Positions 1-64,000 of a stretch of DNA of 64,000 bases are shown here, piece after piece (the first letter of the stretch is position 1; every line of letters begins with the position of its first letter). The notes beneath the pieces were generated by a model. The model was not told the origin of the DNA. It saw only the letters and a program-made list of their open reading frames with translations, and made no database searches. This DNA is from Paramecium tetraurelia (taxonomy: Eukaryota). The stretch covers positions 124,001 to 188,000 of the forward strand of contig CT868074.1 in NCBI GenBank assembly GCA_000165425.1, read 5' to 3'. The translations under genes and the position numbers were made by a program.

Positions 1-3000
1 TTCTGCATAATACTGTTAATTCCCTTTTCTATTTTTTCTTACTCTTGTTTGAAATGGGTTTTATTTTCAAATATTGATAGTTCTGTCTCTTTCTTTCCTT
101 ATTAAATAATTCTAGACACTGATAAAATTTACTTCTTTATTTTATTAAATTTTATTTATATTCTTTTCCTTTTTTCTTCCTTGTTTTCAAAAAATCTCCA
201 TTTTTAAATACAATCAAATTTTAAAAACTTTTTAAATTTTTGGCATCTCATTAATATTTAATTACCCATTTCTATAAAGTATGCTTTTAGCAGAGTCTTA
301 ATCATTAGAATCATAAAATATAAATTGATGCAAATCAATATGATATACAAAGGATATACAATTTCTTAATTTTGTTAAGAAACATGAATTCCAATGCCAA
401 GTACAACAGAAAAACCACACACTTATGTCATTATGTTATCCAATTGATTTAATACCTTAGATTCGTAGGGTTAGTATTTTATGGTCAGTTATTAATAGAT
501 AAATATGATGATATATATCAAACTTGCTTTAATGATAATTTTTGTCTCATAAAGTGCCAAAACTATAATAATTAACTCCTTTTCAACTAATTTTACTATT
601 TCCCAAAAATATCCTGACTTTTTATATTCATTATATAGAAATCCCCAATTCATTCTAGTCTCATTGCTATCCAGATCATTTCTATTGTAAAATAAAATCA
701 TAAAGAATGCTAATGGAATGACAAAAGCAATAAGGATAAAAAAAGGGAAACAAAAGCACAAAATCCAATTAAAATGACTTTCTGTATCGTACCGATATGC
801 AACATTTATAGATATCCATTCATACCCTGAAATTGCTCTATATGACATTAATTTTATAAATCCTTCAATTAAGCTGGGTTGCAAAATAATAAACATATTA
901 ATAAGTGTTGTAAAAAGTACAGTGGAATGATATTTACATCTCTTTAAGAGAATACAAAGTCCATAACCGCCCAAGAACAATAATACATATATGATTGGCA
1001 TTAGTAATTGCCATAACATTCGTAAATAGTGGAGTTCGATAATTGAATTGAGATAAATTAAAAAGCAATCTAGGGAATAAGAGACAGTTTTTATAGGATT
1101 TCCAGTTGAATTGATTGCATAATTAAGTTCATCTGGAAATGATAACCTAAAAGTTGTTAAAGTCATAATAATTTATAGGTAATTGGTGAGAATCTTACCC
1201 AGTAATTCTTCATTTAAAGGTTGAGACACTAAGATTAATCCTGCCTTTTGCAATTTAACCGCTAATAATTTATTAATTACAATAGTAACTGTACTTTTTG
1301 TAGACATAAGTATCGTCAACAAAGTCCTAAAATATTTTCTTTATGAATACCAAATACTAATCCCTAATATTGAGAAGAGATTAATGTATTATTCTGTGCA
1401 TCTTCCACATTAATAAGGCCCACTAATTGAGTACATTCCATCTCCCCTTATATCTGAAATATCACATTATTCACACAATGCTCCTATATGTCCAGTGATA
1501 CAAGAATAATCACCTTCCTTCCAACCACCAAGACAACTTTCTGGTAGATTATAACAATATTCTACTTAATTTGTATCAAAATAAGCTCTCCAATAACCCT
1601 AGATATGTATATTAATATTACTGGATATAGATTTAGCTAGTTAGATGTGATTTCTTTAATAGATATCTCATCTAATAAATTACATTTTTCCTAATTGAGT
1701 TCCAATTAATAAAAATTATTTTAATAATCACAAACTTCACATGTTCCATAGGTTTTATTAATTATTTCTCCATATTAACATGGATATGTTTTAATATTAA
1801 GGTGGAGACTATAATTGTTATGGTAATTTAAAATTTCATATGGGAATTGTTAATTGAAAATAGGTATGAGAATCCTATCACATTTAATTTCTATTTATAA
1901 AATTAAATCATCTTGTTAAAAAGTATTAAATAAAAGAATTAAGTCATCTAAATTATAATCGTTAGTTTCTCTATTATAAGGAATTTCAATTTTGTTTGTA
2001 AAATCTTCAGAGAATTATTCTTATTGAACTTCAGATAACCCTAAATTATATTTTCTACTCTTTAAATTACATTTTGAATTTGACAAATTATTGTAAATTT
2101 CTCTAAATTCATTCAATAACACTATTCTAAATGTAAGATTTTTCGAGTGATAACTTCTATTGGTGATATCAAATTATTTATATTCGCTAATTTTTTGTCC
2201 ATTGGGTAGATAAATTACATTTAAATATTTATTCTTATAAAGATACTTATTCTAAACTAATACCTCTTCAATTACAGTATTCGAATCATTCATTTTTACA
2301 TTGGTAAAGAAAATAGATTCGTAATTATTAAGGGTAATTGAGATATGGGTAGGATTCGTTGATTGGTCATTTCCATACTTTGTGCCTTTATTATTATTAA
2401 CAATCGAACCCATTTTAGAATAATTAGATTAACTTAAGTTTTATGTAAATATTCCTCCACCATATAAGGCTTGATTTTCAGAGACTTTACTAGATAATAA
2501 AGTAAACAGTTTATTTCTTCCTTCGAAATAAATTGCACCTCCAGCCATCTTTGCATAGTTATTCATTAATAAACTATTCTTTATTTGAATATTTTAATTT
2601 TTGATAAACACACAAGTACCATAAACAGCTGAATTGTTTTAACATTTAAAATCCATCAACTCAACATCATATTTCACATATTAAATAAGTTTCTCACTCT
2701 CTTATTCACTATATAACAGTCTTTTGTATATATTGACATCTGATATTGATAAAATATTGTCCGCAATTATGAAACAACTAAGTGATCCACAAAAATTGTT
2801 TTGAAATTCTAATAAAGCAATTTTATTTTCCATAGCCCGTTCCTCATTTTAATGTAAATACAATAAACTAAGTGAGCATGCTTAGCAAATTATATCAAAA
2901 ATATATAATTCGATGAATTTAAACTAAACTAAGTTAGTAATATTGGTAAGTAAGAATATAGGCATGATCAACTATTTTTAATAATATAGATTCAATTCAT

Positions 3001-6000
3001 TTAGTAAAGTTAAAGTGTTATTATAATAATGGTCTGGACTATGAAATGATTTTAAATTTACTGGAGCGTAATCATTATTAAATTTAGTTAAACAAACTTA
3101 TTGTTGTTCAATAAATTTGGTAGAGTCGATTTGTACTGGATAATCAACTTTAATTGAATCTAAATTAGATGTTAGATTTGAGATAAGAACCTATCTGATT
3201 ACACATTCATTTTCATAACCTTGATTTTCTAGTTTAATAAGGCCATTAATTGGCAGTATTCCTCCTTAAATTATTGAACTTGAAAAGAAGAATTTTAATA
3301 AATTTGTACCTATGATCAAGGATTCGTAATAAATTTGCTAAATTTTAATATTGTCCATTTATATATTCCCAGCAATCAAATATACTTTAGTTCTTTCCGA
3401 TAACAAATAGTTTTTTAATAGTTTAACTGCATAATAATAATAATTTGCAGAATTTTAATAGTTCAAGAAACCTTAATAAGTGTCCTGAATACTAATACCC
3501 TAAAGTCTAAATTTCTAATTAGTTAGATTATAACTAGAAATTTATCGATATAAGATGGCCCCTTTTAAGCTATAACAATTGTTCAATGTCAAATTTCCTA
3601 ATTACAATTTAATTGAATTTTAATTATCGTTTAGATAGAGCATTCCTGCAGAAATATAGGAATTAATTGCAGAAAAAACAGAGTTTACAATTTTTATAAT
3701 TATTGAGGATTATGATTCAATAAAAATTGTGCCTCCTTATTAAATTGAATCATATTATTTTGAAGAAGCCATAAATATGTTTTCAAAATGCGATTGGTCA
3801 ATCAATACTGAACCAGATGATTATACATTGATTTATAAACTTCCACTTAATTATCCAAAAGAATTATTTGAAGTTAAATTATTAATTAAAATTTTAGATG
3901 ATTATAGTATGGCATTTCCAACTAAACACTTTTGTTAAAAACTTAATTTAACGTCTTCTAAGTAGATTTTGCTCTCAAGATCATAACCCCATTATAGATA
4001 TGGCTTGATAAGATTGTAATCAAATTAACAACTATTATTAAAAACAACATCATCAAAATTTACACTTTATGAGTTAATAAATACCAATGTGTTTACGCTA
4101 TTAATAATTGTATTGGTCTCAAAGACAACCTTATGCAAAACAACTTTACTTATTAGACAGTCAAAATATATGAGACTGGAAGAAATATAACTATCTTCCT
4201 ATTAATAGGAAGTTAATATGTTTCTATGGAACACGATCTCTTCAATGTAAATACTCACATTTTGCTTGGAATGTATTTCAAAAATTGGGCTGTTTTCATA
4301 TTTCCCAATGAATATTTATAAATTATTATGAATTTTTGAATTGTAAATACTAATATTTTCGTCTCTTTCAAGTATTGAAGTAGAAATAGATTCATAATAA
4401 ATCAAGGGCTCATTTATTACAACTAAATATCTCATTATCATAGATTCTATTTGTGTTTAGATAGCATTATAAATAATTAAGAATATAGTATAGAAGTCCT
4501 ATTTTACATAATTAATCCAACAATCTAAATGCTTATGGATTCCTTTTATACTATACTTTTCACTAAGCAGGACTTCGATATTTCTTATTAAAAGATCCTA
4601 AGAATTAATAATTCTTAATTCACTTATACCAAATCCTCTTAATAGGAATATTTAGGATAAGTTTATGACTTATGCTTCTAGATTAATCAGAGCAATTTCA
4701 TATTTAATAGTGTCATTAAGAACTTCAGTAAAATAAATTATATTTTCAGTCATTTAAATGTTGTTGATTGTTATATAGGAGCGAACGTAGCCAAAATCCC
4801 TTATTTTTAGAAAATTAGACAATTAATCATATTGGTTATATTCAAATACAATGAAGTCTATTGATAATGAGAATGAGTTTGTATTTGTATTTTCTGGATT
4901 AAAAAAAATTTTACTTTAATTAAAAATGATATTATTTGAACAGTTGAACTGCTAAATTGTTGAATTACTATCTACTTTTATTACAATAGATGATTAAATT
5001 ATCGAATAAGTAATTGATAATTATTACAGGACAATGTTTGAAAAATCTGATAGTTACAAAAATCCATTACAATTGTAAAGTTCTCCTTTAAAAGAGAAGT
5101 TGGTGATTTTTATTGAATATAAATTATAATTTGCAGTTTTAATAAATGTACAATTTGAGAATACACCTGTTAAATGTATGTTTAAAAAACTAAGATATTA
5201 AACTTTCATTATCCAAAGAGAATAAATCCGTATCTTGAATTTGGGAATTTAATACCTATAAAAAGTTAATCTCAATCTTAGAATTGACATTCTTATCACA
5301 ATTAATTAGAAACAAAGGCGTAGTATAATTTTAATATTTCAAAATCAACTCACTAAATGTTAAATTTTTTAGGTATATTGAGGAAACTTTTGAGAATATG
5401 AATTATACAGCATTGGTATTAGATTATTAAAATTTTAAGTTGTAAAATTATACTGAGAACTTTTCTAATTAAGATGAAAAAGTTATGAGACTAAAAGAAT
5501 CTTTTCTTCTAAAATAAAATTCAATATCACTTATCAAAACATTTGAAAAATCCTGAAATTATAATGATTTGTCAACAAAGAATTTAGTAGTTTAGGTACT
5601 TATTATCGATAGATTAACTTATCTAAAAATTATTAAATATTTTACATCAATGGAAAAATACTTCTGCTAAATATTTACGAGATCAAGAAATCTCCAAAAA
5701 ACAAACATTCTTACTCAATATCACTTATAATTTTTATAACTAATGATGTGATTTATAAGTCATTCGCTAACTTGTAAAATGATTCTCTATTAAATTGAGC
5801 AAAAAATTAAAGATCATCAATAAACACATGTGTTTGATTAAATAAAGTTTTTTATGAATCATTTAAGTGAAAAGTTAGATTCTGATAAACAATTTCAGAA
5901 CATATCAAATTTAGTTCAAGAGTAACTTAATTTTCCTATTTGGTATCAATATCAATTTATTAAAAAACTAATCCAAAAAATGAATTATAATATAAATTGG

Positions 6001-9000
6001 AATCTGAATTAAACCCCAAACATTAATTACTATAATCCCAATAATTAGAATTTTAAAATATTGGATTAATTAAGAAAATTTCTGCTTAATCTCTTTTTCT
6101 ACATAAATTACAATTAGGAGGACATCGAATGCATTAGTTATTATATAAACTAATGATTCTTTAATTCACTTCCAAAGGACATCTAATACATATATTTTGA
6201 CCATTTGATCTTACACATTCCAAACAAAGAGTTGGACATTAAGGTATGCATTATTTATTTTAAAGGTCAAATCCTTGAACACAATCAAGACAAACTATTT
6301 CAAAATCCTGTATTTCTGAACTTTAGCTAAATTCAGTAAAATCGTGACTCATATCATAGGATTAGATTGCAGCATAATAAAATGATCTTACTTATTATTT
6401 CCAATTATCTTGAGATATCTTATCTTATTGATAACAAGTCTTGCAATGAAGTTCAGAAGGACAAATTTGACAATTCCCAAATATTCTACTAGCATAATAC
6501 CCTTGTTCGCATTAATAGCATTCGTATTTTTCTTTAAATTTATTATATAAGCAGTTAGTACAAAATGCAATTTCATTTTAACACTCGCTTGTTCTTTCAT
6601 ATAATATATTCTTCCCTACAATGCAATAAGTCATATACCAAGAAACTCTATATTGACAATCTTCTCCATAATAACTATCAATTTCACATGTATTAGAATA
6701 ATAGTAATATAAATATTTTTCTTTGCATCTTGCGCATTTAATTTCTATAGAATCATAAGATGGCTGAAAATAGTAATCCAAAGTACTGAATGTTGGCTTC
6801 TGATCTTCTAATAACCTTAATTTGACAGCATATTGGCAATTTTCGATACTGTTAATCTCACAATTTTAAGCATCATTTGAAATAAAATATATGCTATCAT
6901 CTTAACATTTCAAACATCTAAGAAAATATTGTTGAGTCTTCAAATCGTAATCTTCAATACATTTTTCACAATTTTAGCCACATATTCTGCATGTTTTATC
7001 AACATAATTAAAAGGACTATTGAATTATTAATAGTTAGTACCTCCTACACTTTTTACAAATTGCAACTTAACTAACTTCATCTTGAAAACATTCATCGCA
7101 AATAGAAGGGCACATTACACATTAATTATTTGATAAATAAAAGTCCTTGTGACATTAACTACAGACTGAGTTGTCATCACAAATTAGGCAATTATCAGGG
7201 CATCTTTTGCATTCGTTGTCAACCAAAATAAAAGTAGACTTACATTATAAGTACACTTAATATCCTAAATGAATAGCGCTGATATTGGCGCTATTACTTT
7301 ATTCTTAATTGCTTAAAAAGTTTTGAACACCTATTTGAAGTTCTAGTTCATATATTTCATTTATAATAAAAGCATCATAATCTATGACATCTCTATCAAT
7401 CTACTAATATGCAGAATCAGCTTTTAGTTAATTACGAATCATATCCGTTGTACATACTGGTTTTAGGTACCAAGTCATTGGTTTTATATAACAATCAAGA
7501 CAGTAATATTGAGTCTACTTCTATTTTTGAATTTCTATAATTTAACCATAAAAAGGACTAAAGGAAGTAATTTATTTAATACCATTATTTACAAATTCTA
7601 TCATTGTTATCCTTTATTAAAAAATATCCAAAATCACAATAATAAAAAGAATTAGTGTTTATTTATGAAATTGTAATTTCTGGGAATGACTAAAATTAAT
7701 TAAAACAAATTTCACTATTAGTAATATCAAGCTCATTATTTTGACATTTGCACTCTTTAGTTTCGCTTAAAAATTATCGCTTTGAAAATACAGAACAACT
7801 AGTACATTAATTAGATTCAGGCCCATCACATAATTGGCAAGAATAATGACAATCTATCTCATTAGATTAATCGAATACATTTATAATCTTTTAGGTTAAA
7901 GTCTTCTTTAAATCCAGTCAAGAACTCTATATTAGCTAATTGTCCTTAGAAATATGGGGATGGGGTAAACTTATCTCCCCCAATGTAAAAATATATTAAT
8001 GTGTTTGAAAACTAATTTCTTACTTAGCCAGAAAAATTATGAGTTATAGATTCGCTATGAAAATCAAACCATAGTTTAAACTATGTTCTTTCGCTATTAA
8101 GACTTCTACCTTATTCGAAAGTAAAATAGTGCCATTTTTAAATATCAGATAGTAGGGTATTAGTGGTAAGCATGTATTTGTCGGAGTTTAAAAATGAACC
8201 ATCATATTCAAACTTCTATGGATATTGATAATGATAAGTCTAGATTAGAATAGAATTTAAATTCTAAGTATTTAAATTAATATTGTATCTTAGAAATAAA
8301 GTTTTATCTCCGTTATTTCCGTTTCCATTTTAATATTACTTATTAATTGTCATTCTTAATATCTACATTTAAGCAGATATAAAAATCTTACTAAAATCTA
8401 TTTTAATCCATCCTCTAACAACATAATGTTAATCAATTAGCTATGCTTCTTTATGAATGTAATCAGTTCCATCAAATCTATGTATACCATCAATTAGTTT
8501 TATTTGCTTCATTTTTACAACCTATTCTGGAATTGTACAAGCATTAGATATTTAATCATATAAATTCTCTTCCTGGTGTTTATTATAAATAATCAACTTT
8601 GATAATAGTCCTTGGAATGGGGCATATGATTGTTTTGTAAAACTCTATGTTTAATATTTTAATTACATCCTTTCCGAATCCTCCTAATATATAATTAATT
8701 AGGCCACTTTTTAAGGAAATGCCATCAATTTAATCTATTTTTCCTGCACTTTTAAAGAGCAAGGTTTTTTTCAATGGATTGTACTCTATAAGAGTCAAAT
8801 GCCAAATCCCATCTAATTATTGATTTTCAAGTTGCAAAGCTAATGATTAAAACTTTGTGTAAGAATTTTCAACATAGGAAACCTCCAAAACGTAATAAGG
8901 ATTATAAGTCCAATAATATGTGCTAAATTCAAGTTTATAATATATGGTAATATTGTATTCTTTTTTGGTATTGCTGCTCATTTATTTTTAGAGAAACAAT

Positions 9001-9292
9001 AATCTCCAATTTTCTGAGTCTAAAACCTTTTAATCAATAATATGGCTTTAATTCATTGCTTAATATTCAATGTATTTCGACCAAAATCCTGTGGAATACC
9101 AATAGTCGAGTTCATATTAAATATGAAAAGAAACATTTTAAAAAGGATCGCTTACATCTAAAAGGCTGCTTTCATAATTATCAAATTAGCATGAGTATTG
9201 AATAGTTTGCTCTAATCTTGAATAAATATATCATGATATATTTACATAAGTGAGTAAAATAGAAACAACTAAAAGAATTTAAATTTCATCAT
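1..9292 (-). CDS. Giant (~3000 aa) ciliate surface/transmembrane protein: signal peptide, furin/EGF-like Cys-rich repeats, beta-helix (GGAI-type) region, C-terminal multi-pass TM domain; 3' end runs off the window
   Basis: Starts MMKFKFFQLFLFYSL; a 29-nt GT..AG intron joins this to the main frame (YSTGFWSKY). It has many CxxC..C repeats at ~6100-7900, AKMAGGAIYF and GGGIF motifs at ~2450-2550, PGYW across a 23-nt intron (1599-1621), and a TM block with WGFLYNEYK/YFWEIVKL. The frame was spot-checked rather than verified over the whole length. Confidence 0.85.
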
Positions 9293-9599
9293 TTTTTAAA
9301 TTAATACATAAGAAAGATAGTAATCCAAATGGTATTTAAAATGACATCTAAATTATTTCAAATTGTCAATTTCATTATTCAATTGAATGTTTATATGAAT
9401 TTTTAAGTATTAACTTATAGGGATCATAATTAATGTACAACTTTAGATAAATATAATTTTTAATTAATTATTTTAATATTTAATTTGTTCGTTTACATCA
9501 AATTGGAAAATATAATTATTTTGGTTCTTATGAAAAACCATAAATTTATAAATTATCATTTTCTTAGTTTTTGTGAAAGTGAAATTTAAGTCCTTATTT

Positions 9600-10500
9600 A
9601 AATTTTCGAATAATAATTCACAAATGAGGTTTCAGATCATTATCAATAGGGAATCAAACTCTATCATATCCCTATATATGTCCTTAATTTTGGATGACTT
9701 ATGATTTAAGTGTCTGTAAATTTTTTCCATATGTATCAATAATTTACATGTCTTTTAAAAGTCAATAAAAGCCTAAACAAATACTCATAATATAATAACT
9801 TCGGACCAACACCCTTACATCTCTTATTTTTCATATCATTTGTAGTTGAATTAAAATTTTCAGAATGAATCAGGATTATATTAAATAGTACTTCATTTAT
9901 TATTAGGTATTGCTAAATTGAAAATTAGGAAGCCATGCATCACTAAACTGACCACTCTCGATTTATATGACTAACATTCTTAAATCAATTCCAAATAGAA
10001 CACAATACCTACCATGTGTGGACAAATTTATTAGAGTTTCTTTATCAAATGTGTTCTACATTCGAGATAAAATCTGCAATTTTGTAAGAGGCTAATTAGG
10101 ATAGTAAGTCTAAATTTAGTGATCTTGGTAATCCTTCATCTTTGGAATTTATAACCTAAGGACAACATATTTTTAATTGTTTTGAGTATTGAAGCTTCCT
10201 TAAATCATTATTATTGATAAGTCGGCTTGCCTAATTTAGATGACATAATGTATGTTGATTGCTGTTCATTATTTTTAATTTTTTCGAATTCTTTACTGCT
10301 TTCTTTTTACGACTTGCATTAAAATTTTACAGCTTTTTTTTGCAATACAGATTTATTTTACAATATATCATTATTCTTATATGTTGTAGGCAGTATTTGT
10401 CAGCCACTTTTTGTCAGGCATTTACTAGTTTTTCACAATTAAAGAAATTGATTTACGGATTGAATACTTCAGTTTTTTAGGAAAAAGAAATTGTGTTCAT
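9600..10500 (-). pseudogene. Degenerate coding remnant, family unknown
   Basis: ATG at 10500 is followed by coding-like stretches interrupted by in-frame TGA and frame switches; I could not build a consistent spliced ORF. Confidence 0.3.
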
Positions 10501-11669
10501 AAAATCATCTGGCAGTTGAATAAAGAATATAATCTAACTTTTATTTTATTGATGAAACCAGATATTATTCTAAATATTATATTGATTAATATAATTTATA
10601 AGATAGTTATGAACTATCATCTACAAATACTGAACTAAACCTTATAAAGATATTAATATGAATTTTAGATTTATTTTTGAAGAAATCTTTAGGTATCTAG
10701 TAAATAGATAAATAATCAAACTTAAGTTTAAACTGGAGAATTTATTCTATGATTAGTAAGAACCTTTTCTGCATAAATTAACTGTTTCATAACATTAATA
10801 ATAAGGTAGTGTCATTAATAAAAGCGCATCAGAAACATTACGATTTAAATATTTCCTCTGTTTCGTTTGAGTGAGTAGATGTAAGATTAATTAATTTTAA
10901 TTTTGAATTATTAATCTGATCTCTAAAATTATCCAAAATTCCTTTTATGAAATCTTAAATATATGAGTCAATAAAGTTAATTGTCTTATATAAATTTGAT
11001 TGAAATCGGTGTGGATACATTTATTTAATTTGAATGTCCTTTTAGGTTATACCAAACCTGTTTTATATGGCTAAGTTGAGAAGAATAAGGACCTACTTCA
11101 ATCAAATTTATTTAAGACAATAAAAACAATATAAAAAAGTGTCTTATCAAAGGCTTTCTATGGATTGCTTCTCTAAACACAAATATCTCTCCTCTTTTCA
11201 ATGAATCATATTCACTTCATTAATAGATTTAACAATAATTCTCAATTTTCTCTCCATGCATTAATAAAGGTATGTTTTCATAGTTAATTAAAAAATAATG
11301 AACATGATAATAAATCTCATCGCAAAATCAATAAAAAATTCTAACATTTAGAAATATTTAAAAATAGGTATCAAAGTTAATAGTGATTGATATAATTCTT
11401 TTTATTATTTATTAATATTTGAGAAGATTATTTCATTTTTAATTATTTAAAACCATTTTTCAGAACTAAATAATTAAAGAATGTACTCTTTTTTTGTTAT
11501 TCATTTATTTCTCCTTAAAAAATAGTATTATGATTGATTAAACTTTTCATTCAATCTTCTAGTTAGTTTTTATTAAATAGTAGTTCAAATACAGTAAAAA
11601 CCAATAATAAAAGTGTGTTCATCAGATAATAACAACTTATAAAATGATTTTATACATAAATTAAAATAT

Positions 11670-12560
11670 ATGTTATAAGGATTAGAAAAACCTTTATCTG
11701 AATACGTATTAATTATTATATTAAGTTAGCAATTGATCTTGCACTTGATACATTAAAATGATTATGATACTTTGAAAGAATTGGGAATAAATAAAGGTAA
11801 AGTAAAAAAACTTTGATAGCCAACATCAATTTTTTGGAATAATTCAATGAAATTGAACTTGATTAAAAAATATCTCCTCTTATATGTGCATGCTATCTAG
11901 GGAGATTAGAAATAGTTAGACTTTTATTATCAAATTGCTAAGTTGATGTGGATTTAGCAAGTGTTGATTCTGGATAGACTCCTCTATCAGTGGCAGCTAT
12001 GACAGGGAATTATGAAATTTTGAAGTTACTACTTGATACTGGAGCTGAAGTTAATAAGCCGAATACATTTAATTAGACAGCCTTTATTTCATGCTTTGCT
12101 AGATTAGAAGAAGTATTTATTTAAATTATTATTTTTTAAGGAGAAGAATATATTTGAAAATCGGAAAATTTGTTTCAAAATGGCAGAACTATTGCTTCAT
12201 TATGGAGCAGATATTAATTGGATTGTTGATAAATCTCATGGCTTCCACTTATTAATGTAATTATGCTCTATAAAAATGGAATTAAATCCAAAAGAAGCAG
12301 AAATAAATTACCAAATTATTAAATTTCTGATTGAAAATGGAGTAAGCAATCTATATCTAATTTAGGCTTAAAAAAATCTTTAATCTTTGAAGGGTAAAAA
12401 GGCTGTAGATCTCCTAAAAAAGCACTCTAATAAAGAAAAGTTAATTGAATTAATTTAAAATTCATCATAAATTTATTTTTATGGAAGATAAAAAAATAGC
12501 AGTAGAGGTTTATAACAACATTAGAATCAATTAAAAAGTAGATCAATATAAAAGCCATGA
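11670..12560 (+). CDS. Ankyrin-repeat protein
   Basis: Spliced translation (4 tiny introns) gives SPLICACYLGRLEIVRLLL, GQTPLSVAAMTGNYEILKLLLDTGAEVN and ELLLHYGADIN; ends at TGA 12558-12560. Confidence 0.88.
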
Positions 12561-12606
12561 ATCTTTATCTTTCATTTAATTGAATTTTATATATAATTTC
12601 TTTATA

Positions 12607-13824
12607 ATGATTATACTAACTTTTTTAAATATTTGTAGCATTAACTGCATCCTTTTTAGTTTTACTGCAGAATATCAATATGTTCTTATTGAAATTTTTA
12701 GTGAGGGATGGACATATATGAAAATTGAAGTAGCTGAAGAAGAAATTATCCAAAGTTCAGTTTAGAAGAATTATACATAATATTTACAAATGTATTATGA
12801 AGTAGAATAGGGTAAGGAATATAACTTGGACATTTATATGTATCCAGAGAATCTGTATAAAATAAATCAAGTAGAAAAAAGGGATTGCCCTGACAATTGC
12901 TCCGAAAAAGGATTATGCTAAAAGTTAGAATGTTAATGTTTTGAATTGATAGCAGGGTAAGATATGAGAAAAAATATTTCTAGAGATAGATGTTAATATG
13001 ATATTGAGCCTATTTTTGATGAAAGTAAATATAATGTTGAAATGATACCTTATTAAAGTAAAATAATTGCAATTTATTTGCAATAGGATGACATTGTGGA
13101 TGATTAACAGTATTATTATTTCTTAAAATTGAGGTAGATAAGAAATGTCAAGATTGCAATAAGTCCATCTATTAATGCAACAATTTATTTTTTGTTTCCA
13201 TTTGAAATACCTTACAAATCATTAAAAAATAATAAACTAGTATTTGATGGGATTATTGGTTAAGAAGGTCAAGAGATAGATTTTTCTGATAAATTTGAAT
13301 CTTATCATCTAAAATCTGCTAATTATTCGTTTGTCTTGATACTTTAAAATCCCTACTCTTTGAACATAAATTTTTCTCTTGGATATGACATGCTGGATAA
13401 TGATAATTAATTTTAAGACTTTATACTAGTAATAATATTGAGCATAGTGTCATTTATAATTTTATTGGTTATTATATATATTGTTAAAAAGCGATGTGAA
13501 AATATGTAAGAGAAAAAAAATAAAGGTAATTAAAGTCTGAACTCATAAAAGGGATTATTGCATTTAATGGGAATCGTGGATCCAGCAAAAGATTAAGAAT
13601 GCATCATTTGCTTAGACCTTTTAGATTAAAAACCATGTAGGATCACACCGTGTAAACACATTTTACATGAAGCATGTTTAAATTAATGGTTGTAAAAATA
13701 ATAAAATTGTCCAATTTGCAGAGAGACATTCCTTGATGATGAAGGATATCCTAAATATGTTAAGACTAGAAATCAGACAACTACATTTTTAAATCATCAT
13801 ATATCCTAATATGGAATACAGTGA
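12607..13824 (+). CDS. Type I membrane RING-H2 E3 ubiquitin ligase with a luminal EGF-like module
   Basis: Signal peptide MIILTFLNICSINC, EGF-like CPDNCSEKGLCQKLECQC, TM segment ILVIILSIVSFIILLVIIYIV, and RING-H2 CIICL..TPCKHILHEACLNQWL...CPICR; one intron near 12957. Confidence 0.88.
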
Positions 13825-14184
13825 TAATTTATTTAGAGAACTGAAACTATAAATTTAAACTTTATAAAATTCGATAGGTTATTTCTTAAGTTGATTAATT
13901 TTTCTCAAGAAATAGATTTATAGTTATTGAGCTAAAGATAGAAAATGTGATCAATATCACCTCTAAATTTAAATATTATTATAATACCACAACTTTTTCT
14001 GTCTCTTTTAACATTTTTGTGAACACCTTTATAAAAAAATTTGTAAATGAATTTGGATATGGCATTTCCTAAAATTTGTAAGAAATGTATGGTTTTTTCT
14101 TTATGATAAGGATTTTCAAAATTCTTTGCCTTATTTTCTCAAACTAAAAACAAAAGGAATTAAAAAAAATTTAAATCTTTTTTA

Positions 14185-14729
14185 ATGCCTCCCAAAGTTG
14201 ACCCAAATGAAGTTAGATTGATTAACATCAAAGTCTTCGGAGGAGAAGGTGGTCCAGCATCCACTCTTGCTCCAAAATTGGGGCCTCTCGGTCTTGTAAA
14301 TTTAAGAGCTTATTAATAAGAACCCAAAATAAGTTGGTGATAAAATTATTGCTGAAAGTGGAAAATGGAAGGGTATCAGAGTTATGGTTAACTTGAGATG
14401 CTAAAATAGAAATGCTGATGTTACTGTCATTCCTACCTCAAGTGCATTACTCATTAAAGAAATTGGAGTAATTAAATAATTTATGATTTTAGGGTTATGA
14501 GAGAGATAGAAAGAAGACAAAGAATGTCAAACATAATGGAAACTTAACACTTGAATAAGTCATCAAAGTTGCTAGAGCTGTTGAAGAAAAGTCATTAGCG
14601 AAAACTTTTACAGGAACGGTCAAATAAGTTTTAGGAACTGCATAATCTTTGGGAGCCACAGTTGATGGATAACCAGTTAAAGCAATCATTGGGAAAATTA
14701 ATTCTGGAGAACTTAAAGTTGAAAAATGA
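14185..14729 (+). CDS. RPL12: 60S ribosomal protein L12 (uL11)
   Basis: [37 protein letters not shown]...[15 protein letters not shown]...[14 protein letters not shown]; 25-nt introns at 14296-14320 and 14468-14492. Confidence 0.98.
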
Positions 14730-14874
14730 AAAATACAATCTATAATACATATAAGTACATTAACTTGTTATTTTCATGTAAAATTCAGAACGTACAATAA
14801 ATCAAAGTGTAAAATTCTTAAGTAGCATAGCAACACTATATTTTAACCTTATTCAAATAAAATAATAATAAATA

Positions 14875-15476
14875 ATGAATTCTTAATTCTCATCAAAATT
14901 TTTGAATTTATCTACAGAACTTGACCAATTGAGAGGGACAAATATTTCAGATTAAACCCTGATAATTTAATGACTTTAGAATTCTATAATTGTTTTAGCA
15001 AGAGATCTTTTGGTAAGTTACTATGTAATGTTTATTAAATTAGAATATAAATTGTTAAAATTCAAATCTAAAACATTTGGAAAATTGCTTAGAAAATTGA
15101 TTATAAGTAATGAAATTTCTCAGTTTATTATTCTCTTTTGATGGAATCTTTTGTATAAAAATTTATATTTCCTCTTCGTTTTAACATCATTTATTATTTT
15201 CAGGCCAATTGAATAAATTTCATTATTTAACAATTTTCTCTACTTTAATGAGAATCTAAGTCCAGGAATGATCAAAATTCTTCAATTTATTTGACACAAA
15301 TGAAAATAAGACCAAAACAATTATTCAAATAACACCTAAAAACCAAAAATTTTAGAGAACCTATTGAGATGTTAATTCCCAATACTTATGTGAGAAACAA
15401 AATTAACGTAATATAAATTAATCCTCTTATAAGTATAAGAAGGTAAGAATATTTTAAAGTTAAATTAAACCATTGA
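14875..15476 (+). pseudogene. Probable decayed gene remnant (includes a 58-aa open segment at 15300-15476)
   Basis: ATG-led coding-like sequence with an intron-like GTAAG..TAG segment near 15013, but early TGA stops. Confidence 0.25.
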
Positions 15477-15696
15477 GCTTTTATTAATCTTCAATAGTTA
15501 ACATATAGAATTAAAATATATAATTATCGTAGGAAGATTTTTGAAAATAGTCATTAATCTAGAATAGTTTTAAGGTCAGATATTTTTGAATTTAGCTACA
15601 ATTAATGGCTAAGTGGAAGCGAGGGCAATTTTTTTTTCTACTTTTATAATTCTTCTAAAGAAAAAAGATTTCGAAATTATTAAATTTAAGATTAAA

Positions 15697-16268
15697 TCAT
15701 AATCCTCTCTTTAACTTAGTTTGTGATTTCCTTAATCTCTTGGAAACTTTCATCTCAAAACTTTCTATCTTGACCTTTTTTAATGATTATAAGAAGCATT
15801 ATTTCGATTCAAAACTATCCAAATGCTTTAGGACATCAACAGCAGAATTTAAAATAGTCTCATTAATTGTATTCTCAAATGATAAAAATGGAATCTCTTT
15901 GTTCATTATGACTATTTCTTATTTAAATTATTATTTAGCCATAATATTCAAATGACTTGTTCTAAAATAATAGCATAAAAATGTACTTTTCATCAATCAC
16001 TAATAAAACCACATTTTTTTTTATTTTGATTTGCTTGTCTCTCTTTTCTTTTTTATATATTCTACCTTCTTTTTTATAAATTCTATATATAGCCTTAATA
16101 GTTGATAAATTATGGCCTGTAATGTTAGCTATCTGGATTATAAGTTTAAAATACTTGGTTAGCAGAATATGCATTTTCCAAAAACAGTTTGATAACTTAT
16201 TATCTTTCATCTGAACTAATAGACTTATATTTTTGCTTTTTTGATTGTTAAAGGCTCAAGCTTATCAT
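15697..16268 (-). CDS. Small protein with an N-terminal homeodomain-like/Tc1-paired-type helix-turn-helix
   Basis: Spliced: MISLSLQQSKKQKYKSISSDERQQVIKLFLENAYSANQ|IANITGHNLSTIKAIYRIYKKEGRI; two tiny introns; the exact C-terminus is uncertain. Confidence 0.7.
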
Positions 16269-16500
16269 ATTATTTAAAATAAGTCAAATAATAAGATTAA
16301 TTTAATGATTATGTATTTAATGAAATTTCTTTTAGTCAAATTAACACATTTTCCTAATTAATTTTGAAATTTATTGAAGTTATGATTAAACTATGGAATA
16401 GTTTATTCACTTAATTAATCTATCTTGTGAATGAGTAATTTAAAATTTAAAAAATTATAATTGAACATGGAAAAATTTTTTTATCTTTTAATTTATCGTG

Positions 16501-16704
16501 ATGTCATAAGTGGCATGCTTCGGGAATTTTTCCCCTATCCCTTCCCTGGGGCCTGAGGGACAGTGGAAGAGATAGAGAGAGCATGATGACATAGAGAAAA
16601 TGGACGATAAAACAAGGGGAAAGAGAGTGAGATTCAAAATTGAAGGAGCCCCCCCAGACCCGGTCGAGCCTAGCTGCTCGGAGGAAGATGTTGAATTGAA
16701 TTGA
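16501..16704 (+). CDS. Putative 67-aa microprotein with a KRVRF (RVxF) motif and acidic tail
   Basis: Uninterrupted table-6 ORF MSQVACFGNFSPIPSLGPEGQWKRQREHDDIEKMDDKTRGKRVRFKIEGAPPDPVEPSCSEEDVELN*, coinciding with a local GC-rich island. Confidence 0.55.
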
Positions 16705-16719
16705 ATTGAACATGTATCC

Positions 16720-17950
16720 AAAGATGAAATAAGGATAATAAAGTTCATTATGATAAAAAACAAAATCATCATCTTAAATCTCATTTGGAAAGCAATCACT
16801 TTTTAAAGCACTACTATTATTATAATATTTTATAGAATAGATTGAATCTATTGATCTCAAGAAAAATGGCAATAAAGTATTATTAAATTTTAACTTTCTT
16901 AATTTTTATCTATTATAATTATCTTATGACCAAAATGTGATATCTAAAGCAACATAGTAATTAGAATCATCAAATCATAAAAAACCATAATTGCAAAATT
17001 AAGAACACTTAATCAAGCTAAAACCCAGAGACAAATTTAGATCCTCTAAATACACAGAAATAATTTTGTATAATACAATAAATATTGAAGAAAAGATCAT
17101 ATTACCATATAACAAATCAATCCAAAACAGTTACAAGTCAAATTTATGGTACATGTTTTAATTGGTTAATAACGGGATAATTATGGGAGTAATCTATTAA
17201 TTATAATAAGGAATAAGGGTTGGATCAAATTGCTTTTGGGACAATGACACCAAAAAGTGTGTTTCAGAAGTCTTTTTAAACGATTCATTATTGTATTTGG
17301 AAACAGTTGATGCTCTCTGCCTTTATTGACTTTTTTTAAGATAAGCTGTATTTAAATATATATTTTAATAGATTAAATCAGAAATAGTTGGTCTTTATAT
17401 ATATATAGTTGTGGATATAACTAATTGAAATTAAGTACCTCTCATTTAATAAAATTTAGTCCTAACACAGATATGATTGAGTATTTTGAAATTGAAGAAC
17501 AAAAATCCTATTAAAAATTAAAGAGAAAGTTTGTAAAATTGAATCTAGTATCCTATTTCATCTAAAATAATAATCAAACATACAAAATCCACCCTTTTGT
17601 AGATGTAAATTTAAATAATTATTTCTGATTATCAGAGTATCTATAATTTGATAATTTAATATAAATACAAAAATTTTAGAGAATTAAGTATGAAATTTTA
17701 ATTATAATAACACAAAATGAAAAAAGATTATGTTATCTTAGAATGATAGAAATCAAAATAAACTTTTAATTTAGAAATTAATTTCCCCAATAAAAATTAG
17801 ATTGATGAAGTTTTATACTAAAAGAAAAAGTATAAAATATTTAGTAAATAAAAACAGTTATTTGTTTTTAATGAGATTTTAAATAAATCTAACATGAAAA
17901 ATAAAAAATTCTGATTGCTCATAATGATAAAATTCCATTTCATAATTTAA
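16720..17950 (+). pseudogene. Degenerate coding remnants (Cys/Trp-containing fragment near 17150-17330)
   Basis: Fragments such as GSNCFWDNDTKKCVSEVFLNDSLLYLETVDALC are broken by stops and frameshifts. Confidence 0.25.
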
Positions 17951-18115
17951 TAAAAACTTGGAATAATTATAGACATAATAGAATATTAGATAATGAGCCT
18001 TCAAATTGAACAGAAATACCCCTTTTCGGTCAACAAATAATTAATTCTAAGATGAACATTATATTGTAGAATAATGAATATTATCTTAACCCAAGTAGTA
18101 TAATGATGAAATGAT

Positions 18116-18898
18116 TCATTTTACATAACTTTCCAACTCTTCTTTGGCAAAACCAATGTTCTCTTCGATTTTTTTATTTTTTAAGAGCAATAAATCAATC
18201 TGTTCTTTAATTTTTTATATCTTGTCTTCCTTTTTAGCTAGTCTCATCTCTAAATCCTCCTGGACTTTATTTTATTCTTCAACATATCGAGTAAACTCTT
18301 TTTGTTAAACTTCATACTTAATATAATATTTATAAAATACATCCATTTATGTAACTTTAATTTGTTTTCTCAAATAATCGATTTCGTCCTACAATATTTT
18401 TAGATCACCATCCTAAAAGCTAATGTCACCTTCTTTGATTTTTTCTCTCATAGAGTCAATTTTATTTTTAATTGATAGCATTTTCACTTCTTTATTTACA
18501 TTATTAGAATAAACTTTCTCATATTAAACAGATACTGGTAAGTAATCATTCAAAGCCTTCTCATAATCTTCTTTCATTTTCTTAACACAATTTTCACAAA
18601 ATCCACTTAAAAATGAGATATAGAATTACTTAAACTTGGCTGCATCTCCACATTAACACACAGTTTTGTAAAGTTCTCTGACTTTATCCATTCCACTTGG
18701 CAATTATTTAATCTTAAAGGATGCTTATGTTGAATCAGAGTCAAAGGTTTCTTACTCATTTGCTATATCTTAAACTTTAATATATGTTTCTTCCTTTTAT
18801 GCTATTACTTTTCTATTTCTCACTATCTTCGTTGTTAATTTAGCATTCTCTGCTTATAATCTGGTAATCTCCTTTCTAACACTCTCTAAATCTGTCAT
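18116..18898 (-). CDS. Coiled-coil protein with a small Cys cluster, function unknown
   Basis: MTDLESVRKEITRLQAENAKL...CQCGD..GFCENC...ELESYVK*; two tiny introns. Confidence 0.8.
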
Positions 18899-19034
18899 AA
18901 TAATTAAAAAAAAAAATATAAAAATTATAACATAAATTGTGATTAAAGAAAACTAATCATAATAAATCAGTGATAGGGACACTCTGTTTTAAAATTAGAA
19001 ATGTTTTTTGGATTTTGATATTTATTTTTTTAAC

Positions 19035-19760
19035 ATGAATATAAACAATTGTAAATTTTAATGTTTTTCTCCTCCACCAACCTTTGAAGGCTTTCAAGGC
19101 TAATTAAATTGGATTTAAATCAAAATTAAACTAAACATATCTTCTATAGATAAATAGGATTGAAAAAATTCTTGTCAGCATTTTTAGAATATTTTTGATC
19201 TTAAGACAATTTTTGTAATTTAAACATACAACCTAAAGTAAGATTTGCATAATATTATTTTAAAAACTTTCTAAATTTAAGATAGTATTGAAAAATTTGA
19301 TATCACCGTCTAAATAACAGGAATAGATTGAGTCTACTAACAAATGGAATTAGGGAACAACAATTAAAAGTTCTAAATTTAAGGGGAAATTTTGAAAATC
19401 AGGATTAGGATAAAAGATAAACTGTGATATTTGTTAAAATTGAAAATTTATTATATATTGGATATCAAGATTGGATTGATTATGCACAGATAAATGTTTG
19501 TTAAAGGTTTCTTGAATCATTTTGAGTTCAATGATATTCTTTTACTAGTTCAAATATACCCTTTTGAATTGTTACTAAATAATATCTTTAGTTTTAAAAT
19601 GATGTTATGATGGTATTCGGAACATATTAGGCAGAAGTGGTTTTTAAGACTTTATCGTTTCAAAAATTGAAGATTTAATATTGAAAAAATGGCATAGAAA
19701 TATTAGCCATCAATAATAATAAAAAAAAGGAGAAAGAATTAATTAAAATATAAAATTGAT
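19035..19760 (+). pseudogene. Decayed gene remnant
   Basis: Coding-like fragments (CFSPPPTFEGFQGQLNWI; GYQDWIDYAQINVCQRFLES) with TGA stops and frameshifts. Confidence 0.3.
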
Positions 19761-19761
19761 T

Positions 19762-20610
19762 TCATAACCCATAGTAAATAATTAATTAATTAATTTGCTC
19801 ATTGATGAGCATCATCTCAACTTCTATAGGTTTGAGTTCTAATCTAAGTTTGTCAGTGACATCCTTGAAGATACTGACCAGTTATTATATATCAATGTTT
19901 TTTGGTAATTAAAGAACTATTTTATTGGTCATCTGCAGTCCTTTTGTCAATAGATCTTCTAGAGACGGTTTCATGCTATTAAGATCATATGGTTGATGTG
20001 AATAGTTCAAACCACCCCTAAATTTAATGGAGATAATACCAAGGTGGACACATTATGAGAATGAAATCTTAATTGGTATGAGTGTACTCAAGAAAATTCA
20101 TTTAAATAACAGTTGCTATGGACTCATACACTTACAAATTATTTGTAATGTTATTGATCTTTCTAAGTTTATAAAATATTTAATTTTACATGGGATCAAT
20201 ATCTATACAAATAACTGATTTAAAACATTTCGCCAATTGAATAAGCCAGACCACCAGAACCACAAAACCCATCTATCACATCAGAACCTGGAGAACTGGT
20301 TTTTAATTTATTTGCAATATGGATGCTCATCTCCTTAATTCATTATACAAATCTCTACCTCTGGTATCACAGAATACCAAGATTCCTCATCTAATTATAT
20401 GCCCTCATTGAATTTTTTAAAGAGAAAGAAGCGCTTGCGATAGAACTTTTAAATATATTTTGGTATGTCTATTGATATTCCTGGATGTAATTAGCAAGTG
20501 AAGTTCTTTTTTGTGATCTTCAGCTTCAAACTATCCAGAGCAAAGAACTCATTCTAAGGATATCCCAAAATGGATAATTTGCGATGCACTAGCTTCTAAG
20601 TCTCAATCAT
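19762..20610 (-). CDS. TGS1: Trimethylguanosine synthase (RNA cap guanine-N2 methyltransferase)
   Basis: KRFFLFKKFNEGIQLDEESWYSVIPE, SAM motif VIDGFCGSGGLAIQLA, CPPW|GG across an intron, and LPKNID; several tiny introns. Confidence 0.93.
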
Positions 20611-20685
20611 TTTATTATTATATATCATTTTATAATAATTGCACCCCCCCCCTACAATATTATTTTAACCAAAATTTTCCTACAC

Positions 20686-21900
20686 ATGTCATTTCTTACA
20701 CAAATTTAGATCTTTAAAGTTTGGATTCCAACCAAGGAATCCATCTGGCTAATACATTATCGATGCACAACAACCATCTAAATAAATTATAACAAAAAAA
20801 ATATCAATTTCTTACATTTTCTAAAGATCTGGAGTCTATAGTTCTTATGTAAAAGATAATTTCAAAACCATACTAATAGTATGTTTCTTCTGGTAAAGCT
20901 AAAAAGAGAATTTAATCTTATAATGTTTTAAAAATAATCTGATATTCAATGAACTTCAACCTAAACATCAAATTAAAATCATATTAAATTTTTGTAATGA
21001 GATAAAACTGTGTTCCAAATTTATATCAATTTATTTAAACTCTGTTTTTTAGAAAGATCATATAAATTACAACCATTAATCAATAGAATAGCAGATCATA
21101 CTTGTTAATTCAACATAAAAAATTACAAGAAAAATGAATTATTAGAGTAGATTGCCTACCGTATCTATGAATATCTCGTATTTAATTATTTTAGAAATAG
21201 CAATAATAATTATCACTCTATAAAGTAAAATATAAAAGTTAATTCAAAATAGAATTAACATAGATTTACGGATAACTACGGATTGGGAAATAAAGATACT
21301 GAATTATATCATTCACCTTAATTGATTGGATATGAAATCTTTGTTAAAAAGAAAAAAAAGGCAAATAAATACATCCCTAAAATAAAACATTAATAACGAC
21401 AAAGGTGAAATAAAATTAAAAGTATAATCAAATAATTTTTATCTCAAAAATAAAAATTTTGATTCATTTGGTTTTTTCAACAATTGAAATAACAAAACAA
21501 GCAAATCTTAAGAATCCTTCCACATAATAAACAGAAGGATCATTAATATAATTGCTTTCAAATAAGGTTTACTAAATTTCTTGATTTTATGAAATGGTAG
21601 AACTTAATCCAATTTGTTGTTATAGGTGATATACATCAAAACAAAGAATAATCAAGATTGAATAACAAAATACCTGTATATTATCTTTAAGCACTATTAT
21701 GCAAACTATTATTGCCACTGCCATACAAGCTTCAATGCACTCTATTTCTAATACTTTACATCTTTCTTTTTAATAACGACAGTCTCATTTGTGATCTGGG
21801 TCTGCTTAAATATAATAGGGTAAGAGTCAGAATTAATGGTACTTCTTGTTAGTTGAATTTTTAAATTGTTTTAATTCAAAAAAAATGTCCAATATTTGTT
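20686..21900. pseudogene. Degenerate coding remnants (plus strand ~20690-21330; minus strand ~21450-21860)
   Basis: Fragments FRSLKFGFQPRNPSGQYIIDAQQP (+) and SDSYPYYIQADPDHK*DCRY...CIEACMAVAIIVCII (-), with no coherent ORF. Confidence 0.25.
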
Positions 21901-21960
21901 ATAATATATAAATTATTTCTGTTAATTGTAATTAATTGGTAAAATGGAAAATTAGATATT

Positions 21961-23673
21961 TCAGTACTTCTTTTTAATTTTAGGTAATTATTGATGTTCC
22001 TCTATAATTTTCATTAAAGCTGTTGGTCTTTCAGCACTTGGTTGAATAGATAAATCTTTTTTCTAAGTTTCATGTTGTGATCTTTTCAGATAACTACTAG
22101 AGTTTCTCTCATTAGAGGAATTTTTTCTTAAAATATACTCCTCCCCTTATTTTTAAATTCCACTAATTATTGGTAACTTTTAAGAATAATGCTATTTATT
22201 TAGAGATTGGATAACATCTTTCGCATAATAGTTAGAATTGATTTATATTTGATGGTCTAGTCTATCCTTAGAAGCGCATTTACTAGAGATTCTATTTAAT
22301 AATTTACGATTGTTAATTGGATTCATATCTCTCGTGTTTTTCATGAGTAGAATTGGATACTCGCAATCTTCGGTCAATTGGTTGGATATTTTCTTAGATT
22401 GCCTATTTTTAAATGGATTTATTTAAATTGTGATTGACATTTGAAGTTTTTTCATCTTCCTTTTAGTCCAATTGAGTAATTTGTTTCATCAATTGATGTA
22501 AAGCTTCATTAGGTTGATTTACAGAGATGGAATCATTAGTATCCTAAGATCTTATTCTATTAGATTGGTCTTTCCTCTTGATATGATTGGAATTGTGTTA
22601 ATTCAAATAATTGCTCCCAGGTAATTAACAATTTAAATTTATGAGTTCTGATTTATTTGTTTATAAGCCTTTTCTAGTAATAGGCCATTTGATGGTCTTT
22701 AACAAATCATCCTCGATTTCATCATTAATCAAAGGAATCCCATATAGTTTGGCTTTCTTCTAAATGAAAGAGAATTGTAGTAATTTATCTAGATAATCAC
22801 TTTATGAGTACCAGAATCAGGACGATTTGAAGGTTGAACTTGCATCATGCTTTTGATCAATTAAACTAATTCTTAGGAGTAGATAACAGGGATTGGTTAA
22901 TATTGTCCTCTTAGAACAGATTTATATAGACTATCCATATCTTTGGCTCTAAAGGGTCTAATTTAGAATGTGGGAATAAGAATACGGTTTCAAGGCACAC
23001 ATTTCATATATGACACACCCCAAGGACCAGAGATCTGCCTTATGATCGTAAGGTTTGTCTTACCAAACCTCTGGACTGGCATAATAGGGAGTACCAGTTT
23101 ATGTATAGACAAGTCCATTCTTAGCCAATTTGGAAACATTAAAATCTCCTAGTTTTACATGATCATTGTCGTATAAGAAGATATTTGCACACTTCAAATC
23201 TCTATGCAATATTTTTTTATGATGCAATGCTCGCAAACCTTATAACACCTATATTGCCGCTTACCATATCTATTACTCTGGAATCATCTATTGTTTTTTC
23301 ACATATCTTTAAATCTTTTGTAACAGATCTCCTCCCTCAGCATACTCCATTATTATACTTTATTACAACAACTGCCATACCATAAATTATTATCTTCAAT
23401 AAAGCATTCTTTATATGAAACTACATTCTCATGATGAATAGATGCTATAAACCGAACTTCATTCAATGCGTTCTGTTTCTCTCTATCTCCAATATCAATC
23501 AATTTCACCTATTCCTGTAAATCACTCCAATTACTTTCTTCAAAGCATATAATTTCCCATCAGACTTTCTCTACACTTTATACACTTATGAATAAGCTCC
23601 AGAGCCTAAAATATCAAGAATCCACATTACCTAATTTGTTTAGGATCTCGAAATTTTATAGTTTACTTTCCAT
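21961..23673 (-). CDS. NIMA-related (NEK) Ser/Thr protein kinase
   Basis: [78 protein letters not shown]; long low-complexity C-terminal tail; several tiny introns. Confidence 0.95.
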
Positions 23674-23813
23674 TAATTATATTAAATTATCAATTAATTC
23701 TTATAATCAAAAAACCAATTGACTTTTTTTATTTCACCTCTCATCTGTTCATAACCCTATTCACTAAAAAGATCGTATTTAACAAATTATATTAAATTTG
23801 TTATTAAAATTTA

Positions 23814-24056
23814 ATGAATCAGAAAATTGTGATGAGAAATGAAGACCAGGAAGTTGAAGTCTCTGGAACAGAATAAGTAATTTGTTTAATTTATATCTAG
23901 CCAGTTGAAATATAATAGGAGACCATCAAATTAAATGAAGCACATATTGACTTAATTGTCAAAGAATTCGATGTTGATAGATTTTAAGCCACAAGATGGC
24001 TCAAAAAGAATGATGGAGATTTGCAAAAGACTATCAAGTGGATAATTAGCAATTGA
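23814..24056 (+). CDS. Small HYPK/NAC-type UBA-like domain protein
   Basis: Spliced 72 aa ending IKLNEAHIDLIVKEFDVDRFQATRWLKKNDGDLQKTIKWIISN*; one 24-nt intron. Confidence 0.75.
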
Positions 24057-24149
24057 ATTATACCTTTACATAATGAAAATTTATGCAAAATTTATATCTA
24101 AAGTTCAATACAATCTTAGTTCAAAGTATCGATTCTAATTGATTAATAT

Positions 24150-25820
24150 TGATATCAACATCTATTTAATTACTATCTAATTATTAAATGCCCCATTACA
24201 GCAAAAATAATAGCGTAGTTAGAAAAATCAATATGTTTACAGATCACTTCTTATTTATGAAATGTAAAACGTAAATACTAGTTGTTCAAACATTTGAGAT
24301 TACTTCATGATGTGTAAGTATATCAAAGAAATGCTTATCATATAATTATGACTAATAAACTTATCTTGATTATAAAAATTAATAAAGAAGACTGTTACTA
24401 AAATGTGAATGATAATATATTATCATTAATGTTTGATCATATAAAGAATTTTTTTCTGAGACCATTCGAGGAGAATTCTTTCATAATAATTTACTTGTTT
24501 GAGAAATTCTATGCAAATGTAAAATCTAGTCCTCTATTTTACCCTTCAGATGTTTCCACTCTTGGCTTAAGTTTTTTTTCATTTCGAGGATTTTATTAAG
24601 AGAATAATTATTGCTTTGCATCTTTAATGATTTATAGCACCCTTTGAGGTCTGACTCTAATAGCTTCACTTTCTACTCTATGCAATTCAATCATGGATGT
24701 CTTTCGAGTCATTTATTTTTGTGGTTTATTGATCGGAGATAACTCAGGACTGTAGGTTATTTGTGAACTCCCTGTTGGTGTGATAATATTCTTGATTTAT
24801 TATTAGGAGGGCATTTTCTAGGATTTTCGCATTTATTAAATAATTAATGATAAAATATTCTTCTCATTCTCTGCTTTGCTTCTATATTACAGTATCATCA
24901 ATTCAGAAAATATCCAAGATCTTGGAAGAAATTTCATTAAGCAGAACATAATAAAATTCAAATATTCAACAATAAGCTGTTGAATCAATTTAAAAGCAAT
25001 CAACTAAAACTCAATTTTTAAAGAATGAAGGATCAATTGAAATCTATAATCCAGTCTAGTATCATGATTTGTTTTAACAACCCAATTATAGCTGTTTATC
25101 AAATGAAAACCAATCAGAAGCGAATATTTAAAGTAATTATCGATGAAACTAATTAATCATAATAAACTGATAAATAAGATATTCATCTAAATAAGTTGAA
25201 GCAATCCAAAATTTTAATAATCTAGCATTAAATGAAGACTAGAAGGTAGAATATGATTTAGATTCGTAGTCAATTCAACCAGAAAATTCATCAGCAGAAT
25301 AGAATCAAAATTAAGTTCAATCACTTGCGGAGCCATAATCAATATGGCAGGTAGTAGAATATCACAAAATTTTAATTTATTCATAATTAGTTAAAAGTAT
25401 TGATTCAGAATATTAAAAATGATATGTTCTAAATTTTGAATAAAACAAGTTGCAAGATACGGGAGATAATTACAATAAAAATCAAAAAGAATAAGTTTAT
25501 GAGGAAGAATAGAATGAATAAAAATGATCAATAAATTAATACCATAACGAAAAAGATCGATCATCAAACTCTTTTTTATCGCAACTTTGTTAATATCTAA
25601 TGTAGTTCAAAGGATAATTGGAATAATTTGCAATGTGCATTTGTTAAAAAGGCAAAATATTTCATTCATTCCATATTTAATTAGACTTAATATTTTAGGT
25701 TCGATTATAATATTAATGAAATATCAATATAAAATTAACTTTAAATGGCTGTGAATCCCTCTATCCTGTGAGAATAGTTGCATACTTCATAAGTCTGGCA
25801 ATAATTTAGTTATTGCAAAT
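24150..25820 (+). pseudogene. Frameshifted remnant of a multi-TM protein with a Q/N-rich region and a possibly decayed C-terminal Cys/His finger
   Basis: Hydrophobic coding-like stretches at 24400-24900 and a Q/E/N-rich stretch at 25000-25550, with repeated TGA stops and frame changes. Confidence 0.4.
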
Positions 25821-26071
25821 TATTTGTTTATTTACATTATATATAATATTATATATACATTACTTAGACATATAATTGAATTAATTAAAAAACATAGATC
25901 GCTATAATTCGAGAAATTTGCGATATATATTAGCATAGTTTAAGGTCACAGTCCAATGATCTGGCTTTCCTCGAATAAAAAATACACTATATGCTTCAAC
26001 AACTTCTTGTTGATTAAGGTTTCTATCTGGATTCAAATAATAAAAATATTCTATATTAAATTATAATTATA

Positions 26072-27049
26072 ATGTAATCAATAATAGACAGCAATGAGAG
26101 GAATGAGCCTCAATCAAGTCTATTTTTCTCTTTACGTCATGATCAAGAGTAGAGTAACAGCTTTCGCAGTTTAGAAGATGATCCAAAGGAAAAAAGGGAT
26201 GCAACTTCAATTAATGTAGAAATGCAGATCGTCAATAATTACGAATCATAAGATTCTCCCATCTCCACCCAACAAACCTTAGAGGCATAATAATCACTCA
26301 TCTAGTTAAGGCTATTAGGGAGAGAAGTTAAAGAAGTGAAACCCTCTTTTAAAAAAGAAATTGTTCCTATCAATATAACATTTTTGTATTTGGAGTATAT
26401 AACAAATAATCCTGGGATGAAGATCTGGTTATTGTCAAATATTATGTTGGATATATGCTTAAGGTTACTAATATTAGTGTTTTTTTGTATAGGAACAGTG
26501 GATGAAAACAAGATAATAGATCCTTATTAAGATAGCAAAGTTACAGCCTATTTTGTAATTTTCATCTAGATTCCTCGGATTTTACATTTACTTACAACAT
26601 CTAAGTTGATTTTCATGGACAAATACAACCTTCAAAATAGATCGTATCTTCCCATGAGCTACGTGTTTAGAGCCAATTTCATTTAAGAGATTTGTCCTGA
26701 ATAAGAAGATCTTAAACCAATCAATTATAAGGATAATATTCTCTCTTTCAGAACAATAATGTTTATCATATTTCCAATCGAACTTTAATGGATACCAATG
26801 TACCCTTTTAGAAATCGAAATAATTCAGAAAATACCATCATCATTAGTAGTTACATCCTTAAAAGCATAGAAGTCATGGTTTTTGAACCAATCCTACTTA
26901 TTTTAATTTCTTTTTAAGCTGAAACGCTTTAACTCTATACTAGATTGCTCTTTGGACTGATACTCCTTGATATTATCAAATTTGTAATACTGAATCTGTG
27001 TTTAATTATCTTCAGCAATGTAGGAAAAAATTCTAAAGTTAAAATATGA
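26072..27049 (+). CDS. Uncharacterised multi-pass membrane protein (~325 aa)
   Basis: Continuous table-6 ORF MQSIIDSNERNEPQSSLFFS... with about 4 hydrophobic segments; ends KNSKVKI*. Confidence 0.8.
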
Positions 27050-27696
27050 TAATTTATTCTACTTTCTTTATTTATATTACATAATTTATAATAATAGACT
27101 ATTATACCAATTGTACAGAATAAAATATTCAATTTCATTAAAAACAGATCGACTTATGATATCAAATATTTATTATTTTATAATATTATACTCATTCATA
27201 TATCAATTCCATTATGTTCTAATTAGAGTTTGTGAATCAAGAGTAAATTTAACTAAAGTATAATTGAAATCATATATAATCTACTTTATTCATTATATAA
27301 TACCTCACTCATTAGCATCCATAATTTAAGAAAGAGTTGGATTTTATCTATTATTATTAAATTCAATATTTGCTATGGATGGAAAGACACGAAATATTTC
27401 TTAAATTTTATCAAAATTATTTAGAAGACAATTAATAATTTAATGAGATTAATTTAGCAATCCATTATATAAATTTAAATTAATTTATAGATAATTTTAT
27501 TAATCATGAATGACCAAAAGTACGTTTTTATTTTTAAATGAAGTTAATTCATCCAAAATTGTTCAAGAAACTCAAAAATACTTTTTAGTCTGTTTAAATT
27601 AAGTAATAATAGTATTTCTTATAAAATAAGTTTTTATTTCTTAAAATTTAAAGTATTATTATTCAACTATTTATTGATAATTAATTTTATTTTATA

Positions 27697-29503
27697 ATGC
27701 AAAACCATGGAATGGAGTTCCTGTTTATTAAAGGCAACACTAAATGTGCAGATTCCACTTAATTACAATCTGTTAGACAATATCATCCTAAATTAAACTC
27801 ACTCCGTATGAAAGGATTTTTATAATTCTTTGATCTTATGAATAAACAATAATAAGATCAACAATTAATGAAAACATGTTCTCAATGCACTCCACAACTA
27901 TTACCAACTGTCGTTTCTTATCCTCCGAGAATTGAAATACATAATAGAAAATCCAGTGAAACTAAATTAATAATTAAGAGAAATCTATTTGAAACCCTTC
28001 CAGATTCAAATTCATTAGATAAATGTAAAAAGGAATTAAGAGTAATCCCCTTGAAGTAATTTTAAGTCAAAAAAGCAACAACAAACAAAAATGAATTAAA
28101 TAAAGAAAATTAAGAAATTAATGATTTACCAGTCATGATAGCATTCACAAACAATATCAATGTTGTACCTCCAGAAAGAACCTTTTATAAAGCATTTATT
28201 ACTAAAGGAAACAATGGGACTTTAATTAGGTAATGTTTAAAATTGAGATCTTGGTGGATATTGATAGATCAACCTTGTGAAGATTTAAATTTGTATTGGA
28301 CACAATTAAGAAAATAATAAGAATATGATTCAGTTAAACGATATTAATTGGAAAATGTTTAATTTACAAAATAATAAAAAAAGTCTATTAAAGATAAAAT
28401 AAAATTTAATATTGAAGAATCAGAATTTTAGTTGTTTAATTAAAGTACCATTCTCAGAGTGCATAACCATTTATAATGCAATTTCTAAGTTTGTAATAAA
28501 AAGGCATTGTTTTATAATATGAAAAATTATTATCTTTCTCTTAATGAAGATCCATTTTAATATATTCCATTAACTTATCATGTTAAAACAGGTGTAAACG
28601 ATCCAGCCTTTATAGAGTTTGAAAACTTTGCAAAATCAAATAATAGTAATCTGTGGATAATCAAGCCAGGAGAATCATCAAATCGAGGAAATGGCATTTA
28701 AGTAGCCAATTCTATAGCTAAAGTTAAATAAATAATCTCTCAATAAAACCTTCATTTAAGCAATTCTAAAAAGACATTCATTATCTAAAAATATCTAGAA
28801 AAACCATTGTTATATAATAAGAGAAAATTTGATATTCGATGTTATATGCTTATGACAAGTGTAAATAATACATTTAAAGCTTATTGGTACAAAGAAGGAT
28901 ACATAAGGACAAGTTGTAAGGAATTTAACTTGGACGATGTTGATGATAAGTTTACTCATCTCACGAATGATGCAGTATAAAAGAAAAACCAAAATTATGG
29001 GAAATTTGAAACAGGAAACAAAGTAATTATATTACCTATTTGATTAGATTTCTTATAATGAATTTCAAAAGTATTTAAATGATCAACATAATTATAACTT
29101 CTAAATAATACTTGATCAATTAAAAAAACTCAGCATAGATATCGTGAAGGCCACTTATTAACACTTAAATCCAAATAAACTTTTCTATTCTTTTGAATTG
29201 TTTGGATTAGACTTTATGATTGATTCAGATATGAAACCGTGGTTGATTGAAGTCAACACAAATCCTTGTTTAGAAACCTGTTGTCCATTGCTGGCTCGTT
29301 TGATAACTCATTTAATAGAGAATACAGTAAGGATTGCTATTGATCCTATGTATCCCCCCCCACTTAGTAAGAAGAAGCATCTATAAGAATCAAAGAATTT
29401 AATGGAGCTGGTATTCTCGAGTACATTGATAAATGAAAAAACTTCTTAACCTATAATTAAAGAGGATGATGAAGAACACTCGGATGTTGATGAAGACGAT
29501 TGA
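27697..29503 (+). CDS. Tubulin-tyrosine ligase-like (TTLL) tubulin glycylase/glutamylase
   Basis: WIIKPGESSNRGNGI, IIQKYLEKPLLYNKRKFDIRCY, HLTNDAVQK, FELFGLDFMIDSDMKPWLIEVNTNP; intron at ~29023-29048. Confidence 0.95.
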
Positions 29504-29587
29504 TGATTATATTAAAACTTAATAACATTTTAATATTAACTCTATTTTACTATTGTAAGATTATATATTATTTAAAACAGGAAAAAG

Positions 29588-31016
29588 ATGATTAAAGGTA
29601 TAATTATTTTTTGATTAGTAAGAATATGTAGTTTTGGTTATATGGTGTTTCTATATTGCAATTGCCATTGTTTATTCAATAAGTAATAACCATTGATTAT
29701 TATATTCAGTTTATTTGAGTACAACCAGATTTAATGGGACTATTGAATTTCCATTGCTTAGTTGGACAATCGATTTTCTAGATCCAGAATGGAGAGTACT
29801 TTATCGCTATGTATAGGCACTGTTAATTTACTTGTTGAGTTATTTCTGTAAATATCGTTAATATTGAAAGTCTTAAGACATTTGTTTCAGAAATAAAGAA
29901 TGCCATTTTATATTTTTTCAGGAATAATATTTGGAGGATACTTAAGTAGATTTGGATTTGCTATTAATCTCATCTTAATGTTTGCTAATTTCATATTTGT
30001 AAAGTTATGCAAGTAATCGGCTTAATTTCTAAAAATACATTGGATTTTGCATTTGATCATCATTTACCTAATTAATATATTGAATGGTTTGAATAACATA
30101 TGGGGTGACAGTGGAAAAGAATTCAATCAAGCTGCTCCAATCCCTTGGTAGCACATCTATGTTTGGAATCTGCTTCGGATGACAAGTTACAATGTGGAAG
30201 TATAGGAAATTAAGCTAATAGAATATCTGGCTTATCTTCTTTATCCACCTCTCTACTACTCAGGACCACTGATCTAATTCACTGATTGGTAAACCCAGAT
30301 TAGGATGAATTTATCAGTTTACAAAAAACATAAGTATATAATGAGTGGTATTATCTTGTTGGCACTTCAAATTCTAACATAATGTTATGCAGTAGCTAAT
30401 CACAAAGAGAATGAATGGTTATGGAAAAAATAGATAACAACACTTTCTGGCATTTCATTCTTTGTAACATCAGCAATTCAAATCTATTTGAAATTTATAT
30501 TTTTGTGGGCTTTATAAGAATGTTGGGCAAGTTATGATGATGTAGATATTCAAACTAACAATCCAAAAAATATGTTTTTGGTCAATTCAGCTTAATCATT
30601 TGAGAAATACTTTTGTGCTACTTACTAAAATTTTATAATTAAATATGTCAAAGATGTTTTCTCTTAGAATGTTTATTTGAATTTGCTACTTATTTATAGT
30701 ATAACCATAATACTTGTGAATTCTGATACTAAAACTATTTGGTTTTATGTGACTTTATTCTTGCTTCACTTATTTGAAGATAAAATATAAATTTAAAATA
30801 AATTATTTGCCATCACAATACGATCTATCTCATAATGTGTAATCTTATTAGAAATAATCGCTATGTACACATCAGATATCGATATAATATGGATCTATGT
30901 TAAACAAAAAAATTTATGTATCAATTTAATGAATATAAAAAGACTGGATTCCATTATTCTTTGGAACATGCTTATTAACATAGATATATCTTTCAATAAC
31001 AAAATAAATTTCATGA
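29588..31016 (+). CDS. GUP1/HHAT-like MBOAT-family membrane protein, divergent
   Basis: DFLDPEWRVL, FRMTSYN, EYLAYLLYPPLYYSGPLIQFTDW, IYLKFIFLW; many TM segments; three tiny introns. Confidence 0.75.
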
Positions 31017-31719
31017 TAATTATTCAAACTGTTTATATTTTATTATTTAAACACTATTAAACAACAATTTCAAAAACTCCCAACTTTCTCTTTTAGATTC
31101 TAACAAATATTACATTTTTAATTTTATTATTTGGATATAACTTTCTTTCAAATTATTCATTATTTAGAATGAAATCATTTCGCCATTAAGATTGGCAAAA
31201 CAAAAGTCGTTATTCTAAGTAATATCAAGACTTTATATGGGATAGATTCATTTTTATAAATAGTGTAATTCATTTCCATTAATTACTTATATGGATGTAT
31301 TCATTTTCATATATATTAGGTTTTAATATATGGAATTCAAAATGCATATACTTAATTATCATAAGATTTTTGCCATTTCATCAGTAAAATTAATAAACAT
31401 GGCTCTATTTCTGTATCTTCTCAGTTAATATACATTGGTATTTTAAAAGAAATTTTACTTACCTTCAATGTATTTTAGAAGAGTTTTGGCAGATTTTAGA
31501 TTTAGTTTGATTTGGTCTTGATTTTATAAATTGATTAGCATTGATAATATTTAATTTCTCTAACTTTACAAGATATTCTATTCTAATTTATGATAACGTT
31601 TTTGTTAATGAATTCTGAAACTGATCATTATGGAATAGATCAATCAGAAGCAGGAAAAACCAAATCAGAATGTATAAAAATTTATCTTACTTATAAATAA
31701 AAATATGATAATAATATTA

Positions 31720-32850
<1,131 letters not shown>

Positions 32851-32999
32851 TGAAATATAATGAATTTAAAAATATTAAGAATTATATTTCAAAATAAGTA
32901 ATTATTTCATGTGAGGGAAACTAGAATATCCGCTCTGGCAAAGAAGTATCCATATTATAAGCTTTCAGATTTTTCTTATTAAAAAGATGCATAAAACAA

Positions 33000-33548
33000 T
33001 TTAATCAATATTAAATTTTGAGCATTTATAAATAAACAAACATTCCATTTGCATCGTTATTAATTTATACTGTCTTCTTTCTTAAAATACGGGTTTCATT
33101 TTAATCAATCACGAGTTATTTTTTAAGACTACAGACTCTGTATTGTTATCATTTACAGATGAAATGACGTTATAGAATTGTCAACCTTAAAATCGTTTGA
33201 TATTTAACAAAAAATAAAATGAGTGATTCAAAATTAACTAGCTGAGATACTATGTTGATAATTTTCTTTTTGAACTTTTCGATAAGACCTTTGGTATTAA
33301 TGTTAATTACTCTTCCTTTAATTTGCCATCCATTGATAATGATGAAGGATCTAAGTAATCCTAATTGTAATATTCATATTGATTATCAATGACTTATTCA
33401 TTAGGGCAGTATGGATCATCTAAAATTTGAATACTTCATTAACTACCTAAAAAATTGTTCTGCTATAAATTATGTATCACTCCTCTCAGCATAGTCTATA
33501 AAATATAATAATAAATACATCTTATGCCTAATTTCCATCAGTTGCCAT
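33000..33548 (-). pseudogene. Small gene or pseudogene, unknown family
   Basis: ATG at 33548 (MATDGNQAQD) followed by a GT..AG intron; downstream frames are broken. Confidence 0.3.
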
Positions 33549-33599
33549 TTTTTTCTAATTAAAATTAAAATTAGAATTAGATACATATCCAATAATTTT

Positions 33600-35430
33600 T
33601 TTATACAATTAGTAGATATTAATATATTATGTAATTTTATGATAGTCTTGGCTTATTCCTTAGTGACAAATCTATTTTATAATATGAGAAAGGAGTTTCA
33701 TTTTAGTTGGCTAGTTTGATGATAATTTCATCAAATTTCTCTATAAAAGGGCGAAGTGGAGTTTGATTATTTTTATGAATTAAATTTTGATTTTTATTAT
33801 TATTCCTTTTAAGATGACTTGAATAAATTTTTCGTTAATAGAATATTATATCATTCTATTAATTTTTCAAAAAATATTCTATTTTCATTATTTACTCTTC
33901 CAATTCAACAATTATGAATATAAGATATACATTCTCGCATAATTTACAATATCTGTAGTCATAAATCCAATAAAATTGTATTATACTTTATTAAATTTTC
34001 TTTTATCCTTTAGTCTAAGGAGTAGTAGCCTCCTGAGTTCATTTAGTAAACTTTTTGACGCTACTTAATTTATTTAAAGTTCTAAATATCAACTTTAAGA
34101 AAAAATAAAACAAACCTCAAATAAGTATTTAGATTGCCAATTATAACAAATAAGTATCAAGTGAGATAATTATTTGCATTACTGTTGTATTGCAAAATTG
34201 CAAAAAACCTTTCATAAATTATTTTTATATATAATTGATTAAATTGGGGATATATACTCTATATAGGGTTCCCTTCTTCAATTATTCTTACTTTATTAAC
34301 AAAAGTATGCCTTAATTAAAGTTGAAACAAAATCACGTTTTATTTGACTTAGGCATCGTTGCTAGAAAAGAGAAGGAAAAAATAACAGATAACTTTTGTT
34401 TTTAAATTAATTTAATATAAATGGGTGAGGTTTGTTTACAAAAAGAATTCAGTAAACTTTCTTGAAATATTTGATGTATAACAAGATCTATTACATTCCT
34501 GATTTATCAATACTGATGAATTTTAATTATAAAATACAACATCTTCTAGGATAAACCTTCAATTTTTGTAATAATGATTTGGAAATAGTATATTAAGTTG
34601 ATATATTGCGCTTATATTTAGATGGTATTTCTGATTAACATATATATTAAGATCTTTGATTATAGAACGAAAAATGAGAAAAACTAAATAAATATGGTTA
34701 ATACATTACTTAGCTTTAATTTGTAAGATAACTAAATATAATTTAAAAATTTACAAAGATAAGATGAATACATCAGTTCAAACGATATTATAAATTATTT
34801 CAAAGGAACAAATGTATTAGGAATAATAATGAATTTTAATAAATCAAGAATTATTTTGACACAATCTATAGTATAATAATCAAATGGAAATTATATTTCA
34901 CTTTATATAAGGAATTAAAAAAATTATTTTAGTGTTTTGTTAATATATTTTGTTTCTAGAATATTTTAGTTTTTCTTTTGGAGAATTTTTCATTTTGTAA
35001 AACAATAATATTTATGAATACAATTATTATTATACTCTCTTTACTATAATTTATGTAAGCATAATAAATTTCACATGGGATGCATTATTTGTCGGATAAA
35101 TTTTTTGGCAAACTTGATACAAATGTCTATTACTATTATTAAGTCAAAAATGAAAATCCAAATTATTGCGTATCCTTCAATTATTAGTGCTTATTTTTGA
35201 ATAATTTATTATTCAATAATTATGTTGATCATACATACGATAAATTAAAACCTACAATTATAAAAAATGTATTGAATAATTATTATTTTAAAGGTTTACG
35301 AATTTGTGGAATTTTTATAGCAGAACAAAAAAGCATATTTTCGAGATTCTTCGAGAAGAGAACTTGAAAAAAGTTTTGAAAAATATTATTAAATTTGAAT
35401 AATGAATTAGTTTTAAAACAAATCAAAAAA
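33600..35430. pseudogene. Highly eroded coding remnants
   Basis: About 1.8 kb with no intact ORF in an otherwise compact genome; scattered coding-like pieces such as CKHNKFHMGCIIC near 35055. Confidence 0.2.
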
Positions 35431-35442
35431 TATGAATGAATA

Positions 35443-36796
35443 TCACTAATTAGCAGCATTCTATTATAAATAATTATTTAATAGATCTTAATTATCGTCA
35501 ACTAATGCCAAATTTTCAACATTGAAAAATTTTCTACCATGTAAAGGATAAAACATAGTCCATATTTAAGGAATATCCACCTTCCATTCTAGTTGAGTAA
35601 GCGGAAAATAAAGGGTTCTTGGTCTAGATATTTTTGGAGTATAGAATGAAGCTTCATTCCACTCTTGTATAGCTGGTATTTCATAAAAATGCAAAAAACC
35701 AAGAACAGTTGCAATACTAAGGAGCCATAAAATATTTACAAAATGATAATAAAATGCAAAACCTATTATAATAAATAAATATCAGTACTTGTGCCTTCCA
35801 TATATATGAAAAATAGTATATAATAAGAAACTAAATATTTTGGTGCAAATGCTAAAGTAGATCTAGTCCTGAAGAAAAAATTACTCATAATCTCATTAAA
35901 TAAAATCAATCTATTTTTAATGAATTTTTTACAATAACAGATTTTTCTACGATTGGATTGTTGCTTGGTTATAATAGATGTAAGTTAACAGTGTTCTAGA
36001 TTAATATACCTAAAAAAATACAAAAAATAACAATAGGTAACTTATCTTTAGCATATGAGAAGTTTTATTATTATTAATCAATATTCTTTGATATAATCTA
36101 TACCATCCTGCATTCAATAGAATGGGAATTCCAAATTAAAGGATTTTAATAATCAAACTAGCTATACATGTTTAACAAAACAAATAGATTGTGCATTTTA
36201 TCATAAAAGCGAAAACTTTAAAGATTTTTTCAGAAACCCGATTTGTTTCCTCTTCAACTTCCAATTTATTCATCCAAATTAAAACCTTATTGTTCTCAAT
36301 TTCTAATATATAATGGGTCTCATTCACATTCCTTAACTTTTATATTAAGTCATTTAAAAAGAGAATCTCAATATTTGGTTAAGTTAAAATCAAATTTTCA
36401 ACCCAATTTTTGGCATAACATTCCTTGTTTAATTTATACTCTTCTATAGAGACATTATGTTTTTTCAGAATTTCTTCAGGCAAACTATAAATTGCTGATT
36501 ATTTCGTATATTTGTAAGATTAGTAAATTTCATCTTAATCATAAATATATATTTTGAATAAGGTTTCATTTTTGAATTAGTTTTCATTCATAAATTCTAT
36601 TTAAAGGAAAATAAATACCAATATTATTTGTGCATGATTGTTTTGATATTTAAATTAAATTGAGCACAATGAAATATATCAAATAGAAAAAAATTGAAAT
36701 GGACGATGTCTTAAATAAAATGCTAACGATTTGCTTGCTTTTTGAAAATGATAACAATGACTTATGTACTCTGAACAATAAACATTCTAAATCCAT
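35443..36796 (-). CDS. Membralin (TMEM259)-like ER membrane protein, copy B
   Basis: MDLECLLFRVHKSLLSF...; C-terminal LGFLHFYEIPAIQEWNEASFYTPKISRPRTLYFP...WTMFYPLHGR; the FEIPA-type motif after the last TM recalls membralin. Confidence 0.6.
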
Positions 36797-36944
36797 CCCC
36801 ATCAACCATAATATAACATTAATAATAATCATTAAATCTGATTTATCAAATTTATTCCTGATTCAAGTGCTGAATTTCTTAATTTTAATGTACAACCTAA
36901 ACTTAAACTTATTGAATTTGATTTAGTCTCCACCACTACTATTA

Positions 36945-38554
36945 TCAAAATTATTGTTATTGTTATTATTATTGCTATTATTATTCTTATTATTCTTCTT
37001 ATTATTATTGCTATTAGTCAATCTTTTAAATATTATTATTTTAAGGTATCTGAATTTATTAATTTATTTCAATTTAGACTTCTTAATCTTATGGAATTTC
37101 TAAACCTTATTAAATCTCTTATTGTAGAATATGATTTAATAACGGGAAATCTTAATCCACCAAAGCCAGATTCTACACTGTAAAATATCTAAACTTATTC
37201 AATATAGCTACCTTCTTCCATAAAGTGGATAAAACATTGACCATAGTTAAGGAGTGTCATTAACCCAGCTCATTGGAAATAAAGGTACATAATAGGCTCT
37301 TGGTCTGTTAATTGTGGGTGTATATGGAGATCTCTCAGACCAATTTAAAGCAGGTATCTCAAATTTATTAATAAAATAACAAAACACTCCCAATTAGCCA
37401 AATAAACTAATGTATTGAGCCAGCTGATAGTGTCCAAATAAAGTAGAGCTCACATAATAGTAAAGAAAAAATCTGATGATGAAGCAATACTTAGGAACAA
37501 AATATAAAGAAGATCTTGTTCTAAGAAAGTGTAAACTAAAATATTCGAAAGAAAACGCATGCCTAAAAATGTTTTATTATTATACTGGGTTATTTTATCT
37601 ATTAAATAAATTGAATGTTGTTTCTTGAATAATAGTAAATTTACTTAAGCCCAAGTCAAACCAAATATCAGCAAAAACATATAAAGAGTTTATAAAAAGG
37701 AGTCAATAATTTGATTTTTCAATTTATTGTTGCTTGTTAAGATATTAAAATAATGATAAATCCAAGGATAGCTTCTTGCCAATATCTGCAATTCTTAATG
37801 ATTCCTGCAAAATATTAACCCAACTATAATCATAACTTCAAAATAATACTGATAATTAAGGAAAACACAGGCATATAAATAAATAACATTTTGAAATAAA
37901 TAGAAGCTGTTATACATTAAAAAAACAATCCTATAGTGCATTTACATATCCTCACAATTGTATTGTATATTATTTCCGAATATGTATTTGCATAATACTC
38001 TATTTTAATTTAAAAATATATACCTTCAAAGTAAGCCTTTTCCCAAATATAAGAAACGTTAGTTTACATATCCACTATCTATATCGAAGATCTATTCAGC
38101 TGTTGAATTAGATCGATCAAAAAAAAACACTCAATATTTGTTGTATATTATAAAATAGAATTCAAACCACTCCAATATTTATCTCCATCTATCATTATAG
38201 TTTTTTAAGAAAAATTGTATTTATTTAAAAACTCATCTTGCAATTGCAAAAGACTCTATGACTAAGCATATTTGAAAATCTAATTGAGATTTTCATTATT
38301 AGAATTTGTAATGTTAAATTTGTACACAGTTTCATTATCAAAGTTAACTATCATCAATAACTAAGTGTACTTAAGTCTGTTTTGAGCTAAATTAACCCTA
38401 TCGTATACTAGTTTATGTGTAGCATTAATAAAGCACATAAACCTAAAATACTTAAAATTGGGAATATGAACGAACCCAATTTAACAAAAAATCTCACTAA
38501 AGTAAATGATAAAAAGAAGGAATGTGTTTGATAAATTTATTTCTCAAATTCCAT
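36945..38554 (-). CDS. Membralin (TMEM259)-like ER membrane protein, copy A, with poly-Gln tail
   Basis: MEFEKQIYQTHSFFLSF...; LGVFCYFINKFEIPALNWSERSPYTPTINRPRAYYVP...WSMFYPLYGRR; ends DQQQQQQEEQQEQQQQQQQQQQQF*. Confidence 0.65.
36951..37016 (-). repeat. Poly-Gln coding trinucleotide tract (TAA/TAG/CAA/GAA mix)
   Basis: On the plus strand this is an imperfect (TTA/TTG/CTA/TTC)n repeat; it is in frame with membralin-like copy A. Confidence 0.85.
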
Positions 38555-38708
38555 CTTTTATTAATTAAAATTAAAATATATATAAATACATAGGTAATTA
38601 TAATTTGATTTAATTTCTTTTTTGCTCTGGATTAAGAATCTGCTATTAGTAATTCATATTAATTGATTATCAAATTTTACATTTACATTATTAATCTAAG
38701 TTATTAAA

Positions 38709-40595
38709 ATGATTAGTTTGCCTTTCCATAAATGGAAACTGAATTTTTATGATCCTGACTTTGAAGCCGAGTTTGAAGCTCATTAAAACAAAATAAGGCT
38801 TATCTCATTTCAAATGTTAAACTTGTTGGTATCTATAGCAGCTCTTATTTGTTTGATAACGTTTGTCATTCAATAACAGCCAATTTAACTAATACTAATT
38901 ATGATTGGTGTCGTAGGAGGCTGTTTTTTCATGCTTTTAATAGGCAAGAAATTAGAGCCTTATCTACGGTAAATATTCTCATTTTATTTTGTTTGGAGCC
39001 AATCTACGAATATTTTAGTTGCCCTTAGTGGATTAGATATGTACTCCTTAATATTATTTTAGCCCTTTGTTTATATTCGGATTTAATACCTGTTGTTTTG
39101 CTATTGGTACTATGCAATACAGCGACAACAGATTAAAAATAGTTTATACCATAGTTACTCCTTTTGTACTGCTAGGGGTTTTTGATAATTATAAAGCGGG
39201 CCAAATGCATTTTATATTTTAAACAATAGCTTGTGTTGTTTGTATTGGGATATGGACATACATGCAGGAATATACAGCACGTTTAGCATTTTCACTGAAT
39301 TTAATCGCTAATAAATAAAAGTAAATTCAATCTTCATTTTAAGGGAGATCGTCAATCAATTTGTAAACGATGCTATGTTTGCTATCAGCGTAGATCCTAG
39401 AACAAGATAAATTATTTTAGAATTTTAAAACAAAAAGTTTGAAGAAAGCATGAATATCAAAGAAACAGAATAGATGAAGAATTTCCTTCGGTCTTCTTAT
39501 ATAGTAATAAAGAGCCAAGAGAGTCAGAAAAAGTTAGTAGAAAAAGGAGGTTAAAAAGGAATAAAATTAGAAGAGTTTTTATTTAAGAAAATAAAATCTG
39601 TTTTTTAGCCTATTTAATAGGATGTTGAAAATGAAGTTTAAATAATGTATCATAATTTAATAACTGATTAAATGATGGGAATGAAAATTCAGATAATGCA
39701 AATGAATTTTGGTAAGCCTATCTTAATTGGAATAATAAAATCTGAATAGGTAGAAAATTTAATCGGAGAGCATTAAAAATAAATAAAAGAACATTAATAA
39801 TTAATTCTTAATTTTTCAAGTTAAATCGTACAATAATAAGAAAATTTATACAAAGAAATAAAAAAAACTAAATAAGTAAATTTTCAAGAATATGAATAGA
39901 CAATGAGCTTAAAGTGTTTAAATTTATCAATAATAAATTACATTAGGAATTATATATTTTATTTTCAAAGAAATAAAATCTCTACTTAATTATAAACTTA
40001 TGAAAGGTTTCAAATTTATGAATACTTAAATACTATTTAAAAATACTTTCGGACTCTCGCTTGCTATTATAAATTGAGTTTTAATATTTATAACTAAGTT
40101 GATAAAAATTGTCAAATAAACATCAACACCAAATATTTAACCTAGATCTTGATTAATGTCTTTGAACTGATTGCAAAATAATCCCTCTATATCAATAATG
40201 TCACTCTAAAAATACTGGAAGAATTTACTTAATATGATCAAGTTCTAGAAACAAGAAGGAGAGTTGAGGATTCACAAAATGGTTCAAAGTAAATAATAGC
40301 TTTTAAATTAATTTAATTTTAATTCAACGTTGATAGCTCATAATAGCTATCCTTATCATATATCAATAATTTATAGATTAAAAAAGAAATTGAATGTGAT
40401 GAAAACTATATCATTCAAGAAGTTACAACTTGTTTACTTGATTGTCTCGGTCCAATCAATACAATACAAATAGATGAAAGTGAAAAATTAGAAAGTGGTA
40501 ATTATAGGAATAGGTTTTCTTTCAAAATATATTCTGATTAATCTTAATTAGAACCATCTTATTTGAAGGCAATCGATAAACCAATCGTTATTTGA
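38709..40595 (+). CDS. Multi-TM protein with a degenerate histidine-kinase-like C-terminal region
   Basis: N-terminal KWKLNFYDPDFEAEFE, then about 5-6 TM helices and a coiled coil; N-box-like LTQILINVFELIAK and terminal RFSFKIY; two tiny introns. Confidence 0.7.
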
Positions 40596-40682
40596 ATTTT
40601 TTGTATGTATTAAATACAATTTTTTCGAAATTATTTAAAATAATTAAAAATAATAATATCATTTATTATAAAACCATATTCT

Positions 40683-43600
40683 TCAATATCGTTTTAGGAA
40701 TTGTTTTGGTATATTTGAAGGATTAATTTTATCTAAGATTTAATTGCTTCTTTCATTAACGAATTTAAATGGAAAAGTTAGTGATTATAATCCAACTTTT
40801 TCTCCTCCTGCTATAATTACTTAGGAAGGAAGTTTTAAGGTTTTTAACAAGGCAAATACCAGTGAATTTGAAAATTCTTAAACCCCTTTTTTTCCTCCTT
40901 TAACTAAACCTTCTTCAAATGGTCTTAGTAGTAAGCTTAAAGTTCCTTTAATTAAGTTTGTGACTGTTGAAAAGAATTCTAAACTATTTAATGCTCTACC
41001 AGCTATCATTAATTTAGACCCTAAGCTTGTTTATAATTATGTTATGACACAATTAATTACATCCTCAGGAGTCCCTCTAATTTAAGAATTAATATATTTG
41101 ATTGGTATTTGTAATTCTTAAAATGAACTAATTTTTAGTAACCGCTTTAAAAGATCGTCCATATAGAGTCCTTATGAGTCATATGAAAGATTAAAGCTTG
41201 TTTCAAAAATTTAAAGACTCTTCAACCAAATTTAAGTTGGTTTTTCGACAACGTTAAAAAATTGTATTTAATCTTCATAGAACGCTTTTTTTATCCAACT
41301 TTAACTGTTTTAGAAATTAAAAATAAATGATAATAAAGCCCCTGATAGGCAAATTCTCATTGGAACAATTGCAATAGATGCTGTGTAGGCTTAATTTTCT
41401 AAGATCAAAGCAACTTCTATTGGAAAGCAATCTGTGCAGAATGATTCTGTATCTGGACTCAATATGAGTTTAAATCTAGAATTTTAAATTTTATCCTCAA
41501 TTTCAAAATGAGATTGAAATTTAATTCCTGTTTATCCTTTAGCATATAGCTCGATCTATAAATTTATATTTGTAAAGTTCAAAGTAACAGTGTCTAATAC
41601 CTTTTCGTTAGGTTAATCTGCATATTTAACATGATTAAAGAGCTCATTCTCAAACTTAGTATTTTAACCTTAATCTGCATCAAAATAAAGTGGTAATTAG
41701 TAGAATGTGCGTCCTTCTTCCAAATGCAAAAGCATTTTTCCTATATTGATTTTTATTTTATTATCCATTTTTTCTCCTTCTATAAGAGGTTTTGAAAAAT
41801 CTTTTTAGATAAAATATTCATTTTTTGAAGCCTCAATAGGGATAGTTTATGGAATGTATGGTTGTAATTCTTCAATAATTTCCAAAATGGTTTAAATTAT
41901 ATCAAATCGAAAATTTCCCTTGATCAAATCTATTTATAGATTGTTTTCATAAAAGTTGAGTCTTTCAATAGATAGGAATTATGTGAACTAAAAGGCACTT
42001 AACTTGTTAAAGTAGCCTTCTAGAATTATTGGGCATTGAAATTCAAATCCATTTTACCTGCAAACATGCAGACTTAAATTTGATAATTACAATTTTTTCC
42101 TAAAAACCAAATCTTCGATTTTTATTAGAAGTCTGCTATTAGAAAACTCTTTTATAGTTTATAATCCTTTATTTGAGAGCTCTTCAACTTCATTAATCGG
42201 AAAAATATCCAAGTATATGTTTTCAATAATGCTGAATTCAATTTCCATATCTTACTATTGTTAGTTCGATTACACAGTTTTTTGGTTCTTTTCTGAAGTC
42301 TATTAAAAGTGTTAGAGTATTGGGTTTAACTTTTTTATTGAGGTAAAATTGAAATCTGGAATTCTAATGCAAATATTTTGAGTTGTAATTTTCACCTTTT
42401 TACCAAGTTACAATTTAAATATAAAATTATCAAAATCCACTTTAATCGGTTTTGAATATATTTTTTTAGATCCTGCAGAAACCAAATGTCTTTTACCTTC
42501 TGTTGTGCATATACCGTATAGCATAATCTAGGCAGCAGAATATTTGTTGAATTATTATTGCGGTTGAATTCTATTATATTTTACTGAAGGACATTAGACA
42601 TCTATCACTAATATATTTTGAATGAGTAAAATTAATTGTTTAGACGAAATTAGAGTAACTTTGTCCAAGTCAAATTATATTAAATCCTTATTTGAATGAT
42701 CTAAAACATTTATTGAGGATGACTCTATAGTTAACTAAATAAAAGTAATTGATTCTTCTATGATCTAGCGTTATGGTTTCTTTTTATTTATATTATTTTA
42801 TTGTTCTTCTAGATACTAATTTAATTAGATTAACCAATATAATAGATCTTAAGTGATCCTAACGTCTACTAAAGGAAGTGATCCTCTAATCAGAGTCTCA
42901 CTGTTTTATTATTTATGTTTAACAGAATCTTTTAATTCTTACTTGCCTTCTTTTTTTAAATCTTTCTTTTCTTAAAAGCTTATGTAAATTAATGGATGTA
43001 TTTGCAAATCTTCAACTACATTCTAACCCACAGTAACTATGTTTTATCCAGAAAATTCAATCCAAATTGAAAAAAATGTGATGCAAATGAATTATAATGG
43101 TTCTTCATTTTTAGGAATTCCTTCAAAAGGTTCTAAAATTCCTAATTTATGAGGGAATTTTTTGACTGGTAATTATTTGAGTCTAATTTCTTTGACTCTA
43201 AATGAGATGGGTTTGTTGTTTATAAAATAATTAAAATTGACATATGGGATTTTTATATCGAATCCAAACATACATGGCTTTTTAACCTCTGATACTGGTA
43301 ATTTCTAGACTTCACTTTGAGGTAGATATTATAAAAGTCTTAAGCATAATTCATGATTTAATGAACCTATAAAGTCTGATATCTACACATTTGCCATGTA
43401 AAACTTCTCTCTGTTTTTGCCATGATATATTTGAACTGATAATTCCAATGCCTTATTTAATTTACATTATTCCTACAATTTATCAAATATATAAACTGCA
43501 TATTCTTACTCAATCCTGCCACATTCTCCTAATCCCATCATTATCACAGGAGTAACATAAAATTAAAATTTTGGGTTATCCAAACAACTTTTAAACAATT

Positions 43601-45056
43601 CTTGACTTTACATAATATTGTATCCATTATTTTAATCAGCTCGAACTCTGTGAGCTCCTATGCTTTAAATTTAAAAGTTAAAATTATCTTTATAATAGCT
43701 TCCCTAGATCTTAATGATTTCAATGAAGAAATGAGTTTCAAGGTCTTAGAAGAATCTCCCCTTTAATTTCGGGAAACATTGTGAATTTTCACATACAGCA
43801 ATTCTAATACCATCAAACTAACATTTAAATGTTTCAACTTAATTCTTAACACTCTTTTTTCCAATATCTAATTGATCTTACGATGTATTAAAAATGCTTT
43901 AAGAAAACTCGATAAATTGTTTTTCTTGTTGTTAAGGAATAGGATGTTAGGCTAAGGACTACTATATGTTGTTGTTTAGAGTATCCATGTAGGATTAATT
44001 TGGAATCATTCTGAATGGGGTATTCTTTTTTTTTGTCCAAAATTAACTTTATGAATTTAACAGTGAAACATCTGTTTTTTCTAATTTTTATTAATCTTCT
44101 TCATCATCATCAAATTATACTAATGTTTCTCCTTTTAAATCTAGAATTATTCTGTTTAATTCATCAGTTAATGCTAAACATTTTTGAGCTGTGGATAGTA
44201 TATTTTAAATTTGATTCGAATTTAGTACTACATCTAAAGTTGATATCTTTCCATCTACTTTTGTATTGACTCTACCACATGTAGTTTCCACAATCATCTC
44301 TAGCTTTAGCGCATTTTCTATTAGGGCAATCTATTCATTTTGCAATTGTAACTCAATCTAATCTATCCCAAAGCTTATAAAAAGCAAATTACTATTTCTT
44401 AAATAGAAATATACTTTATATTTTGCTTCTGAAAATTAATGTTAGTATGATGAATATGGAATTCATATTGTTTTCCTCCCTCTGCTTATAAAACAATCTC
44501 AATGTTGTTTATGGTAATCGATGAATTACTCAATAAAGTATCTACCAATCCTAAAAATTGAATAAGACCTGTCTAAGGTCCCATAGATTTCTATAAATCT
44601 ATACTCTATTCGAATTCTGAATGTTTATAAACTTCTTCTCGTAACTGTGCCAATTAACTGAGTTTTTAGATTTCCTTCTCCTTCATCTCCTCAGTCTTAT
44701 CTAAATATTCCTTTAATTCATCTATATTGATCTCCTTCACAAGTGCAAAAACTAATCTCACTCCACTAGCCTCAAATTTTAAATTAGCAACTTTGATCTA
44801 CTCTTTAGAATAAGTTTCATAAATTACTTATGTAAGCCTCTTCGAGCTTGAAAAGACTTTAACCAAGGAGTTAATTAATGAATGTTTTGTTTAGTTTCAG
44901 CATCTCTACTCCTTTTAATAATGTGCCCATATTGAGTTATTTTGGATCTTCAAGATAATCCCCTAAGAAATTATCGAGAAGTAGTTGAAAAGTGTCAGAG
45001 AAACCATTAAGAAAATAATCAGAGACAGGCTTAAGCCACTCTTTGAATTTGTACAT
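40683..45056 (-). CDS. ATG2: ATG2-like bridge-type lipid transfer protein (VPS13/ATG2 superfamily), ~1450 aa
   Basis: Chorein-like N-terminus LLLDNFLGDYLED...KLNKTFINQLL; long beta-rich body with FEIEDKIQNSRFKLIL; amphipathic C-terminus LLLRPFEEGLVKGGKKGFQEF. Confidence 0.65.
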
Positions 45057-45169
45057 CCAAAAAAATTATATAATAAAAATCAAACAAGTTAGAATGTTTA
45101 AATGGCAAAAAGAACTCTGAAGCATTAAATATAATAAAAAGTATCTATTTCTTGATAAGAAAATACTCA

Positions 45170-48100
45170 TCAACCTTTGAGTTAATCGATTTTGTTACTA
45201 ATTTATACTAATTTATCATCTAGTGTCTACTTAAAATTAGAGAATTCCTAATGTTTCAATCAATATAGTTACCTCTTATTCTTCTTCTTCGTCAGGTATA
45301 GAGAGTGATTTATTTATTGGAAACCAATTGATACTCTCTCTTTTCAAATCTGAATCTACATAACTTTCAATCCCATTATAATCTGATTTCTTTTTATCTT
45401 ATAAATAGGAAATGTAAAAAATGTAATTCCAAACACAATGCTCATATTTAACATGAAATCTAAATCCCTTTTTGTGTTTGGCCTTCTTCTCTAAAGTACC
45501 ACTATCTATCCCACAAATCAAACAGTATCCTTTAATATCATTATCAAGTTCTTCAGCCTCCTCTCTCAACACCCCAAATGAATCTATGATGATACCAGTA
45601 ATTATTGAGTATAATAAACTAATAACAACAAAGACATAAACGAATTCCCAAAAGTTGAGGATACTATATCTATAATTTTCATCTGCATAGTCATCACTAG
45701 TTGCAATATAACCAACAGAACCACCATCCGTCTTGAATGTGGCATCCAATATGAATGAGAAACATTATAGAAAGTTTTAACAATACGGGTAATATTCTTC
45801 TGAATAATAATAATAAACGATGAGAGAATAATAATATTACATTATTATATACAAGGATAGCACCAATAGTATCGATCCACTAGGTCTCCAAATTGCCTAA
45901 TTTATTAATTAATCATTTACATTCACAATTGATGTCAGAGTTGGGAATCGCCAAAATACATCCAAAAGTAATAAAGCCAAAACTACATTGTAATACAATC
46001 CAATAAAGGCTAAAGTTGTAAATATTAAGAAGTAAATCATTTCATAGTCCAGGAGTATAATCCTATATAATGTTAAGGAATCTGTTATATTAAAATAAAG
46101 TCTTCGCCATTTATTCTATTCCAATAGAAATGAATCTGTCTTCTCTAAAACAAAGTCCTCTTGTAGCACTATACTTTGAGAATTATCCAAATATTTATAT
46201 TTTATTTCTCTCTTTCTAATTCTATTTATCTATTTATCAAATACAATCTCCTATGATTTAATTCTTAGATAAGGTAATTTTTTCACAATAAATATAAAAA
46301 AACATAAGAATTGCAAAATTATTTATGTAATCGTTAATCCAAATAAAATATCTCCAAATATTTTCTCTAAATTTGTGTCACTTGAGAACAGGATCATTAG
46401 ATTCTCTAACACTATTACTAAAAATATTATTTATTTCCATAATTTCTAATTGCTGGCCAACAAATTAATTATGAAATTCCTTTTATACAAAGCCTGAAAT
46501 TTATATTCTGTTTTTAGTTTCTAAATTATATGAGATGAATTTGACAACACTGATTCAACTTTCCTTTATTAAGATAACCTATCAATATCAGATGCAAATT
46601 TCTCTTTAATTACATTATTAAGAGAAAAACAATGAGGCACAAGTGGAAACATCACTTTTTTTAGTTACTTTGATGATAACAATATTTCAATTGACCCTGT
46701 TCTAGTCGCAAAAAATCTCAAAGCTCGATAACCAAGTTTCTTTTATTAAGCTTCCTGTTCTTCTGGAGCTTTCTTTAATTTATATGGATTAAATATCTTG
46801 TCACTCAACTGGGTACTTTCTTATAATTACTTAATATTTCTAAAAAGTAATAATTAAAACTTACTTTGTTAATTATGATGCTGAAAATATTGCCTTATAA
46901 AGATTATAAAAGATAATAGATTTATATTTCTTTTTTTATATTTTTGTATTGTCTATTTATTCGTATATTCTCTCTAAAACATCCTAGTCTTTCATCTAAT
47001 ATACTTAGGCCAAAAGATTAAATAAAGAAAACCCTATCTCTATGATAAATGAATCCCAAAAATCCTTTGCAGCTAACTCGGTAGTCACTTCCTATTCTAC
47101 TTAGTACTACTAAGTGTTATCAACCTCTATTTAAACCTTGCTTTTTTATTGGTTTTTCTTCTTCTCTTTCTCTTATTCACTACTTTTTGTATCCTCCCCT
47201 AATAAATGAGAAAATACAAGATTAGTGTAATTCTTGCCTGTTTCATGTAAAATTTTATATTTTTCATATTGAATTGTAATATTATGAATTAGTATTTTCT
47301 CATTAATGAACATTGAAATTCTCTTTAAGATATCTGATTCATTTTATTCATTATCAGTTAATGACTCCAATGTTGTTGCACACCTATACTTGATTTCAGA
47401 TAGCATAGACAATCTATAATTAAGTGGATTGCTTTTTCTAAATGAAGTGACCAATTATTTACAATAAAGTGAAGATTTGATATAATATTATATAACTTCT
47501 TACTAAATAATTGTTTTATCTTGTTTATTATTATTCTTTTTTAATTACTCTAAGGTTTACAACCTCGATCGTATTTTATCTTAATTCTATTGAGCTTAAT
47601 CTATTTTATTGAATCTCTAATACAAACTTAAGAATTTAATTTAAGAGTCGTCAAATCCCAATAATTTAGCACATAATCTTAAAAATTAAGGTTAGCATAG
47701 TTTTTCTTAGTTTTGAGGACAAGGTCCTTAGATATTTTCTTTAAGGCAATCAAAACAGTTTAATATCAAAATATAATCGTCTTGACTTAAAGACTGAAAG
47801 GATTCCTAATTGAAAAAATTCAATAAAATATTCATCAGATGTTAGATGATGTCATAGTTCTAGGCAAATCCTTTTTATTCTCTAAAGAAATCCTAGAATG
47901 GTCTAAAATGATCCTCGGCTAATAGTTGAAGTAATTTCATTTACACTTGCAAAATACCTAATTTCATGACATTCTGTTTCTTTTCTAATCGATGGATTTC
48001 ATTAAATTCATATGCAAAATACACTCTATTAATATCATGTAAGATTAGAGATCGTAATCGTAATGTTTCATCTTATTACTAATGTCTTTCAAAAATATTG

Positions 48101-51100
48101 GAGAATATCCTTAACAACTAATTACTTTTAGTTTTCAATATTTCATGCATAAGTTTTTATTAAGCAAACTAATTAGCAGATTCAATCCCTCGAACTATTC
48201 TTATTGAAGTCAATAAAAATTAATATAATAATATTTCTTTCTTTTTTTTATTTATTACTTGCAATTCTGATTATTGAACAATTTTTATTTTTTCATATTA
48301 ATTACAGAATTATATAAAGATTTCAAAGAACCCTTAATTAACAAGTAAATTCTATAAAGCCTTAAGAGCTTTGATTTGGAGTATCTACTCACTTTTAGAA
48401 TGATACTTCCCTTTTTTATTCAATTCATAAACAAAAACAGTATAACTGTAATCCTCCCTAAGGTAGGTATGTATATCCAACAAGTGCCAAAGAAATTTTA
48501 ATATTTTTTTGATGAACTTATAATTTTTATTTAAATTTTTCATGCTAGATTATAAACAATTAATCAAAGGAGCAATAACCTTTGGAAAGTTTTCATTTAT
48601 GATTTCAAAGTCTTCATTCATAAGTAATTATAGTTTGTAGATTTAAAAGTACATTTCAAAATTTTCAATAGCCAAGATACGTTCATTTAGGAATAAACTA
48701 TTAATTTATTTGTCTATAATTTTATTTTCTGATGTGTTCTTTAAGAGAACCAACTCATGAATTCTTTTATCATGTTTATATATTGGAGAACAATATGGAT
48801 CTAGTACTTGATTGTTTAACTTTTCTCCAATTTAATCTAGGTCATAATGTTGAAATTCCAGTTTTCTTAGAAAGAGTATTTTCAATTGTTATGATTTTTC
48901 TATTAAAAAATGGCCCAACTCTAATATTTCCCATTTGGATAAATTAAGCTTCAAATACTCTTCTATTGATTTTAAAAATGAATCAACTTTGACTTTTAAA
49001 TTATTAAAAGGTTTTAATTTTACACTTTGACTCATATCATTTACAATGCTCTCAGCAAAAGCTTAAGAAGTACTCATTTGTCTTACAAAAGATTAAGATG
49101 CTCTGTTTCCGGTTTTAGATTATGCCTAATCTTCTATATTCTCTATTTGTTCTTATATTAGTTATGCTAAGTTAAGAAACAAGTTGAGTAAGAGTATGGC
49201 ATAATTATTAAAATACAGACAATCAAAGTTATGTTGTAATTCAAAGCAAACCATTTATTTTTAACATTCTGATAATTTATCTTTTTCCTTTTACTCAGTA
49301 TCACTCTCATTCTCTGATCCAGATTAAATTTATTAAAACAATTACTAATTAGCTTTCTACTTCTTTTGTAATTTAAATTAAAAACTGGAATTTATGTAAT
49401 CATATTTCTTTTGAATATCATTTGTAGATTTAATTTCATGATCTAGAACAACAACTTTATTTTCAAATACCTTCATTTCTTTCGCTATAAACTAAAAAAT
49501 ATTTTATTGGATTTCATCTTCATATTTAACAATATCCTTATAATTTAGTAATTCATTGAATAGTTTGATAAACTGGGTTTTTAAAATCGTATTTAATATG
49601 GCAAGGTTTAGATCTTCAAAGGTTGGTCTGAATATATCTTTTAATTAAATGCAATATTTAATTATCTATTATAAAGGAAAAACATCAGCTAGTACTTTAC
49701 AACCTTGAGGATTAGAAAATTTGAGTAAATATAAAATAAACTGAATTCCTTATATTTAGAATATAAACGGAAGATTGCCAATTTATAATTACTTCTAAAA
49801 GGTTTAAAACTTGTTTTATGAAAGTATCTTCTCTAGAAGAGTATCTTAAAATCCTAATTGCTATTTAAATTTTTTTGAATTCTAAATTTGTTAAATAATT
49901 TCAAACAAATTTCTTGTACTTGATACATTTTGTTGGATGACTAAAGATTGTAACACCTTTAACGATCCTAAATTTTAATTATCTAATAAGAGATAAATAA
50001 TTCTGCTGCTTGCTGACTCAATATTTTCATATGATTCAGAGTATATTTCTTGAAGTAAATCATACTGTCCTAAATCGATACATTTTAAAAAGTCATCAAA
50101 TTAATTAAATTTGCTTAGAACTCTCAATTTATTGGAATGATTTCCAATGCATTGCTATTTTAGAATAATAAAAGATTATGTGCAAAATTACAGTATTTAT
50201 TCCTCTTCATTGTTGAGCTCTAAATTATATCTGTTCTCATTGTTGCTTTTTATATATTTTTAAGTAATGAAATAACAAATTTGTTAGTAACTTTCAAGGA
50301 AATCAAGAAGAATATAATCAAAATTTAGTATTCTCAATATTTTTTATATGAGTAGTAAATTGTCTGAATTTATCAATTACTTATTTAGATTGATTAGTGA
50401 ATTAATGCAATTTTAATATAATTGATATTTTCCATCAGCACTCTCTAATTCTTTCAATTACAAAATCAATTATTTTATTAATTAGTAATACGACAATTCA
50501 TTCTATTTTTCCAAAAATAAACATTTTTATAATCTCTTTATAATATTTCGTTTAGGTTAATAAAGAGATTCCATCAAATTAAAAGCCTTTAATTATGTTT
50601 CACTCTAAGATTGTTTATGCTTTAGTAATAGAAAGGTATTCTCTTTTATCATTTCATAACGAGTATAATTATACTGTTATGAGAAGTCTAGATAATCAAA
50701 TTCTTAAGATGATTTTATAATTGAAGTTAAAATTTTAGTCTCTTTTTATTGAAAATAGAGTTACAAAAAATCAATTAAAATAATGGACATTTAATTAAAA
50801 ATTTCCTTTGATTCCTAAAATTGTTAATACTATTGAATCTACTCCTATGAGGGTTGATTTTATTCTAGTGATTGAGGTAATAAGGTATAGGCCTGAATCA
50901 ACAAATTGACATCAAAGTATTGTTCATGAAATTTCTTGTTTTAAGGTAGATTGAAAGTGTACAATTTATAGAACATCTAGAGGGTCTTGCAAACACTAAG
51001 ACTGAGATTAATTTAGTTATCTTAAATTAAATTTAATTTAACAAGTTCCTAAGTAATAGTAAGTAATGTTTCAATAGCTTTAGTATCATTTATTGTGAAT

Positions 51101-53611
51101 TATCTTGTTAGCTATTTCAGCTAAGGTTTGCTTTTTACTTCTTACATTTCTATTTAATTTTATTCAGCATTAAATCCATTATATTATAATCCATACAATT
51201 TATTCAGATTGAATATTAGTTTAGGAATTTACTTTGGTTGATAAGGATAACAATCAACATATAAATTCATTAAAATGATAATTAATCTGCATCTTAATGA
51301 TTCTGTATTTCCAGAATAACTTATATAATTAATTAAAATCTTCTAAGGTAATTTAGTCCTATAAAACTAAATGTTTTCATAATTCCTCTCTTAACATAGC
51401 AATCCTATGAGGTTCAATTGAGAGTCAAGGAAATTCTTACATTCAATAATGTCTTCCATAAAATCTTTATTAACCTTACTACACTAAACATATATTTCAT
51501 TTAATTCATACAATTTCTCATCAATTTAGACATAGAGTAGATTATCTTCTTTGATAACAAATTATAATAAAATTTTTGGAGCCTAAATTATATATTTACC
51601 AATATTAATTTAATTATTGAAACAGGCTTTATCATTTTATAAACATAGAACACTTAATATCTTCATAATATTACCCCAAAATCTCTTGTTTAGGATTTAC
51701 AGACAATAATTTGCTCTTTCAAAAATTTCATCAATAAAAGTTTAAGATTTTATTTAATTCTATTATTTTGTTAGAATTGTATTGATCCTTGTAGAGCGTT
51801 TGATTAGGGATACATCAAACTCTTTTTCAGCTTCTCCAATAAAAGGCATGATGCCTGCAACTGGTATTAAATTTTAATTGTTTTCAAATAATCGAATTAA
51901 GCAATAGAATGCTCCAATGTTGTATCCTAAATATTATTTTAATTTAAAATAGGCCAAAAATACTATTTAACTATTTTAATCATTTTTGGAACTGAAAGTT
52001 TCAAAAAAGAGGAAAATTTGGTTTAGTATATTATCTAATTAAATTAGGAATTGTAGGTTTTGATCTTCAAATGGTATATTATTATTAAAGGCAATTTTAT
52101 TTTTTTCTATGATTTAAGTATATTCATATTGCCATTTAACTATTTCTATAAATTCAATGAGAGATTAAACTATGACCTTTTTTCTTAATAAATCCTAATT
52201 ATATTAATTCATCTTCAAATAATAGATAGCATTTCTATCAATGATCTTGGGCTTCTTCTCTTCATCAGCAACACAAAAAAGAGTTAGGTCATTCAAAGCA
52301 ATTTCTAATTACTATAATTGAAAGAAGAGGGCATTAAATTTTCCTTCATTTATTGATTAATTCTTAATTAATAAATTAATTTCATCAAAGTGTAACTAAT
52401 AGGTTAGGTTTATTTCGTAAATTAATTTAACTACATTGTCTAGCCAATGCTGATGGATTAAATCTATATTAGAAATCTAATCAAATTGTAATAAGTCTGG
52501 TTTATACTTTTTTGAATGATAATCAACTAATAATTTATCTTAAATTTAATTAAAATTATTTTCATTAAAAATCTTATAACTTAAATATTGATTATTCCAG
52601 AGAATATAAAATAGTTTATTGTTAATAGTATCTTCTTCAATAAATGAATAGAGTGAGGCCTCTTAATAATCAGAGCAAATTTTATCTCCACTCATATAAA
52701 AATTACCAGACAAATTTTACAGATAAAATTAATCTCCTTGTTTAATCTGTTGATTAATTTTCTAAGGATGATACAGTTTCCAAATATCATAAAGCAATAA
52801 ATCTATGTTCTATTGGTTTCTTTCCGCAGATCTCCAACAGACTGTTTTGTTTTTAGAAAAAATGCGTTAATATTGCGTTTACACATCAGTCATGTGTAAA
52901 TTGTTATTATGAGGGTTCTATTGAATATTTTCATAAGTAGTCAACTCTAAATAGGAATCACTCTCTATTTATTTAATTTTAATGAGACTACCATAGCAAA
53001 AAGAAGTAGATTAATTATCTTTGAGATGCTTTTTGAATTTAAATGTAGTCTACTTAGATGCTTAGACTATGAAATCGGATGATTGTTGCCTGCATTCATT
53101 GATATTTACATATAAATCTGATTATTATTCTAAATTTTACAATGAAATATTTTCAGGAGAAAACATCAAAAATATATCATCATCAAAAGAAACTTTATTG
53201 GAATTCTTTAATATTAAAGATCGATTACTTGAATTTATGATTTATAGCAAGGTTATATTCTGAATAGTGTTGTTCTATCAATGACATTGGTTAGAGAGAG
53301 TATACTTTTGTCATTATGCACAATAACACAAATATATTTATTCGATTTAGATAGTTGTATTACAATATCTTATGAATATTGGATAACTTCCTATTCATTG
53401 AGTACCTGGATATCATCGTTATCAAATGAAACTGGAAAGATATGAAAAATCATATTATCTATTTGCAATTACGATCTAAGTATATTTTTTTGATGAACTT
53501 AAGGTGAATGAAAGGTGGGTAAAACCCATTCGAACTCAGGAACATGTCATTACATTAGATAAGGATATCATCATTCGAACATACTGAGGTGAATTGAATA
53601 TTATACTCCAT
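45170..53611 (-). CDS. Inositol 1,4,5-trisphosphate/ryanodine receptor-type Ca2+ release channel (~2800 aa)
   Basis: 8.4-kb frame with TGSIEILL/VMFP, a 6-TM block, pore DATFKTDGGSVGYI, IITGIIIDSFGVLREE and the Zn-finger tail CLICG...HVKYEHCVWNYIFYISYL...DYNGIESYV. Confidence 0.93.
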
Positions 53612-53639
53612 GTTTTATAATTAATAATTTAATTTATAA

Positions 53640-53790
53640 ATGATCAGGGGATATGTTATACTCTTTTCACGACGAAGAAAAGTAAACCGAGAACTATATT
53701 GCGATTTAAGAGTCATGATGTATTTTGATTCCACAAAAAACAAATAAATATAATAATAATATATATAAATTACACCCCGAAAGGTGAAAC
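53640..53790. other. CpG/GC-enriched, hairpin-forming element in the divergent ITPR/LMBRD2 spacer (candidate ncRNA or regulatory element)
   Basis: Nested stems GATATGTT/AACTATATT and CTTTTC-acgacgaa-GAAAAG, plus a small hairpin CACC-ccgaaa-GGTG at ~53773-53786. Confidence 0.3.
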
Positions 53791-53848
53791 AACCCAAAAG
53801 AATTAATTTATAATTTATATATCAATACATTTTATTATTTTATAATAA

Positions 53849-55577
53849 ATGTTTACATTAAGTTTGATAGAAGGATTACTATTACTGATATACGTAGGAA
53901 TATTAGTACATGAATACTCACAGTAATAAGTACCCTTTTATGTTAAATTATTAACGTATACATCGTGGATATTATCGTTTGGGATTGTTTTTATAATTCC
54001 GCATGATATCTATTATACCTTAAATGATAATGGGGAGGGATATGATTATGCAGTGATTATTTGGAAGTGGATCTATTGGGGTAATTTTGTGTTGAGTTGG
54101 TGAGATAAATATATATAAATGGTTTTAGGTTAATTTTACCAATATGTTAGGAATACGAAGATGCAGGAGAAGTAACATTTAAGGAGAAGTTGATAAGATC
54201 TTGTAAAAACAATCTAATCGCATATGCATATTTGATAGTCTTGGGAGTAATTTTTATAGGGTATTTGGCAATATTCAATAAATTGGATTTTGATTCAATT
54301 TTGAAATTGTTAGTTGCATTGGCTTACGGATTGTATGAGTAGTTTTTAATAAAAGTGGCATCCTCTTGGTAGTTATTTTGTTGGGACATGGTTTAGTCGC
54401 AATACCACGGGCATATTGGAGAAAGTCATAATATGAAAAGTGTTTGAGAGGATTGTATTTGGAGGCAGCTTAAATAAATCATGCCATATAAGAATTATAT
54501 GATCAATTGATAAATTTGACTATTGAAGTGATTTAACACAAGAATACTAATCCAGATTTAACATGTACATATTGAAATTGAATCAAGTCCATCTGTTCAA
54601 AAATGGTTAGATTCCTTATGAGATCATAGAGGAAGCACAATATAAGTATAAGGAGAGGAGTAGGAAGTTGGAACCATGGCCAGAAGTCAATAAGAGAGTA
54701 AAGAAGAAAGTCTCAGAATATAAGAGAGCCAAAACAAAATGGGAACACGTATGTTCTGAGTGTTTTCTTTTGGAAGACATGATCGATAATGAATTTAGTG
54801 TTCATTATAAGATTAGATCAACTCTAAGGTATGAGAGGTCTGGATTTATGGGACATTATTTGGACATGTTTTAATGGTTATGGTACACAAAAATAAAGAA
54901 GGCGTATTTATTATCTTTGAGTGTGATATTTTGGATTTTATCAAGCATCGTCATATTATCAGAGATCTCCTGTTTTACTTAATTTGATGTGAATATACTG
55001 AGGAGAATGATAAATATGAATGGATTCTTTTAAATTTAGATATCTATTTTGATACCTTTGATGTACATATCGTTTTGTGCGTTTTATGGGTTGTTTCATA
55101 TCAACTTTGCAGGTATGTATGCATTTTATAATCATTAATAAACTGATGCTCCAAGTTTATTGTTCGGATCAATGTAAGAATGTTATTTTAATGGTTAGCA
55201 ATTTTTCAAGAGTTTCATTTCCTCTTACTTTTAATTTTTTGTAGATGATACAGATATCAGGCACTCCTTTTGAGGATGTTATAGGTAATATGGATACAAG
55301 TTCAGTGTTGGGGATGTCATTTTCCTATTCTTTGCCTATATTATTGATATTGGCATCAGTTTTCAATTTTTTTGAAGTTTATGACAAAATTCTTTAAGGG
55401 ATAGGGTTGCCTTAGTTGAAGTTTTCGTAGGTTCAATTCAGTAGTCAGGAAGGGGAGAGATTGATGTGTAGAGCGAGAGTAAAGAGGGAAAGAGATATAT
55501 TGAATAAAGTTGGTATAAATTTTTGGGATCAATGTGAAATGCGGGAATTGGATTGCTAAATGATTTAAATTGTCTGA
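53849..55577 (+). CDS. LMBR1-like membrane protein (LMBRD2 type)
   Basis: SWILSFGIVFIIPHDI, IWKWIYWGNFVLSW|LILPICQEYEDAGE, LLGHGLVAIPR, HQQTDAPSLLF, RVSFPLTFNFLQM; several tiny introns. Confidence 0.92.
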
Positions 55578-55586
55578 TATTTATTT

Positions 55587-56797
<1,211 letters not shown>

Positions 56798-56835
56798 TAA
56801 TTAATTTATATATAAATAGATAAATTCAAATTAAT

Positions 56836-57461
56836 TCAAATTTCTTAGGCTGCATTCCCATGAACCTTTTATAACATTTAAAGTCTTTCCTTCAATTATT
56901 ATTGTTCACGATATTGTTGTTCATATATCTCTTTAACATACTTGATCTGCTCTACTTACTCTTTTATTAATGCTTAATTTTTGGTCAGATGTTCCAAGAA
57001 TATGGCATTTAAACTTTCCTCAATTGTCTTATCATCTATTAGGATTTCTCTGACTATTAAATAAAACTAAATCTTATACAATCTTAATTTTCTATATCGT
57101 GGAGCAGTTGTTTGAATTTTTATATTTTTATTGTATTTTGTACCTTTTGTTTTAATTAACTTTGCAAATCACCTAGAATTGCAAATTCATCTTTCTGCCT
57201 TTACTTTAACTCTTGCAATTTATGTTGTAATTATTACAGATCTTCTTTCTCCTAATTTTTTTCTAATTTTTAAAACTCAACTTTATTTTTTAATTGCTAA
57301 TCAACCGCCATTTAAATCTGCCTTAGTTTCCTCAGGATTTCCTCACCCTAGGGAGTGCGTAACAACCCACATTCATCCTTGAGATATTCAATAATTATTT
57401 TCTCTTGATAATGTATATATGATTTATCAATTCTTTGCTCAATTGGTAGTTGAAGAGCCAT
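56836..57461 (-). CDS. Coiled-coil protein, unknown function
   Basis: MALQLPIEQRIDKSYIHYQEKIIIEYLKDECG...HGNAAQEI*; one tiny intron restores the frame. Confidence 0.8.
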
Positions 57462-57495
57462 TTATTTTATTTTTAATATTTTGAACACACAATTA

Positions 57496-58720
57496 TCAAA
57501 ATTAATTGAAATGCTAATTAACCAAACCCATGACCTTGTTACAAAAATCCTTAAAAACAACTGGATGACCTCTGTATAATTGGAAATCGAGCAAGTGATC
57601 ATTATCATTGCCAGGTATCTAATTGTATAATAAGAGAAATACTTTGTAAATTTGAATGTTGAATATAATCTCTCTTGGAATATTCTTTTTCCTTACTTTT
57701 TGGTTTGATTTCGTTGTTTTCCTCTTTGAAATTAGGAGAAGTCAACTCACTCATATTTTGATCCTTTCTTCTCTTTTTCCTTTTGAAATTCATTGAATAA
57801 CCCAATATTCTAAATGTATTTAGTCATTTTAATCAAGTTCCTATGATAACACTTCAATTTAAAATCTGGTTAGTATTAAACTTCTATAAGCAGGTTTAAA
57901 TTGCATTTATGATTTATCTAGCCTAATATGGATAAATAACAGCCAAGGCATCCTTGGTTAGATCTTTCCCATAATCGTATGGAGCAGGCTTTTGGATTTC
58001 TTAGAGTCGAACATTTTCGAATGATTACCAGTCCAATTATTGTATTTTAGGATTGAATATCAAATCTTGTGTAGTTAAGTTATGCAGAGTCGTTGATGAT
58101 TCAATTCCCATCTATACTTACAGTAAATCATGGATCACCACGAATGATTTATCTTTTCTCTTTTGGGTATGCAATTTTAGATTTAATTATGAGACATTCC
58201 GGATGTCCTTAGATATTTTCCATCTTTCATAAAATTGCTGAGACCAAAATCAGCTGTTTTCACGACGTAATTATGATTTATCAATATATTTCAGGTTTAA
58301 GATCTCTATGAACAACAAGATTATTGTGGCGATATTCAATTCCACTTAATATTCATAAAAAGTAATTACGAGCTTCTGCCTCTGACAATTTACCTTTTTA
58401 GGCAATCAGATCAAATAGTTCACCTCTTTTGTGCATATTCCATTACTAAAAGTTGTCGTCAGGAGTATCAAATACTTCGTATAGTTTAATCACATTTGGA
58501 TGATTGAATTATCTCAGCAGCCTTATCTGACTTCTAATCTTAGCTTCCATTTTTGAGTTCTTTATCATTTTTTTGTTGATGATTTTAATTACTACTTAAG
58601 TGTTTGTGATATTGTTCTATATCACGTACACTTCGCTTTCCCAAAAGCACTTACACCTAAACCACCTCTTTCTATTATATAATGTTCAATTTATGGTGGG
58701 GCTTTACCTTATGATTACAT
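57496..58720 (-). pseudogene. AMPK-alpha/SNF1 kinase pseudogene
   Basis: HPNVIKLYEVFDTP, GELFDLI, VVHRDLKPE, ADFGLSNFMKDGKYLRTS and C-terminal HLLDFQLYRGHPVVF; multiple frameshifts, and kinase subdomains VIII-XI are deleted. Confidence 0.88.
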
Positions 58721-58846
58721 TATTTTTATTATAAATTTTACACAAATAAATAATTTTATTTACTCTTTGCCATTTTATTGTATAATCTAAATTTCTATTA
58801 TTTTCCAATTTGTTACTCCAAATAAATAGTTTATTTATTTAATTAG

Positions 58847-59873
58847 ATGATTAATTATCATATAAACACACTAAGAGGAATAGCTACAGACTATACGTCA
58901 GTTTTATTTGAGGATTTATTCTTCGATAAGAGTCATTTGAGCACTAATAAAATGGGTGCCATAAGTCTTTAGAATCTTGAATAATTAAGAGCTGATCCAA
59001 AGTCTATTATGGACAATTTGGTTATTAATGATGTGAATCAATTAGTACATGAATTGTCAAGTATGCCCTAATGTCTTATATGCACATCGTGTAATGATTT
59101 TGATAAAATGAATCGATTACTTTAATATTGTTAGCACATTGATATAGCCATTGGATATCAACACAACATCTCAAAATAGTTGAATAATCTGCCTCTTTAT
59201 TCAGTTGATAACCTAATCAAGAAATTAGAAATGGAAATAACCATGGGAACTAACAATCTAAAACCGGCATTTATAGGAATAATCAACTATGAAGAAATAG
59301 ATTTTAACAATCAAATTTGGATTAATATCATGGAGAGTTATATCTACTGTTCTGAGAGTTGTGGAATACCAATAGTGGTTGATCATAATCACAGATTGGA
59401 ATTCAAGGAGATTCAGCAAAAATATAATTTAAGAAAAGCCAAATTCATCATTCTAAATCCATATGTAGAAGTCAAGATTACAAAATAAAACTATTTTATA
59501 AAAAGAGAAATCAATATTGAGTCTGTTGATTTAAAATAGAAGATTGTGTTCAATAAAAACGAAGTGGACTATGAGTTGTATAGTTTATTGCCTGTCTATT
59601 TTACAGTTGGTATTAAGCATAAAACTCATTTGAAAATGTTTGGAGGTAATGGATTTGAGATTGTGAAATCAGAGACACAGGAGTTGTTCGATCTATTGAA
59701 GTGGTCTAGTTAGATTATCAAGATAGTGGAAATAAAAATGTGGAAATGTCCTATGTAATGAAATTGAATTAAAGAGTAGTTGTCAAAAAGAACAAGGAGA
59801 GAATGAAGAGAGATTCAAGAAGATGGGAAAAGAGTTCTGTAGCATGAAATGTTTGAGATAAGGATTGAATTGA
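58847..59873 (+). CDS. Phosphotriesterase-related (PTER-like) protein lacking metal ligands, with a C-terminal treble-clef Zn finger
   Basis: ISLQNLEQLRADPKSIMDNLVI, SVDNLIKKLEMEITMG..KPAFIG, CGIPIVV and IKHKTHLKMFGGNGF match PTER-family motifs. After a 25-nt intron (59755-59779) the tail reads WKCPICQKEQGENEERFKKMGKEFCSMKCLR. Confidence 0.8.
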
Positions 59874-59915
59874 TTCATTAAATAAATTAATAGTCGTTAA
59901 ATTTTAAATTATAAA

Positions 59916-60889
59916 ATGGATCAGAAGACTGAAAAGGCACTACTCGAATAATAGAATGAATTACTCGAGTTATAGTTATAAGAATTAAGGGAGAGAGAGG
60001 ATGGATACAAAATGTTTAATGAAACAATTCTAAATGCCTATAATTCAATGCAAAACGATGTTAATAAATAGAATGTAAAGTTAAAGTCCTATGCTTGTAG
60101 AGTTTAGTGTATAAACAGTTATAGTAGACTTTGGAATAATATTCTTAGGAGCTGATAGAATCTAAAAATAGGAACACTACGGTTCTAACCTAACTGGAAA
60201 AGGAGAATCGATACTTAAAAAACTATTTGGAATAGTTAGAATTCAAGATCTAAGAATAAACTTAAGTGTAGGAAAATGAACTTTCTGATTTGGAATAACA
60301 ATTTGAAGCTCTGCAATAACAGTAAGAAAGTACAATTGTTGTTAAGCCTAAGAAAAAGAGAACACAATAGGATAAGGAAAATAATAAACCTGAATAAGGA
60401 GGTGGAGGATGCATTGTGTCTCTTAAGCCTAAAAATGATGAAATTAAAAAGAAGGAGTTGTGCATCAGCAATGTGTTAAATTGTAGGGATTCCAATGTGA
60501 TGGAGATTTCTCATTTGGATTGGTTGGATTCAAATTCTCCCACTGGATTATTCAAACAATTTCAACTACACCAAAGAGGAAGGGATCGCTCTGATCATTC
60601 TTAAAGGACGCAGCAACCTCAATTATCTAAGAGAATCTTCAGGGATTAAGGAAGGAGTGAGGATAGTGTGAGTCCTCAATGTATGAGGAATGTGACTCCT
60701 AAAAATAATTATATTACTCCAGAGTCGAAATAGTTAAAATATGATGTGCAATAGGGCTTGATAAACAAGGCTGAACCCAATCCATAAAAGGCTGAGAAGA
60801 GGTCTTTGGCTGAATTTACTAAACAAATTAATTCTGTTAGATCAACTGAGAATTTTCAAATGATGCTCAGATAGAGTTCTATGGTTTGA
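59916..60889 (+). CDS. Coiled-coil / low-complexity protein, unknown function
   Basis: MDQKTEKALLEQQNELLELQLQELREREDGYKMFNETILNA... ending MMLRQSSMV*; one probable intron near 60075. Confidence 0.75.
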
Positions 60890-60997
60890 TTTAACTTTTT
60901 ATTTTTCATTCATGACAATCTAATTCAATTACATTAACATTAAAACTTATTGAGTTTTATTTATTATTATTTGATATTAAATTAATTCATCTATTTA

Positions 60998-61590
60998 ATG
61001 AATGAATATTGGAATTGTTAGGGGTTTCAGGATAGAAATCCTAGTAGCTTTGATTAATAAGGGAATCAGTTTATTTAACTAATTATTACAAACCTATCAC
61101 TTATCTTAGATCATTTCAATGAACAAAGGTTTTTGAATGTCCTACCACCTCTTGCTGAAATAACTGTGAGAAGCTTGTAATCATTATGGATTTCACATTA
61201 TATTTAGCCATTATGAAGCGAGAAAGTTGGCATAAAGTTCCGATGAACTATAAGAATATATTACTCAATATATGTTAGTTGATGGGAAAGCAGTAAAGCT
61301 TAATGACGCATTCCAATAACAGGAAAAAAAGAAATCTGCTTAGCTTTTACTACAGATCATAGACATGGCTAAGGGAACCATCCGTGAATGGTAAAATTTC
61401 CGTCATCAGCAAATAGATACAACCATATTTCAAGAGAAAGGTATACTTATTATTTGAGAGATTTTAGTCGATTTATTGTGTTAGAATTTCTAATTAGAAT
61501 AGCGCTAAAATTGTTGCAATGTATGCTAACTTATTTGATATTTATTTTATACAAAAATTTTAAATCTATGGTATATATGTATGTTTATTA
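60998..61590 (+). pseudogene. Small gene fragment or pseudogene
   Basis: Coding-like pieces joined by GT..AG segments (HYEARKLAQSSDELQEYITQYML; DFSRFIVLEFLIRIALKLL), but no unambiguous full ORF. Confidence 0.3.
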
Positions 61591-61604
61591 TAACCAAGAG
61601 CAAA

Positions 61605-63211
61605 ATGAGTAGGCCACAGTCTTGCAAAAGTAGAAAGAGCGAAGTCGACGAGTCCCTTTTTGGTATAAAATTAGTTCAAATTACCTTATAGGAAACAATA
61701 AAAGAAATGATGTTAAAACTGCTAAAGTAGTTTAGAGTGTTAGGAAGGGAGACACTACAAATCCAGATGTTGTTTTAATAGGAGAGGCAGAATTACAAAG
61801 AATGAAAGTTTGTTTCATCTTAAACTTTAGAATAATGCTATTGTAAAAACCAAGGATGAATAATTGTATTAGAAGAAACTCTTAGAGGAACAAAAGGAAA
61901 AGCAAATGACAGCTGCTAAGGCTAAGAAATAGAAAATGATCCAATTGGAAGAAGAAAAAAAGAAGCAAATTCCTTTGACTGCACAACAACAGGAAGATAA
62001 GGTAGTCAAGGACAGTCTTAATGCAAGGGTATTGATCAATTTTTGAATCTAGGCTGCTGAAATTTTGAATGAACAGTTAGATGACGTTAAAGAGATGAAC
62101 AAGATGGTTATGTATGCCAAGTGTGTTACAATCAGAGACAAACAACTCTAAGAAAAACAGTAATTGAAGGAAGAATTCAAAAATTAAGAGAAACGAAAAG
62201 ATCTTATGATGGAAATTGAAAGACTTAAATCAGTTAAATATTATGAAGAAAAAGATGTCGTTCATAAATAAGAATTGAAAGAAGGTCATGGCATTATTGT
62301 AGAACAAATTAAAGAGAGAGAGTTGATTAGACTCAAGGAAAAAGAGGAATAGGAGAGAGAAGGCTAAGTGATGATCAAGCAAATCAAATAAGTTCAAATT
62401 GAAGATCAACAAAAAAATCTATAAAGGAAACATATGTAGAAGAAGTTACAGGATGAAATTTTAGAAGCCAATTCAAAAGCCATTGTTGTTAAAGAAAAGA
62501 GAAGATTGGAAGAGAAGGAAGAAGAAGAAAAAATTGCCAAATACAATCTAGAAAAGGCATAGAAAGATGCAGAAATCATAGAGGAATAGAGGAGAATCAA
62601 AGAAGAAAAAGAAAGAGATGTTTAAAGATTAAGAGAAATGCAAGAGAAAGCCTAAGATAGATAAGCTGAATTGGATTTATTAAGAGCCAAAAGAGCCATG
62701 GAATAAAATGAAAGAGCTGCCAGAGAAAAAGAAAGAAAAGAAGCAGAACTCAGATAAAAATTAAACTCAGAATTATATTAAGCAAGAAAAGTTCAATAGA
62801 ATGAAAAATAAGAAAAGTTAGAAGAATAAGTACTTAAACATATTATTCTATCTAGGCTAGACTAGAAAGGGATGAATTCCAAAGGGTTATTCAAAAGCAA
62901 AAGCAAGAGCGTGAAAATGAACTTAGATTATAGTAAGAGAAAGAACATTTGGTTAAAAAACATGCTGAAGAGTTGAGAAAATAGATCTCTATGAATGAAG
63001 AAAAAAGAAAGTAAGAGGAAAGAGATAAGTATCTTATTGATATCAATTTCATAGACTTGAAGAAGGAAAAAAGATTAGAGATAAAATGATTAATGAGAAG
63101 AAATTATTAGAGAATATCAAGGATTAGAAATTGAAAGGACTCAATGATAATACAATACCTGATAAATATAAGGCTGAATTAGCAAAGAAGAAAATCAATA
63201 TCCAAATATGA
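61605..63211 (+). CDS. CFAP45: Cilia- and flagella-associated protein 45 (CCDC19; TPH domain)
   Basis: SEVDESLFG, EQLDDVKEMNKMVMYAKCVTIRDKQL, EKAQDRQAELDLLRAKRAME, IPDKYKAEL; four tiny introns. Confidence 0.93.
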
Positions 63212-63268
63212 TTCATCACAGATGCACATAAAAACTATATATTAATCCATTAATATATTTATTTTAAA

Positions 63269-64000
63269 TCAATTGATTTTGAATGATTTGTGTATTGTTA
63301 AGGCTTTAGCAAAATCGGTTCCATCTAGTTCTGCTATTTTTTATTTGATCTATTCCTACTTAAGTCTCTATTTGAAAATGGCATTATAATTAGTTTTGTA
63401 TGCACTATTTACGTTAAATCAAATGAATTACTTGATGTCTGTTCCTGCCTTATCTACTCTGATAGGGTTTGAAAGTTTCCAGTCTGGCTTATATTCATAT
63501 TTTACTCTAAATAATGACAATAAAATAACTTCATTTCTGTTTTTGGCACTAATTATGCTTTAAATCTGCTGAAGAGAGCTCTTAAACAGTTCAAAACTAA
63601 TTCTTAAAATTCTAATTCATCATTCATTTCAATCCAATTATCTAAAAACAATTTTGCTAAATCATTGAGTGGTTAAGCAAATTCAAGTTCTGAGCATTTC
63701 TTGAATTTGAACACATTATTTTATGGCTTTAATAATTTTTGTAAGTATCCGAATTCTGTTCCATAAGTTGTAGAAGTTTAATTTTTCCTATGCATTTCTT
63801 CTGCTTTCTTAAAACTGTTAAATAATCATTCAAAATTATTACTCTAACTCCTATTGATCAGTAAGTTCTTGCAATTGAACTGTGGGAGGCTTAGCTCTAT
63901 TATATAAGGAGAAATTAAACCTAAATAGTTTTCTTCCTTTATGTTTATAAATCGCACCGATCAATTAAAGTCCTCTGGCTTCCTTTTCACTTGCAATGTA
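63269..64000 (-). CDS. 3' part of an uncharacterised protein (5' end outside the window)
   Basis: Spliced frame ...LAKLFLDNWIEMNDELEFQELVLNCLRALFSRFK...IAELDGTDFAKALTIHKSFKIN*. Confidence 0.75.

What the first reader, a model, noticed from the sequence alone, without database searches (positions are those of the whole stretch)
58847..59873. Metal-site-dead phosphotriesterase-like fold fused to a CxxC...FCSxxC treble-clef zinc finger
Seen: PTER-family motifs run along the protein, but the catalytic positions appear replaced. The HxH ligand motif reads FED, GEIG (bridging Glu) reads GIIN, and the xHD Asp reads TVG. Splicing the 25-nt intron yields CPICQK-x(15)-FCSMKC. Established: PTE/PTER amidohydrolases need these ligands for a binuclear metal centre. 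CxxC..FCSxxC is the signature of TRASH/FCS/VATC-type treble clefs, and VATC was described on the Vms1/ANKZF1 ribosome-rescue factors. Inference: this intact gene encodes a pseudoenzyme reused as a ligand sensor or adaptor, possibly linked to protein quality control. I do not know of a characterised protein with this architecture.
Basis: partly seen in the sequence, partly recalled or inferred. Interest (0 to 1): 0.7.

Follow-up and report, generated by a model that had tools for sequence, protein, structure and literature searches.

The report
Dead hydrolase barrel with zinc finger
This Paramecium gene is real, spliced and shared with distant ciliates: it encodes an enzyme-shaped protein in which all six metal-binding positions of the active site are replaced while a small zinc finger is kept, so it likely works as a non-catalytic docking adaptor whose partner is still unknown.

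Summary
Confirmed. Window 58847-59873 (+, ciliate code) is a transcribed, single-copy Paramecium gene; the 25-nt intron 59755-59779 is left out in RNA-type contigs of two studies, and four other Paramecium species hold the ungapped 333-aa product (84-96% identical). Profiles made only of its relatives match sponge PTER (9EFA, E 2e-20), and a model of the orthologue matches PTER-type barrels (Z 23). PTER's substrate contacts are gone too. The fusion is a family, not a one-off: Stylonychia, Halteria, 18 metagenome loci, and an ESM Atlas cluster (91 members, commonest Oomycota) already auto-labelled PTE+VATC. Across 15 full-length members no more than 3 of 6 ligands survive, the catalytic Asp is Gly in all 15, and the finger is the best-kept part. 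A non-catalytic adaptor is the best reading (0.6); a ligand sensor is disfavoured because the pocket is not conserved. The link to ribosome rescue rests only on the shared finger, though Paramecium's own Vms1 lacks one. No paper describing the family was found.

The parts
58847..59754 (+). Exon 1: residues 1-302 and two bases of codon 303; PTER-type barrel (about 1-288), linker, first Cys of the finger
   Evidence: stranded RNA reads cover it
59755..59779 (+). 25-nt GTA...TAG intron inside the CxxC knuckle; if retained the frame stops after residue 304 and the finger is lost
   Evidence: left out in contigs of runs X3 and X4, kept in the contig of X6
59780..59873 (+). Exon 2: residues 304-333 and TGA stop; rest of the zinc finger
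58907..58915 (+). F21-E22-D23 in place of PTER His27-x-His29 (strand 1)
   Evidence: ligand list from PMC12873775
59279..59281 (+). I145 in place of the bridging Glu174 (strand 4)
59381..59383 (+).
59456..59458 (+).
59609..59611 (+). G255 in place of the ligand and general base Asp303 (strand 8); Gly in 22 of 23 family rows that cover it
59741..59852 (+). C4 treble-clef-type finger W-x-C-x2-C-x10-F-x-K-x4-F-C-S-x2-C (W299, C301, C304, F315, K317, C323, C327), split by the intron

Best explanation
The gene encodes a PTER-type barrel whose six metal-ligand positions are all replaced, fused to a conserved four-cysteine zinc finger, and it likely works as a non-catalytic adaptor that docks on a protein or RNA partner through the finger and the barrel's outer surface. 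Shown: gene, splicing, fold kinship, loss of ligands and of substrate contacts, family-wide loss of the catalytic Asp, conservation of the finger. Inferred: an ancestral PTER-like hydrolase gained the finger and lost its general base early (Asp to Gly in nearly all sampled members); freed from catalysis, the other ligands then eroded differently in each lineage, furthest in Paramecium, which also shed about 20 residues before strand 8 and about 14 after it. What selection keeps is the scaffold and the finger, so binding rather than chemistry is the likely job. The partner is not identified; the ribosome-rescue/Cdc48 machinery is the only named lead.
For: 0 of 6 canonical ligands in all five Paramecium proteins; 1-3 of 6 in the ten other full-length members, in different combinations; 6 of 6 in 47 of 48 bacterial/archaeal PTER-like controls (the HxH and HD positions were built into the control selection, but the three unselected positions are kept in 47, 48 and 48 of 48). 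Arg at the two taurine-contact positions: 1 of 15 and 0 of 15 family rows against 28 and 31 of 48 controls; Tyr at the oxyanion position 2 of 15 against 29 of 48 (counted). Identity to the P. octaurelia protein is 43-67% in the finger and 17-28% in the barrel for ten distant members; for the two found with a barrel-only query (P0009, P0010) it is 63 against 28% and 43 against 24%. Strong conservation inside the genus with no frame break. No canonical PTE-family gene rang in the own genome, so it is unlikely to be a regulatory subunit of an active paralogue there. Amidohydrolase-fold pseudoenzymes that act as scaffolds exist (CRMP proteins, recalled; CRMP-5 is row 23).
Against: No partner, location or phenotype was tested. 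D23, D179 and N204 remain at ligand positions and could hold one ion; two members (P0033, P0035) keep H,H,E plus a Glu at the fourth position. Six of the ten distant members were found with a finger pattern, which inflates finger conservation. No oomycete sequence could be retrieved, so their sites are unexamined.
Confidence: 0.6

Rival explanations
1. It is a dedicated cofactor of ribosome rescue or Cdc48-linked quality control, supplying in trans the treble clef that Vms1/ANKZF1 carries in animals, plants, fungi, amoebozoans and stramenopiles. This is a narrower case of the adaptor reading.
For: VATC is the best Pfam family for 12 of 12 fingers scanned. Both Vms1 copies in the own genome ring for bVLRF1; the one read in full is F-box + VLRF1 and ends without a finger, as PMC6514570 section 2.2 reports for some ciliates.
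Against: The finger's role in Vms1 is not stated in the section read, and yeast Vms1 can lack it. The same paper puts the finger on stramenopile Vms1, while the Atlas puts PTE+VATC proteins in Oomycota, so the two coexist there. Pfam's VATC model may have been built with these fused proteins among its members (not checked), which would make the match partly circular. No VIM or VLRF1 domain in this protein.
Confidence: 0.15
2. It is a small-molecule sensor: the dead pocket still binds a metabolite and the finger passes on the signal.
For: Polar residues persist at two ligand positions (D/E/N/S at His206; Asn at His235 in 16 of 22 rows that cover it); a family-specific Tyr104 and the strand-8 loop motif are conserved.
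Against: The other pocket positions vary freely between lineages (F/S/D/H/G/A at the first His, I/V/P/E/Q at the bridging Glu) and PTER's substrate contacts are absent; a shared ligand should hold them steady.
Confidence: 0.12
3. It is still an enzyme with a remodelled, oxygen-rich or single-metal site acting on another substrate, at least in some lineages.
For: P0033 and P0035 keep H,H,E and have Glu and Asn at the next two sites; P0007 keeps HEH and GEI; 98% of the Atlas cluster carries PF02126, so oomycete members may be closer to the canonical enzyme.
Against: The general-base Asp is Gly in 22 and Asn in 1 of 23 rows; in Paramecium hydrophobic F21 and I145 replace two ligands, including the bridge; no other His/Cys position of the barrel is invariant.
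Confidence: 0.1
4. The barrel is a decaying relic or the gene a pseudogene.
For: Long branch to Paramecium (2.41 changes per column); two internal deletions; the duplicate copy from the genome duplication has been deleted.
Against: Same 333-aa length and 84-96% identity in four other species, transcripts and splicing, relatives in spirotrich ciliates and many metagenome loci.
Confidence: 0.03

Closest known systems
PTER / N-acetyltaurine hydrolase (sponge PTER, PDB 9EFA/9EFB; PMC12873775, PMC11374699)
   Same: Same barrel with the helical insertion after strand 1; best PDB sequence match of the family profiles (E 3.5e-15, 1.7e-20); Z 23.1, rmsd 2.9 over 269 residues for the model.
   Different: None of His27, His29, Glu174, His206, His235, Asp303 is kept; Tyr131, Arg209, Arg238 and His305 positions are not conserved; PTER has no C-terminal finger; about 16% identity.
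Bacterial PTER-like amidohydrolases (3K2G from Rhodobacter, Pmi1525 3RHG/4QSF)
   Same: Top fold matches, Z 23.4 and 22.6 over 268 residues; shared K-x2-L-x3-GG-x-G loop after strand 8.
   Different: The 48 bacterial/archaeal controls keep the full ligand set and have no finger; the finger-bearing proteins fall on one side of a 100%-supported branch against 30 of them (quick tree, no eukaryotic PTER included).
VATC/VTC treble clef of Vms1/ANKZF1 (Pfam PF18716; PMC6514570)
   Same: Best family for every finger tested; over the 26.6-bit cut-off in P0010, P0011, P0030, P0032, P0038, P0039, P0042.
   Different: Attached to a dead PTER barrel, not to a VLRF1 release factor with ankyrin repeats and a VIM; Paramecium fingers score 17-19 bits, under the cut-off.
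FCS-type fingers (PHC1 2L8E, ZMYM5 2DAS, L3MBTL2 2W0T)
   Same: The only solved structures that match both halves of the finger profile.
   Different: Weak matches (E 0.056, 0.19, 1.5); chromatin proteins with other spacing; no solved VATC domain turned up.
CRMP/DPYSL proteins (amidohydrolase-fold pseudoenzymes; role recalled, not read)
   Same: Works-like analogy: amidohydrolase barrel without its metal site, used as a scaffold.
   Different: Derived from dihydropyrimidinase, only Z 10.9 to the model (4B90), no zinc finger; not a member.

Membership tests
PTE/PTER family (PF02126) | PTE-type (beta/alpha)8 barrel, with the PTER helical insertion | tested here: met
   Profiles A2 and A3, which hold no canonical PTER, match 9EFA over the whole barrel; the Atlas's own model of the Stylonychia member gives TM 0.72/0.79 to a PTER cluster; model of P0019 Z 23 (its alignment held 48 PTER-like rows, so this last test is not independent).
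PTE/PTER family (PF02126) | Pfam gathering score for the protein itself | tested here: not met
   No PTE hit for exon 1, P0003, P0005, P0019; relatives P0011 (22.4), P0033 (39.5), P0042 (24.4) reach the 22.4 cut-off.
PTE/PTER family (PF02126) | Binuclear metal site His, His, Glu (or carboxy-Lys), His, His, Asp | tested here: not met
   F21, D23, I145, D179, N204, G255: 0 of 6.
PTER (N-acetyltaurine hydrolase) | Substrate and catalytic contacts Tyr131, Arg209, Arg238, His305 | tested here: not met
   H106, H182, V207, K257 here, and variable across the family.
PTE/PTER family (PF02126) | Metal-dependent hydrolase activity | not testable with these tools
   Needs purified protein.
VATC treble clef (PF18716) | Four cysteines as CxxC ... 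[FY]CSxxC, conserved | tested here: met
   C301, C304, C323, C327 invariant in 18-19 non-redundant rows; same spacing in P0009 and P0010, found without the finger in the query.
VATC treble clef (PF18716) | Pfam gathering score 26.6 | tested here: inconclusive
   17-19 bits in Paramecium, over the cut-off in seven relatives; best family for 12 of 12 fingers.
VATC treble clef (PF18716) | Treble-clef fold and bound zinc | tested here: inconclusive
   Model shows two short hairpins and a C-terminal helix at pLDDT 86-93, the expected arrangement (recalled), but the fold searches were filled by the barrel and no finger-only model was made.
Vms1/ANKZF1 release factors | VLRF1 peptidyl-tRNA release domain | tested here: not met
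   Absent from this protein; PF18826 rings at two other places in the genome.

The most novel reading that the evidence does not exclude
An old eukaryotic pseudoenzyme family, kept in ciliates and oomycetes, in which a dead PTER barrel carries the Vms1-type treble clef and serves as an unrecognised component of ribosome-associated quality control, standing in for the finger that ciliate Vms1 lacks.
Probability: 0.15. Interest if true: 0.75.

Novelty: new variant of a known kind. Interest (0 to 1): 0.45.

Why it matters
It adds an undescribed pseudoenzyme branch to the PTE/PTER family, with a visible gradient of decay (3, 2, 1 and 0 of 6 ligands) after one shared loss of the catalytic Asp, which makes it a clean case for studying how an enzyme turns into a binding protein. 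It also gives a second, single-copy, RNAi-accessible host for the VATC finger, whose function was not stated in the literature I could read; finding this protein's partner would test what VATC does in ANKZF1. Practically, the database record of this gene (269 aa) misses the first 35 residues and the finger, and 'phosphotriesterase' labels on the ciliate relatives are likely misleading.

Tried and rejected
Single-sequence Pfam and PDB searches of exon 1: no hit. Single-sequence AlphaFold of P0003: pLDDT 32, unusable. Direct BLASTP of exon 1 against a bacterial PTER-like protein: E 0.017 only. Complex prediction of barrel (1-288) with finger (294-333) and zinc: no answer, score 0.00, alignments not used; no evidence either way. 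Run search: no RNA holder listed on record; raw reads of 58 nt listed no joint. Three homologue searches did not reach any oomycete sequence. The finger pattern in viral contigs gave 19 loci, none with the barrel. Own-genome search with PF18716 gave two weak hits (E 0.37, 0.6) and missed this intron-split finger, so it cannot count fingers. A functional link to the neighbouring SNF1/AMPK-like kinase was considered and dropped: that copy is broken and no kinase or downstream-gene match lies in 12 family loci of 1.1-5.1 kb. A role as regulatory subunit of an active PTER paralogue: none found with these two queries. The original Vms1 paper (PMC6226276) is not held. Earlier findings of the scan: nothing relevant.

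Full report
Observation. The window reads as a Paramecium genome in the ciliate code: the best named matches are proteins of P. primaurelia, P. sonneborni, P. octaurelia and P. pentaurelia. The frame from ATG 58847 is open under table 6 for 302 codons. A 25-nt GTA...TAG intron lies at 59755-59779; without it the gene has 333 codons and no internal stop, and the four orthologues are 321, 304, 300 and 279 of 333 identical without a gap. Stranded RNA reads of two runs (175 and 110 laid) cover the gene with the first mate on the minus strand, as expected for a plus-strand RNA, and dip at the intron, but list no joint. In a second lay, contigs of runs X3 and X4 (two studies; RNA by guess) leave out exactly 25 letters at 59755, the contig of X6 keeps them, and the raw reads of X21 are uninformative at depth 1. 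The database record of this very gene (P0004, 269 aa) starts at Met36 and ends in the intron, so it lacks the finger. The gene is single copy; at the duplicated locus on contig C380 both flanks are present but only 309 bases apart, with a decayed remnant of exon 2.

Fold. Alone, the protein hits neither Pfam PTE nor any PDB sequence. A barrel-only HMMER search of 1.84 billion representatives gave 6 proteins, two of which (P0009, P0010) end in the same finger. Profiles of such relatives, with no canonical enzyme in them, match sponge PTER 9EFA at E 2.5e-6 (8 rows), 3.5e-15 (13 rows) and 1.7e-20 (19 rows), followed by 3K2G and 3RHG. The ESM Atlas's own model of the Stylonychia member matches a PTER cluster at TM 0.72/0.79. 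An AlphaFold model of the P. octaurelia orthologue from a 76-row alignment reached pLDDT 83, pTM 0.78 and matches 3K2G, 9EFA and 4QSF at Z 23.4, 23.1 and 22.6, rmsd 2.7-2.9 over 268-269 residues (Foldseek agrees). That alignment held 48 PTER-like rows, so the model is support, not independent proof.

Metal site. Passages of PMC12873775 give the sponge PTER ligands as His27, His29, Glu174, His206, His235 and Asp303, with Asp303 the general base, Tyr131 and His305 catalytic helpers and Arg209/Arg238 taurine contacts; passages of PMC11374699 report that many active-site point mutants abolish activity. Both the HMMER alignment to 9EFA and the multiple alignment place F21, D23, I145, D179, N204 and G255 at these six positions. 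All five Paramecium proteins keep 0 of 6; ten other full-length members keep 1 to 3, in different combinations; 47 of 48 bacterial and archaeal controls keep all six. The controls were picked with a pattern holding the His-Asp pair and filtered for HxH, so only the other three positions are a fair test: 47, 48 and 48 of 48. The Asp position is Gly in 22 and Asn in 1 of the 23 family rows that cover it. The substrate contacts are not conserved in the family. No His or Cys elsewhere in the barrel is invariant; H180 is confined to Paramecium and H182 is lost in P. sonneborni. Paramecium has also lost about 20 residues between strands 6 and 8 and about 14 after the strand-8 loop relative to other members. 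I could not inspect model coordinates, so shifted ligands are excluded by alignment only.

Family. Named members with Pfam PTE+VATC are in Stylonychia and Halteria, plus EukProt 403362297. A DNA pattern for the finger returned 120 metagenome loci (about 200 exist; the scan stopped at 38 of 64 parts) and 19 viral-contig loci; 18 of the 120 and none of the 19 have the barrel upstream (E 1.4e-12 or better); the rest match the finger region weakly or not at all. Thirteen of the 18 read in the ciliate code, five in the standard code with lineage unknown; two are near-duplicates of others. The Atlas lists a 91-member cluster auto-named PTE family/VATC, commonest phylum Oomycota (known for 24 members), and a 203-member unnamed cluster as nearest neighbours (scores 0.90 for the Paramecium protein, 0.96 for Stylonychia); I could not retrieve those sequences. 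In a quick tree of 17 family barrels (one, P0007, is a fragment whose finger is not seen) and 30 of the 48 controls, the family lies on one side of a 100%-supported branch; long branches meet there and no eukaryotic PTER was included, so origin and root are open.

Finger. W-x-C-x2-C-x10-F-x-K-x4-[FY]-C-[ST]-x2-C is kept with fixed spacing; the Trp is invariant in 12 of 12 although the pattern allowed other residues. VATC is the best Pfam family for 12 of 12, over the cut-off in seven relatives but 17-19 bits in Paramecium. Solved FCS fingers match only weakly. The finger is far better conserved than the barrel (43-67% against 17-28%), partly by selection of the sample, but also in the two members found without it. 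[quoted passage not shown] The own genome has two Vms1 copies; the one read is F-box + VLRF1 with no finger.

Mechanism. Shown: an intact, spliced, conserved gene whose PTER-type barrel cannot build the PTER metal centre. Inferred: the family lost its general base early and has since let the pocket drift while holding the scaffold and the finger, which is what a binding protein would do. I commit to a non-catalytic adaptor (0.6). A role in ribosome rescue (0.15) is a narrower version resting on the finger alone; a ligand sensor (0.12) and a remodelled enzyme (0.10) are weaker because the pocket is not conserved, though members keeping His-His-Glu leave the latter open.

Novelty. Ten paper searches found no description of a PTE-VATC protein; apart from the four papers opened (PMC6514570, PMC12873775, PMC11374699 and bioRxiv 10.1101/2025.04.24.650466, whose main text lacks the terms and whose supplements are closed) I saw listings only, and the library lacks most subscription journals. 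The architecture is already visible in automatic annotation, both parts are known folds, and pseudoenzymes of this superfamily exist (recalled), so this is a new variant of a known kind: real, undescribed as far as I could find, testable, of moderate interest.

Noticed in passing
window about 57750-58700, minus strand: The head-to-head neighbour is a broken SNF1/AMPK-alpha-like kinase copy (frameshifts, in-frame TGA stops, about 400 bases missing against the intact copy on C380) that still has RNA reads; the two duplicated loci show reciprocal loss, this one keeping the PTER-finger gene and C380 keeping the kinase.
   Followed up: partly
window 59755-59779: Intron retention ends the protein at residue 304 and removes the finger; one of three RNA-type contig sets (X6) keeps the intron, so a finger-less or NMD-targeted form may exist.
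   Followed up: partly
L004 (G000:C380, about 362580-362671): Decayed, frameshifted remnant of exon 2 just upstream of the duplicated downstream gene; it is included in RNA-type contigs of X3 and X6.
   Followed up: partly
L275:1474-2620 and L276: Two retained Vms1/VLRF1 genes; L275 has an N-terminal F-box-like segment (18.7 bits, under the cut-off) and no treble clef.
   Followed up: partly
window about 55861-56797, plus strand: Gene with a bromodomain at its C-terminus and an acetyltransferase-like N-terminal part, GCN5-like by recalled motifs.
   Followed up: no
window 59916-60889, plus strand: Downstream coiled-coil gene starting 42 bases after the stop, with loose read ends at 60074 that suggest an intron there; no confident Pfam family.
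   Followed up: no
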